Positions 1 through 64,000 are shown, counted from the stretch's first letter. The stretch is DNA of 64,000 nucleotides from Diplonema japonicum (GCA_964019335.1 OZ025700.1:1-64000); one strand, 5' to 3'. Notes: generated by a model not told the origin, from the sequence alone. Program-made: numbers and translations.

Positions 1-474
1 GGGTTTGCGGGTTTGCGGGTTTGCGGGTTTGCGGGTTTGCGGGTTTGCGGGTTTGCGGGTTTGCGGGTTTGCGGGTTTGCGGGTTTGCGGGTTTGCGGGT
101 TTGCGGGTTTGCGGGTTTGCGGGTTTGCGGGTTTGCGGGTTTGCGGGTTTGCGGGTTTGCGGGTTTGCGGGTTTGCGGGTTTGCGGGTTTGCGGGTTTGC
201 GGGTTTGCGGGTTTGCGGGTTTGCGGGTTTGCGGGTTTGCGGGTTTGCGGGTTTGCGGGTTTGCGGGTTTGCGGGTTTGCGGGTTTGCGGGTTTGCGGGT
301 TTGCGGGTTTGGGTTTGCGGGTTTGCGGGTTTGCGGGTTTGCGGGTTTGCGGGTTTGCGGGTTTGCGGGTTTGCGGGTTTGCGGGTTTGCGGGTTTGCGG
401 GTTTGCGGGTTTGCGGGTTTGGGTTTGCGGGTTTGCGGGTATGCGGGGTTTGCGGGTTTGCGGGTTTGCGGGTT
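1..474 (+). repeat. Tandem octamer array (GGGTTTGC)n, about 59 units; telomere-like satellite
   Basis: Perfect repeats run from base 1. Variants (GGGTTT near 305 and 415, GGGTATGC near 437) occur only toward the junction with unique sequence. Confidence 0.97.
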
Positions 475-795
475 CCCTCCTTCTGGGAGGAAACAGAGGG
501 GGGGGAATCCACTTGGGGGGGGTTTGCAAGGGGGGGATTTACAAGAGGGGGGACAGATAAACCATAAATAGAAGAAGCAGAGGAAGGGGCGCTACCCTCT
601 CTCGGGAGTGCACCCTTCCCTTTTTTTTTCTTATCCTCCTCCTGGGAGGGAACAAAGGGGGGGGGATCTACAAGGGGGGGGTTTACAAGGGGGAAATTAC
701 AAGAGGGGGGACAGATAAACAAGAGAAAGAAGAACAAGAAGAAGCGGAGGAAGGGGGGGAAGGGGCGCCTCCCTCTCTCGGGGACACCTCCTTCG
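475..795. repeat. Two imperfect ~165-bp direct repeats at the 3' end of unit A
   Basis: The pattern CCTC..TCTGGGAGG...TTACAAGAGGGGGGACAGATAAAC...GAAGC.GAGGAAGGGG...CCCTCTCTCGGG occurs at about 475-610 and 636-785. Confidence 0.75.
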
Positions 796-1327
796 CACTC
801 TCTTTCCTTCTCCCCACAAACACAGTATTTTTTTTTTCTATTTCCTCCACAGAGGACACAGAGGGGGAGGGGAGGGGCACGGGGCAGCCAACCGTACGCA
901 GGGTGATCGACACCCTGGAGCCCGAAGAACACCCTTCGGGGATGTGGTGGGTCCATTCGTAGCGGGCCTCACCCTCCAGAATGGCCCAGGTGAAGGGAGG
1001 CACCAGGTACTTCGATACCCTGGACCCCTTCTTCAGGACCATCGTGGTCTCTGCGCCGTACGAGAGGATGAGGACCACTGGTCCCAACCTCACGTCGTCG
1101 GTGTGGTGGGCGATTCCACACCCAGGCTCGTATCGATTTACGAGCACCTGGTCTGGGGTGATCCCCAGCCCCGCTGCAGTGGCCACCTCCGCCACCCAAC
1201 CCCTGGCCCCCTCTGGGATCGGGGTGGTGCGGCGCACTTTGGCACGGGCACCCACCCACCTGAAACCAAATTGGAGGGTTTCCCTCCCTTTGTTCCCCGA
1301 AATGGACTCCCACCCCCCCGAGAGCAA
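683..1327 (-). CDS. AlkB-family 2OG-Fe(II) dioxygenase, copy A; likely joined to the upstream MDPRR ORF (ATG 1515) across an A-run indel
   Basis: Motifs: LVNRY (NxY), HTD (HxD), WTHHIP (distal His), RVSITLR (RxxxxxR). The domain spans about 890-1330 and is intronless. Confidence 0.85.
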   Translation of the reverse strand: MLSGGWESISGNKGRETLQFGFRWVGARAKVRRTTPIPEGARGWVAEVATAAGLGITPDQVLVNRYEPGCGIAHHTDDVRLGPVVLILSYGAETTMVLKKGSRVSKYLVPPFTWAILEGEARYEWTHHIPEGCSSGSRVSITLRTVGCPVPLPSPSVSSVEEIEKKNTVFVGRRKESAKEVSPREGGAPSPPSSASSCSSFSCLSVPPLVISPL

Positions 1328-1656
1328 GGTCTCTTTTCTATTTTTTTATGTTTTTTATTATTTTTGACGACATCTAGAGGGGATCTAAGGGGAGGGGAGG
1401 GGTCATACTGCCCGGCCAGATTTCGGTCTGGTCGGGTGGTCGGCTTGGTCGGCGTCTCTCGTAGGCGTTCCTCCTGCGGGCGGCGGTCTCCGACGACGTT
1501 TCGTCTAGGGTCCATTTTTATTTTTTTTTTTTTTGTGTTGAGGGGGGAGGGGATCCTTTGCTAAACGGCAGGCGGGCCGGGCCGAAACAACCCCCCCAGA
1601 CGACGACGAACGGACACCGAGCGGACGCAGCAGGCACCAACAAAAACACAGACGAC

Positions 1657-1695
1657 CAATAAAGTACAGAAACTGTAGCTTTAGAATCGTTGGTT
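1657..1695 (-). ncRNA. Spliced-leader (mini-exon) sequence, 39 nt, genomic copy A
   Basis: The minus strand reads AACCAACGATTCTAAAGCTACAGTTTCTGTACTTTATTG: 39 nt with the euglenozoan core CAGTTTCTGTACT.TATTG and a diplonemid-type AACC start. It is followed by GTCGTC, not by a recognisable SL RNA intron. Confidence 0.93.
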
Positions 1696-1699
1696 TTTT

Positions 1700-1762
1700 A
1701 AAAAGGGGGACTTGAGAAAATAAATAAAAAGGGGGACTTGAGAAAATAAATAAAAAGGGGGA
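1700..1762. repeat. 26-bp tandem repeat AAAAAGGGGGACTTGAGAAAATAAAT (about 2.4 copies); core recurs at about 3447-3465
   Basis: Directly visible in the sequence. Confidence 0.8.
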
Positions 1763-1914
1763 CGGAGAGAGGGGAAACTGGTGGTTGCTCGGTTCTCCAC
1801 TTACCTCAGCCCGTCCCTCGAGCAGGAGTGGCCCCATAGGCTCATCCCCCTCTGATGCCTGTGGCGGGGTTAGGCCCCCCTCAACCTCCGTCTGGACCGT
1901 CCCCTGCGAGATTT

Positions 1915-2485
1915 TTTTGGGAAAAAGGTGAAAAGAAGTTCAAGAAAGTTGGGGGGGAGGGAGGGCTCAGAACTTGAGAGGAAGAGATGGAGGGGGGAAA
2001 AAGAAAAAAGAGAATTAAAAGAAAGAAATAAAAAATTTTTTTGAAAACCTAGAACCCAAACAATCTTTTTCATTTTCTTTCTTTTAAACTTTTAAACTAG
2101 GAAGATTAAAAATTTTCTTTTTTTTTTGAGCAAATAACAATGGGACCCACCCGTGCGAAACTAGGGGGAAGAAACTAAAGGGAGGAGGATATCGGGGTGC
2201 ACGGCGGAGTGAACAAGGGACGGGAAAGGCTTTTTTTATTTACTTTCGTTTCTTTCATGTTCACTGGGAACCACGGAGAGGTAGGGGGGAAAAGTGGTGA
2301 AAAGAAGTTCAAGAAAGTTGGGGGGGAGGGAGGTCAAAACTTGAGAGGAAGAGATGGAGGGGGGGAAAAGAAAAAAGAAAAATAGTTTTTTTTTTTTTTT
2401 TTTTTTAAAACCTAGAACCCATATCAAACAATCTTTTTCATTTTCTTTCTTTTAAACTTTTAAACTAGGAAGATTAAAAATTTTA
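1915..2485. repeat. ~200-bp imperfect direct repeat (about 1915-2115 and 2285-2485)
   Basis: Both copies share GGTGAAAAGAAGTTCAAGAAAGTTGGGGGG...AACCTAGAACCC...TTTAAACTAGGAAGATTAAAAATTTT. Confidence 0.85.
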
Positions 2486-3623
2486 AGATAGAAAGAAAAA
2501 TAAGAAAAAGAAACAACAAAAAAAAAATTTAAAAATAAAACTAAAAATAAAACACAATTTAAAACTAAAATTAAAAATAAAAATAAAAATAAAAATAAGC
2601 TCGATGATTTAAAGGAAGCCGGTTGGGGCACTTTGAATAAAATAAAATTAAAAATAAACTATTCTGTTAACTGAATCGTCCAATACTACCTATAGGCGCT
2701 CTTGCAACGACCACTACAGCCATCGCCAACGTGCCAAAAAATGGGCTAAACTCGCACACTGGTGTGAGCTTCAAGGGAGCTAAACGTTTCAGACATGGCG
2801 TGCCACACCCATAGGCCTCACGACCGGGGAGGGGGACATTTATCTTTCGCCCGTAAGCTAGAGTGCGCATGCATCCCCAGCTCGCTTTGGGAGGTGTTGC
2901 CAACACCTGGGTCGCTTCGCGGTCCGACCTGCTGCCCAATTCAAAGCGCGGTTGCGGTGAATCCAAGCCCCCTAAGCATCGACACGATTAACAAAGGGGT
3001 TTGTTACGCCGGGATATCTTGTTCACCAATGCTCCATACGCCCCCTGTTGCCAGTTCGCCGGATGAGCATACTGCAGGGTCTTCCACTCATCCGTTGCCC
3101 GGTGGGTACCACGAGGAGGTCAGCAACAATTCTATACTTTTGGCCACGTAGGGCCTGTTCTACATTTAGTATAGTCCCACCTGAAAATAAATAAAAATAA
3201 AAGTAAAAATAGAGAGGGAGAAGAGAAGCAGACAATCAATTGCTTTCTTCTCTTTCTTTTTATTCCTTTTTTAGTAATTTAGTAATTTTTTTTTTTTTTC
3301 CCCCTTCCCTAAAGAACGTTTTGACCAAAACATTGCTTAGGGAAAACAAGGAATAAATAAAATAAAAATAAAAATAAAAATAAAATGCATGTATGGGGGA
3401 GCTTTAACGAAAGCATACTAACCCTGTTTCTCTCCCTTTTTTTTTTAAAAAGGGGGACTTGAGAATGTTTTTTTTTTTTTCTTCAAAAGACACACAAGGC
3501 ACGATAAACCTTAAGAGAAAATAAAAATATTCCAAAACAGACAATCAAGTTCCAACCTGGGAGGAAGGCATGGGTTTCTCTTTTTCTTTATGGGAGGGAG
3601 AGGGGAAGAAGAAGAGGCAGAGA

Positions 3624-4045
3624 GGGAGGAGCACTACCTTCTCTCGGGCGTGCTGTCTCTCCCTCTGCCTTTTTTTCCTCCGAAGAGGGTCTGTTTTTCA
3701 CCTCCGTGAGGGTCCCTCTGGAGAGGGCTCTATAAAAGAAAAAGGGGGGGACAAATGGGGGAGGAACACTACCCTCTCTCGGGAGTGCCACCTCTTCCCC
3801 TCTCTCTCTGTTTTCCTCCGAAGAGGGTCTGTTTTTTACCTCCGTGGAGGGTTCCTCTGGAGAGGGCTCTAAAAATGAAAAAGGGGGGGACAAATGGGGG
3901 GAGGAGCACCACCCTCTCTCGGGAGTGCCACCTCTTCCCCTTTCTCTCTATTTTCCTCCGAAGAGGGTCTGTTTTCCTCCGAAGAGGGTTCTAAAAAAAA
4001 AAGGGGGGCGGGTGGGGCACTATCCTCTCTTGGGAGTGCCACCCC
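3624..4045. repeat. 135-140 bp tandem repeat, three copies plus a partial, 3' of AlkB copy B
   Basis: Units start at about 3624, 3759, 3899 and 4011. They share variants of ACCCTCTCTCGGGAGTGC with 594-611. Confidence 0.9.
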
Positions 4046-4750
4046 CCCTTGCCCACAAAAAAGGGGATCTAAAAAAGGGGGTTCGTCTGTTAACCCAGGG
4101 GATGGGTCTTCCTGGGGTGTGCGGGTGAGCTTGGGGCCTACCGCACGCAGGGTGATCGACACCCTGACACCAGTGGACATCCCGGACGGGATGTGGTGCG
4201 TCCACTGGTGTCTCGCTTCACCTTCCAACAGTGCCCATGAGAAGGGGGGCACCAGGTATTTCGCCACCCTGTCCCCCCTCCTCATGACCATTGTGGTCTC
4301 GGCTCCGTACGAGAGGACTAGGACAATCGGTCCCAGCCTCGCGTCGTCCTTGTGGGCGGCAATCCCACAACCAGGTCTGTACTTATTCACAAGTACCTGG
4401 TTGGGGACCACCTTGAGCCCTGCGGCGGCGGCCATCTCCCTCACCCACCCCTTTGCCCCCCCTGGGATGCCGGTGGTGGGGCACACCTTGGCGTCCGTCC
4501 CCTCCCATCGGTGCCCATACTGGAGCGTCTCCCTCCCCGTGTTCCCTGACAGGGCCTCCCACTTCCCGGACAGCAGAGCTTCTGTCTTCAACCCGGGGGG
4601 GTGCTCGCCATCTTTCAGTATCCACCCTTCCCCCTTTTTCTTCTTTTTTTTTTCCTCTTCAACTATGGCAGGGTCGGCTGCGGAGGTCGGGCTTGCGGCA
4701 GGGGCGGCTGCGGCGGTCTCAGTTGCGGCAGGGGCGGCTGCAGCGTTCAA
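3869..4750 (-). CDS. AlkB-family 2OG-Fe(II) dioxygenase, copy B, with Ala-rich linker; likely joined to the MDPRR ORF (ATG 4997) across an A-run indel
   Basis: Motifs: LVNKY, HKD, WTHHIP, RVSITLR. The domain (about 4140-4580) aligns without gaps to copy A. Confidence 0.85.
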   Translation of the reverse strand: MNAAAAPAATETAAAAPAASPTSAADPAIVEEEKKKKKKGEGWILKDGEHPPGLKTEALLSGKWEALSGNTGRETLQYGHRWEGTDAKVCPTTGIPGGAKGWVREMAAAAGLKVVPNQVLVNKYRPGCGIAAHKDDARLGPIVLVLSYGAETTMVMRRGDRVAKYLVPPFSWALLEGEARHQWTHHIPSGMSTGVRVSITLRAVGPKLTRTPQEDPSPGLTDEPPFLDPLFCGQGGVALPREDSAPPAPLFFLEPSSEENRPSSEENREKGEEVALPREGGAPPPICPPLFHF

Positions 4751-5151
4751 GGCAGCAGGGGCGGCTGCGGCGATCGTGGTTGTGTCGGTCTCTATTTGTG
4801 GATTTTTTTATTTTATTACTTTTTTTTTCTAAAGGGGGGTGGGGGGATCTAGGGGCTGGGGGTGGGGATTCATACTGCCCAACCAGATAGTCTGGTTGGG
4901 TCGGCCCTGGCGTCGTGTGCAGCCTGATGGCCTGTCGGGGTTCCTTCTCCCTGCGGTTTGCACGGTCACCTCCTCTTGCGTTCCGTCTTGGATCCATTTT
5001 TTATTTTTTTTTTTTTAAAGTGTGTTGGGGGGAAGGGGATCCTTTCGGTAAGCGGCGGGCAGGCCGACGGGCAAAACAACCCCCCCGGACGACGGCGACG
5101 ACGGACGACGGACGCAGCGGCAAACCCAGGCACCAGCAGAACACGAACGAC

Positions 5152-5189
5152 CAATAAAGTACAGAAACTGTAGCTTTAGAATCGTTGGT
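5152..5189 (-). ncRNA. Spliced-leader sequence, genomic copy B (SL nt 2-39)
   Basis: The minus strand reads ACCAACGATTCTAAAGCTACAGTTTCTGTACTTTATTG, identical to copy A. It is followed by GTCGTT and abuts Ala codons of unit C. Confidence 0.93.
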
Positions 5190-5573
5190 GGCTGCGGCAG
5201 GGGCGGTTGCGGCAGGGGCGGCTGCGGCGATCGGGATGGCAGGGTCGGCTGCCTGGACAGGGTCGGCTGCGGCGTTCAGGGCGGCTGGGGCTGTCGCAGC
5301 CGTCGTGCTTGCGGCTGGGGTGGCCGTGGCTGTAGCAGGGGCGGCTGCTGCTCCCTTGGTTGCGGTCAAAACCACGGTCTCTACTTGTATTTTTTTTAAT
5401 GTAATTTTTTCTAAAGGGGAGTGGGGGGATCTAGGGGGTGGGGATTCATACTGCCCAACCAGATTGCCTGGTTGGGTGGGTCTCGGCGCCGTGTGCTGCG
5501 GGCTGCGGGCTTGCTCCTGCGGGCTGCGGCTGCGGCTGCGGTCACCTCCTCCTGCGAGTCGTCTTGGATCCAT
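5190..5573 (-). mobile_element. Unit C: truncated third MDPRR unit (N-terminus plus Ala-rich linker; no SL, no AlkB)
   Basis: MDPRRLAGGGDR...LVGQYESPPPRSPH.PLEK is homologous to units A and B. The ORF is continuous into the Ala-rich linker and is cut by SL copy B. Confidence 0.7.
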
Positions 5574-5589
5574 TTTTTTTAGAAGGGAA

Positions 5590-6115
5590 CACAAGGACTC
5601 CACGTCGTCCTTCCTCGATTGTTCATACCCCAAGTGTGTACCTATAGTAGCGCACCTGCAATTCTTCCCCCTCACCCCGCACCATGAAGATGAAATCTAG
5701 CGGCCCTTCCCCGCAATGCATGAGAATTCCATCCCTTGGTAAACGTTCTTCTAGAATTCCATCCCCTGCCCCTGAGTTTTCCTATCAGACCCTGCACCTC
5801 CGAAGACAGGCCTTCAGCAGCGGAGAGAGTTCCTCCAGGCCCGTAGTGAGCGTCGCAGCATGTTTCAAATTAATGGAAACCATCCCAATCCAGTCTCGGA
5901 ATACCTTTGTGCGATCTTCACCTCTTGCATTCGGCAGAAGCTCTAGATCAGCAAAGTTGTTATCAAAGATTGCGAAGAAGTCAGAAAGCAGAATCATTCA
6001 AACTGACCAGTGCGCCGCCGGAATGAACTCCTTGTCAATTGTAAACGCTCGAATAAGGACGAGATGTGCCTTCGGGGTGACTGTGCTGGCTGTTGGAGAA
6101 AAGGGCTGTGAGGCG
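5590..6115 (-). pseudogene. Possible decayed coding fragment
   Basis: One frame gives about 175 protein-like codons (..AHLVLIRAFTIDKEFIPAAHWSV*MILLSDFF...RRCRV**ENSG...YYRYTLGV*TIEE..) with four stops. No family recognised. Confidence 0.35.
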
Positions 6116-7667
6116 TGAAACTACGAACACATTTGTTTGGTTTCTTCTGACATGTAATTAGTGAGGAAAGAGAAAAAGAAAAGAAAGAAAAGAAAAAAGA
6201 GACATTTAAAAAGAAGAGGAAGAAAACAAAAGGGATCAAAGGCACAAGGAGGTGAAGAGAAGAAAAAGTTTGCAATAACGGGGAAAAGGTGTTCGACCAA
6301 GAAACCTACCGTCAAGCAAATCAAGAGGAGGGGGGGGGTGAATCAAAAAGGAGTGGTTTGGATTTGGAAGTTTAAAAGATTGATTAGCTTGATGAATCGT
6401 TAAAAGAAATAGTATGTGGCGCACGGGTGTTAATTTTACCTCATACGCCGCCACAACTAGTTCTTTACTTTTTTTTTGAACAATGAAGTTGTTAAAGCAA
6501 AAACAGAGAAAAGAAAATTTAAAAAGCTTTCGCAAAGAAATAATATTCGATATCTCGCAAAAAAGAAAAGGGTGAAAAGTGTGAAAAGTGAGTGCGCTAC
6601 CAATTTCGCTAGACACGTTCCTTAAATGGCATCCTACAAGATAGCCCAATTAAATGGTGGCATCAAGCACACCCTTCATACTGTCTGCAGTACCGCTGAA
6701 GGTAACAAACGTGCGGCAGTCGGTACAGATCTGCCACACCAACGAGTCAAGTCAAACTTATTGTTTAAATGCTCTGAAAAAAATGTGAATGCGGGGTAAA
6801 AAAAGAAAGAGGACGGGGAAAGGGAAATGTGATAACTTCTAGGAAAATGCATACCAAGAAGAAACATGAGCCCAATAAAAAAGAGATTATCTGAGGAAAT
6901 ATAAAATGAAGCCGAAGACGTTCCACTTTTTCTTTTTTTTCCCTCAAGTGCTTCACTCGCTTCACTCAGATAATCATGGGATGAAACGAAGACTCGACAG
7001 CATCCTGCCGCAACCCGAAGAAAAAGTTACCTGTTTTGGATGTACTTCAAATTTCGTGGCGGGAAAACCCGCCGTTCTTTGTTGCCGAGAGGTTGTTCAC
7101 CCGGTTGAAGAAAAAAAAAGATATAACATTAATACATGTTTTCCCTATTTCTGATCCCAATCAGGGTATTTGATACCTCAAAGCAGCGCAGCGTACTAGA
7201 AAATGAACGTTAGCGCTAGGATAAAATAAAAGATTGGTTGCACCGGAGCTTTTGTCTCCAACAGAGGGAAAAAAAAAGGAGGAAAAAGAAAAAAGACATT
7301 TAAAACATCCTGGGGGACGGGGGGAAAGAATAAAAATGTGAGTTACAAAAGGAATTATCTTTGGAGATGCCTTCCTGTTTTCGTCGAGTTCTGCATCTGA
7401 ACCCTTTCTGCAGCGGTTCCCCATATTGTGAGTGATCTTGCCGGCCTTTTTCTCTAACTTGGCAGTTCTATTTCTTCTCTCTTTTGCCCAGTGAGCAAAA
7501 GACAGAACAAAGAGATTCGTTCGTGTCCGCCGTGGTGCACTGCACACACAGGTTCAACAAAAAAACAAAGACAGAGAAAAGGACGTGTGACCAAACAGTT
7601 GCAAGTCAAACGGTTTATAAAAACAGCATGAAAGAAGGGGAAACAGACGAGAAGGGAGAAAAGGAAC

Positions 7668-10637
7668 TTACTCACGATCCACGCAGTTCCAGTTGAACTT
7701 GAAACCGTACGGGCTACCCTGACCGTCTCCGTCACGGGAGCTCTCGAACCTAAGTGAAAAGATGGGAGAATGTTGCAAAAGCATACCTGATGTAGGCAAC
7801 CTGCTCCTGGAAGTCAGTTGTGTTCACGGTCCTGCCTGTGAAGTCTGTTCCGCCACGCGACACACGGATACCAGGCTCAGTGGCGAAGGTCAGGTACTCC
7901 GCGTGCCAGGCAAGGCTGAACCCGAGCCACTCGTACACGGCGTACTGTCCCACTGGGCACTCGACCTTCCAGCAGTAGGTGCTGACGCTGTAGTGCTCGA
8001 TGTAGTTGGAGGTGGTAGGGATGCACGGTGCGGGTGTTGCAGGCGGGGCACACTCGCATCCGGTGCAGTCGCATCCGAACCAGCTTGTAAGGGTCTCACA
8101 GTTGTAGTTGTCAAAGGAGGCCCTGATGGTCCAGTCACATGTCGACCCGAAGCATCCAGACAGCGAGCACTGCGGGTTCGGGTTCGGGGTCAGTGCAGGG
8201 AACGGGATCGGGACAGGGAGTTCAGTCACAGGCGGGGTGTAGTAGTCGTCACAGCTCCAATCGAAGGAGAACCCTCCTGCGGTCACACTCGCGTCAGAGA
8301 TAAACTTCACGATGGCGAACTTTCTAAAGTACATGGCCTCCGGTAGCTCAGAGAAGTTGCCCGACGAGTAGTTTCCGGTGAGCACCCTCTTGTAGTCGCC
8401 TCTGTCGGTCATCCTGATCATGTCGAAGTCCTGCTCGGTGTCTACAAACTTAGGCTGAATCTTGACCCACCTCCTGCACCTCAGCATCCAGCAAAGTTCA
8501 GTACCGTGCGGGTATCCGCCGGTGGGCATGTAGGATATGGTCCCTTCCCTCTGGCGGTACCTGTTGGAGCGCATGAGCATGTTTTGGCAGTTGTCAGAGG
8601 AGCCCCCGAAGTGGGTGTGTGCCAGAGGGAACAGCGTCACAGGATCCCTCACCACTGGCTGCGAGACCTCGGGCTCTTTGCAAGTGTACGAGAAGTTGAG
8701 CGGGATATCGCCTTCAAGCCTTTGGTTCACGAAGGAGATGAAAACGTCACCGTGGAGCTTACGGTCACTCTCGATGTACCCATAGTTGCTCATCTGCACC
8801 TTCGACTTCACCTCAGTGACGTTGATGTACAGCCTGTGGTTGTCATAAAATAAACAACAAAATACATACCTGTAGTATTGGGCGTTGGCAGTGATCCACT
8901 TCACATCCACCTGCACGATACCCTTGCACTTGATCGACCAGCACGCGCTGTTAGTGGTCTCTGATCCGTTGCCGAGGGACAGGTAGTAGCCGCTGCCAGA
9001 CGGACCGGTGAGTGTCTCGGTGTGGGTTCCTTCGGGGCACAACACGCGGTCAACCACCTCAGGCACGTCCTGGTAGGAAACGACGCTCCCATCGCAGGGG
9101 ATGCGCAAGACGAGGTTCTGGTCGAACTGCCTCAGGGGTGACAAGAGGTTTCTGTGAGCAGTCTCGACGAGGTAGGCCCTGACGGAGGCGGGGGTGGCCT
9201 GCGGGCGGTCAGTCAGGTATGCGGCGGCAGCCGCGGACACGTGAGGTGCGGCCATCGAGGTACCGCTCCTGTTGCGGTAGGCGCTTGTGTTCGCAATGTC
9301 AGCGGACCACACCTGGAACCCAGGGGCGTACAAAGTAACACACTTTCCGTAGCTAGACCACTGGGGGTTGTAGTTCACGTCGTGGAGCCCCACAGTGATG
9401 GAGCCTGATGCACCAGACGGCGAGTACTCGCATGAAGGCTCGTCTCCGTTTCCTGCAGCGGAAACAATGACGACACCAGCGCGTGCTGCGGCGTTCACGG
9501 CCTCGTTCAGAAGAGTAGACCCAAAGAACTGGATGGACATGTTGATGATACTGGGCCTGCCTCTGGCCTTCCTCGACTCTACGACGAACTGGATTGCCTC
9601 GGCAACGGACTGCTTGTTCGTGTTTCCGTCACGAGCAATTCTCACGGCCACGACGGTTGCGGACTTGGCCACACCGTTGTACTTTCCTGCAATTGTGGCG
9701 GCGATGTGGGTTCCGTGGCCAGTGTCGTCTTCGTTCAGGTTGTCGACAAGGTTGGCACCCCACATGCACTTGTCCTGCTGGAACTCCTCGTGATCGCACT
9801 TGATACCTGAAACAAGAATTTGAGAAAGATCTAAAAAGACTTCATACCGGTATCAAGGATGTACACATCAACTCCAAGACCCCACCTGGCGTCGTGCACG
9901 TAGGTGTCCCTGTCAGGGTTCTTGGGGTCCTGCGTCATGGCGGACAGGTGCCAGGTGAGGTTGTCGGTCTGGGTGTCAGGGCACTCAAGGGTGACCTCAT
10001 TGACGGGGATGCTCAAAGCAGCCTCGGCCTCTTTGGCGGTCACGTGGCCCCACCTGTAAGTCTGGATAAGCTTAGCCTGCTCCTCCGTTAACAGGAACTT
10101 TCCAGTGTACACGCCCTTCTCCGAGTCGTACCAGAAATCAGCAGGCCATGTGATACCACGGCGGAGAACCCAGTACTGGAAGTGTCTCGAGCAACCAGGC
10201 CAGTGCGAGGACAGGGTCACCCAGTACTCAGTCGCCAGGTCATCATTGCCCCAATCGCTCTCGTCGCTGCTGTCGCTGTCGCTGCTGCTGTCGCTGTCGC
10301 TGCTGCTGTCGCTGTCGCTGCTGCTGTCGCTGTCACTGCTGTCGCTGCTCTGGATCTTCCCCTCGTCGTTGGTCTCGAAGTAGTCGAGGAAAGGGTGCTG
10401 CTTTGCCTCTTCCAACTGCTTGTCGGTCAACTTCAGCGCAACAGCCTTGAAGTCATCGATCACGATCACGCCAGTGGACTTCGGTCCTGGGTTGATGGTC
10501 CCCTTCTGAAGGGCCCACATCTTCATAGATTGAAGGTCTTCGTCTGTGCATTCCTTCTTCAAGACGGCCAAGTAAGACGTCTGAGCCTGCACATCAAGTG
10601 CAAAGAAGCATGCTCCCAAGAGGAACAAGGTCCTCAT
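7668..10637 (-). CDS. Secreted subtilisin-like S8 serine protease with I9-like prodomain, Ser/Asp repeat and C-terminal CUB-like domains
   Basis: Signal peptide plus triad motifs ILDTG, GHGTHIA and SGTSMAAPHV, and oxyanion AAGN. CUB-like segment FVDTEQDFD...FISDASVTAGGF. GT-AG introns at 9807-9847 (41 nt), 8834-8869 (36 nt) and 7750-7786 (37 nt); spliced end ..FKFNWNCVDRE*. Confidence 0.92.
10258..10350 (-). repeat. Coding 18-nt microsatellite encoding (SSSDSD)n
   Basis: Repeated GCTGCTGTCGCTGTCGCT. Confidence 0.9.
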
Positions 10638-11109
10638 TGTTGCGTTTGAGGTAGAAAAAAGGGTTTATCTGTATGATGTGTGTTGTGGAGTGTTATACAA
10701 CAGCGAAACAAGGGGGGAAAAAAAGAGGCTTCTAGACATTGGACGTTTTGAAAATCGTTGCCCTTGAACACGATTGCCTTTAAAAAAATGATTTTTGCTA
10801 TGATTTTCGGACAACAAAGAAAGTGAAGTTCGATTTCTACAAGAATGCCTCACGTTTCTGACTTGAGAAGCTCAGCCTTCTGGCAAAAAGTCGTGTTCAA
10901 TGGGTTCAACAGTTATTTGTGAAAAATGTCGGACAATGATCTTAAGGTACAGATACATTCGTTCTTTTCATTTTGCTTTCTACAAAGAAAACGATTCATC
11001 ACATTAACTACATCTCTTTCAAGTACTTGCCAGTCTCAGAAATGCAAGCCTCCCGTTCGGACGTAGGCCTGGTAGAAGGTAGGGTAGATCAGACTCCGAA
11101 CGCGTCTCA

Positions 11110-12560
11110 TCAATCTTTGCTGCTGTCCTTGTTCAAAAGCTGTGTTAAATAGTTGCTCAGATCGTCACCTGTACTTTCTTCATTGAGGTGGTCTGGTGAG
11201 GAACTGTTAGAGGGCGTCGTTGTGGTGTTTTGATCAGCAGCCTTCCATAACGGCGACATTGACCAAAGACTCGCATTCTTGGGCAAGTGAATGGGCATCG
11301 TTGTGTTGATGTCCCTCGGTTTGTGGATCAGTGAATGTCCGGAGTCAACAGTCTCAGCTGGGGCTCTGCTCTGTACTGCAGCCATCACTTCGTCCCACGT
11401 CTCACTTTGGGGGACCTTCTGTTCCCGCCGCTGTGCGTCAAGCTTCAATGCCCGACCTACCTCTAGGCCCCTATTTGGCGAACCTGTGACAATCAAAGTG
11501 TAACATGACCATACCAAGCGCAAGTGTTAATAAAGCCGCAAAGACATCAGTCGACTTCCGCACTTTGTTTCCTACCTTCGTTGCTGTTTCATAGTAGCAT
11601 TTTTTGCTAACGTTCTGTAATTCAATCAAATTAACTAACCTCTCTCTCACTGACGCGTAGTTGTAGACCAGGTTGGGGTAGGCTAGCCACGTATCTTCAG
11701 CAACCTTGTGCTTCCCTACAAGGCGATACGCCCGACAAAGCTCTGTGACAGTGTCTTAATATTAAACATAGAATACCGTTCACGTGGCGTGCGTCGAGTG
11801 GGTCGCCAACCATTTCTTCCACTTTCAGGAAATATTTCAGTGTGTTGTCAACATCTCTTAACTGTGCTGCCGCGTACATGCAACCAAGGAACAGTTCCTG
11901 CGACTTGTGTGCATGAGAATATTAACCATACTGCTGTAGACACAACACTATGCGTGCTGGCGATAGCCAACCACTCTTCAATTTCCTCCACATTGTCACT
12001 CGTTTTAACTGCGATAGTGAAGTGAAACACATCTAAGATCAAGCCTTTTGACTGTGCGTCATCCATGCTGAGGTATTTTATCGTCATGGATGAAGCGCAT
12101 ACCAAGCTCTCACATCTTGCGTCACGCTACAGGCTGTGGTTTCTTTCTTATGGAAAAGCATTCGAAGAGTTGCTTGCAGTTCTAGAGTGGTCGTCGGGTG
12201 ACTCTCTGCGCGCTTCTTCTCGAGAAGTATCCGGAACCGCTGCTCGTCGACCACATACTTCGAAAGCAGCGTATCGTAACATGTTACGTCCGGCTTCACA
12301 GCACACTGCTTCATCATCGCAAAGAGCTCGCCTGCAGCATCTGCGGCAACTCTCCCTGAGCCCATGACGTGCATAGCCGATGAGAAGGTCAAAACGCCCA
12401 CAGGAATACCTTTATTCACCAATTCTTTAACAATCCACTTTACCTCTTTTCGCACTGTAGGCTTGCTGAGCGAGGATAACTTGTAGTTCATAGCTATCAA
12501 CCTCGATGCCCTTCCATCAGCGGGGTTCAGGAAGGAAGTCATAATTCTGCGTGGTATCAC
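11110..12560 (-). CDS. Pentatricopeptide-repeat (PPR)-like protein, 4 micro-introns (start uncertain)
   Basis: PPR-like ELFAMMKQCAVKPDVTCYDTLL and GLILDVFHFTIAV. The ORF pieces join through GT..AG introns of 35, 34, 34 and 31 nt. Confidence 0.65.
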
Positions 12561-12645
12561 TACGAATGATCAAAGAGACTAATGACAACTTGAACTCATC
12601 AACTGAAAAATGTGTTCTGAAGAACCACAGAGCACACATCTACAT

Positions 12646-13522
12646 TTATCTAGATAACAGATTTGCGGTGGAGCCATGTCTCAGCACATGCTTTCTTCGA
12701 AGCAGCTCAACTGCAGTGAGGGGTGTGGATGTACGAGACTCTGCGGGTGGAGCAAACGAATCTTGAATGAAGCAGGGCGCACAAGCACGCTGCTCGCTGA
12801 CTCCTCTCGCAGACGAGGTCTGTACAATGGATTTTGACGGCTCGTGGGTGTCGGTGGAGTAAGTGTCGGCAGAGTAGCAGGGATCGTGTTCTATTGCAAG
12901 GGTCGTGTAACTCGGAGGTGCTTCTTGTGCCTGTGGGCGGTGCGCCTTATCGAGCAAGGCGGAGGTGAGGAGTTGCCGAAGTTCACTTACTTCACTTTTG
13001 AGAGAAGCTAATTCCTGCTCCATTAGAGGCGCCGGTGATGGTTCTTGTTCCGGGGGGACAGGAGCGGGAGGAGGGACAGGAGCAGCAGCAAGTGGGACTG
13101 GTGCAGCAGACAAATCAGCTGCGACAGTAACAGCACGGGGCGGGGAGAGGTGTCTATCAGCAAGTAAAGAATTCCGCGAGATAGTGCTGTTTGCAGGTGT
13201 ATCATAAGTGTCACGCGCATACAGAGGTGTTTGAGGTGTCTTCACTTTGCGTGCTCGCCACTTCTGGGAGAGATCGGCTCTTGCTGTAGCCTGCGGCGGC
13301 TGGGGTACGTGGGTTAGTGCATGGGGCCTTTCGGAGCTGGGGGGAGGGGGAGTGGCGCCCTGTAAGTATGGATAATGATGAAAATCATACTTTCACGGAA
13401 TTTGAGATTTTCGGTTTACAAGCAAACCTCGAAACATTCTGTCCGACAGTGTAGTCCGCCTCCCACGTGTCAGTGGGGAACGAGGTGGGGCTGAGCATGC
13501 CCCCATGTTTCTTCTTATGCAT
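12646..13522 (-). CDS. Hypothetical Pro-rich protein with short coiled coil, 2 micro-introns
   Basis: MHKKK... exon joins through a 31-nt intron to GATPPPP..., followed by a 36-nt in-frame intron. Confidence 0.55.
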
Positions 13523-13637
13523 ATCCCTGTACTGGTTAAGATGAACGATGAAAAAAGAAGCGCTTCGTAGCTCTAAATACCGAATCAATTAAGAACAAAA
13601 TAAAGGTATGAAACCACTGAGAAACCAAAGATGCGTA

Positions 13638-15033
13638 TTAACAGTTAAATGGACAGGTCGGTCCTGTTCTCATGAGACAAGTGCCACACAAAGGCTTTTT
13701 GCAACAAGTAGTCTCCCTATAGTCTCGTGTGCTGTTCTCACATAGCACGCATTCGAACCATGCATGCTTCGGCTGTACGCGTGGAGCCTCCACCAGTTCT
13801 TCCGTCTCTTCCGTGTCCTCTGTTTCTTCATCTGCTTCGACTAGCCTCTTAGCATGATTCAGTGCATTGAGGAGCTCTGCAGAAGGTGTTTCACTCAACT
13901 TGTAAGATGTGTTGAAGGCCCACAAAGCTTCCATCGGCTGCTGCAGTTGCAGCAGTGCGCAACCCTTTCTGTAATGCCCCTTTGCCCACTCAGGTTCCAA
14001 CTCCACAGCTTTCTTGCCGTCTGCGAGAGCTAATTCAAACTTCTCAAGCGTCCTGTTGTGTTGTGTTCTTCGTCGCGACAATTCCTACATACATGTAAGC
14101 AGCGGAGCGATTCGTGTAAAACACCGCTTCGCGTGACAACTTTAGCGCCTGGAGAGTTTCGAATATTATGTGTTTCCAAATGCATACCAGTGTGTACCAT
14201 TTCACAGCCCCCTTAGCATCGCCTTCTCTGTATGCCAAGTTTCCTTTTTCTTTTGCTTCCCTTGCAGCTTCTTTCGCATCTTCATCGGCTTCGCTGTCGC
14301 TGTCCTCTTCATTTACGGTCGTATTCACACAGGATGCCTTCACGGCTGGCTCTGGGAGAGAAGCAAGCAATTCTTGGACACATGCCACCTTGCAAGTGAT
14401 TATTAGTTGCCAGGAAAAAACCATTCATACCAACTCTGACTTCTCAGAGATACCAACTGTGGACACCCGAGCTAGGCGCAAAGCTTCTTTCATGTCGGCG
14501 ACCGACCAAGAGCTCGACGGCGTGCCTCGAAGTGCAGCCTCTATCTTGTAGCCACGTATTAAACTTGCCATGTGCTGTGCATCGGGGGGGAGCACATCCT
14601 GCGGCACATCACCGCAGCAGTCAACCAACGTTGTGTTGCAGCCTGCCTGTAACAAGACCTTCACTGCCGCTGGACTGTTGTTTGAGCACGCGGAGTGCAA
14701 CGCAGTCGACCCTCCGTTGTTCTGCGTGTCGATGCCAGCCCCTTTCTCCAGCAGCCAAATCAAAACGCGCTCATGGTCGCAAGCCGCTGCCCAGTGCAGC
14801 GCAGTGGAACCTATGAACCCGTATGTGGTCCCTACGCCGTGATAGTGCAGTAGTGAGGGGCATATTTGTAACTGTGTTGCGTTGTGTGTTGCAACATAAC
14901 ATACCAAGTCTTTCAGCGTCACCAAGTCACTGCTGCGTACAGCCTCGAACCACCTCTTGCCCACCTCACGGTCGACGCCGCTCTTGTCTTTTGCTGCAAA
15001 TCTCGCTAAGGCACTGTCATCATCGAATTCCAT
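13638..15033 (-). CDS. Ankyrin-repeat, TPR and C-terminal RING-like Zn-finger protein, 4 micro-introns
   Basis: Ankyrin GSTALHWAA and GSTALHSAC; TPR KEKGNLAY..FYTNRSAAY..WAKGHYRKG; Zn finger CVLC..CCKKPLCGTC..CP. Introns of 33, 42, 39 and 40 nt. Confidence 0.85.
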
Positions 15034-15091
15034 CCAACTTAGCCCCCCTGTGCCTATATGTATGGATCACGACGAGTAAGGCTGCGTATAA

Positions 15092-16593
15092 TTAACACAA
15101 CTTATTTAGTAACAGATCGGCAAAGGTGGTCATTACAACAGACTGCAGTGCATAACGGCTTGACCAACGCATACCTTGTCGTAGTGTGCCCCATCTTTGG
15201 ATAGCCGTAGCTGCGGGAGGGACATGTCGAAAAAGTCGAGCAAAGCAACGTTTGGGCATCGTCGCAACACGCTGGCTGCAATCTGGTTGAAGATCCCTAT
15301 CCGCGGATTTGTCACACGGAACTTCTGCACCGATGCAGGCTTGCCTTTAGGCCAAGCCGGGGATCCAAACCACACAGTGGGTGTCGTACGGTTGCACAGA
15401 ACATCTGCCACTTTGTTCATGTGAGTGTAAATGTCACTATACAGCCACTGCCCCCATGAGGCAGGGTGTGCACCAAAACCAACTACAAGAAGTGATGCAC
15501 TCTTCATAAGTGTAAGGTTACCAAGATACGGATCTAGTTTGTATCCTAGTGTAACATTGTTGCTGTAATCAACACCCGCGCTGATCTTCTCCCTAAGAAC
15601 CTCGTAAGACAGTTCAACACCCTGCAGCCGTTGCTTGATGGCGTGATAGATGCTGCGGGCTTGCGAATCGCCTAGTACAAGAATGTCAGTTGTTTTGATT
15701 TTTGCGAAGCATTTATGTGCTTCACTGCTATTCAGAGATGTTATGTCACCAACATACGGCCTCCACTGCCATTCAGCACCCTTGAGCTTTATACCCTTTG
15801 CATTAAAATTCTCCCTTTTTACCCACCTACCAAGCGGTGTCAGCAAACCTGTATGGATCACCGGTTTTTTGCATGTAAAAGCCGGAATCCATGCAACATC
15901 CTTGTTCTTCCAGTGCGGTGTGTTGTGAGTCACTTCGTCCGTTCCCCACCAATCCTCTAGTATGACCTTCGATCTCACAGAGTACACCCCCTCCAACGTT
16001 GCCCTTGCGTACACCTCCGTCATACAGTTCCCCTTGTACCTACAGCGGTTAAGCAGTAATAAATACATACTCCTGAGTTCCAAGCAGCAGTTCGGGGCCA
16101 GTAAGCAATAGACGGTAGTGCTCGGGACCAGTACGCTGTAGCCACTTATCCCAGTGTGGCAGTGGTGACAGCTTCCTCGTTGTACATCCCTTTCTGTGTA
16201 TACGAACTACAACCTTGCAGTTGAGCTCGTCAAAGCAGTACTGTGCCGAGTACCCCTGTAATGTCTTTCAGGTGAAAGTACGGATACCTGTAGCAAGCTT
16301 GGGATGGCTTTGCAGCTGACGTTAGCAGTTGGCACCCATTCATAAGGGAAATAGTAAGTTGACGGCAGCAAAGGGAAGAGAACGGGAACAGGAGGGAGCC
16401 ACGAATCTTGTTGTTCGGTATGCGAGACTCGGTTTACGGTCAGTGGAGTGAAGTGCTGAGGTACTAACACGTGAGGCGAATACTGTTGAAGCACGACGAA
16501 GGGCTCTCTATCGAGGAGAGATAAGTTGAGAAAGGTAGCACACAGCAAAACAGCGAGAAACACGCTTATGACCCAGATTATTCGGTTTCGCAT
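15092..16593 (-). CDS. Signal-anchored SGNH/GDSL-like (NXPE/PC-esterase-like) protein, 3 micro-introns
   Basis: N-terminal TM segment; LGDSQAR nucleophile motif and DGAHY (DxxH); spliced end LLLNKLC*. Confidence 0.7.
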
Positions 16594-16763
16594 GGGCAAC
16601 GACCTGGAGAGGTAAGCACTGTAGCAAGTGTATTTAAAGATACGAATGAATAAGCAAGGTTGTAAACTGGAAGGGAGCCGCGACAACTGCGGCAGCACAC
16701 CACGCGTGGAATATGAAAACAAGACACGGCTACTAGTTGAAGCTGTCAAAAAAGTTGAAAATG

Positions 16764-18608
16764 TCAGTCGTTTGCATACCAGCAGCAGATCCTTCTGCGA
16801 ATACTCGGATGGTAAATAAGAACAAACAATACGAAAACGGCAAACAAGGTTCCACCAAAAGAGAAATACACTTCAACCATGTTTTCGGGCTTGACGGCTG
16901 GAGAAATTATCATTCCGATCACGCTGCTGACGGCGTTCGTGAGCAAAAACATCGACATCACAACACTCTTCATCGACTTGGGAGCTATTGTGTATGCGAA
17001 CTCAAGACCGCCAACGGAAGAAAAAATCTCGCTCATTCCGAATATGACATAAGGTGGGAGCTGGTACCAGATGGGGATGTCACTCAGCTTGTCGCCTCCA
17101 TTAGCCCCAGATTGCTTGTACTGTGTGGCATGTAGAAGTGTAGTGCAGCATACCGCTTCGTTATTTTGAATGAAGTGCTCCAAAACAGCAACGTACGTGA
17201 TACTCAAAGATCCAAGGAAGAACCCGATAGGTATCCTTGTGAGCAGGCTGGGGTCGTAGTTGAAACGCTTGAGTGTCGGAAAGACAAATTTATCAAAGAT
17301 GGGGATCATGATGATGAGGGACGCAGAGCCCACAACATTTAGGGACTCCGCAGGTACCCAGTCGGGGCGTTTAAGGAGATCGGCCTGCTCAACCAAGTTC
17401 GAGAACAGCTGGTTGTAGCACAGCCAGTATAAGGGGTAGAAATAGAATACTCTGCACGCTTTTAAACACGCTTTGAAGTCTTTCGCAACAGACTCATACT
17501 CGGAATTATCGGCCCAATCTAGCCAATGTTCCTTGGGGACATATTTCCCACAAGCAATCGCACCCTTCTTAGCCTTTCGTGCGTGTATCGCAGAACGGTA
17601 GCATTCTGTGAACAAGCTTCCCTTCGGGGGGTTCTCGATGTACAAGCCCTTCACATGCCCCGTTGCAAAGATAAGGATGCCCAGCATAAAGGCGACCATC
17701 GGCAACCCAAAAGACGCCCAGTACCCAGTGCCGTCTGTGTCACCGTCACCGATGTCCTTCTTCTCGCCTATCTCGTTGTGCAGCACAGGTGTCGCTAAGA
17801 TTCCTATGAAAGCACCTAGGTTAATAGCCCAGTAGAACCACCTGAACACAGCAGAATATACGCTGGGTGAAGCGTCCCTAATCTGATCTGCCATCAGCGT
17901 GGACACGTTGGACTGCATGTGGTTGATAATGTGCAGACGACATACCTTTATACCACCTGTACCGAGACCCAAGAAGAAGATCGCACTTGTGAAGCCTGGA
18001 ACAGCAAACCCATCGCTTGGATCATGTGGGAAGTTGTTCCATGTCAAAGGCAGCGCCGACAGGAACAACAGCACTAGACCGATCAAGGAGGACGTGCTGA
18101 AAATGTACAACGCTTTTACCTTTCCTGTGTACGTGTCTGCTACGAACCCACCAATGAGGGTAGACCCATAGGCCCAGAAGTTAAAGGCGTTGTACACAGC
18201 ATTCTGTGTGCTCTGGTTCCAACCCAGCATATGCTTCATGTAAGGGTAGAAGACAATAGTTGCACCGTAAAATGAAAGACGCTCGCAGAATTCGACAACT
18301 GGGTGTAGGTGTTTCCTCTCTTTAAACGAGTAAACCATACCAAGGATATACCAAGCACTCGGCGGCCATATTCCACTCTGCGCACTCCCCTCCTTCTTTA
18401 TGAGACCCATTTCTTCGTCCGTTTCTGTCTTCACAGGGCTCAAAGGTGCAACGAGACTACCTCTTGCAGCAGCATGAAAAGCAACAGTAGTTAGGGGGTT
18501 CCTGTTGGACTCATCGGTGTTATCACCGGCATCATCAGTTTGTTGCTGCTCAGCAGCAGGAGCAGCAGGGGGCTCGCTTACACTGTCATCAAGTGTAGTG
18601 TAAGTCAT
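16764..18608 (-). CDS. POT/PTR family proton-dependent oligopeptide transporter
   Basis: EFCERLSFYG, GGFVADTYTG, GLGTGGIK, FYWAINLGAF, GLEFAYTIAPKSMKS. Three in-frame introns (42, 33, 33 nt). Confidence 0.93.
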   Translation of the reverse strand: MTYTTLDDSVSEPPAAPAAEQQQTDDAGDNTDESNRNPLTTVAFHAAARGSLVAPLSPVKTETDEEMGLIKKEGSAQSGIWPPSAWYILGMVYSFKERKHLHPVVEFCERLSFYGATIVFYPYMKHMLGWNQSTQNAVYNAFNFWAYGSTLIGGFVADTYTGKVKALYIFSTSSLIGLVLLFLSALPLTWNNFPHDPSDGFAVPGFTSAIFFLGLGTGGIKVCRLHIINHMQSNVSTLMADQIRDASPSVYSAVFRWFYWAINLGAFIGILATPVLHNEIGEKKDIGDGDTDGTGYWASFGLPMVAFMLGILIFATGHVKGLYIENPPKGSLFTECYRSAIHARKAKKGAIACGKYVPKEHWLDWADNSEYESVAKDFKACLKACRVFYFYPLYWLCYNQLFSNLVEQADLLKRPDWVPAESLNVVGSASLIIMIPIFDKFVFPTLKRFNYDPSLLTRIPIGFFLGSLSITYVAVLEHFIQNNEAVCCTTLLHATQYKQSGANGGDKLSDIPIWYQLPPYVIFGMSEIFSSVGGLEFAYTIAPKSMKSVVMSMFLLTNAVSSVIGMIISPAVKPENMVEVYFSFGGTLFAVFVLFVLIYHPSIRRRICCWYAND

Positions 18609-18903
18609 CCCTGTTGTAAGTTTGACCAAGAATGCTGCTTAATATATAATGGGCATGGCTTACACCCGTCACCCACAGGGAGAGGGGAGGAAGGGAGGGA
18701 AGGAGCAGCTTACCTGTGAGGCAAAAGCAAGTTGGGCGTTACAACCCTATTGTTTTGAACTGCAGCACGCGTTGGGGGTTACATGTGTAGGAGCTGGGGC
18801 CAAGCACTTGTGTGCTGTAGCGCCATAATGCCTGGCCGCCAGAAAATTAAGACAAGAGGTGATACTACAAAACGTTCAGCCTGAACTATCATGGTTATTA
18901 GTT

Positions 18904-20535
18904 TTACAACTTTGCGGCCTTCTTTCTCCTCCACGCCTCTGGAGAACCTCTAGTCTTCCATGTGTGGATAGCCTGTAAATGTAAAAAAGAAAAAAATAAA
19001 GCTGTACCTTCGGCTTATCGTGTCCAGTGAGCTGTCGAGGCATCCCTGTTGCTTCCACTGCACGTTGCCAGATTGAAGAGTGAACGTTAACCTGAGATGG
19101 TGATGGTGATAATTGTGCATACTGCCCGCCTTCCGCTAGCGATGAGCTTCATCGGGACCATGACCATGTAGTCGTGCACCGAACCTACACAGACTCCGCT
19201 AAATCCCCTCATTGCTGCATGAACAGCCTCGTGAGCCATGCGTGCGCAGTAGCTGTGGTGTGTTGTCATAGATATAAAAGCTGCATACATGTTGTCATTC
19301 GGTGTTGCCGGAATGGACCTGATCATGTACGACGGATCGATAAAAAAGCAGCGCCCGCCCACCGTCTTTGTCAAATGGTCGTTGATTCTTTTTTTAATGA
19401 GGTTGCCGATTTCACCGTAGATGATGTGCCCGGTTGCGTCCTTCTGATTCGTGGCGCAGTACCTCTGCCCTGCCCCTTCTGCTACTACAACAACCGCGTG
19501 GCCCTTCCTTCCCAATCTGTATTCAATGTGCTCCAGTAGCCCCCCTGGGCCATCAAACTCAAAGTCTACCTCAGGGATCAGAACGGCATCTGTCAGGTTA
19601 GAGGCCAGAGCAGCGTTTCTCGCAACGAATCCACTGTCTCTGCCCATCAGTTTCACGATGCCGACTCCGTTGAAGCAGCTGGACGCCTCAACAAAAGCGG
19701 AACGGATGGCGGCCACTGATTCATCGACGGCTGTGTGGAATCCAAAGCTACGGTCAAAGAACAAGATGTCCTAAGTGAGGGTGCAATACGAGTGTGAATG
19801 ATGTCATACATTATCGATCGTCTTGGGAATACCGATGATGCTGATCTTTAGGCCCCGCTCCTTGACCACCTGGAAGACAATGTCGGCGGCCCATTGTGTT
19901 CCATCACCACCCACTACGTATAAATGATTGACATTCATGTCAACAAGCGTGTCTACAATGTAATCGGGATCGAAACCACCTCTTCCTGCTCCGAGGATTG
20001 ACCCGCCCTTGGTGTGAATCTCTTCCACAACTGCCGGGGTGAGCACAAGAGGTGGGAATTTCTTTGTGTCGAAACCGTTGTAGCCGTTCCTGAAACCGAT
20101 GATGCTACCAGGTGTGCGCAGACCGTAATTTCCGTACAATCCGATGGTGACGTCACGAATGATGCTGTTCAGACCAGGACACAGACCACCACAGGTTACG
20201 ATCCCTGCTCGAACATCTTTTGGGTCCCACATGATGTTGGTAGTAGGGCCTGCACGTCGCACGCACGTTTCACTTCCTGTGGAGAATGGAGTTGGGTGTC
20301 AAAACATACGCTTCCCACCGCTGACCACTATGTTCGTGATAACTGCATCGTTGGGCTTGTGGAACTTCATCCCTGGGAACTTGATGGCCATTGGATTCTT
20401 CCGCTCTTTCATGGCTGTCCACGATTTTACCTCGTTCTCATCCAAGCAAGTGTCCTGCAAGAAGTCGGCTGCGTGGCAGGGCTGCACCATATCAATACGT
20501 GGTTTGATGGCATCTTGAATCTTCTGCAAATCCAT
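18904..20535 (-). CDS. PFK: ATP-dependent 6-phosphofructokinase (trypanosome-like, PPi-PFK-derived group) with C-terminal PTS1 -AKL
   Basis: IVTCGGLCPG, GGDGT, PKTIDN|D, KLMGRDSG, VVAEGAGQ, IDPSYMIR. Five introns; the last exon ends RRKKAAKL*. Confidence 0.93.
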
Positions 20536-20627
20536 GACGGCTACCTATGTGGAGATGGTAAAAATCAAGAAAGAAGTCATCACAATTACAACTATTAAAA
20601 GGTACAAAGTGGTAGCGCTGTAAAGTA

Positions 20628-22558
20628 CTACCTGTGAAGCGGTGCGGAGTGGATCGGCCGTCTTGCTTGCCGACTGTTGTTGTGAATGCTTCGCTGGAAG
20701 CATACCTGCAGTACTGGGGGAACAAGTCCTCCACATTCAGCTCCCTTTTGCATGTGCTTTCTGCGGGGTCTTTTTGGACAGTGCCAAAAGCGAGCGACAA
20801 GCACGAAACCTGCAACAACGAGTGCCAGCTGCAACTTGCACATACCTCAGTTGCTGCATTGAGCTCGGCAACAGGCGTGGTGTCTGCCGTACAGGGAGGC
20901 TCTAACTTCTTTGGTTCTACATCTTTTTGCACCACCACACAGTTGTCTTCAATACGCTGCCTGTCATGCACACTGACCGGCTCCTTTATCCCAAGTGCTT
21001 TGTCTCGGATCTCTTTTCTGATGCGTTCTTTTTCCTGTCTAGCCATCTTGAGGTGCTCCTCACGCTGCTTTGCCTGTTTCTCCATTACCCCCTTCCTCAT
21101 CTCGTCCCTCTTGATTTCTTGTTTGACCAGTGCAGCCGCAACATTTTGTTTATATCCCCTCATCAGGCTCAGTCTTTTCTTATTGTCTTTGGCGCATATT
21201 AACAGCTGGAGCTTTAGTTCTCTCTTGGTTCTAACAACGGCCTCGTTCTCCATTTTATGTTTTTGCAAGTAAATTTCCTTTTTAACCTTGGTCACGAGAA
21301 GGGAGTTTGCCGCTTTAGCACGCTCCAAATTGTACCTTGTTCTCCGTATTTCTGCCGCCTTCGCTGACGTTTCCTGACGCCGCTTCTGTTCATTTGTGGC
21401 TTCTGCTTGCTGATTTTTGATGCTTTTTATGCGGCACTGCGAGTCTTCTATTTTCACAAACACGTGCAGCGAGTTGTTCTCTTCTTCTTGCTGGCGTACC
21501 TTTCGTTGCTTGGCCATTGATGCTGTGTGGCATAACTTATTTATCTTCAGCATCTCGCGGTCACGTGCCTTCTGCAGCATCATGTTTCTGCACCTTTGGT
21601 CGTGCAACTCTAGTTTGTGCTCCAGCTGTGCTCTCTGCAGCTCATTATGCTGCTCTGAGGCAAACGCAACCAGCTCCTGTCGCTCTTTAACAAGTGCCAT
21701 TCGCTGCTGGGATGCTTTCTTGAGCATCTGTTGTCTTTTCTCCGCTTCCTTTTTGCGTTTCGAATTTTGCTCATCTCTCTTGGCTGCCAGCAGTTTGAGT
21801 TCTGTTGCTTTTATATTGAACCGCTCTTCGTTCTGAAGCGTCAGCTGCTGCATCTTCATTTGGTGCTCCTTGTGCGATATGGCTATATTCTGCGACAACT
21901 CAGCTTTCTTTTTCTTTTCTGCTTCTTGCTGTTTTCTGTTGCATTCCTCAGCGTTTGCGTACAGTATGTCGGCCTCCTGTGCCAGTCTCCGCTCTTTGTT
22001 AACATTGCGCAGCTCGATCTCCCGGAACCGCTTTGCCTCTTCGTTGTTCGTGGTTCCTGTTTGCTGGGCAAATATTTTTCTTTTTCTCTTGTTCAGCCAC
22101 AAAGCACGCCGAATCACGGCACAAGTATCCTCTTGCTCAGCATAAGGCCTGATCGGGAAGTAGCTGTCAGCATCTTCCACCTTCAAATCCTCAACTTTCT
22201 TTCCCAGAATATTAGCACAATGCAAAACGAGTTCCATCACGAGCTTCCCCGTACCCTCTGTGGCTGCAAGCTTTCGTATTTTACGAGCAAGATACGCCCT
22301 CTCAGCACGGATCATTTGTCTTTTAGACCTTTGTCTTGTCTCGAAGTGCTGCCATCTCAGTGACTCGTGGCCTTTAGGGAGAAAGCTGTCAGTGACACTT
22401 TGTATTGGCAGCAGTTCTTCTAAATCTATACCCTGGCGCAAGCATGCTAGCTGTGTCAGCTTGTCTTCTACATCCACCACAACTACGTGAGCAGGTCCTT
22501 CATCTTCATCCTCGCTGGTGCTGTGGTTATCTAATTCGTCATATTTGTTATCTTTCAT
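20628..22558 (-). CDS. Hypothetical long coiled-coil protein
   Basis: More than 600 codons of K/E/Q/R-rich helical sequence. Two 3' micro-introns give a stop at 20628 and remove the apparent overlap with PFK. Confidence 0.75.
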
Positions 22559-22617
22559 AAGGCTGCTAGTGTGTAGTAGGTATCACGTGATTTGAAAATC
22601 TAATGGTAAGACTCAGC

Positions 22618-22925
22618 CTACTCCGTTTGTGGTTTGTGAGAAGCTTTCCACTTTTCAACAAAGCCGTCATCCTGTAGCGCTTGGTGTGAATCACGTGGCA
22701 TACCTGGAACTGTTGGTTCATTGCATCACACCCATGGCACGCCTTGATCCTCTGCTCTTCTCGGATAATGTCCTTCATAATACCCTGCCGTCTCAGATCC
22801 TGCCCCGCCTGTTCTGTGTACATCAGGTAACTGAAACTAGCCGACACCCATACAACGGCAAAACCCGCGTATGCCCACACAGGGAGCAGATTCGACTTCT
22901 TCGATATTCGAGTTGTGCGATTCAT
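22618..22925 (-). CDS. Small single-TM protein, PET117-like (cytochrome c oxidase assembly), tentative
   Basis: TM segment followed by EQAGQDLRRQGIMKDIIRE. One 32-nt intron. Confidence 0.4.
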
Positions 22926-22991
22926 CTCCTATTATTGCTTGATCACGGCACAGTGATAAAATGAAATGACTATATGAAGGAAAAAGGCGGC

Positions 22992-23395
22992 TTACGGCTC
23001 ACCCACACCCCATTCCTCTACCTTCCAAGCGCCATCGTACTGAGATAATGTGTTTTTCTTTTATGAAACGTGGGGAGCGGCATACCTCACGGCACATCAC
23101 CCAGTCCTCCATGCCAAGGCCACCCTCTTGCTTCACATTAACTAAGCACCTGTGTGTAAATAGTACAGGTTCGCAAGGCACACCTCCGGTCAGGCCCGTC
23201 AGTGCACGACTCCTCCACGTATGTGTACGTGACGACACCGTCAGCAAACAACTGCATCTGCCTCCCTAAGGGTCCATTCATGTCGTGCTGCGATATCTTC
23301 CCACCAGATACAGCGTTCACACCATCCAAGTCTTGTTGAATGAAGGCTTGTACTTGCCTCTCAACAATAGCCGGTGCCTCCATTTCTATCGCCAT
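22992..23395 (-). CDS. Small hypothetical protein, possibly NTF2-like fold, 2 introns
   Basis: Spliced product MAIEME...RRCLVNVKQEGGLGMEDWVMCREYDGAWKVEEWGVGEP*. One donor is GTGTG. Confidence 0.45.
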
Positions 23396-23468
23396 TTTTA
23401 GTTTGCCTGTACGTGTTTGCAACAAGTCATGTCAGCACAATATCAAACATCTATCTATTGAACAACGC

Positions 23469-23963
23469 CTACTCAGCGATCTCGTACAGTTCTTGCAGAT
23501 TGAACAAAACCCGCTTCTCGCGCTGAATGTCAAGGGAGCCTGTCTGCTTCAAGGCTGCCTGGATGGTGCGCATGTAAAGGAAGGATAAAGGGATGGACTT
23601 CGTGTCCTTCATGCGCCTTTTCGTCTTTCTATTCTCTCTGCTAAAGGTGTCAGTCAACGTCATCTCTAGGTTGTCTATGTATGACCCGCACTCTTCTTTC
23701 AATGTGCTCATGGCTTCCGGCGAGATGTCGAACAAGGAAGCCTCTTCTTCCACTTCATCTGCATGCAGCTGCAGATGTTGTGTTGCCGACAAGTTGAAAG
23801 GTATGATGGGAGGCTCGTCAAAAGTAAACTCGCTACCACCTAAATCCGCCACAGCCCGCCCCCCTTCACGCAGCACGGCGTCCACCCTGCTGATGTCGTT
23901 GTACACGTCATCCTCCTCATCGTCATAGCCCGCAGGCATGGATCCAGGCAAACCGATGCTCAT
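23469..23963 (-). CDS. Hypothetical acidic protein
   Basis: Open 164-codon ORF filling the gap between neighbouring genes on the same strand. Confidence 0.55.
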   Translation of the reverse strand: MSIGLPGSMPAGYDDEEDDVYNDISRVDAVLREGGRAVADLGGSEFTFDEPPIIPFNLSATQHLQLHADEVEEEASLFDISPEAMSTLKEECGSYIDNLEMTLTDTFSRENRKTKRRMKDTKSIPLSFLYMRTIQAALKQTGSLDIQREKRVLFNLQELYEIAE

Positions 23964-24078
23964 ATCAGTGCCTGTAGTGCAAGTCACTCGAGTACAAAAG
24001 GGTATTTGAAATGTTCACGTAACGAGGTATCAAGTTCAGCGGGTCTGTTCATTCAGGAAAGCCGTTTGGCCGCCAAAG

Positions 24079-25334
24079 CTAATCGACTATCTTCTTCAAG
24101 CATTGAAGAAATACGTCACTTGGATGCTTTGGGAATGCGTTTCTCTGCGGAGATGCTCGCTGTGCGTGGTTCACAAGGTGCAACACGGGCACATACCTTC
24201 AAAACTTCAATCAGAGCATCTGGGCGGCACCACTGCACTACTCCGTATTTCTCCAGTTCGATTGCAAGCTGCACTTGGTGGTTGGCCATGAGAGTTTCGT
24301 TAGGCACAGTGATCACCCGGCGGTCTTTCAGGAGGCAGTCCAGCAAGGTGCCGGCACCGGCATGTGTGATAACCTAGTTATTATTGCCGTGAGCAATGCA
24401 GCATACCAGTGACGCTGTCGAAATGATATTTGGTATCTCCTTGCTGTACTGGAGGACTTCTACCTTATCAAGACCAGGAAGCACCTTTGGGACGTAGCCA
24501 TTGCCCCTTTGGATAATGATCTTTTTCACGCCCATGTCTAACAGGCTCTTGACGAATTCCTCGTTGTCGCACGCCTCGATAAGAGCATCGAACTTGGTGC
24601 TTCCGACCGTTACCAAGGCAGTCCCGTCACCAGCACCGGCCTTCTTCTCGTCGACCTTCGGGGGGGTGGAGCCAAGCAACTTGCACCTCCCTGCATGAAG
24701 GGCAGCGGGGTAGTGCTCGTGCAAGGGGTCCCATTGCACGGTGAAGTGGTCGACAAGCTTGAATAAGATCTTGCCACTCATGGAAAGGTGTTCTACACAC
24801 GCCATACTCTCTGAGTAGATGATACCGATCCTCTGTATTATTCATTACGGGTAAACTTACATAACATACCTTTATCCCCAGGATACGGGAGAGGTATGCA
24901 GCGGCACAGATGGGGACGCACGTCCCCGGGCCGTTGCAGAGTACCACATCAGGGAGCGTTTGAAACACAATCTTAAAACTGTTCCCACAGCTGTACAAGG
25001 TTGTGAAGACAGACGATGGATACGACTGCCCTACCTCTCTGGCCCGTGGCACATATCGAACGTCTGCTTTCTTGCCTCGTTTCTCCTCAAAGCTCGCTGC
25101 CTTCTCGGCACTCCCTTTGTCAGTGTCGGCCACAACGTACGTTGCAGTGTACCGATGCCAGTCGGGAATCGTTCCAAGGTCGTAAAACATCTCTGTAGTA
25201 TGCCCACCACTCCCCAGGACAGCCAGAAGCCTTATGGGCCCCTTCGCGACGCGTCTCTTCTCATTTTTTTTCGGCAGTGCCGCGTAAACACGCCACAGCA
25301 CAAGTACCAAAACAGCCACTACATATTGTATCAT
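24079..25334 (-). CDS. ALG14-ALG13: Fused ALG14-ALG13 UDP-GlcNAc transferase, 3 micro-introns
   Basis: ALG14 motifs LGSGGHTTEM, PRAREVGQS, NGPGTCVP and YSESMA..LSMSG..VQW run in frame into ALG13 motifs VTVGSTKFD, ITHAGAGT and VPNETLMANHQ. Confidence 0.9.
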
Positions 25335-25445
25335 CGCAACGGCACCTGAGTGTTCTGGGTTGTCAAGAACGCGAATAAAAATTGATGGATCTGAACATAA
25401 GGTACATGGCTTAGTCCTGTTAACGACTATACTGGTGTAACGTGT

Positions 25446-27385
25446 TTAATCCCCAGAACCCCCGGTATCATGCTGCTTGCTTTCCTTGATCTGTGCAGAT
25501 GGCAAAAGGGGCAACAACATACCTTCGAAATGCGAAGCTCATCCAGCGGCACGGGAATGGCATTGAACCTCAATATCTTTGGCAGCCTGATATATCTCCT
25601 GGTGTTGATCATGACCCACAGCCTGAACTTCTTATGCGTAAGATACGTCGGCTGTTGCTTGATGGCGACACCCAGACTCCGTAAGAACCCATCGCTGTTG
25701 TGGTACGACTCGTCGACAGTGACATAAATCCAGTGCCCCTTGCCCATGCCCCATCGTACTACTTCACGTAGCACTGACCTCTCGCTCTTCACGTGCTGCA
25801 CAAGGAACGAACGCACGGTAAATCCCAACCTTTCCCCTAATTTCTCAATCTGCATTGAGGGGTCTGCCTGCAAACCGTAGCAAACGAGGGGTGTGATGTT
25901 AGTAGAGGACAGCCACTTCTCCTCAAGATCATTCTCCGTCACAGGTTTGAACGACTCCTGCAAACCGTGTTTGTCGTCCTCCAGCAGGTCCTGCACACAC
26001 CGCTTGATCCTGAATATCATGTAATCAAACTCATCCGGGCGCAGCCTTGCTGTTTTGCCGGTGAATAAATCCAGGAACTCTTGTTTGTCGAGCCTCTCAT
26101 CCCTGTCTTCGTCCTTTTGTGTCAATAGCACCTGAGCGTTGTGCTTCCCCTGCTGAGCCGACCAATCATTGTATCGTATCAGCACTTTGCGAAGCTCGTC
26201 AGCTTCGATATAGCCACTTCCGTCCCAGTCCCACTCGTAGAAGAGTCCAAGCATGTTCCTATCCCGTCTCTCCGTCTCAGCCATTCTCGACGTCTTGCTG
26301 ACACTACCTGTCAAATACTTTATCAAGTTGTCAAACTCGTTCGGTACCTTGTTGCAGGTCATGTGGGACATATATCTGTGGAACTCGTCCTGATCCAACC
26401 TTCCGTCGCTGTTCAGGTCAATCACCGTCATCAGCGCGTTAGCTTTATCTTCCTTCTCGTCCTCTGACCACTTGTAAAAGTTGGCCAACACATCACGCAA
26501 CTCATTCAGCTCGATATAACCGCTCCCATCCATTGATATGTTTGAGCTCTTGTCCCAAGTGTGGAACAGCTTCCCGATGTCTGCATACCTCCTTTCCAAC
26601 TCAAGGATGCCCGGTCTGAAAGGTGCCAGGTACTTTTTCATTTTGCTCTCCAGCTTACTTTGGTAGGACTTCCGTGCTGCTTCGCACTCCGAGGCAGCTT
26701 CAGCCAATATATCTGTTGCGCAATATGTGAAGTCTTCAGGGAAGCTATCTATGTCCTCGGCAACAACTGCATCCACGGCAGGCTCGAAGTCTGGCTGCGC
26801 ATCTTGCAGAGGTAACAGCTCGTGTATGCGGGAGAGGTTAAAGTTGCACCCCAAAGAGACGTTGGACTCGGAGACGGGGACGGGTGGGACATACGTTTCA
26901 TGCAGAGGTGCAGGGGGCTTGGTACGGGTGGTAACAAGAGGGGCTTCCTTGACGGGTGCTTGGGGTTTGCTAGCTGACTTTGACGTGCTGACGCTTGTTC
27001 GTGTTTTAAGTGCCTTCACGCTGCTTGATTTCTTGAGTGACTTCAGCGGCTGCTTCTTTTTGAAGCAGGGTATGGTGTTGGAAGGCTCTTTGTCCCCCAG
27101 CACTACCCAGTCTGACGCCCCGCGTTCGTGCAGCACTTCACACAGCGAGTCGTCCTCGTCGATGGTTTTAATATTCCTCAAGATCTTCTTGATAGTACCC
27201 AGTTCTCGTATCCCGAAATCGTCACGCAAGTCGTCCTTTCCCAGCTCACCCAAAGCCATCCCATCGATACGATGTAACCTCACCTTGTGTTTGAAGTGTG
27301 AGCTAGCCCATGGTTTGCTCTGTAGCTTGTTACACACATCATCCACACTCCATAAACATATCGGGTTCTTTTTTATTTTGGTCAT
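25446..27385 (-). CDS. SAM domain, multiple EF-hands and a dynein-heavy-chain D6(AAA6)-like C-terminal domain
   Basis: SAM WSVDDV..IDGMALGEL..DFGI; EF-hands DGSGYIELNE, DLNSDGRLDQDE, DWDGSGYIEADE and DEDRDERLDKQE; C-terminal TPLV..ADP..GKGHWI..HKKFRLWV..LP.IL. Confidence 0.8.
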
Positions 27386-27851
27386 TTTTGCCTGTGACGA
27401 ACAGTACATGGAGAACAAATATAAAGAGAATAATAACGTAAGAGAAGTCTCTGTGTAAAGGGAGGCGTGCAAAAGAAAGTCGAGCAGGCTCCTTGTGGTC
27501 GTTCTGGCCCTGCTCTTGCATATCCGGAAAAGAACAAAGTATAAGTACAAAGGGCCCGCCAGAATGTGATGTTACATTGTTGCAAGCAGCACCGCAATGC
27601 TGAAAGAGGGCGCAGAGGCACCTCGTATCTATTGTGATGCTCTGTACAGCCCGAGGCAGTCAGTGGTTATGTACAGAAGACATTATGAAGGATGTCTGGC
27701 TTGTACTGTGCGCCTTGTCAGTTGAGGGGAGGGGTAAACGAAAGTAGGAAAGAAATGCAAACACAAAGAAAGAAGGAAGGATAATAAAACAAATGGTAAG
27801 GTTGAACGAAGCCTGCAATAACTATTTATTTTCGCATTGAAGAAACAGAGG

Positions 27852-29280
27852 TCAGGTGGTGTGTGTTAACCTCTTCGTGAGCGGCGCTATGGCGTACGAG
27901 TAACTCGTCTCTATCGCTTCAAGTGCTGCGTTCACAGACGCAGTGAGGTGGCGAATGCCCGTTCCTATTGCTTCACGTGTCTGCAGGGTGATATAGGGCT
28001 GTGATCAACCATACCTGTAACAAGCTGTCGGTGTTTTCAACATTCATGATTGCGCGCCTTTCGAGGGATCTTAGTAGCTGCAGGGACTCCTTTCCCATGT
28101 ACAGGATGGCCTGTCTGTGCTTGCTTCTCAACTCGGAAGCAGCTCTCGCAGCCGGAACAACGCCATCACATGCTATATGGGAAAGCCCTTTGATCCCCTT
28201 CAAGCGCTCCAAGGACGTCTTCGAACACAGCAGCGCTACAAGCTGCGAGGCATCTTTCACGGCCTCCGAAGTCACGTACCCGACCGCCTCGTACACCACT
28301 GTGCATACAGCTTGGTTGTCATCCGCCTGATGCACCTTCTTCATGTTCGACGCTATGACAGCCCCTAGAGGGTGGCTGCTCATCTTCAAGTTGATTTCCT
28401 CTTCGAAGTCAAACACCTGCGGCAACGGCGTTAACTGACGTGTCACTTCGTTAACCGCAGGCTGCAACACTGTAGGCACCTTCCCCTTGCCTCTGCACTT
28501 CATGGAAGCCTTGGCAGCAAATGCCATGTACTTGCTCCCACGCTCCCACGCCATTTTATAGCTTGCGGGAGGCTCTTCGCGCAGCATCTCCGCAACAGGG
28601 GACTCACTTGTCGTAGCCAATGATATCACATCGTCAGTCACAGACGGCACGTGGCTCCTGCTTTCCATATCTATCTCCTCCAGGCTGGGGTCCACGTCGT
28701 CAGGGATGTCGGCGCTGCCGAGTGTTGAAAAGGAGTACATCGGAGGAGGAAGAGGTATTGAAACAGACGTACACGGTTTAGGGGGGTCTGGTGGGGGCGC
28801 GCTCTCCATGGGAGAAATGGGTGGTGTGGTGGAGGGAACACGCACTGGAAAAGGGGGTTCAAGGCTAGAGGGTGTGGAATCTTGAATTATTTCTTGGTCT
28901 TGTACAGTACATAAAGGTGCAGTCAGGCCTTCCGCTTCTGGGGTGTTGGCTGGAATAGCTGTCCGTTCAGCACTTGCATTCTCCGCTATATCTACGTCCA
29001 AGTTGAAGACACTGTCAACTGCCGACTCCATCCATTTCACTATGTTACAACCACCTTCTTCTTTACCGTTTTTATTACTCTGAGTCTGTGTTTCAGTCTG
29101 GGTCTCATTCGTTCCGTCGTCCTCGCGCGCTTCTACTCGTGTTGGTGTCCCCAAGTGCTCAATGTCGTAGCATATGTCAGACAGCTCTTTCGAAGCCGCT
29201 TTGCGCACAGTGTCTACTGCCGACTCCACCCACTGCACGAATGATGAACCGTTCTGCTGCCCATCTCGCACGCGCTCCAT
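27852..29280 (-). CDS. Hypothetical protein (duplicated W.ESAVD motif, Pro-rich linker)
   Basis: 435-codon ORF plus a 3' exon after a 34-nt intron. Confidence 0.7.
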
Positions 29281-29434
29281 GGGGCCGCAAACCCCTGTAG
29301 TGTGGTGAGTCTAATGAAACAGGAGCACCATAATACAATATAGTTTTTTTTTTTCTCGCAAAAAAAAGAGATGAACGGTACTGGCCGTGACACCGTAAGG
29401 GGTAGACAGATCCAGACGGCACTTTTTTTTTCAT

Positions 29435-30166
29435 TCATCTGAAATGTTTGCTCCTCCGTGGAACCTCGTCTAGAGGGTTCGTTTGGGGTTTGGAAGGGAT
29501 GCGGGGTGCTGTTCGAAACTGCTTTTTATCCTTACCGAGAGCCGCAGGTGGCTCCACAGGTTGTCTATCCCGCGTAGGGGTGTAACTTGCCCCGTATTCC
29601 TTGTTGATTGGGGCCCAACCTTCGATGAGAACACGGGTGGCCCTGACACGGTGCACCTCGTAGATGATATGGTGGAGATCTTGTTCGGAGCGGATTGCAT
29701 GCCCTTGGATGGACTCAAGAATCATGCCCACTTCTATCCCAGCGACGTCGGCGGGTCCATCACGTGTCACCTGTACCACTTTGAGGGGCTGTGTGGATGT
29801 ATGACGCTCCAATACCAGTCCCAGGTCATCTCCCCTGTTATCGAGAATGACTTCAAACATCTGAGGCGACGGCCCCGCAACAAAACAATCATCCTCATAG
29901 TGCCCCTTCGAACCGCACCTTCTGCACAGCGGCGATGGGCACTGCTTTGCAACATGACCGAACCCATGGCAGATGCTGCATGGCATCGCCCTGCTCCTCC
30001 TCTCCCTACACCGAGGGCACAGATCAGGCGAAGGGCACAGTGACGCCGTGTGGCCTCTACCATTGCAAGAAAGACACACAGCTTCTGCTCCAAATATCAA
30101 GTTATTTGTGGTGACGGGCCAGTCACCCTTGGACACCTCATCCCCACATAGTTGGCATGTTCTCAT
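29435..30166 (-). CDS. CCHC zinc-knuckle (x3) plus PDZ-domain protein
   Basis: CLSCNGRGHTASLC, CSICHGFGHVAKQC, CRRCGSKGHYEDDC; PDZ DLGLVL...DGPADVAGIEVGMILESIQG. Confidence 0.85.
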   Translation of the reverse strand: MRTCQLCGDEVSKGDWPVTTNNLIFGAEAVCLSCNGRGHTASLCPSPDLCPRCRERRSRAMPCSICHGFGHVAKQCPSPLCRRCGSKGHYEDDCFVAGPSPQMFEVILDNRGDDLGLVLERHTSTQPLKVVQVTRDGPADVAGIEVGMILESIQGHAIRSEQDLHHIIYEVHRVRATRVLIEGWAPINKEYGASYTPTRDRQPVEPPAALGKDKKQFRTAPRIPSKPQTNPLDEVPRRSKHFR

Positions 30167-31020
30167 GTTCCTGTATTAAAATTCTGCAACCCGCCCCCAA
30201 TTGACACAGTAGGCGAAAACTAGTTATGTTCTTTGGAAAATGTTGATTGATAGCACTTTTGACTCCTGAATCTCTCCGGCCGGGAATGGGGTACTGTATG
30301 CGGGCAGCCCGTGGACCGTAGATATGGAAAAAAAGACTTTCTTCAACACAGAAAACAATAATGGAAATGCAAAAGAAGAAGGAAAGAAAAAAAAAGGGAT
30401 GTTAAAACACAAAAGTGCACTCGTAGGGGTGTCTTGTGTAACAGGAACCACGCTTTCATAATAATTCACATTTTAATACCAAGAAGAACTAATAGAGTAA
30501 AAAGTGACACACAGGGTGTGCCTTGCGGTTTCCTTTTCTCCCCTACGCTGCAATTTCTTTTTTTCTCCTTTTTTTTCCCCCCCGACGCTTGGAAAAAAAA
30601 AAGTACCTGGAACTGGCCGTTGATTGTACGTGCCAGGTAGAAGCATATATAAATAACCGTAAACACGTTGCCAAGTGTACCCCGTTTGTTTAGACAAGTC
30701 AAGGACCCGTTATCTTGCAGAGAGAAAAAAAAAACAGAACAAAAAAAAAGATTAAAGGGTACTGATTCCTAGTGCCTACGTTGGAACTGAACAAAAAGTA
30801 TCGGGGGGGAAAGGGGGAGGGGAAGGGGAAGAAACTCATTGTAGCTCGCATGGGCCAAGCACGAGCACAGCACTCCATGTGATTGCCTGGCAAACATGCG
30901 ATAGTTGTGAACAGTAATCACGGGTCACACGGAGGTGTAGTCTGCCCAAGCCCTGTCCTGTGTCCTGGGCACATAGGGCTGAAGGATTCAGCGCGAGAAT
31001 ACAATAGTAGTCTCCCACAG

Positions 31021-32256
31021 CTACATTTCTAGGCGATTGAAGCACCGTTTTTGCGATGCGACTTTAATGCTTTTCCGGGTGAGTCTTGTTTCGCACATGG
31101 CGGTTTTTCCCGACGTCAAACCCCACACCTCATGCGACACCCCTAGCCCGTTCGGCAGCTCTGTCACCTTGTGAATGCACCCCTCTGCGTCCATGTACCC
31201 TGTCACAAATGCTGTATTGTCGCCGCTTCGCACCTCACGTCTGATGTTGTCCAGTTCGATGACTGATTTGTTGGAACCGAACCTCGACACCTCGTCTATG
31301 GTCAGCACTTGTTCCTTCCTCTGAATGTGATACGTCACGTCAAGGCCCTTTAGCACTTTCCTTGCAGCCGCAGGAACTGAAAGCTCGATGAGCAACCTGT
31401 CGCAACACTCTGAAGACTTCTTGTCTTCCTTCCAGCTCCCTGTGATATCCAGCACATGCCCGGTGCTCCCGAAGCTGCCCATCGCCCCTAGAAGATCCGT
31501 CGACTTCCTGGTCTGGCGCAACTTCTGGAGCTGTGCTTCGCATTCTAACAGTTTCGCGCTGTAAATTGTTGCCTTCAACGCCGTGTCGTGCTGCATGATG
31601 GGATCGTACTTCACGAAGCTTTTAATCAGCGATTGGCTCTCAGACTCACCCGTACCTGTGGCCGGCGAGCTTGGATCGTAGGCAGGATCAGGGATTACGA
31701 CGGGCGCCGATTTAATAGCTTCAACCAGCACCCTTGCGTGCCCCACAGGAACACCTATTTCCACAAGATCGGTGAGCTCCGCTTTCAGCAAATACTCGAA
31801 TTTATCAAAACCGTTGGATGCAAGGACACCCTCGTATGATTTGTTCTCCAGGCTCATGCTTGAGAGGAGGTCTATTATCTGTGGGTCAACATTGCCGCCC
31901 GAAGCGTGTGATATCAGTTCCCTGTACCACTTGTCGCTCTCCAGCAGCATCACCTCACCTGTCTCCGTGGGGACAGTCATGGTGTCGCCCTTCTTCACGA
32001 GGGAGTCTAACTGCACTTGTGCAACGGAGAAGGGCTTCACATTAGCCTCCGAATTATACATATGCAAGTACGCCTTGCACGGTGGGTAAGCACACAACAG
32101 AATAACGTAAATATCTCTCTCGGGGCTGTCCATATCGGGGGTCCACTCCTCCTTGCCTTCCTCGCGTGTGCGACATTTCAGCCACCCTTTTTTAACTACG
32201 TGCGCTGTCATGTCGCAGGATACTTCCCCTGCTGGTAGAATGAATGATATGTCCAT
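31021..32256 (-). CDS. PH-like, SAM and FABP/calycin-like domain protein
   Basis: PH-like VVKKGWLK..WYREL; SAM YEGVLASNGFD..DLVEIGVPVGH; FABP-like DITGSWKED..S...D.LL.EL.VP...RKV. Confidence 0.65.
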   Translation of the reverse strand: MDISFILPAGEVSCDMTAHVVKKGWLKCRTREEGKEEWTPDMDSPERDIYVILLCAYPPCKAYLHMYNSEANVKPFSVAQVQLDSLVKKGDTMTVPTETGEVMLLESDKWYRELISHASGGNVDPQIIDLLSSMSLENKSYEGVLASNGFDKFEYLLKAELTDLVEIGVPVGHARVLVEAIKSAPVVIPDPAYDPSSPATGTGESESQSLIKSFVKYDPIMQHDTALKATIYSAKLLECEAQLQKLRQTRKSTDLLGAMGSFGSTGHVLDITGSWKEDKKSSECCDRLLIELSVPAAARKVLKGLDVTYHIQRKEQVLTIDEVSRFGSNKSVIELDNIRREVRSGDNTAFVTGYMDAEGCIHKVTELPNGLGVSHEVWGLTSGKTAMCETRLTRKSIKVASQKRCFNRLEM

Positions 32257-32306
32257 CTTTGAACCTGATAACGTCTAGTGTGTTGAAGGGCTGTTAAAAA
32301 CTAAGC

Positions 32307-32765
32307 TTAACTAAAGTAAGATACAAGCCTAACGGGCACTGCAGGGTCTTCCCACGACGTTGTTTGAAACTCGATGAGGGCCCTGAGGTGCGTACCTTTG
32401 AAGTTGCTGTACTCTATCCAGATGGGGCTCGACCCGCCACCGCCTTTTTTAGACGGCTCACCATAGGTCTGGACGATCTCTTTGGCAGTGCCTGAGAGAA
32501 GTAGCCCTGACCCTGGTGCGTGTCCCGCAAAACCATCGACACCTTCGCTGTATACCCACAAGGAGCTCAGCACCATGACGCTGCCTTCCATCTTAAAGCA
32601 GAAGGCTGTACCCGCTCTTTTCACTTCTGCAAACATCTCATTGTTGTCTTTCATCACTTTGAATTCTGTCTCCTCGTCACCTGCCATCTTCTTCACGATA
32701 TCCTTCACGGCCTCACTATCTCTCCGCATGTTGATAGCCCCGCTGATGGCATCGAGCATGCTCAT
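32307..32765 (-). CDS. Hypothetical protein
   Basis: ORF from MSMLDAIS with globular composition (..IVQTYGEPSKKGG..WIEY). Confidence 0.55.
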   Translation of the reverse strand: MSMLDAISGAINMRRDSEAVKDIVKKMAGDEETEFKVMKDNNEMFAEVKRAGTAFCFKMEGSVMVLSSLWVYSEGVDGFAGHAPGSGLLLSGTAKEIVQTYGEPSKKGGGGSSPIWIEYSNFKGTHLRALIEFQTTSWEDPAVPVRLVSYFS

Positions 32766-32990
32766 CCTTCCTGTGGTGTGTCGGTATGCGTAATGGCAAA
32801 CGTAACCCCTCCACGCCGCACTGACAGACGCAAGGCAAAAACTACTCAAAAGCTTCAAGAATGAAGAACCCGTGTCTTTGGTATGAGACGCGGTAGAAGT
32901 GCCAGACCGGCACTGTGCATGCAGGAAAATTTAAAAGGGAAAAAAGATGGGTGAAGCCACCCGCACGAACTAAATAAATATAACACACGC

Positions 32991-34878
32991 CTACCAGGCA
33001 TCGATTTGGAACTCATCCTTGAACACCCCCACGTCATGAGTCATGGACTTCGACACCAAGTCGTTGCGCTCCATCAGCGAGAAACTCATTCGGAGAACCT
33101 CCCACATCTCACGTGTACCAGAGGACCCGGACCTGCCGCCGTTCTGCATGTTGATGGCTCGTAAGAAGTACTGAGCCGCTTGGTGGTGCTCTCCCAGATT
33201 ACTGTACGATATCCCAATATTGTAATGCGCCCTTACGTACCCAGGATTCAAATCCAAAGCTTTATTATAGGCCTTCAACGCCTCAGTGCACCTGTTCCCG
33301 TTGGCCAGAGATGCCCCAAGCTTGTTCCACAGTTTGGCGTCTTCAGACTTCACAGCAAGCACCTTTTCGAAATTCGCCACTGCTTTGCTGTAGTCATGGC
33401 TCATGTTGTACAGCACGCCAAGCCCTTCCCACACATCCGTATTCGGCACCTTTGCCTGAGCCGCTTCAAACATCTTCGTGCACTGCTGGTGAGTCTTCGG
33501 GTTGACATAGAAGTACTCATGCACAAGATCAGGGTCTTCGTCGTCCACTTGTATCGCTGACAGCTCGCCTGCGTACTCTTTATACTGAGGGTGTGCGAGG
33601 AGCCACGACGACAGTGTCTCTATCGCTTGGGAGTAGTTGCTTTCGTTTGTATAGCTCACGCTTAATGCCATCAACACCTCATAGTTATTGGGGTCGAGCT
33701 TTCTGTACAAAGAGTTCTATAAGGAAGGGGGATGGATACCTGCACTGCTTCAAGGCAGCTATTGCTTGCTTGTCTTTCTCGTTCTCCGCTTGCGTTGTCC
33801 CCAAATATTGCCATGCAATACTATTATCCGCTTCCTTCTGGCACACCTGCTTGCGTTGCAAGGGATTTCATTGCATACCGCTTCGAAAGCAAGGACAGCC
33901 TCCGCCAAGGAGGCAGCTTCGAGGAGCTGCTTGCCTTCTTCAAAGGGGTTCTCGTGGTACATATACGGGTTGTTCTCTTCGAAGATGTACTCGCAATCGT
34001 TGCTCTTAGGCATTTCTTGTTGTTGCTGCTCGAACTGTGTCGCCCAGTCTTCTCCAGCTGTTTTGCAGTGGCGTAACGTATAGCTTGAATACCTTGTTCT
34101 TGTGCCGCTGCTCGCTCGTGCATGCTTTCCTCCACGAAGTCCTGCGGCCAATCATATCCATTGCTCATCCCCATCTCAGGCATCTGCCCATAGATAGGGC
34201 CTTCGGTAGGCATGCTCAATTGCTCATGCTCCTCCGTCCCATACTCATCCGCCCACTCAGACTTCTCCAACACAATGTCGCCCTTCTTGACCCCATCGAG
34301 AAACTGTGGCCACGTCATGTGGGTGTTGTGACATACTTTGAAGAAACCACAGTTGTCTTGCTTTTGCTCGAAAGGAACTTCTTCTTCGCCCTCGATGCCG
34401 AAGGTGAGCACCTGTGGAGTGTTTGGGCGGTGATACAATTGCATACTTGGTCATCGTTAAACTCCTGTGCCCAGTCATTCTCTTGCTGCGCCTTGAATTG
34501 CGAAGCCCAATCACCGTCACCGTTGTCCCGTTGCGCCGCAAGTTCGGCTGCCCAGTCTTGTTGTTGGTGTTGCTGTTGTTGTTGGTGATGCAAGTTCTCC
34601 TGTTGCAGAAACTCACCGACCATGGGATCTTGCATCGCACCAGGGTGCACTGGGTTCATTGTGCTGCCCATGGAGTTGAAGTAGTCCTCATGCCACTGCT
34701 GCGATGCTTGCATCTCAGCCAGCTCATCGATATTGGGGTCCACAAAGTTCGGCTGCATCATGTTGTTTCCAGGTATCTTCGTATCTTGAAACATTTTGTT
34801 CACCCCAGCCGCCATCCCGTTGCCACCTCCATCGCACCCCGCAGCGCCAACAAAGTCATTGATGAAACCCCCAGACAT
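32991..34878 (-). CDS. PEX5: Peroxisomal targeting signal 1 receptor PEX5, 5 micro-introns
   Basis: N-terminal Cys (AGCDGGGN); WxxxF/Y motifs (WASQF, WAQEF, WADEY, WPQDF, WATQF); YIFEENNPY; TPRs AWQYLGTTQAENE, LWNKLGASLANG and PGYVRAHYNIGISY. Confidence 0.95.
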
Positions 34879-35443
34879 CTCTGTGGTGCTTGTCACTGCC
34901 ACATCGCGGGGGGGGAAATACACGTGGGGCAGGGGAGAATTCTAATACTTCTTGAAAGCATGACACCAGAATCCACAAAACAACAACAGGGGGTCTTTTC
35001 TTTTTTCACAGAAAGTACTGAGGTTTTAGCCATTATGATGTGACAACAGCAAAACTTGATTCAGAAATTGGTGTCGCTTTCTGTTAGCTTCCGGTATTCG
35101 AACCAGCAATCTGGAGATCAGGAAAAATAGCACAACCCCTGTTGCGACAATGCGTGGATTCTGCGTCTGAAAGAAATGAAAAAAAAAAGCGTGGGCACAG
35201 GCTCAAGAGCAAGAGAGCGGTCCCTTATAAGGAAAGACCATTGTGTCATCTTTCAACTAAGTCAGGCACATGTTAAGTGTCTTCAGAAAAAGTCGGAACG
35301 CAAACACTAGGGTGTAGGGAGGGAACCAGACGGTCGATATACAAAATCTATTAACAAATACCCCATGAGCTCTACTGCTGGAAAAAAAGGGAAGAAAAAA
35401 AATGAAATGGGTGCATTTGGCTGCACTCGAACAGTCAGAAATC

Positions 35444-36242
35444 TTAATAATATGGCTGGCTCACGAACGAGGTGTCTGAAAGGTTCACGCATTTCACGAT
35501 CTATACACATAAAATAGTACAAAATCACATACCTTGACATGGCGTCTTCTCTCTCTCTCCCTGTTTCTTCTATCATCGTAGTCCCTGCTGTATGGTGATG
35601 CCCTGTTGAGCTCCTCAACAGTCGGACACGGCGGAGGGCGGGACTGTGGTGTCAACTGTTTTCTTTATGTTGAGCGCATACCTCGTATTCGTCCCCATTC
35701 CAGACCACGAACCTGTGGTTAGGCGGCGGCCAAACGTCAACGTCCTCTCTACGCTTTCGGAAGGGCGGTGTCACCGACCGCCTGTCGTCATATCGAGTCT
35801 CATGCCTGTCGGGACGCGAGCTCACGCTGCTGGGTGGCCCTGACTTGTGTCCGCCTTTTAAGGGCTGCCCAGAGTTGCGTGAAGGTCTGACAGGTGTTGC
35901 TTTCACCCTACCAGAAGGACGTGGCGAGGCTCGGTTAGGTGAGTTGTTGGGGTTGCGTGGGTCTGTCGGGTCCCTACCAGGATACCTTGTTGCGGGGCGT
36001 GTCGTGCGTCCAGACGGAGTCCCAGGTCCTGGTCTTGCAGGAGTGGACCCACCCCCCGGAGAAGCGATGCGTGTGGATGTCCTTGCGGTGCTGACCTCTT
36101 TCCTTATCGAACTTCGCGGATCTGGCATCACCTTCGTCGGCGGCCTATTTGATGGCCGCGGATACGACTGAGGGACAGGCCCTTGCGGCCTGAACGATGG
36201 CCCTGTCTGCCACCTGTCGCTGCTCCCCCCTCGATATGTCAT
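35444..36242 (-). CDS. Hypothetical Pro/Arg/Ser-rich protein, 2 micro-introns
   Basis: 196-codon exon plus two GTATG..AG introns leading to TAA at 35444. Confidence 0.55.
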
Positions 36243-36917
36243 CCTCCTGGTGTGTGCTGGGGAAAAAAAAAAAAAAAATTAAGAAAAAAAAAAAAAGGAG
36301 AACGTAGTATACACTTCAAGGGAAGGGAATAAGAATAAAGGGCGTGGACAAATAAGGGGGGAGGGCATAAGAAGAATGCCGGAGAAAAGAAAAAAAAACG
36401 GACACCATCCGAAGTGCTTTTTTTGTTTTCCTGTTGAGAGGTTGGTGTTGTTATTCTCTTCTTTTTTCTTTTTTGGTACAAGAAGAAAACAAAAAAAGCA
36501 ATATATTGACAAATGGACTGTTAATTTAAAAAAAAAAAAGAGGTAGGTAACATTGGGGTTTATCTACAGGTTAATCCCCCGGCTACGCACAAACAACCTT
36601 TCTTTTTCTTTTTCTTTTTCTTTTTCTTTTTCTTTTTTTACTTCTTTCTTCTTTTTATTGTCGACAACGACCCATATTATTCAGTGAACGAAAAAAAAAA
36701 AAAAAAAAAAAAAAAACTTGCCTGTGCACACGGTACAAATCCTGAGATAAGTACTGCACAAAGAAAAGAAGAAAAAAAAAAGGGAAACAGCTTCAAAAAA
36801 ATGAGGATCAGTTAACCAAATCCACGTCCAATGAAAGAACCCCCCATGCCGCGTCTTTCAAGGGTGTCGGTGGGCAGGTCACCAGACTAAGTATAATTCT
36901 TTTTGAAAACACTGTCA

Positions 36918-37718
36918 TCATTCAACTTTCTTAGCCTTCTTCCGCTCGGGCTTGAGCCCCCATGCTATCTGGCACAACTTGATTCCCCAGAAGAAGTTCA
37001 AACCGTGCAAAGCGAACCATGACAGGACGACACCGGTGGTGATGTGCGACTCCCACGTGAAGGGGGAGTTCCATATCATTTTGATAAACGCTGCCTGCTC
37101 AACCCAGCGGCCCCAGATGAAACCAGCGTAAAACAAGAGGTTTGTAAGACCGTTGGTCTTGAAGAGACGGATATGCAGCGGCACGTTAGAAATCAGCATC
37201 CTCGAGATGGAGTCCCAGATCACATGCCAGTAGAAGAGGTCACCCACTGGAACGTGGACATACACAGCAAGCGTGAAGACGGTGAAAAGAAGACATGTGC
37301 CGTGGTGGAGGATCATGTCGTACCTTGTCTTGCCCATGAACACCGTGACTATCTCCACAATGAGCCCGTAGAACTCGTACCCTGCACAGGCCCCGCTCTG
37401 TGCACCAATGGAGAGCACTGTCGGCACGCCACGGGTCACAACGTGCACCCAGTTCGACGCAAAGAACATCGACAGCGACAAGCACACGAAGTTATTCGCG
37501 TCTAGTCCCTTGTTGGATACCAATTTGGCAAACAATACATGAAGCACGCTCCCCACGCCCGCCATACCCCCTGCGAAGTACAGGTATACGATAATGCCTG
37601 CATCCCTGTCATACCCCTCCCACCCGCTTACTTGCGAGGGAGATATCGTCTCCATGTACGGGATGCAGCAGAGCATCGCCACTAGCAACAGCATCGCAAC
37701 AACATTACTTATATTCAT
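36918..37718 (-). CDS. Multi-pass membrane protein, TLC (TRAM/LAG1/CLN8)-like, with KKxx ER signal
   Basis: Several TM helices, MILHH, LNFFW, C-terminal KKVE. Confidence 0.65.
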   Translation of the reverse strand: MNISNVVAMLLLVAMLCCIPYMETISPSQVSGWEGYDRDAGIIVYLYFAGGMAGVGSVLHVLFAKLVSNKGLDANNFVCLSLSMFFASNWVHVVTRGVPTVLSIGAQSGACAGYEFYGLIVEIVTVFMGKTRYDMILHHGTCLLFTVFTLAVYVHVPVGDLFYWHVIWDSISRMLISNVPLHIRLFKTNGLTNLLFYAGFIWGRWVEQAAFIKMIWNSPFTWESHITTGVVLSWFALHGLNFFWGIKLCQIAWGLKPERKKAKKVE

Positions 37719-37797
37719 TTTTAATGCTGAAGATAACCCTGCGAACGTGGGGTGGGGTGGGGGTGGTATTTAACAAATTCCCATGACTTTGCAAAAT

Positions 37798-37840
<43 letters not shown>

Positions 37841-37855
37841 AAAAAATCTACGTGT

Positions 37856-39499
37856 TTAACTACCGGTCGCTACCTCAGCCACCTCTGGTTCCGCCTCGCG
37901 TTCAGATACAGGTTCCGCCTCCGCATTAAACCACTCGTCGCTCAGACCTGCTTCGTTGAACTCAGCCCTTGTTTTATACTGTGGCTCTTGTTCGGCGTCT
38001 TCTGTGTTGCTTACAGGCAGTCGCTTGCGCATCGGAACAGCTTCTGGAAGGGTTTCTACTTCTGCTGTAGCCCACTGTTGCTTGTCAACAAATGCATCTT
38101 TAAGTTTCAGCTCGTTGTCAGCTGTGTCTAATCTTCTGAGTTGCACTGCACTGTGATCACTTGCAGCATTGCCATGTGCTTCGTACCACTCCACCACCTG
38201 CCCTATGGGAAATCCTTCCAGTTGCTTCAGAGCCTCGCGCCCCGTCCGCTCCACAAGAAACGTGACCTCCTCGCTCTCCAGAACTCCGCTGTCGTTCCTG
38301 TCGCAGAACAGGAAGATCTGTTCGGCTTGTTTTTTGACATCCAGTGCCATCTGCTCCTCGTCTCCAGGCACCACCCCCCCACGCAACCACGTCACCGTGT
38401 CCCCTCTGTAGTTCAGACTTACAAAGGGATGTAAGTCGCTCAGCAGCAGCTCTCTCGACAATGGTATTCTATCGGAAATTATTTCGTCAGTTTCGCCGCA
38501 TTGCACATTCCAACTGACCACGTTCTGCACCTTATCAACACGCACTGTTATAGTGGCCGTGTTGCTTTGCAGACACTCTCCTCTGACCATCGCAGAGCCC
38601 GTCACCGAACAGGTGCCCTCCTGGTTGATGCTGGCACTCACATCGAGTATGCTCATGCCCTCTGCCACGTACCTGTCAAGGGGTATCACACCCACGCGCA
38701 ACGATCCGAACACAGCATCTGCCTCGTGAGTTACACTCACCTGCACTTCCCAAACCCTGGGTTCCCCGGTATGAGGTATGCCCTTATTCCATACAGCATT
38801 GTGATACCTCCACGTTGGTACTGTCACGTGCAATGTCTTTCCCTTGCCCTCGGGGTTGTTTTCTTCGCCTTCCCTTTCTTCCATTGTCGCCATGTTGTAT
38901 GTCCATGCTCCTCCCTCCAGTGCATCCTTCATATCCGCCGCAGGTGCAGGGTGCGATACCACGGGAAGCGGCCTGATTGTGTAGTCCCCAACAACACTCT
39001 TCTGAAGCACTTTTATCACAAGCTCTATCTTGATGCATTTCACCAACTGCGACGGATCTATACCCCGCAGGGCAACGTACCCATTTGCGGTATCAGTGAG
39101 CTCTTGGGAGGCGATGACCGATATGGTCCTTCCCCACGGTGCGGAATTTGTGAACAAGCAGTGCAGCAATTCGGAGGCGCGCTTCTCGCTGGTGAATGAC
39201 ATGACGCCCAGCCGGCACTGCGCATAAACCTCTGCTTTGGCAGATGCGTCCAAGCAGAGCAGCTTCATGGTCACTGTCTTACGGTGCATGTACTTCACCT
39301 GAAAGCGCTTACCAGAAACAGCAAAGGGCTCGGACAGGGCACCTTCGACAGGTGCAAGACCTACGTAACAAAATGCACCGTCATCGAGCGTCCTGTTGCA
39401 GGCGAACAAGAAGGGTGTTGTGGATTTGGCTGCAGTACCTTCGGTGGCTGTTTGCCGAGTGGCGTTGGACCGCAGGGTAGATGCCAGCGACATGTTCAC
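37856..39499 (-). CDS. Hypothetical protein with SPRY-like region and EF-hand
   Basis: VWEVQV..LRVGV..LHPFVSL; DRNDSGVLESEE. Confidence 0.65.
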   Translation of the reverse strand: MNMSLASTLRSNATRQTATEGTAAKSTTPFLFACNRTLDDGAFCYVGLAPVEGALSEPFAVSGKRFQVKYMHRKTVTMKLLCLDASAKAEVYAQCRLGVMSFTSEKRASELLHCLFTNSAPWGRTISVIASQELTDTANGYVALRGIDPSQLVKCIKIELVIKVLQKSVVGDYTIRPLPVVSHPAPAADMKDALEGGAWTYNMATMEEREGEENNPEGKGKTLHVTVPTWRYHNAVWNKGIPHTGEPRVWEVQVSVTHEADAVFGSLRVGVIPLDRYVAEGMSILDVSASINQEGTCSVTGSAMVRGECLQSNTATITVRVDKVQNVVSWNVQCGETDEIISDRIPLSRELLLSDLHPFVSLNYRGDTVTWLRGGVVPGDEEQMALDVKKQAEQIFLFCDRNDSGVLESEEVTFLVERTGREALKQLEGFPIGQVVEWYEAHGNAASDHSAVQLRRLDTADNELKLKDAFVDKQQWATAEVETLPEAVPMRKRLPVSNTEDAEQEPQYKTRAEFNEAGLSDEWFNAEAEPVSEREAEPEVAEVATGS

Positions 39500-39643
39500 C
39501 TGGAGTGACAGTCAAATTGAGAAACAAATCCATTCGTTGTAAGACAAAAGAGAGTCTTCGACAGGAAGCCATTTGCACAGCTCTGCCGGACGGTTTTACA
39601 AGAAGAGAGCAGGCACAAAGGTTAGGAACCGGCTCTGAGACTC

Positions 39644-40850
39644 TCACATACGGAGCGTTTGGAAGTAATCTACGATCGTGTCCGCAAGGGATATAACGGT
39701 GAAGGGGTGCCCCTGGATGCCAGAAGCCGTCTGCGGGATGGAGTTAGTAATCCAGAAGTTTTTCCAAGGGTGCCTGTGAGGGTAAGATTGGCTGTGGCGC
39801 ATACTCATTGTTCTCTGTGAGGAACTTCTTCCACGAATCATTAGGGAAAACACCATGCGTCACGTAGCCGCTGACAGACTTGGCACCTTCTCTGAGCATC
39901 AGGTCCTTGCAATTCATCATAGTGCCACCCGACTGGATGAGGTCATCGACAATCACGATATGCTTGCCCTTCACATCTTCAAGACCTTCTGTAACCTTCA
40001 AGATCCTCTTGTTGTTCTCGCGTGTCTTTGAGCACACAATCACAGGGTGCTCCGACCCATCACGCTGTGTGGCATGCGTTTGTCAGCGTTGCATAAGCAT
40101 ACCGAGAACTCAGGCCAGAATCTCTTCTTCGCCCCGTCGTCGGGGAAGGCGATGGCAACATCTTCGCCATTGGAAACAAGAGACGCGATTTCTCTGCGGG
40201 GGGTTTTTTTTTGATGATTAGATTTTGATAAAAATTTAAAAGGGGAAAAGAAAGGGGGGTTTATACCTTTTAAGTAAAGGAATGGCGGTCACAAGATGCG
40301 GGAGGACGTTGTCGGTGAAGTAGAACCGGTTCTGCAGGGCGTGGATGTCGTAGAAGACAAAGTTTGTGGGGCCGTTCACGGTGAGGGGTGTGGCGGAGAG
40401 CATCCGTGCGAAGGTCATGGCAGTGGCGACCTCGCCCTCCACGCTGACACGCTCCATGGTGCCAACAGGGAAGAAGGGCAAGATGACGGTCAGGCTCCGG
40501 GCGCCGTAACGAGGCAGAGCGTAGATGATGCTGAGAGTGGAGATCCAGCCAGCACCAGCGTTCTTCAGGTCGTAGTCAGCAAGGAGCACGACGTCCTTGT
40601 TGTACACGTCGCTCGGTTTGAGGCTGACATTTGGTGTCCCGTCGCTAAAGGTCTTTGCCACCATTGCGCCCTCCTTGAACATGCCACTGCCCTTCATCAC
40701 CACCTCATCGGCCAAGGGTTTCATGCTCGGTACTGCGAACAGAGTTAACGTGCCTTCTTCCTTTATCCTTGCTTCCACAACAGAGCCAACCCACCCCACG
40801 CCCATCCCAGCCCCTACCCCTAGGGCCCCCATCGCAAGGCGCTTCATCAT
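39644..40850 (-). CDS. PRS: Ribose-phosphate pyrophosphokinase, class II (plant PRS3/4-like), 3 introns
   Basis: PFFPVGTMERV, DIHALQNRFYF, AFPDDGAKKRF, IVDDLIQSGGT, YVTHGVFP, FWITNS. Confidence 0.92.
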
Positions 40851-41712
40851 CTTTGTCGTGTAGCGTGCTGCGTTGGCTTAAATAGCAAAGAACGGTGAAT
40901 TAATAACTACACCTGAAATACCTAACGGGCACAAAGGGTGGGAGGGAAACATTAAAGAAGCCTGCAGGCTTTTCAAAAAAAAAGGGGACAGGGAAAACAA
41001 GGAACGTCGGAGGGGGGGGGGGGGGGGGGACAGGGAAAACAAGGGAAGAGGTAAAAAAAAACGATTTTCTTTTATGATTCTTTTCCCTACTTTTCTACAA
41101 AAGGGATGTATAACTTATTTCGGGAGGGGCTCTCCTACAAAAACAGGGTCGCCTGGCCTGAGCTGCGTTGCACTTGCTTGCTTCTTTCCGGAAGAAAACT
41201 AAAAACGTGTTGTTGCCTCCATGGCAGCAAGAAAAAAAAAGTGAAAAAAAGAAAACTGGGGTACACGGGATCGTTCGAAGGGATGGCGAAGTTCACTGCA
41301 GCCACAGTCAGGCAAAGCAAGGGAGAAGGGAACGGGAATAAGAGGGAGCAAACGGAAGCAGGTATCCCATAAACACTTTTCGATACTAAAAATCTTTTTT
41401 TTTTTTGTCTCGCATTTATTTTTTGTTTTTTAAGGGGGGAAGGAGAAGAACATGGGGAGGAGGAATAAAAAAAAAAAGAGGAAAACGGCTGGAAAAGGAA
41501 TACGGGGGGTACCGGCACCCATTCTTCCCTTCTTCGTTCTCATGTCTGCAGCTCACAAGCATCTGGCACTTCCAGCCGGCTTGGAGTAGGACTTTCGTGG
41601 CATTTTGATGACAATAAAAAGTCCGAAGTCTGAAACAAAGAAAACGAGAAAAGAAGATTAAGTGGAGGTCGAGGTACATTACAAAAAAAAAAAGAAGAAA
41701 AAAACATGGCGC

Positions 41713-44686
41713 CTACAGGATGACGCACTTGTCGAGCTCCTTTTTAAGCTCTTCTTGCTTGACTCTCTTCGCTTTTGTCTTGTTCTCAAACAGGGCACGA
41801 GTGGACTTAAGAGTACTCTCCTCGTTTTTGATGTCCTCTTCAAGACCCTTAACTTCTTTTTTAAGCGTCTCAACCTTCGCTTGTTGGTCCTTGATGGTGT
41901 TCAGCAGGTTCTGGGCGTCGTTGGCGTTCGTGGGCCACACAGGCGTGCGAGCATGCCACTCATTGTAGGCCAACTCAATCGCCTGTGTTGGTGTGTTCAT
42001 GTTGTTCACATCCATCATACCTGCCTGCCATCGTTGTAGCGCAGCAGGATCTTCTCACAGTAGGCAACGGTGGCGTGAAGCACAGCATGCTGGACTTCAA
42101 TTTCCTTCTGTTCCACCTTGCCCACTCGGTACTTCACTTCAACCCCGTCTGTGGCGATGCCACCTTGCGTGTCGACAGTGCCGCCATCAGCAGCGAGTTT
42201 CCTGAAATATGTAATGTGGTGTGCTTCGCATACTTCGACGGTCTCATGGCAATGCACCAAGGCCTGATGGGGGACATTTCGCCCATGGGCTCCAAGAATA
42301 AAGGTGCTTTCTCCGTGATGCTGTGATGATAGTTTATATTTATGAGAATGTAGCATACTCAGGGATCTTATCGTTCGAGTCAGCAGGTGCCACGTCGGCC
42401 AGCTCGGAGCCAAGCACACTGCAAATGATGTTGCTCTGCTCGTGGAAGAACTTGCTTGCCTCTTCGTCGCCGCGCGTAGTGTATGTCTCCACAGCATCGT
42501 CCAAGAGTTGCAGGCTGCCCTTGTGGTCAGCGTGACCCTTTGTGAACTCCTCCATCATCTGTGTCGTGTGTGACATGGTGTCATTTCTCTGTAACATACC
42601 GCGATGATCTCTCTGATGCACTTTCTCTTGTTCCTGTTCACAACTTCCTTCACCTGAGCCTTCTCTGCCTCAACATCGTCGACCTTCGTCAGCACTGATG
42701 ATAGTGAATGGTGGTGAAGACTGCATACCAACTTGGATCTCTTGCATCAGCTTGCTGTTCTCCTCGTTCATCGAGACAACCTTCTCGTACTTCTCGATAG
42801 CCTCCTGCAGCTTCTTCTGAGCTTCCTCCGCCTGTTCGTCGAACACATTCTCCTGAAAAGGATTCTTGTCATTCGCGTTGCATACCTGCTGCTCCTGAGC
42901 AATCGCAAGCTCTTCCTCAGTACCTGGGGCGAAGATACCATCGTCCGTCTTCATGGGCTCGCCGGTCAGCAGCGACTTCAGACCCGCAATCTTCTTAAGC
43001 AAGCTGTTGGCCTTGTCAATCTCTTCCTTCTGATAAGTGGTCCTCTTCTCGTTCTTCGCGATTTCGCTCTGAAGGTACTCCATTCTCTTTGTGTATTCAT
43101 CCAAGTCGCTCTTCGCCGTCGTTTCCCGCCTCTCGAAGTATGCTAGCACGCTCGCTGACGCTGCCTTCTGTGACTTAATCTGCCACTGGAGCTCCACAGT
43201 CTTTCTTTCCTGATCAGCGATGTCCTCATCAAGAGTCACGATGTCCTCCTCGCCCTCCTTCAGCTGTTTTTTCAGCTCATTGATCCTAGCCTGACGCCCC
43301 TCGAGCTCAGCCTTCACTTTGTTCGCTGCTTTGCTCTGTTGCACGGCCTCTTGCTTCAGTTGCTCCTGCTCCTCGAGCTTTTCTCTGAAGTCAGACAGCT
43401 CCTCGCCCTCATTCGGTTTGGCCTTTGACCTCGCTTTGTAACCGAACTCAGCAAGCTCTACGAACCCGCCTGTCTCGGCCTGGCTCTTGTGGTAGGGGGA
43501 AATATTGCAGATCAGTGTCACATGGCTCTCTTTCAAGCAGTCGGCAAGCGCCCTTGTAAGCACAGAAGTGTTAAATGGGACCTACATAAGTGTTCATTGC
43601 GGAAAAAAAACCATACGTGAGCGGCCTTCTCACCGAGCTTCCTCAGGACCTGCTGGAAGGTCGTCTGGGCGAGAGCGATCTTCTTGTAGTCATTTGTCGC
43701 CTCGTTATCCGCCTTGGTACCGAAACCGATGTCGGCGATGGTTAGTGTGGATGACTTGATGCTCTCGGTGCTCTTCTCGCCATCCGCGCCCTGTTTTGTT
43801 TGATGAAATACTATACATGGCATACTCCGAAGGTCGACTTTTGCGTCACAGTGATGATCATGATTACGCTGGATCGGTTGCTCTTGTTGGGCGTTGTGAC
43901 GCTTGAAGGCCTTCTCGTGGATTCCTTCTGTGCCCAGCAACGGTCCGCGAACTTCGTCATCACGGCAGGGTCATGAATATCGAGCTTCGTGGAGTTCGCG
44001 ATGTCACCGGCCTGTACCTTGGTTCCATCCTTGGGGAACCTAGGGTACCCAGCAAGCATGTCTTCGATCTCTTCCTTGTACACCCTGATCAGCTGTGCCT
44101 GAACAGTCATCTCCAGCTTCTCACCAGGGGCCTGCCTCTGAGTGATTTGCGTTTCCAGTTGATCTATAATGTCTTGGATCAGCCTGGTGGCAACACCCTT
44201 CTCTTTGTCACTGCCGAAGAGAGTGTAGGTCTTCCCACTGTTGATGGGCCCGTAGGCGCACACAGTCTGGTTGTAGCCATCGAAGACCATAGGCACAATG
44301 TCACCCTTAACCTCATCGTAGACTGCGTTGTTGTCGGCATTCACGTGCTCGAAATCCTCGCTCTCCTGGGGCGTCTTGTCCCTCGACTCCACCACCCAGG
44401 GGTCTTCACCAAACGACCAAAAGATCCCGTCGAAGCCAGAGGTCCACTTCTTCTTCGCAGTCGGGTTTACCTTGGCATTGACAGCCAAGCACTTCGGGTC
44501 CATAAACAAAACTTCACCATTCTGCGACTCGACACCCGACCTCACGTTCGAGATACCTTCCTTTGAGTTCTTCTTCAGCTCGCTTTCCATGAGAGGCCTA
44601 ATACGGATGTACTGCTTGAACTTTCTGGTAATGGCCTTGTCCTCCCCCTCGGCGGCCGCAGAAGACCTCTTGCGCTGTGCCGACAT
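41713..44686 (-). CDS. Divergent N-terminal kinesin-like protein with coiled-coil tail, about 7 micro-introns
   Basis: YIRIRPL, FDGIFWSF, FDGYNQTVCAYGPINSGKTYT, NRSSVIMII, H|VPFNTSVLTRALAD, LICNISP. Confidence 0.85.
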
Positions 44687-44824
44687 TTTTCTTTAATTAA
44701 CAGCTGCGTGTCTTTAAAAGTAGTGGCAGTGTCGGTGGCGATAAAAGAACAACGCACGAAGACAACTACAAAACTACTGATCACTATCAGACTGTGAGCT
44801 ACTGGAGCACACAGCTAGTTGTTG

Positions 44825-46957
44825 TCACCTTGTTAAGTATGGCGTTTTTCTTGTTTGTTGTAACATACCACTCTTGCTGCTCCCTCCCAACGATCGCAGC
44901 GAGCCTGAGGAACTCTCAGTGTCTGCGTCCGATTCCTTTGCCTTCGAGGCTTCTTGTTTCTTTTCAGTCTCCTGTTTGACAATCTTTTCAACAGGCGCTT
45001 CCCTTGGTTCTTTTGGAGGACTTTCTTTCTTCTCCGACTCCTCGCTCGCTTTTGCTTCCACCTTCGTGTTTTCTTTGTCCTTGGCCTCTTGTTCCACCTC
45101 TTCTTTGTCTTCGGTATCCCTTTCCCCTTTGTCATCCTCATTAGCTTTCGTTCCTTTCTCTTCGGTTTCTTCCTCTACTTTTACTTTTTCCTCCTCTTCC
45201 TTTTTTTCCTCCTCCCCTTCTATCTTGTCCTCTTCCCCTTCTTTCTTTTCCTCCTCCCCTTCTTTCTCGTCCTCTTTTTCTTCTTTCTTGTCGTCCTTCC
45301 CTTCTTTCCTATCTTTCTGGGTGTCACTCTCTTCCTTGTCCTCATCACCAGTGTCATCCTTCGCCTCATCTTCTGTTTTCTGCACTTCCTCTTTACCGTC
45401 CGTACTGTTCTTCTTTTCGGGAACTGCTTGTGGTACTTCTTGCTTTTCATCAGCGTTGCTATCTGCTGCAAAGGAAGACACAGAAGAGGAGAGCGAGGCA
45501 GATCTGCTTCTTTGTGTGGATTGCTCCGTTTTGCTTTTGTTCTCGGCCTTGGTTTCTTGGGACTTAGGTGTTTCTTCGTCGTAAGAAGAGGAGAGGGTTG
45601 AGGCAGCGGACACGGACCTGCTATTCGTATGCTTGCCGTCCTCATCAGATGACAACGAAGCTGTTGAAACTGACCTTGATCTGCTCTTCCGTGTCGCTGG
45701 CTTTGACTCTGCAGATGACTTTCTGTCACTGACTTTACTGTTTGCCGTGGTTCTAGAAGAAGGTGTCGTGCCCGTCTTGCTCTGGCTGTAGACTTTGGAG
45801 CTGTTGGGGCTTGACGCACCTTTTACAGGCGGCAAGAAGGTCTTTGATTCGGGGGGCGGGGAGTCCTCTGCCATAATTCTAGATGCCCTGTACTGCCTTT
45901 CCACCCTCATCAGCTGGTCCATAGGACGTAAGGAGGTGAAGTTGTCCTGCCACTCAGGCAGCTGCAGCGGTTTACGAGGACCGTGCTTCCTGAAGGGCCT
46001 CGCAGGAGAAAGCAAGCTTGCGAATCTCAGCGGGTTGAGGTGCACATTCTTCTTAGGCCCTGCAGGAGGAACTGGCGCCTTTGGAGGTGAGGAATCGCCG
46101 GGTCGCTGTGTGTGTGCAGGGCTCTTCAGCTCCTTCGTTTCTTCTCTTGCACCGCCACCTACTCGCCCCTGCACCCAGTATAGCGGCGGGTTGTACGCTC
46201 CATAAACAGGGCCCTGGGCACCTAGTGTAGTGTGCTGCCGTACACGTTCTGCAGCGGCAGCGTCTCCTCTTTTCAGAGGCGACAACTCGATCGGTTTCTT
46301 GTTTTTCTCAGCTCGTAGAGTGGCTGCTTGTTCGCGGGCTGCTTGCTCTCGAGCTTCGCGCGCTTCAGCCTTCTTCCTAGGAGAGGCGAGTCTGGGGACC
46401 TGGGGCTTGCGGGGAGGAGCTGGCGTTGGTTCGGGCTTGATTTCCTGCTTGCGTGGGGAGCCAAGACACGGTACAGGGGGTTTCTTCTTGGGAGCAGGGA
46501 CTCTTTCGGGCTCAGTAGGGGACTTTTTTTCATTCTCTGAGAGTCTGAAAACAGGTGGCTTCTTAGGCACCGGTGTCGGCCTCACTTCAACAACCTCTTT
46601 TTTGTGCGGGGAACTAAGGCGGGGGACAAGAGGCTTCTTTGGGGGGGGTTGGGGGGCAGGGACTTCCTTGGGCATCAGCTTAAACGCCCCACTGTCAGTT
46701 CGTGCCTTTGTCGAACTGCTTCTTCCACGGGTCAGGCTCATGTTTTGACTGCGGTTCGTGCTGCTGAGGCCATGGTTGTGTCTTGCTGGAGCATTCGCTG
46801 GTGCACTCTTTTCCGTCGGTGGGGCTACCTTAGTGGCAGTTGGATTAGTGCTTTGTTGTTGTTGCCTGTCATTAATGTGATTGATACACAGCTGGAGAGA
46901 AGGCAGTGTGCCAGTGGAGGCCGCCAGCAGGCTACTAAGCCCCCGTTCGCTCGACAT
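44825..46957 (-). CDS. Hypothetical low-complexity protein (Pro/Lys repeats, Ser-rich, Glu/Lys-rich)
   Basis: 710-codon ORF with repeated P.PKKP.VPRL.SP.K units. Confidence 0.75.
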   Translation of the reverse strand: MSSERGLSSLLAASTGTLPSLQLCINHINDRQQQQSTNPTATKVAPPTEKSAPANAPARHNHGLSSTNRSQNMSLTRGRSSSTKARTDSGAFKLMPKEVPAPQPPPKKPLVPRLSSPHKKEVVEVRPTPVPKKPPVFRLSENEKKSPTEPERVPAPKKKPPVPCLGSPRKQEIKPEPTPAPPRKPQVPRLASPRKKAEAREAREQAAREQAATLRAEKNKKPIELSPLKRGDAAAAERVRQHTTLGAQGPVYGAYNPPLYWVQGRVGGGAREETKELKSPAHTQRPGDSSPPKAPVPPAGPKKNVHLNPLRFASLLSPARPFRKHGPRKPLQLPEWQDNFTSLRPMDQLMRVERQYRASRIMAEDSPPPESKTFLPPVKGASSPNSSKVYSQSKTGTTPSSRTTANSKVSDRKSSAESKPATRKSRSRSVSTASLSSDEDGKHTNSRSVSAASTLSSSYDEETPKSQETKAENKSKTEQSTQRSRSASLSSSVSSFAADSNADEKQEVPQAVPEKKNSTDGKEEVQKTEDEAKDDTGDEDKEESDTQKDRKEGKDDKKEEKEDEKEGEEEKKEGEEDKIEGEEEKKEEEEKVKVEEETEEKGTKANEDDKGERDTEDKEEVEQEAKDKENTKVEAKASEESEKKESPPKEPREAPVEKIVKQETEKKQEASKAKESDADTESSSGSLRSLGGSSKSGMLQQTRKTPYLTR

Positions 46958-47017
46958 TTTAAATTCCTTTTGTGATTTGAAGAAAATAGCTTCGGAGAAG
47001 TCAATAACTCTAAAAGG

Positions 47018-47836
47018 CTACAGTGCCGACTGTGTAATGTGCTCAACGAAGTTGTCGAAGAGCACAGGCCACGCACCATGCTCAAGGTCGTAGTCGGAGA
47101 AGTCGTTTTTGTGCTTCCGGAATTCCGCAAACTGCCGCCACACATCCTTGCTAATCAGCTTCTTGTGCTGTGTGTTTACGTATGTACACCAATCGTCTAA
47201 TATGTCCCATTGATGGGCACCGGTGATGAGCAGCTTCCACAAGTCCACTGCTGATTCACAGTCCAAGTATCGCTGCCCAGCAGGCTTTGTCCAGTCGAAG
47301 CAAAAATAATAAAAATCCTTCCATTTACTAGCAGCTCGTGTCCTCCACACGGGAACTCCGTCCAAGATGTCCTCCAATGTGAAGCACCGCAGCTTCTTCA
47401 GCCCCATCACAAACTCTTCCCGACTGAGGCAGTACGACACTTTCGCATCCACCAGCCAAGCTGTTGGCGTGTAACAGTAATGGGGCGGGCATACCAATAA
47501 TAAGAATCAGAGGATCACTGAAGGGGTCCACTTTGAAGTCCTCGCAAAGCAGCACCATCCCCTTCCCCTGTATAGCGTCCACGTCAGAATCACCGCCTTC
47601 ATCTATTCCACGTTGTTTATACTTTTCATATAGAGCTGTCAGCGTGCTCAAGTCGCTCCCGTCCTCGTGCTCTTCGTAATACATAGTCAGCGCTGTCTGT
47701 TCTGTGTGCTGCGCGTTGTGCTGCATACCGTTAAAATCCATCCACCTTTATGCAGGCATGCCGTGGCTATTTCCTCAGCGGCACCAGTTATACACACAAA
47801 CTGCGCCACCGCGTCTTGTTGCTTTATTGTTAACAT
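47018..47836 (-). CDS. DCN1: DCN1-like neddylation E3 (UBA-like plus PONY domain), 2 micro-introns
   Basis: UBA-like VAQFVCITG; DFYYFCFDW..GQRYLD..AVDLWKL; ISKDVW; YDLEHGAWPVLFDNFVE. Confidence 0.9.
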
Positions 47837-47931
47837 GTACGCCTCGCAACAGTGACATCCTGTGTGGAGTATGTGGACATGAAATAAATAATGATTGCAA
47901 CGAACTACTTAGTTATAAACTGTGTAAATGG

Positions 47932-50598
47932 CTAGGTGTATCCAGCGCTCTCCGCCCGTGGGATGACGTGCTCGTGGTAGAACCATTCCAGATGCTCCGC
48001 TGCAGAGCACCCTGTGTTAGGGTTGTCGATGAAGAATGCTGATAAGATGGAGAACGCATCGATGAACTCTTCCGAGTCGATGGTCCCGTCGCCGTCACTG
48101 CCGGTGGCGTCCGGAGAGGAGCCCCCTTGACACAAAAAGAAGACGAGGTGCAAGTCTTGAAGGGAGACAGGGGACGGCACCCACCCAAAGAGGTTCAGCA
48201 GGTCACGGAATTCGTGCAGCGTGATTTCTTCGTCTTCCTGAGCTGCCCTCTTGAAGGCTACCTTCAAGAATCTCGCGACGCAATTCGAGGCGCACACCCG
48301 CCTCACGTCTATCGACATCAATGCACGCTTCAGCAGCCCCTCGCTGTGACCCTTTAACAACGGTTTGAAGAAGGGATACATCAGCCCTGTTCGTTCAGAA
48401 ACCAGGAGGTCCATGCACCGCGTTCTTATCTTCTCTGTCAGATGCACCCACGCAGACGACTCGATCGGGACATCGATGACCTCGGCGAACTTCGAGAAAG
48501 CCAGAGACAGAATCACGTTGGATTCATTTGTGCGTGCCTCGCGCAGCCAATTAGTGAGCAAGGATGCCACGCACAGCACGTTCATAGCGTTGCAGCAATC
48601 AGTCAGGTAATCCGTGTTATAGATCATGTCTGGAAGGGGTGTTTGGCTGAAGTAGATGTCCAGCTCTTTCAGAGGGTTTGTGGTGTTCGCATCCAGCTGA
48701 TTGGGTGCAAGGCATCGGCACACGCTCAACAGTGCTTGTCCATCGCGAAAATCGAACGTGAAATTCTTCGGCTTGTATACAAACCCTGTCTCTGCTGCAA
48801 CCTGCACCGTCTCTATCCACTGTAGTAGCAGCTCCTCCACATTGATCCCCTCCACCTTTGAGGAACCTCCCTCCAGGGCATCGTCCTTTGGTGCTTCAGA
48901 CTCCCCAGTATTAGTATTACTCTCCGCCAACGCAGCCCACCCTGCTGTGGTATTCACAATGTTCACAACTGAACTCTTGCTTCTGCCATGCGTGTTGTTT
49001 GAGAGCAGCGCACGCTCCATCTCTATTTCGTACCTCCTGTCCCTATGGTCTTTGAACTTCTTTTTCCATTTGTCGAAAAACTTCCCTACAAGGACGATGT
49101 CCTTCGCTTTCACAAGAAGGTAGTCCCAGCCCTCTGTCTTCACAACATTGCGCTGCCGCCAAGCGTTAAAGTGCACTTTCAAGCTGCTTTTCTTTAGTTC
49201 TGCCACTTCTTCCTCGAGGGACCTGGCGTACTTCCTCAGCTCAGCTTCTGAAAGGCTATCGACGTCGACACCCTCATCTTGAAAAAAGGAAACAGACTCT
49301 TTTTTTGCCGCAGACGGCTCTACTTCAGTTGTGTTTGCCTTGCCCGACCACGGACGCATAGATATGAACTGAGGAAGATTGCCGTCACCTGTCAGATCCA
49401 GCTCCATGATGGTCTCGTCCTCGAAGTCGTGGTAAATGGCGCTGAATAGCACAGGGAGGCACCTGCGCAGGATTTTCACAAGTCCGGAGTAAAGAGGTAC
49501 CATCCTGAAGATCATCATGCAGCTCGTTGCGGTGCTTAACGCGTTCGGCCGTTTCAATCCTTTAGTTACCTCTTCCATCTCGCGCATCACCGCCTCAGCC
49601 CACGGAAACGGTGCCACCTTTGTCTCCCAACCCAGTGCCCACTGGCGATAGAGTTTGCGTGCCTGCCGTGCGTCGTAGGTCTCGTCGGTCATCGAATATG
49701 CGTCGGGGCATGCCATCGCTGCGTGCATAGATTCTACAGGTGTGCGAAGTATTATGCCAGACTGCGGCCTCCTGACGTTGAAGCGAGGCTTGTTCCTCGT
49801 GAAAGGTACCATCAAACCTATTTGCGCCTCTTTTTCAAGACGGTGGTTCCATGCGTCACTGCTGATGAAGACCTGAGGCGTGTGCTTGACATCTGTCAGG
49901 CAAAGCTTGGGTGCATCCCTGACCTTCGGAGGGCTGAGGCTGATTGTGATCGAACGCTCTTTGATGAAGGCTGCCAGCGTCAACGTGTACCGGGCCGTCC
50001 CCGTGCATGCTGCAACATAAACCTGTTCGTGGTCGATGCTGAACGAGATGATAGAGGTGACCTTGTCGACGGCGACCGAGAGGGTGGCACCAGGCGGCCA
50101 CTTGGGAGTCATGAAGATGGGGCTGTTGTCACCTGATCCGCACTCGTAGACAGCACCACCGGGGCACCAGATCATTCCCCAAGACGTTGTGAGGTTCAAC
50201 ATGGCCGACCAGGGGGATGTTGTGGTCCCCATGTGGGTTACCCACCAGGGGCCTTCTGGTATGACACCAACTGCCATGTTCTTTCCGCTTTTGCTATTGC
50301 TACCGCTAATTGTCCACGTGGCTTTCATGACGGGTGTGTCCGAAGCTGCAGCGCTGATGCCTCTCCACAGACCGTCCTCGTCTCCCTCGTCCCAAAGACC
50401 TTGTGGTATGTATGCAGTTGTACCGCCTTCCTTCACCGCAATACCATCCGAGGCACTGTTCATGTTCCATGTCACTGCATGCGAACAGATCTGCTGCGCG
50501 TCATTCCCCTGTTGTCTCGCACGCGGAACCTGCTTCCCAAACTTCGGGGTTGGGGCACGAAGGGACATCTTTGGCATCGTGCCTGTGGTGGCATGCAT
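47932..50598 (-). CDS. Hypothetical protein with SPRY-like, calponin-homology-like and EF-hand domains
   Basis: EELLLQWI..KNFTFDFRDGQALL (CH); DGDGTIDSEEF (EF-hand); N-terminal beta-rich region containing MAVGVIP. Confidence 0.7.
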   Translation of the reverse strand: MHATTGTMPKMSLRAPTPKFGKQVPRARQQGNDAQQICSHAVTWNMNSASDGIAVKEGGTTAYIPQGLWDEGDEDGLWRGISAAASDTPVMKATWTISGSNSKSGKNMAVGVIPEGPWWVTHMGTTTSPWSAMLNLTTSWGMIWCPGGAVYECGSGDNSPIFMTPKWPPGATLSVAVDKVTSIISFSIDHEQVYVAACTGTARYTLTLAAFIKERSITISLSPPKVRDAPKLCLTDVKHTPQVFISSDAWNHRLEKEAQIGLMVPFTRNKPRFNVRRPQSGIILRTPVESMHAAMACPDAYSMTDETYDARQARKLYRQWALGWETKVAPFPWAEAVMREMEEVTKGLKRPNALSTATSCMMIFRMVPLYSGLVKILRRCLPVLFSAIYHDFEDETIMELDLTGDGNLPQFISMRPWSGKANTTEVEPSAAKKESVSFFQDEGVDVDSLSEAELRKYARSLEEEVAELKKSSLKVHFNAWRQRNVVKTEGWDYLLVKAKDIVLVGKFFDKWKKKFKDHRDRRYEIEMERALLSNNTHGRSKSSVVNIVNTTAGWAALAESNTNTGESEAPKDDALEGGSSKVEGINVEELLLQWIETVQVAAETGFVYKPKNFTFDFRDGQALLSVCRCLAPNQLDANTTNPLKELDIYFSQTPLPDMIYNTDYLTDCCNAMNVLCVASLLTNWLREARTNESNVILSLAFSKFAEVIDVPIESSAWVHLTEKIRTRCMDLLVSERTGLMYPFFKPLLKGHSEGLLKRALMSIDVRRVCASNCVARFLKVAFKRAAQEDEEITLHEFRDLLNLFGWVPSPVSLQDLHLVFFLCQGGSSPDATGSDGDGTIDSEEFIDAFSILSAFFIDNPNTGCSAAEHLEWFYHEHVIPRAESAGYT

Positions 50599-50713
50599 GG
50601 CTGCAACATGGTACAGGGACGAAGATAATATTGTAGATAAAGGAAGAAGCCAATCTCAAAGTTCCGAAGACGCATCTCGGTTATCGCCTTGAAACAGCCT
50701 TCAAGAAAAAGGG

Positions 50714-50747
<34 letters not shown>

Positions 50748-51224
50748 ATGTTCAGGTTTGCGAGGATTGCATTCATCGTGTGTACTCCCAATGTAAGCGT
50801 GCTTACAAATTCTACTTTTTATCGCCAATGGCGATAAACAGGCGTACTTTTCTTTGAGTGCAATCCACCATTCTACTTTGGCCCCACTGAGGGTAAAAGA
50901 ACTTTCTCTTTTATTGGACAAGCTGCAAACATTGTCCAGAAGGTTTATTCAATCGAACTCTTCTGCATAAGCTTGCAGGGAGGAAGGGAAATAGATGTTC
51001 ACCATGATTGGAGAGAAGTGTCCGAAAGAAAAGGGCGTAGAAAACAAAAGGCTCTCTTTGAGGCGGAAAAAGGTATAAAAAAGCATACAACAGTAGTCGT
51101 GTAATGATTACAACAAAGCCTTTTTGTGAGTATTTCTCTTGTGTTGCTTCGCGCCATCTTCTCGAGGACAAAGTAATGCCATCGGACGAAAAGAAAAAGA
51201 ATCAACAAAATTTGCTTTTTTAGA

Positions 51225-52338
51225 CTAAAAACTGGGAGCACTGAAGCACGTGCACTTGTTCCTGTTGGAGAAGGCAGGTCCAGAGGGCTTCTTCCCACAC
51301 AGGGGTCCTCCGTTCCCTGCATTACGCTGCACGAAAACAGAGAAGTGGAGGAGGTCCCTGGTGAGGGGAATCTCGATGGAGGGGGTCCCTCCCGCCACCT
51401 CCAACCTGAAGGTCGCTGTCGGGAGAGAAGTTGCGGGAGAAGGAGCCCCAGAGAAAGTGGGGACGTACTTGGGCCCGCAGCCTCCAGCCTCGAAGCCTGC
51501 GTCGAGCAGCCCGTGAGGAAGGCCCCCGTTCAGAGCAGAGCTGCAGGGAGGCAGTTGTGGAGCGTCACATAAAAGGTGCACGGGTCGCTGCCCAAACACG
51601 TCAGCCGCAGAGACATCCCCTTAAACCAACACAAGGAGACCCGACTCGAAGCATGCAAGGTACATCTTCGAGTTGTAGAACTTCAAGTCACCGCAGTATT
51701 GCACGGCTGGGCACGGTCACGGGCACTACAGCCCCTGTCGCGGCATTCATCTTCTCAATTGTGTATGTCGCACCTGCCTGGCTTGAGTACAGGAAACCCT
51801 CGTGGTAAGTGAGCCTGCTATTTTCCTGAACGCCCGACTGGTAGGTGGCCTCAATGACGGGCTAGTGGGGTCGGACACGTCAATGACGACGATGGCATTG
51901 TCCTTGTTCCACACGTTGATGGAGGCGTAGATCTTCCCGTTGAGGTACGTCATGTCGAAGATGAAGAAGGCATTAGAGATCGTGAGGGAGCCGAGGATGG
52001 AGAGGTCGCTCTTCGACTGCACGTACAGTGTGTCGATGGGTGGTGGGGTCGTGGTACGACAAGTAAGGAGGTCTGCCGACTCGGCCAGTCCACGCCAACC
52101 AAAGTTCCAGCCGGAACAGGGGGGACCACACTATGCAGCATATCCACCTCAACAGGCTTCTTCTTGTCCGCCACATTCATGATCAAGATCTCCCTTGACT
52201 CTGTAGCACTGTAGATGTAGTCCCCCCGCTTCGCCATGGCCCCAATAACATCGTCCAAACGCACTCCATTGTTACCACCTTCGTAAGCCCCTGCCCTGCA
52301 ACAGCAAGCGTAGTGAATAACAGTATTCTCATCAACAT
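51225..52338 (-). pseudogene. Frameshifted member of a secreted LVIVD-repeat-like family with Cys-rich C-terminal domain
   Basis: The signal peptide MLMRILLFTTLAVAGQG and the segments GDYIYSA..ILIMNVADKKKP and IVVIDVSDPTSP are not in one continuous frame. The C-terminus is nearly identical to 63478-63870 but frameshifted. Confidence 0.7.
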
Positions 52339-53350
52339 TATTTTGCTTTTTTGTTTTAAAAAAATTGAAAAGAAACCTTCGGGTATCGGCAGCGGTAAAG
52401 TGAAGAGGGAGAGTTATCTTATAAATAAAAAAAAAAGATAAGAGTGAGCACTGTGGGGGGGCAGGGACAAAAAAAGGGAGAAAAGACAAAAAGCAAAACA
52501 ATAGCGACAAGACCGTCGAAGAGAGTAAGGAAAATCAAACGCCAAGACCGAAGACAAACAAATCTCAGTATGTTGACGGTGAAAGAAGTGAACGAAAAAA
52601 AAGGGGGGGATAATCCCGTAAAAATATAGGAGAAAAAAAAGGGGGGGGTGATAAGAGTCAACTGATTGTCTGTGCAAGCCATTTCACCACTCCTTTTTTG
52701 CCATAACAATTATCTTCAAAGTTTGTTTGCCTGTTCCAGCAAAAAAAAAGGGGAGGGGGTGATTCATATCTCTTATGCGGTGGAGTAAAACAAAGTTTTT
52801 CCCAGCCAGTGGGGGCATCTGGTATGAGGCAATTATATATATGAGTTCCTCCGCCTTGAAAATAACAGCGATAGAAAAGAATTTGAAAGTTCTCTGTTTC
52901 AATTTTTTTTTTTTTTTTTTTTTTTCCCCTGTGGAATATTAAAAAAAAAAAGAGGGTAAAGACTCATTCTTTGTACACAACAACAAAAAAAAATCTCTTT
53001 TTTTTTTCTTTTCTTTTTTGACATTTTCTTTTTTTGGCGGGCCGTTGCTAACCACTTCGTTCCTATCATATAGTGAATTTTTTTTGCAGCGGACGACTCG
53101 TTCGTTTACCTTCCATATTCGCAAAGTGACCGACCAGAACTCGCATTTTGAAGAGCTAAAAAAATTTCTAATTGCTTTTTCTAGGGCTGGAATGGATTTA
53201 TTTGCGTCCGGGGCCCAATGTCCGACATATGGAATTTTTTTTTGTAATAAAAATTTCTTTGGTGATTTGCCTTACTTTGTACTACACAAAATGAAGCAGC
53301 TCCGGTGGAAAAAACACAGCACAAGTGGGGTTCGAACCTGACGAAAAAAA

Positions 53351-53433
53351 CCACTGCGTCGGGATTCGAACCCGCGACTCCTGGAACAAGGGGGCTTGAC
53401 AGGTGAGAACGGTAACCACTCTACCACACAAAA
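53351..53433 (-). pseudogene. tRNA-like (Asp-GTC-like) sequence or tRNA-derived SINE head
   Basis: A box TGGTAGAGTGG, CTGTCAA anticodon-like loop, B box GGTTCGAATCC, partial acceptor stem and a T7 run. The anticodon stem is disrupted. A second B box lies at about 53328-53340. Confidence 0.55.
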
Positions 53434-53857
53434 ATTCAAAACTCTGACCTCACGCATCCGGCACAGTGAGTGGAGTAGGTTCCCTTCTTTCCACACCAGA
53501 TATCCTCCGCCCAAAACTCAAAATGGCGACTTCCAAGGTCATTTTGGTTGGCCCCCAAAAACTTTTTTTGGAAAATTCTTTTTGGAACTTCCTTGGAACT
53601 CACCGTTCTTTCATGTCCGACATATGGACTTTTTGAAAAAAAAATTCAATGAACCTTTGAGCATTTTTGACATTTTTTCCCCTATAGCCCCCTATAACCC
53701 CTTTGGGACATATAGCGAATATGGAAGGTTATAAAAAAAGGGGGAAAAAATAAAAAAAAGAGGAAATAAAAAAAAAAAAAAAAAAAGAGACATTTAAGGG
53801 TACCTGCGGTATGTGACAGGACGCCTGATGAAAAAAAAAAAATCTTTTTTTGAACGA

Positions 53858-55369
53858 TCAGCGAGGTGACTTGTTTTCCCCAAGAAATCTATTCAGTGAC
53901 TCTTCCATCTTGTCCTGTCTCTGCGTTAAGGCAGCTTGGTTGTCGAGAATTGCCTTCAAATTCCTATTGATGGTGTCCATCATATTCTCGGCCCGTTTTA
54001 CAGGCGAAGTTCGCTTCTTCTCATTAGAAGAACTGGACGAACCGTCGGCATCGTCCATTTCAAGTGCCGTCTCAATGTCGATGTCTTGAGACTCGCAAAT
54101 CCTATTTATCTTAGAGTCAAGAATGAGCAGCTTCCTGTTCAAGTCCACAGGCTCGATGGTAAGATGCATCTCTGCTTTGAACTGTTTCAAGTGCCGCTTC
54201 AGTTTTCTAAACTTGCTGCAGATATGTTTCAACTGCCACCTCAAAGCACTGTCGTCCGGGTATTTCCTGCAAAGAAAGGCGGTTTCAATGATACGAACGC
54301 TGTACTCCTCGACCTTTGTTGTCAAGCGTGCTTCGGTCATGAACTCCAAGACGCGCTCCTGCTGTGAGTCGAGCGTGAAGAGAGATGTTATGACATTGAT
54401 GAGCAACGCGGAGGAAAGCAGCCCGTGCAGAGCAGTCACACATGCTATTGTCCGGCCTATAGGTGTTTTTGGAGAGAAGTCGCCGTAACCTACGGTCGTC
54501 ATAGTGATGAAGGTAAGCCACATGGCGTCATCGAAGGTTAGCTGTGCTTCCTCCGCCATGTACATTGCCATGGAGAGCAGGAACCAGCCTACTGTCGTGC
54601 ATGTCGTGATCATGGACACCGGGTACCGTCTGAGCCAAACACGTAATTGGAAAACCTTGTTGTTCGATATCCTCGCCACAGTAGCAACCAGCCTCCCTCC
54701 CCGTGACGTGGTGTCGGAGTATCCTCGCAAAAACGCAAAAATGGTGTAGATGCGAAGCAACGCCAGAATCTGCAGTTTGTAAGCATCGTCCCATACAAGA
54801 ACCATGAACGGCGGTTCGTGAAGCGACAGAATCACCATCTCGCTCAACCAGTACGGACACTGGTTCGAGAAGATCAATGGGATTCCTTCCCAAAGGTGGT
54901 CGAAGTGCGATATGTTTCGCACTCGCAACACGTACCACTTCGTTACGCAGATGAGCTGGAAAACCACCAACACCGACATTATTATAACGAGCGCGTGGTA
55001 GCGAACTGTTTGCCGGTTGAAGTTCTCAGCATATTGAGCTTCTGTGTCATCAGGAGTGGTGATGTTCACCAGGTTCTTTTCAGAGATATATTTGTGTCTT
55101 GGATTCAACAAACCAATTACCTGGACGGCCAGCAAGAGAATGTGCAGCATCGCGAGGAAGAATAGCAGAGTAGCATAGAAACGCCTGTCCTTCATGTCCT
55201 GCCAGTCATCCTCCAAAGAGGTCACCAGTGCTGTGTCGTGCCCACTGGAAAGTGTTTGATTCTTTTTCTTCCCGCCCAACACCGTTACTCCGATATTTGA
55301 CAGAACGCCGTTGCCTTTCCACAACTTCCCCCGTGCGGCGTTCACAGGTTCGTTCACCGTTTCTGGCAT
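53858..55369 (-). CDS. SK/IK-like (calcium-activated) potassium channel subunit
   Basis: Six TM segments, pore AMWLTFITMTTVGYGDFSP, post-S6 CaM-binding-like helix and coiled coil. Confidence 0.9.
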   Translation of the reverse strand: MPETVNEPVNAARGKLWKGNGVLSNIGVTVLGGKKKNQTLSSGHDTALVTSLEDDWQDMKDRRFYATLLFFLAMLHILLLAVQVIGLLNPRHKYISEKNLVNITTPDDTEAQYAENFNRQTVRYHALVIIMSVLVVFQLICVTKWYVLRVRNISHFDHLWEGIPLIFSNQCPYWLSEMVILSLHEPPFMVLVWDDAYKLQILALLRIYTIFAFLRGYSDTTSRGGRLVATVARISNNKVFQLRVWLRRYPVSMITTCTTVGWFLLSMAMYMAEEAQLTFDDAMWLTFITMTTVGYGDFSPKTPIGRTIACVTALHGLLSSALLINVITSLFTLDSQQERVLEFMTEARLTTKVEEYSVRIIETAFLCRKYPDDSALRWQLKHICSKFRKLKRHLKQFKAEMHLTIEPVDLNRKLLILDSKINRICESQDIDIETALEMDDADGSSSSSNEKKRTSPVKRAENMMDTINRNLKAILDNQAALTQRQDKMEESLNRFLGENKSPR

Positions 55370-56380
55370 TTCTTTTTTCTTTTTCTTTTTTTTTTTTTTT
55401 ACCCCCTACCTTGTTTGCAACTTTGTTAGAGGTTGATATAAAAAAAAAAGCTTTAACAAACAAAGACATGGAAGAAAGCCCTTTTAAGAAGTTGCTTTAG
55501 AAAATTGTTTTTCTTTTTCTTCTTCGTTCTTTTTTTTTTCTTTTCTAAAGCTCGTCGGGGCACATAGGAACAAAAAATATATTAAAAGTATGAAATAGGG
55601 GGGGGGGGGGGGGGGGCAAATCATTTTCTTTTTTTTATTTGGGCTTTAGCGCAGTCACAAATAAGAACTACAGAAACGAAAAGAAGGGGAAAAATAGAAA
55701 AAAGAAGGGCAAAAAAACGCGGGGTTTTCTCCTTCCCATCCTTCTTTCGATCTTCGTCCTATAAAAAAAAAAAAATGCAATTGCTTTCCCAGTACTGGGG
55801 GCTTCTCAAATAATGGTATACATTGGATAAAAAATAGATAATGGGAAATGACAAATATGAGAAATGACCTCTTGGCTATTTTGTAGAGTATGGGGCTCGA
55901 GATAAAAATACGAGGGAGGGAGGGAGGATTTCTTTTTTTCTTCGAAAAAAAAAAAAAAAAAAAAAACATAATCTATTGTCACTCATGTTTTATGAACATA
56001 TTTATTTTTCACTTGCTTCTTTTTTTTTTCCGTTTTGGGACGGCGAAACTATGTGTAATCTAGTTCGTGGCAAATAACTAGTATCTGCCATTAGATATTT
56101 TAATGTGGATCTAGATGATGGGGTCAGCTGTTAAAGACGCTCACCAGTGAGAAAATGCCAAACAGCCCCCCCCAAAAAAAAGAGACTATTTAAGGGTGCC
56201 TGCAGTATGTGGCAGGGCGCCCTGCACAAGTATCGTGTAAAAAAGAAACAATATAACTTTACAAAATAAAATAAAAAAGAGTTTATTCAGGAAGGGCAGC
56301 ACGCGGTCAACGGTAAAGTTGACTTTTTTTTTTTTGAAACGTTCCCTAACTACCCTCGAATATCAGAATAAACAAGAAAA

Positions 56381-56420
<40 letters not shown>

Positions 56421-56668
56421 AGATAACTGGTTATAGCCTTCTGCAGCCACACTGCCGCTGAGAACTAGGAAGTTAAAAAAGAAAATTCCTTTGAAGGCAA
56501 CCTGCAGTTTATGACAGGATCGCCTAATGACACTCAACTCATCTAGTGTTCCCTTTGACGTGGGTCCCCAGCTGGACGGCCTATTTCAGAAATGGAGCTT
56601 CGTGTTCCTGACCAGCTTCTCGATTTCCCTGCAAAGAGTAGGGTTGATTGTTGTTTGTGTACATCCCT

Positions 56669-56715
<47 letters not shown>

Positions 56716-56894
56716 AAGAAGAAAATTCACTATGACAGGAAACGAAGAAGGGGAAAAAAAAAAAAAAAAAAAAAAAAAAAACACCCACGTAGTGAAACTG
56801 TGTACAATAATAAAAAAAAAAAAAAAAAAAAATCATTATGATGGGTATACGAAGTGGTAAGCAACGGCCCACCAAACTAAATAAAAAAAAAAAA

Positions 56895-57974
56895 TCACGT
56901 GAGGAAAATAGGGAGAGGACGGCGTGAAAGCCTTGGGGACAGCGGGGGGGTGAAGGTGTAGTTGTTGCTCAGGTGGGCAGCTACCCGTTTTTTCGGTTTT
57001 TTTGTTTTCTTCACGTATTCGGACGCCACGGCCGGACCGTCGGCATCTTCTTGAGTAGCAAAACCGGCAGCATTCTCAGCAATATGCAACGAGGGCCTGA
57101 AGGCAACACAAGGAGACGCACGCCCACCCAACCACCGAACCGCATTCCGGATCATGAAATGAGGTCCATCGGGCTTCTCAGGATGCGGTGACAAACACAG
57201 CACTCTTCCATCCCCGTAGGGCGCCGTCACCGCGGCCGTCTTCCCCACCATGCTCCATTCACCGCCTATGTTCTGCATGTCTCTACCGTACATTGTCCCG
57301 GCGACCTCTGAGCTATAGGTAGCAAGGACCTCGTATCTTGACCTGAGGGGGTCTTTCGTCTTCGCGTTGACCGACTTCATGATCATTGGGCCGTTTGCAT
57401 ACACAACATTCCTCACGTGCGTCTTTTCTGTTTTGAATATCTCTCTTCCCAACGGAGTGAGCTGGATGTCAGCGTACCCCACGCCTCGAAGGTTCTTCAC
57501 TTGCGGGTATTTCGGTGTTGTGTCCAACGTCTTCGACGAGACCAAGCCCAGCGAGTACGGCATGTAGTTGTCATCAGCTGATGCTAGGTTGGCGCCGGCA
57601 CAGATTCCGAGATATCCGCCGCCGGAGCTGACGAAGGCACGGATGGCCCGCATGCCCTTGACACCAAGGCTTCGGCCTTGTGCGACGCCTTCGCCTCCAG
57701 GGTGGATCAGAACGTTGAAGATGCCTCTCTCGAGGATGCCGTTGGCGATCTCGTACCCTGTCACCCTCACCACGTACATGTCTTTGGTCTTCAGGCAGAC
57801 CTCGAGGTCGGCCGCGCCTCTGCAGTTGCTCTCACCCTTTTTTGTGCTGCTTCCTCCCACATCATCATAGACAGCGACGCGTATTTTATTCCCACCCACG
57901 TCCACCGCAGGGAGTGTTTGCTTTTCACTCTTCCCCCGCCGTGTGGCTGCCGATGCCGACCTGTGCCTCCTCAT
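56895..57974 (-). CDS. Stand-alone BPL_N / class I glutamine-amidotransferase-like protein
   Basis: VAVYDDVG, LIHPGG, FVSSGGGYLGICAGA, YGDGRVLCLSPHPE. Confidence 0.8.
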   Translation of the reverse strand: MRRHRSASAATRRGKSEKQTLPAVDVGGNKIRVAVYDDVGGSSTKKGESNCRGAADLEVCLKTKDMYVVRVTGYEIANGILERGIFNVLIHPGGEGVAQGRSLGVKGMRAIRAFVSSGGGYLGICAGANLASADDNYMPYSLGLVSSKTLDTTPKYPQVKNLRGVGYADIQLTPLGREIFKTEKTHVRNVVYANGPMIMKSVNAKTKDPLRSRYEVLATYSSEVAGTMYGRDMQNIGGEWSMVGKTAAVTAPYGDGRVLCLSPHPEKPDGPHFMIRNAVRWLGGRASPCVAFRPSLHIAENAAGFATQEDADGPAVASEYVKKTKKPKKRVAAHLSNNYTFTPPLSPRLSRRPLPIFLT

Positions 57975-58692
57975 GGTTCGAGGGTCCCCCACCTGTGTTA
58001 GGATTTTTGGGAGGGAAGAGGAATTGTAAAACTTTTATTAAAAAAAAAAAAAGGAAAGGATACAACTAAAAAGAAATAGACAAAAAAAGATAAAGAACAT
58101 TTTTTTTAAAAAAGAGGGGGGGGGCTTTTTTTTCCGGACTTAGTATCCCTGGCCCTTCCGAGTGCGAATGCAGGTGCTCAAAAGGCAGTTAAGTCTCGGT
58201 GATGGAAAAAAAAAAAAAAGCAGCCGCGGGTGACTGTTGACAGACTCGTAGCTACCTTGGCAGGTAGGTTAAACCCCTTCCCTTAGGAAGCAACGTTGGC
58301 CAGACTGTCCATTAGTTTTCAGTAAATATGAGCTTTAACAGTACACCCCCCCCCCCCCCCCATCCTCTTTTTTTCTTCCTCCCCTTCCCCTCGCTCTAAC
58401 CAGAAATAAAAAATCTTTTAAAATAAGGCAATAAGAACACAAGAAATACTTAAAGAGGGGCGACCGGCTGAACATGGGAGATCTATGGAAGGGAACGGGC
58501 GCCAAAAAAAAAAAAGAGGGGGGAGTCGAAGGAAAAATTACCGGATTTTGTTGTTTTCTTCTTTTTTTTTTTCTTAACAATAAAGCTAATACATATTACC
58601 GTATGCTACAACTGGGGGAGGGAGGATAGGGGGGGAGAATGTCTATCGGTTGAGGTGCAACGAGGATATAAAAAAATTGAAAGACCAACGCT

Positions 58693-60543
58693 TTATTTAG
58701 GTCGGATGTCGCTGTGTATCACACCGTGGGTAATGGTGCCATCGTCCCACTCAATGGTGTAGGTCCCGTCCTCGTGGAAATCTGTAATAACCGCGTTCCA
58801 CCAATCATCCCGATAGAAGGCTTGGATGAGGGTCCCGTCTGGGTACAGGGGACGTACTTCGGAGGGGAACAGACCTTTCGTCATGGTGCCATCGCCCCAA
58901 TTGACATCGTAGTTAGGCTCCTTCCCATGGCCGTTCACGTAGTCGCAGGCACCGATCCTGCCCCGGTGCCACGTCCCGTTGAAGTTCGCCAGCACCTCGT
59001 TCCCCACATCCAACTGTAGCTTCGGCGTTGGCGGTTCGTACGTGACAGGTGACAGTTCCCTCTCCACATCCACTCGCTTTTTCTTCCCCCTTGCAGGCTC
59101 AGACAACGACGTCGAACTCACCGAAGAAGGTGATCTCGACCTCGCCCTTGCCAACGCAGCAGGCGGTGTCACCTCACCCCTATGTTCGCTTCGCGGAGAC
59201 GGTGGCGGAGGAAGGCTGCCCTTCGTCGTGCTCACCGGCTTCACAGGTGTCGGGATGGTCTGCCTCGACTCCTGCGCCCCCTTCCCAGGGAATGCCTTCG
59301 CGTAGTTAGACGACAGGGGCGTCGGCGGGAAGCTGTTATTCGGAAGATCCTTCGCACTGGCGGCGTGAAGCGGCTGCCGCTTTGTCTTTATCTTCCTGAA
59401 CTGCGGGAAGCTAGACGCCGCCTCCCACCCCGACGGGAGTGCCGTCACAACATTACTATCGGGGTCCGGTTGTGCCGTCACAGTAGCAGGCATCCACCTG
59501 TCTAGGTACATCACCTCCAATTTGTCGCCGACTTGGAAGTCAGAAGCTTCAGCAGGTCGCTTCAAGTAAACAACAAACGGCTGCGGTCCCTCTATAGCTT
59601 CTCGGAAGGCTTCCTGAACGGCGGCCGTGTCATTGCGCATCTTTGAGTTGAGAGTACTCACCGCCAAGATCTTCATCCCTGGCTTGATGCCAGCCTTGTC
59701 GGCAGGGCCACCCTGTTCTGTCGCTGTCACCTTTGTCCCAGTATAAGTAAGACCGAGTTTGTTCTGCTCATCTTTGGACAGCCACACGATCATGTCAGCC
59801 GATGATGCTGACAAGGAAGACGAGCCTCTTGTCCCTGGCTGTGTGGAGACGGGGGCCCCATGCCTGTTCCTTGGTGTCGGCCCTGGCGATGTAAGGCTAT
59901 GTGTGTCTCTCCTGCTTCCATTCTCGCCCTTGCGTCTCCGCTTCTGACGCGGCTGGTTTTCCTGCTTCATTTCTTTCGCCTCCAGCGGTGCCTCTTGCGG
60001 CTCTTCTTCGTCAGGCTGCTTCTCATCGCTCGCAGCCTTTTGCTTTTTTGATTTGCTGTACTTCGCAAGCAGCACGATGAGGATGCATATGATGAGCACC
60101 AGCAGCAGCAGTGTAACAATGAAGGCAATGAGTAGAGCATCGTCGTCGCTGCTGCTAGTTGTGGGCCCGCTGGTGGTGCTGTTAGAAGTCTCGGGCACTG
60201 CCTTGCACCTGCCTTGGTGGGGGATCTCGCTGCATCCTGTGAGCGCACCGTTCACGACACAGTGGTGGTTGTAGCAGTACTCGCCCACACGGCACACAGT
60301 GTTCTTTGAACATTTCAATCCAGCGGGATTGATTAAGTTCTTGCTAGATTGAAAAGCCTCAGCAGGGCACAAACAGGAACCGAATGAACAGGTGCAGGTG
60401 TCTTGACAGTCGTTGTTGCTCACGCATTGCACGCACCGGCTGTCGAAGCAGAAAGTTCCGATGCCGCATGCCTCCGTGTTCGTGCATCCCATCGTGCACC
60501 ACAACTGCAACATCAGCACCAACACTACGCGATACATATTCAT
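58693..60543 (-). CDS. Type I membrane protein: Cys-rich ectodomain, TM, PDZ, three Tudor/Agenet-like domains
   Basis: Signal peptide; Cys repeats; TM ALLIAFIVTLLLLVLIICILIVLL; PDZ KLGLTY..GGPADKAGIKPGMKIL; Tudor-like WMPATV, WHRGRI and WWNAVI..YTIEWDDG. Confidence 0.8.
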   Translation of the reverse strand: MNMYRVVLVLMLQLWCTMGCTNTEACGIGTFCFDSRCVQCVSNNDCQDTCTCSFGSCLCPAEAFQSSKNLINPAGLKCSKNTVCRVGEYCYNHHCVVNGALTGCSEIPHQGRCKAVPETSNSTTSGPTTSSSDDDALLIAFIVTLLLLVLIICILIVLLAKYSKSKKQKAASDEKQPDEEEPQEAPLEAKEMKQENQPRQKRRRKGENGSRRDTHSLTSPGPTPRNRHGAPVSTQPGTRGSSSLSASSADMIVWLSKDEQNKLGLTYTGTKVTATEQGGPADKAGIKPGMKILAVSTLNSKMRNDTAAVQEAFREAIEGPQPFVVYLKRPAEASDFQVGDKLEVMYLDRWMPATVTAQPDPDSNVVTALPSGWEAASSFPQFRKIKTKRQPLHAASAKDLPNNSFPPTPLSSNYAKAFPGKGAQESRQTIPTPVKPVSTTKGSLPPPPSPRSEHRGEVTPPAALARARSRSPSSVSSTSLSEPARGKKKRVDVERELSPVTYEPPTPKLQLDVGNEVLANFNGTWHRGRIGACDYVNGHGKEPNYDVNWGDGTMTKGLFPSEVRPLYPDGTLIQAFYRDDWWNAVITDFHEDGTYTIEWDDGTITHGVIHSDIRPK

Positions 60544-60596
60544 GCCTGTGGTATATTTGAGTTAAGCTGCACTGTGGCAACGTTGAGAGAATAATA

Positions 60597-62435
60597 CTAC
60601 GCATTGCAGGTGGTACAGTCAACGACCTCTCGCAAGAACATCGTCGCGTATGCAGAAGGCTTCAATGTGAAGCTCACACGGAGAGCGGTCAGTGGGCCGT
60701 CTGGCTTAGGCGGCTGCTCCTTGAAGCCTGCGACACACAGATCATCTGAGGGTTCATAGAGCTTGCCTGTAGTTACGTTGTACTCACAGTGCTGCAGCGA
60801 CTCGTCGTCTTCCGCATACGGTGTCAACGACCATGTGAGGCTGCCGGGTATCGCAGCCACAGACCTATACCCGCCGAACAAGTTCATCGTTTTCGGGTTG
60901 ATTTGGCAATTGCTCTTCCCAAGCAGCCCCGTAGCCCTATACTTCATCAGACACTCCTCATAGCTGCTTTTGTCACAGCCTTTTGCTCCAGGGTAGCACA
61001 AATCCGGGTCGCACCCAGGCAGTGGCATCACTACATCAGCCAATGTGTAATTCCCAGATGCCACATCGTCCGCCGTCAGTTGCATCACAGCCTGCAGCGA
61101 CCCATGTGACCCCTTCCCAGTCACCACCAGATCACCCTCGATGGGCTGCAGCCCGTGTTGTGCGGTCCGCTTTGAAACCATTTCATTCCACACCAGGCTC
61201 TGCAAAGCATGAAAGTATAGCGACCTGGTGTTTCTAGGCAAGGCTTCGAAAGCCCGAATGTACTCGCCGGGGTACCCGGACAGAGCTTGCAGGATGGTCC
61301 TCTCCGTTAGGCACCAGTGAGGAGCCTTTTCAAGTACGCCCGAGATGTCACCAGGGGTCTCCCGCCAGTGATCCACAGCAGGCTGGAATTCCTTTACTAC
61401 TTCCGCTTTGGACTGTAAGATCGTATCGAGAGCCTTCTTCATGTCCCCCTCAAGGATATGGATGGCAACCATGTGTGTTGGGATGCTGGTCGTACCGAAT
61501 CTTTGCAGCCCGAAGTAGTTGATGAACCCCTTGGCGGCAACCTTCTGCATAGCGACTTCTATTTCTTCCTGCTTGCCAGTGAAGTTCCTCAACACGATGC
61601 TGAACCTGTTCCCCGAATGCATCCCAAGCTTCACTTCTGTGTCCTTATAGCAAAAGTCCCCCACTCTTACCACGGCACCCTTCCCGAAAGGTGTGGAATT
61701 TAGACCGGCTAACTTGTCTGTTGTGATTCTGTATGCAGAAACCCTTTGAGCGGTGATGGCACGTTTGTCTTTGGTGCCTGCTGTGGAGAGTGTCTTGTGA
61801 TTCACGTGGAGCTTCGAGGCGAGTGCTTTCAAGCACTGCCCGGTTTCTATGTTCTCCTTGTAGAGGGTGAAATGCACGTAGCTCCCGCGTCCCTTGGGCC
61901 ATACAGAACGGCCGTTTGTGTTGGCCAAAGTCTTGACCTTAATGAGCCCATTCTCGGAGTAGGAGGCAAGCTTGGGGAAGTACTTCTTGATAGTTTTGTG
62001 CAAGGCGGTGCGCTGCGCTTTGTCGAGCTCAGTGGACGTGAGGAGGATGCCTTCTTTGCAGTGAAGGAATCCCGACTTTGGATTGATGTGCTTCTTGAGT
62101 GTTTCAATGCTCTCCTCGGGGATCCCGGCCTCCTGCAGGGCCGGGTATCCAAGGACAGCTTTCTCCGCAGCAGTGCCACCAAGTTCATCCGGTTCGCCCT
62201 CCTCAGACAGTGCATTCATATCTTTCAAGACACATGCGTCATCACCCCACACCTCTCTCACAACAAAGTCGCTGAATCTCCCTTTCAACACACAATTGTA
62301 CCTCGTGATCTCTTCATTCATGTACTGTATGATACCAACTGCTTCATTGCTGGCAGATGCACTCCTGGTGTACTCTACTTTCGGCTTCTTCGCTTCACTG
62401 TCCTTTACCTCTTCCTGATCCAATGTTCTCTTCAT
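60597..62435 (-). CDS. PUS7: TruD-family pseudouridine synthase
   Basis: LKGRFSDFVVRE, FTLYKEN, AGTKDKRAITAQ, GNRFSIVLR, GFINYFGLQRFG, YATMFLRE. Confidence 0.95.
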   Translation of the reverse strand: MKRTLDQEEVKDSEAKKPKVEYTRSASASNEAVGIIQYMNEEITRYNCVLKGRFSDFVVREVWGDDACVLKDMNALSEEGEPDELGGTAAEKAVLGYPALQEAGIPEESIETLKKHINPKSGFLHCKEGILLTSTELDKAQRTALHKTIKKYFPKLASYSENGLIKVKTLANTNGRSVWPKGRGSYVHFTLYKENIETGQCLKALASKLHVNHKTLSTAGTKDKRAITAQRVSAYRITTDKLAGLNSTPFGKGAVVRVGDFCYKDTEVKLGMHSGNRFSIVLRNFTGKQEEIEVAMQKVAAKGFINYFGLQRFGTTSIPTHMVAIHILEGDMKKALDTILQSKAEVVKEFQPAVDHWRETPGDISGVLEKAPHWCLTERTILQALSGYPGEYIRAFEALPRNTRSLYFHALQSLVWNEMVSKRTAQHGLQPIEGDLVVTGKGSHGSLQAVMQLTADDVASGNYTLADVVMPLPGCDPDLCYPGAKGCDKSSYEECLMKYRATGLLGKSNCQINPKTMNLFGGYRSVAAIPGSLTWSLTPYAEDDESLQHCEYNVTTGKLYEPSDDLCVAGFKEQPPKPDGPLTALRVSFTLKPSAYATMFLREVVDCTTCNA

Positions 62436-63470
62436 GGTTGACTGGGGGAGGTGTTGAGGAATAATGAAACTGAAAAGATTCAATAAACAGGGAGGAAAAA
62501 TACTTTGCATGAACGCGATGATTGAGATATCAGATCGCGGACATGATCCATAGGCCGGCCGCAATAAAGGGCCACTAGAGGGACAACAAAGCAAAAAAGA
62601 AATATAAAAGGTAAAAAGAGGAAATCCCTGATTTTTGGGACGTCCTCTTTTTACCTTTTATTAAAAAAAAGAAATATATAAAAAAAAAGGGGGGTAGAGT
62701 TTTGATTGAGTGGGGAGGAAAAGAAAGGAAAAGAAAGGAAAGAGAAAGAAAAGAGAAAGAACAGAGAAGCATTGCAAACAGCCTGCCTATGCCGACAAGA
62801 AGGTCAGAAAGGTTAGAACCGTCTGTCAATTTGCTTAGTTCTCGGACCGCATTAATCAACCGCCCCTCCGGGGTGGGGGAGGGGAGGGGGGGGATTCATG
62901 CGCAATAGATAGGTGGGGTACGAGATGGGTTAAAGGTGGGGTTGAAATAAAATTCTACCCGCATAAAGAGAAAAAGAGGCGGTATAGTGAAGATTGATAA
63001 TACACAGTCGGGGAACCACTCCACTTCCTCAACATCTTGGATTTACTCACTCCCCGTATACACCCTCTTATCTGCATGCCTTACCCAAAGGGTTTAGAGA
63101 AACAAAAAAAAATAGAATATAAGTGTAGAAAGCTGGGAGGAATTTTATTTTTCCACGTTACGATAACGTGAAAAATATATATAGGATACAGCAACACCTG
63201 TTCTTGGTTCACGCCTCTTCTTTTTTCTGTCATCAATCCTAAGAGGGGACAGAGTTGTTGCAGAAAATAGGTAGTGAGCTACAAAAAAGAAGAACGAGGG
63301 CCTAAAAATGCGAACCATGTTTAAAAGTATTCATAAGAATAGAATCAACGCGTACGACAGAAAGCCATCGAAAATCAATGTAACTAACTAAGTTCAGAGA
63401 GATATATGATTTCGGATTTAATAGTTTCATTTTCTTGTATCAATGATCAACCTTTTTTTGGACTACCTTC

Positions 63471-64000
63471 CTAAAAGCTGGGAGCACTGAAGCACGTGCA
63501 CTTGTTCCTGTTGGAGAAGGCAGGTCCAGAGGGCTTCTTCCCACACAGGGGTCCTCCGTTCCCTGCATTGCGCTGCACGAAGACAGAGAAGTGGAGGAGG
63601 TCCCTGGTGAGGGGAATCTCGATGGAGGGGGCCCCTCCCACCTCCACCCGCCTGAAGGTCGCTGTCGGGAGAGAAGTTGCGGGAGAGGGAGCCCCAGAGA
63701 AGGTGGGGACATACTTGGGCCCGCAGCTTCCAGCCTCGAAGCCTGCGTCGAGCAGCCCGTGAGGAAGGCCCCCGTTCAGAGCAGAGCTGCAGGGGAGGCA
63801 GTTGTGGAGCGTCACATAAAAGGTGCACGGGTCGCTGCCCAAACACGTCAGCCGCAGAGACATCCCCTTCTTCCCGTGGGCTCCCATGTGCGCAGAAGAC
63901 CCTGCTAACCAAGACGGCATGTCCACCCACTTCTGACCGCTAAGCTCCTCCTCAGTCGAAGACCCCTCTGCCCCCACAAGCTTCTCCACAGGGTCCTTTC
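63471..64000 (-). CDS. 3' end of a secreted-family gene (Cys-rich C-terminal domain), truncated by the window edge
   Basis: Open frame ..DPCTFYVTLHNCLPCSSALNGGLP..FEAGSCGPKY..NKCTC..; paralogous to 51225-51620. Confidence 0.7.
   Translation of the reverse strand, partial: KDPVEKLVGAEGSSTEEELSGQKWVDMPSWLAGSSAHMGAHGKKGMSLRLTCLGSDPCTFYVTLHNCLPCSSALNGGLPHGLLDAGFEAGSCGPKYVPTFSGAPSPATSLPTATFRRVEVGGAPSIEIPLTRDLLHFSVFVQRNAGNGGPLCGKKPSGPAFSNRNKCTCFSAPSF

Follow-up and report, generated by a model that had tools for sequence, protein, structure and literature searches.

The window, a 64,000-nucleotide stretch of the Diplonema japonicum assembly (GCA_964019335.1 OZ025700.1:1-64000), begins with an end repeat. 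TRF resolved positions 1-474 into 59.6 copies of a period-8 unit with 97% matches, which reads (GGGTTTGC)n on the plus strand and (CCCGCAAA)n on the strand whose 3' terminus lies at the contig end. The same end repeat was present in identical polarity at 13 sampled contig ends. Next to it, an earlier note made from the sequence alone had described a head-to-tail chain of three minus-strand units (475-5573), with two complete spliced leader (SL) exons and two AlkB ORFs. We confirmed the chain, which directly adjoins the 474-bp (GGGTTTGC)n array of the contig end. The chain has four units, however, which we call A, X, B and C from the contig end inward; unit X had been overlooked.

Unit A (475-1695, minus strand) is headed by an SL exon (1657-1694/5) and a type-1 leader of 141 nt (1516-1656), followed by an ORF that opens with MDPRR (1138-1515) and an AlkB ORF (683-1327). 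A short internal deletion with a frameshift lies downstream of the MDPRR ORF. The unit ends at 475 within coding repeats, and the end repeats cap the cut (...GGAGGG|AACCCGCAAACC). The 5' part of unit A is 99% identical to L064, an intact copy described below, whereas DNA identity in the AlkB part is only 74%; the protein of its AlkB ORF is identical to family 2, and the AlkB core is that of the C24 family.

Unit X (1696-3445, minus strand) is a copy so truncated at its 5' end that only 3' UTR is left. The 26-nt terminal repeats of the element family lie at 1699-1763, followed by a short A run that adjoins the SL of unit A. The assignment of unit X is based on 100% identity between window positions 1694-1744 and the 3' terminus of L064, and other pieces of it match sequence adjoining other copies and the 3' part of the C24 units. 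Within unit X we found a SINE-like dispersed repeat of 525 bp (2659-3183, minus strand), which is G+C-rich and lies outside the element family. This repeat had 41 genomic matches at 85-100% identity, many of them full length and many 5'-truncated with a common 3' end, and it is missing from the homologous stretch of locus L053. A search of the repeat against Rfam gave no match and a fold test gave no signal (z = 0.87).

Unit B (3446-5189, minus strand) consists of an SL exon (5152-5189), a type-2 leader of 154 nt (4998-5151), an MDPRR ORF (4719-4997) followed by a frameshift, and an ORF with an Ala-rich linker and AlkB domain (3869-4750). It contains 2.6 copies of a 140-bp coding repeat (3624-3975) and closes with the last ~180 nt of the 3' UTR (3446-3619) and an A10 tail. 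Mapped onto L064, unit B covers reference positions 47-1532 and then 9168-9347, an internal deletion of ~7.6 kb in which OTU, reverse transcriptase (RT) and endonuclease are gone. Unit C (5190-5582, minus strand) has an MDPRR N-terminus (ATG at 5573) and an Ala-rich linker. It is 5'-truncated ~9 nt before the ATG, and breaks off in the linker at the start of the unit B SL; its DNA weakly resembles the part of L064 that encodes the N-terminus.

These measurements agree with the SL exons, leaders of ~140-155 nt and MDPRR N-termini reported previously for units A and B. The 22-nt SL core occurs exactly twice at the two SL exons, against 0 expected by chance, and both AlkB ORFs exceed the Pfam cut-off for PF13532 (44.5 and 53.5 bits vs 31.2). 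The motif ACCCTCTCTCGGGAGTGC occurs five times in the window with up to 2 mismatches, against 0.05 expected, and is part of the 140-bp repeat. The repeats that share it are real, but had been taken for 3' repeats; in intact copies they are coding repeats inside the polyprotein. In units A and B alike, the AlkB ORF is out of frame with the MDPRR ORF, so these units are broken copies. As stated in the earlier note, the window contains no RT of this family, and matches on C53 are found only at 499-523 kb.

Architecture of the intact element

A search for longer copies with RT and endonuclease had been proposed, and intact copies at other chromosome ends carry both. L064 measures ~9.3 kb from SL to poly(A), and the family-2 units of a tandem array on C24 measure 10,659 bp each. 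At the head of an intact copy stand the SL exon (38/39 nt) and, behind it, a 140-155-nt leader; one ORF of ~2,800 aa follows, and the copy closes with a 0.7-kb 3' UTR, the 26-nt repeats and 6 to ~50 nt of poly(A). The 5' and 3' ends have no sequence relation, and there are thus no LTRs. The polyprotein comprises, in order, the MDPRR N-terminus, an Ala-rich linker, an AlkB-type Fe/2OG dioxygenase, 45-aa repeats, a basic region, C2H2-like fingers, an OTU cysteine protease/deubiquitinase, the RT, a CCHC motif with an RHD..E..RPAD..D restriction-like endonuclease, and a C-terminal region without assigned fold. L064, in which a type-1 leader is joined to a family-1 body, has PF13532, PF02338 and PF00078 in its ORF (1356-9956, minus strand), and family 2 has the same three. 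Across the genome, AlkB matches sit within open frames of up to 3,005 aa.

The AlkB domain is the best-conserved segment between families (72% aa identity), with a dN/dS of 0.26, the same as for RT. Its HxD..H..RxSxTxR motif is intact in 41 copies, and the metal and 2OG residues (HKD/HTD, the second His and RVSITLR) align to the ligands of ALKBH8. An AF2 model had a pLDDT of 91. All Foldseek matches listed for this model were AlkB-family structures, among them ALKBH6, ALKBH3, NMAD-1, ALKBH5, ALKBH8 and E. coli AlkB, with TM of 0.7-0.8. The closest solved relative by sequence was ALKBH8 (the best PDB match), and by fold, among the matches listed, ALKBH6 and ALKBH3. We conclude that the AlkB domain is real, conserved and, as predicted from its sequence, catalytically intact. 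Its predicted role is most likely the stripping of base methylations that would block or mark the long RNA of the element, or its cDNA.

The RT matched PF00078 at 3e-16 in L064 and 8e-19 in family 2, and its PDB matches were R2 proteins only (3e-7). A search with the RT-endonuclease piece returned 562 homologues, the best of those listed being 30-40% identical along almost its full length. A regular expression located C-x4-C-x10-H-x3-C-x6-RHD-x19-E-x10-RPAD-x15-D at aa 1989-2068 of L064, with an equivalent motif in family 2 and in P0003; apart from small spacing differences, the L064 motif fits the SLACS/CRE pattern quoted in PMC12857005. The hallmarks of a non-LTR retrotransposon are present: a LINE-type RT, a CCHC and PD-(D/E)XK-type endonuclease 3' of it, poly(A), 5' truncation and no LTRs. 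By these features the element is assigned to the R2/CRE/NeSL/R4/Hero group of non-LTR retrotransposons with a restriction-like endonuclease. Against a PF02338 cut-off of 23.3, the OTU domain of family 1 reached 46.7 bits and that of family 2 reached 42.5 bits; PDB matches were OTUD5 (best) and OTUD3. The one catalytic pattern used, DGNCMFHA...HY, was found in family 1 only and had no match in family 2 and D. papillatum. The predicted role of the OTU domain is most likely ubiquitin removal.

The succession of AlkB, OTU and RT recurs in P0278 of D. papillatum, with 34% identity over 1,353 aa. NCBI automatically names the homologues in this species "SLACS 132 kDa protein", and the AlkB-OTU-RT layout is annotated there only as "SLACS". 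The earlier note knew of no described element with the architecture it saw, and our literature search likewise found no publication of this element family or of its combination of AlkB, OTU, RT and nuclease.

Copies at chromosome ends

The genome contains >100 copies of the element, and the proposal that the window units belong to a retro-mobilised family is borne out by this number, by variable poly(A) tails and by 5' truncations; the alternative that only the window copies exist does not hold. At least 48 RT matches had 97-100% identity, and two further families had 46-47%. Among minus-strand RT matches, 32 of 36 lie within 35 kb of the contig start, and plus-strand matches sit at the far ends of contigs. 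Copies at contig ends are of the telomere-repeat insertion type, as end repeats immediately precede their SL or follow their poly(A). Poly(A) tails differ in length (6 to ~50 nt) and are followed by end repeat or by the next SL, and end repeats are joined at arbitrary points of SL, leader or ORF in varying phase. On sequence grounds, we rate the element among telomere-targeted CRE-like LINEs. The host of the element is a diplonemid, a marine protist within Euglenozoa, and its genome contains a TERT-like gene.

The AlkB units had been interpreted as a non-autonomous family that travels as trans-spliced mRNA, is mobilised in trans and has AlkB as its sole enzyme. Unit B has both element ends, the SL and the A10 tail, around an AlkB-only body and thus could have been copied from a deleted RNA, and the middle of the element is missing from several other copies too. 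A distinct short family is contradicted, however, by deletion breakpoints that differ between copies (on the reference, 1532>9168, 1453>8870, 2188>8923 and 2132>7460): a common joint was sought among 30 loci sampled through AlkB and none was found, nor did any other of these loci have the unit B joint. Furthermore, the N-terminus and AlkB domain of unit B are out of frame, and most copies run on into the full polyprotein, which also holds OTU, RT and restriction-like endonuclease. We consider a non-autonomous family highly unlikely, and conclude that the AlkB units of the window derive from an autonomous non-LTR retrotransposon, as copies that have been truncated, shifted in frame or deleted internally.

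The chain could also go back to a small number of old insertions that were multiplied mainly by DNA-level duplication and recombination between subtelomeres (break-induced replication, unequal crossing-over or the like), with little or no ongoing retrotransposition. The array on C24 is perfect, with identical joints between its 10,659-bp units, RT copies are 97-100% identical, and some copies are mosaic, namely unit A, with its L064-like 5' part and family-2 AlkB, and L064 itself, with its type-1 leader and family-1 body. Poly(A) lengths, in contrast, are independent, SL junctions and upstream flanks are highly varied, and 5'-truncated copies exist; re-spliced SL forms (see below) require an RNA step, and there is purifying selection between families. 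As the main origin of the chain, DNA-level duplication has little probability. Part of the copy number may nevertheless come from DNA-level exchange between chromosome ends, as the identical C24 joints suggest.

The spliced leader as part of the retrotransposon

Genome-wide, the SL lies directly before 101 of 105 full leaders (76 of 79 of type 2 and 25 of 26 of type 1), with the exact SL|GTCGT joint in 96% of copies, and a master copy lacking the SL was not found. Sequence before the SL varies among copies and consists of end repeat, another copy's poly(A) or ORF sequence. Two variant junctions, SL|CAAAGGATCC and SL|GATCCCC, fall right after an AG of the full leader, and four copies read SL + TTTCTGTACTTTATTG + leader, corresponding to a splice at the CAG inside the hard-wired SL. 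Since variant junctions follow AG, including the re-splice inside the hard-wired SL, trans-spliced mRNA is copied, and DNA copies begin with the SL because this mRNA is reverse-transcribed, as the earlier note had supposed. Three further variant junctions do not follow AG and may be microhomology deletions or template switches. The SL may either be regained by splicing in each cycle, or be inherited and transcribed from the first base. The hallmarks of relict-SL retro-copies are all present, namely a complete SL in DNA at the 5' end, a 3' poly(A), and a partial SL behind the full one after an internal AG.

The real SL RNA genes on C15 differ in their intron (GTACCCAATC...), are preceded by a conserved block and end in a T-run terminator; exon and GT are all that they have in common with the element leader. 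We considered the window SLs as SL RNA genes and rejected them, their upstream sequence being unrelated, with no likeness to the C15 intron and no Rfam match in the window. It is exceedingly improbable that SL and leader are SL RNA genes or remnants into which the element inserted in the manner of SLACS/CZAR, the SL being the target's: the closest named relatives (SLACS, CZAR, CRE) do target SL RNA genes and a GT does follow the SL as in an SL RNA gene, but end repeat, poly(A) or ORF stands upstream of the hard-wired SLs in place of the conserved SL-gene promoter, the C15 genes differ in all three features named, Rfam is silent in the window, and a cellular gene, GH6, has SL-headed copies here too.

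Taken together, window positions 1-5582 are very probably a D. japonicum chromosome end, in which four dead head-to-tail copies (C, B, X and A) of a telomere-repeat-associated non-LTR retrotransposon are capped by end repeats. In the life cycle that we propose, the element RNA would be trans-spliced, as is every mRNA of the organism, and RT would copy it to the first nucleotide, and therefore include the SL in the DNA copy. Integration would be target-primed, starting where the G-rich end-repeat strand is nicked, and would thereby place the sense strand on the C-rich strand with its 3' end towards the terminus. The poly(A)|SL and ORF|SL joints would arise when RT, at the 5' end of one RNA, jumps to a second RNA as its template. 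As the chromosome end erodes, the outermost copy would be shortened starting at its 3' end, and new repeats would heal the break, a state that unit A would represent.

Relation to known systems

LINEs in head-to-tail arrays at chromosome ends, as in the diplonemid, include HeT-A, TART and TAHRE of Drosophila and TRAS and SART of Bombyx. These are members of the APE-type clades jockey and R1 and are not known to carry an SL, AlkB or OTU. TRAS and SART insert into telomerase-made repeats in fixed orientation. The Drosophila elements replace telomerase, whereas the diplonemid genome has its TERT-like gene.

SLACS-type elements interrupt SL RNA genes, and the SL is therefore the target's own. The diplonemid element, in contrast, is headed by a complete SL whatever its upstream sequence, and its targets are end repeats; it also has AlkB and OTU, neither of which is known from SLACS. 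With SLACS, CZAR and CRE1/2 of trypanosomatids it shares a host in Euglenozoa, the same type of endonuclease motif (PMC12857005) and a link to the SL.

The FoTeR paper groups SLACS, CRE1/2 and CZAR with the telomere-targeted LINEs MoTeR1 (Magnaporthe), FoTeR (Fusarium) and Cnl1 (Cryptococcus) (PMC12857005). Like these three, the diplonemid element has a single RT ORF followed by CCHC and an RHD..E..R(P)AD..D/E restriction-like endonuclease, sits within telomere repeats as head-to-tail copies of uniform orientation, and has asymmetric junctions with no recognisable target duplication. Its sense strand also runs with the C-rich repeat strand, as theirs would, judging from their 5' end pointing towards the canonical telomere terminus (PMC12857005). 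Unlike theirs, the 3' end of the diplonemid element faces the terminus, because the end repeat has the opposite polarity. It further differs in its host SL exon, in an ORF 2-3x longer with AlkB, OTU and a long C-terminal region, and in its euglenozoan host.

A replicon-encoded AlkB-type dioxygenase, proposed to erase methyl marks on the replicon's own RNA, is shared with plant RNA viruses and orchid Ty3/Gypsy elements (PMC9289625). The latter are of LTR type and carry a separate AlkB (m6A demethylase) ORF closest to ALKBH5 (PMC9289625), whereas the diplonemid element is non-LTR, and its RT polyprotein carries AlkB as an N-terminal fusion. Finally, dinoflagellate relict-SL retrogenes ("mRNA recycling") have a DNA-encoded SL at the 5' end of retro-copied mRNAs, and repeated rounds leave a partial SL behind the full one, owing to an AG acceptor within the SL (PMC6050394, PMC12014239, PMC5585692). 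Both features recur in the diplonemid. The dinoflagellate cases are cellular genes, whereas in the diplonemid the SL heads an autonomous retrotransposon family and at least one cellular gene, GH6.

The window fragments and the intact element

Reading the minus strand from 6600 to 1, we found two exact copies of ACCAACGATTCTAAAGCTACAGTTTCTGTACTTTATTG, the euglenozoan spliced leader (SL) exon, at 5189-5152 and 1694-1657; its 22-nt core has two exact matches in the window, against zero expected by chance. Behind each SL is a G+C-rich leader (154 and 141 nt) and then an ATG that opens MDPRR..., and PF13532 (2OG-FeII_Oxy_2) scored above the Pfam cut-off in the window ORFs 3869-4750 and 683-1327. 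A 140-bp repeat (2.6 copies, 3624-3975) contains the 18-mer that the earlier note had seen to be shared between units, which occurs five times in the window against 0.05 expected. The contig end consists of 59.6 copies of GGGTTTGC. With these exact SL matches, Pfam matches and repeat counts, we conclude that the SL, leader, MDPRR, AlkB, 18-mer and end-array arrangement described there is real.

The same note had interpreted the units as a non-autonomous family with AlkB as its only enzyme, and had proposed a search for a longer copy with reverse transcriptase (RT) and endonuclease. The assembly comprises 62.5 Mb in 132 contigs, and the window is bases 1-64000 of contig 53; for Diplonema japonicum YPF1604 the genome note (PMC13598402) gives 62.30 Mb and 118 chromosomes. 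A six-frame search of the assembly with unit B's AlkB ORF as query gave 150 matches, many within open frames of 1,500-3,005 aa. One intact copy on contig 9 (L064, bases 1-10000) has a single ORF of 2,866 codons, in which Pfam places AlkB at aa 228-361, OTU at aa 1004-1109 and RT at aa 1509-1712. On the 3' side of the RT we found C-x4-C-x10-H-x3-C-x6-RHD-x19-E-x10-RPAD-x15-D, and a CCHC plus PD-(D/E)XK endonuclease pattern of this kind is quoted for SLACS, CRE and MoTeR (PMC12857005). Longer copies thus exist, in L064 and in a second family. The "3' repeats" of the earlier note were located inside the L064 ORF, where they encode 45-aa repeats. Most copies among 30 loci sampled through AlkB continue into the polyprotein, and the internal-deletion joints all differ (reference positions 1532>9168 in the window; 1453>8870, 2188>8923 and 2132>7460 elsewhere). 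In this sample the short forms therefore look like accidents rather than a propagating non-autonomous AlkB-only lineage.

Two further families have RTs that are 47% (family 2) and 46% identical (family 3; contigs 18, 31 and 116). Family 2 forms a tandem array of 10,659-bp period on contig 24 and carries AlkB, OTU and RT domains plus the endonuclease motif, as in L064. In C24:1-46000 (L061, L062, L063 and L067) three units are exactly 10,659 bp apart and a fourth lies 10,583 bp further. The joints that we read are identical (…CGGAAAAAAAAACT/ACCAACG…, the slash marking the joint here and below), and the contig begins inside a unit, without end repeat. The array looks like the product of DNA-level tandem duplication or of repeated template jumping. 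The best solved relatives of the element domains are ALKBH8, R2 proteins and OTUD5/OTUD3; NCBIfam gave a weak group-II RT match only, and the C-terminal 397 aa gave no usable match as an Atlas query. We group the element with the telomere-targeted, endonuclease-bearing LINEs; membership of the CRE clade is suggested by the motif and by automatic names.

All four minus-strand units in the window are dead copies. Unit C (~5582-5190), as aligned to L064, begins ~9 nt 5' of its ATG and ends within the Ala-rich linker. In unit B (5189-3446) the SL, the leader and the first ~1.5 kb are joined to the final 180 nt of the 3' UTR and an A10 tail; its MDPRR ORF and AlkB ORF are in different frames. Unit X (3445-1696) contains only 3' UTR, and at its end are the 26-nt terminal repeats of the family and a short run of A. 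Unit A (1695-475) consists of the SL, a type-1 leader 99% identical to that of L064, a deletion with frameshift, and an AlkB whose protein is identical to family 2; it is cut within the coding repeats where the end repeats start. In agreement with the earlier note, none of the 63 RT-family matches listed by the genome search falls in the window.

Unit X also carries a SINE-like dispersed repeat of 525 bp (2659-3183, minus strand). This G+C-rich repeat occurs in the genome in at least 40 copies (85-100% identity), many of which are 5'-truncated and share a 3' end, so it behaves like a SINE or other non-autonomous retroposon. It gave neither an Rfam match nor a fold signal. Rfam returned zero matches for the entire window at the gathering threshold, and only chance matches to low-complexity sequence for 1700-3500 at E < 0.1. 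In one sequencing run of unspecified kind (X3), contig depth on the repeat was far above that of the surrounding element.

The spliced leader as part of the element

The SL exon core has 228 genomic matches, and we read the flanks of those up to contig 51. In the count of SL-headed copies suggested in the earlier note, 76 of 79 type-2 leader matches and 25 of 26 type-1 matches lie directly behind an SL, and no intact-leader copy without SL turned up in the genome search. The upstream flank of the SL varies by copy and may be end repeats, another copy's poly(A) or another copy's ORF sequence. The SL RNA genes on contig 15, two tandem copies with a conserved upstream block, an intron beginning GTACCCAATCTGATCC and a T-run, have only the exon and the next GT in common with the element. 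The element SL is therefore neither an SL RNA gene nor a target remnant. A derivation of the leader from the SL RNA intron is also rejected.

The contig-15 locus (L029:1395-1940, minus strand; C15:~779080-779453) holds two apparently genuine SL RNA genes 352 bp apart, each with the upstream block ...GGTYCGGGAGGTTA, an intron GTACCCAATC... and a T-run, at most ~2 kb from element copies near the right end of the contig. The upstream block occurs at a third locus on contig 4 (L011). A different arrangement is found on contig 2 (L004, C2:150573), where the SL exon and ~90 nt of genuine SL RNA intron, with no T-run terminator, run into a 493-aa open frame that has no Pfam match; the upstream flank is unlike that of the real genes. 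One possible origin of this locus is retro-copying of unspliced SL RNA, with fusion to another sequence.

The variant joints bear on how the SL is acquired. In several copies the leader is shorter and the joint reads SL/CAAAGGATCC or SL/GATCCCC; in full leaders both points come after AG (...GTTTAG/CAAAGG and ...CGAAAG/GATCC). The full leader starts with GT and ends with AG, and the SL/GATCC form could therefore equally arise by cis-splicing. In four copies a full SL is followed by TTTCTGTACTTTATTG and the leader, which is the expected product of trans-splicing the transcript of a hard-wired copy at the CAG inside its own SL; the same pattern is known as the relict SL of dinoflagellate retrogenes (PMC6050394, PMC12014239). 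Three joints do not come after AG (SL/GCCCGG, SL/CCTGTC and SL/GCCTGC); they have 1-3 nt of microhomology with the SL end, so they may be deletions or template switches. The exact SL/GTCGT joint is kept in 96% of copies, for which transcription from SL nucleotide 1, few master copies and DNA-level spread are all possible explanations.

Other sequences headed by the SL include another long ORF without AlkB and, at three or more loci, the leader of a GH6 glycoside hydrolase gene; retroposition in this genome thus generally copies the SL. The absence of AlkB from the long ORF (first 489 aa) and from the GH6 gene weakens the idea that SL copying requires AlkB in cis. A hard-wired complete SL stands before this cellular gene leader (SL/GGTGGTGGGGATAAC...) in L020:1-681 (minus strand; C10:536456), L002 (C1:890272) and L006 (C3:59839), and in L020 it leads into the GH6 domain (PF01341, 2.6e-15). 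The common head at no fewer than three loci suggests that a CAZyme gene family has spread by retroposition of trans-spliced mRNA.

Contigs from six sequencing runs, of unspecified kind and available as contigs only, span the whole stretch. Every joint in them involves an A-run or 21-24 nt of SL, and none can be trusted. In run X3 the SL is covered 100-1000 times more deeply than the body, a pattern that fits RNA but proves nothing about the element.

A literature search found no paper on SL-headed retrotransposons in Euglenozoa. If our reading holds, the hard-wired SL and its re-spliced forms are a built-in retroposition tag in diplonemids, like the dinoflagellate relict SL, and one that already marks the GH6 family as spread by retroposition.

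Insertion and proposed repair at chromosome ends

Full 3' ends read (CAAGTCCCCCTTTTTATTTATTTTCT)n CAAGTCCCCCTTTTT followed by 6 to ~50 A, and after this poly(A) comes (CCCGCAAA)n, the SL of the next copy, or other DNA. At least 48 RT matches have 97-100% identity. The earlier note had proposed to check linkage to contig ends: among 36 minus-strand RT matches, 32 are no more than 35 kb from the first base of their contig, the plus-strand matches are at far contig ends (as checked on contigs 16 and 24, of known length), and the leader matches have the same pattern. The element sense strand is always toward the contig end and collinear with CCCGCAAA. For insertion, a nick in the G-rich strand would serve target-primed reverse transcription.

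Joints of poly(A) to SL without intervening repeat occur at window 1696/1695 and at three other loci (L005, L033 and L065). These joints fit end-to-end template jumping, a behaviour known for the R2 RT, with tandem duplication as the alternative source.

End repeats are joined at arbitrary points within the SL, leader or ORF, in varying phase. We propose that the outermost copy would be eroded from its 3' side and then receive repeats de novo, unit A being a candidate case. At three other ends (L080, C40:1-600; L024/L025, right end of contig 11; L012, C5:1-2036) the element is cut in the SL or a few codons into the ORF, and the cut joints are capped by end repeats (...AAAAAAACCAA/CGCAAACCC, ...GTACTTTAT/CCCGCAAA and ATGGATCCAAGACG/ACCCGCAAA). 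We read these ends as snapshots of terminal erosion and healing.

Of 20 ends of chromosome-size contigs that we sampled, 13 carry the end repeat (window 1-474, L012, L057, L064, L068, L069, L071-L073, L075-L077 and L080), and in every case the G-rich strand (GGGTTTGC) has its 5' end at the terminus. The strand that ends 3' there is therefore (CCCGCAAA)n, the reverse of the arrangement in canonical telomeres. Broken element sense strands have received repeats de novo and in differing phase, an argument for the (CCCGCAAA)n strand as the extended one. A TERT-like gene is present (PF12009, 28.4 bits, G000:C41:533974-534300, open frame of 1,086 aa), and the telomerase RNA template should contain UUUGCGGG. 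A literature search returned no paper on a diplonemid telomere sequence, and a query with the octamer gave only primer noise.

In the fungal elements FoTeR and MoTeR it is the 5' end that faces the terminus, and the telomere is canonical (PMC12857005). Their sense strand is thereby on the C-rich strand, as here, so that element and repeat are related in the same manner; what differs is the polarity of the repeat itself. If this holds, the elements provide a handle on chromosome ends with inverted-looking repeat polarity.

The AlkB and OTU domains

The HxD...H triad and RxSxTxR are intact in 41 sampled copies and align with the ALKBH8 ligands. An AlphaFold model of the window AlkB has a pLDDT of 91, and the structural matches listed are all AlkB-family structures (TM 0.7-0.8). 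Between families 1 and 2 the AlkB core has a dN/dS of 0.26 (dS 0.79), as does the RT core (0.26), and AlkB is the best-conserved segment of the entire protein (72% aa identity). A word-index search with the domain found nothing among proteins of similar length. An exhaustive HMMER search found only distant relatives (at most 40% identity, best E-value 7e-16), mostly small proteins of ~180 aa, plus element proteins of D. papillatum.

The closest proteins are from D. papillatum. Two of them, of 2,635 and 1,964 aa and annotated "SLACS 132 kDa protein", have AlkB, OTU and RT in the order found in the element, and the longer is 34% identical over 1,353 aa. A third, partial member (P0157/KAJ9446222.1, 1,495 aa) has AlkB and OTU only, and a 644-aa protein (P0146/KAJ9439924.1) has the same kind of AlkB domain; the annotation of both is ALKBH8-type tRNA methyltransferase. 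In the genome paper of D. papillatum, SLACS-like RTs and AlkB homologues are listed separately, and a "dozen AlkB-type genes" have been taken for demethylation machinery of the host (PMC10161547). An ALKBH8-type name is given to at least two entries with AlkB, and some of the dozen may therefore belong to transposons. In a related element of D. papillatum (P0002, 2,324 aa) a USP/UCH domain (PF00443) C-terminal of the RT takes the place of the OTU. This replacement suggests that the selected activity of the OTU is deubiquitination rather than polyprotein cleavage.

The most economical reading of AlkB is that it would demethylate the RNA of the element itself, an activity shown for the AlkB of an orchid Gypsy element (PMC9289625). 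We regard as unlikely, though worth stating, the more specific proposal that AlkB is present owing to the SL and the template length. AlkB would strip RT-blocking base methylations and so let the RT copy a ~10 kb mRNA to the first SL nucleotide; the marks in question could be m1A, m3C and m6A anywhere along the RNA and perhaps, on the first SL nucleotides, cap-4-like m6,6A or m3U/m3C. In the wider version of this doubtful proposal, the elements and a telomerase-like addition of (CCCGCAAA)n to 3' ends would form a composite chromosome-end system, with strand polarity opposite to that of every canonical telomere.

If our reading holds, an element with its own "methyl eraser" points to RNA methylation as a general battleground between host and retroelement, and the OTU or USP-type domain of related elements points likewise to ubiquitin. 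Our literature search found AlkB in LTR elements and viruses only. On the same condition, no LINE-type element before this one would have been shown to encode such a dioxygenase, and it would be a further independent "methyl eraser" replicon after plant RNA viruses and orchid Gypsy elements.
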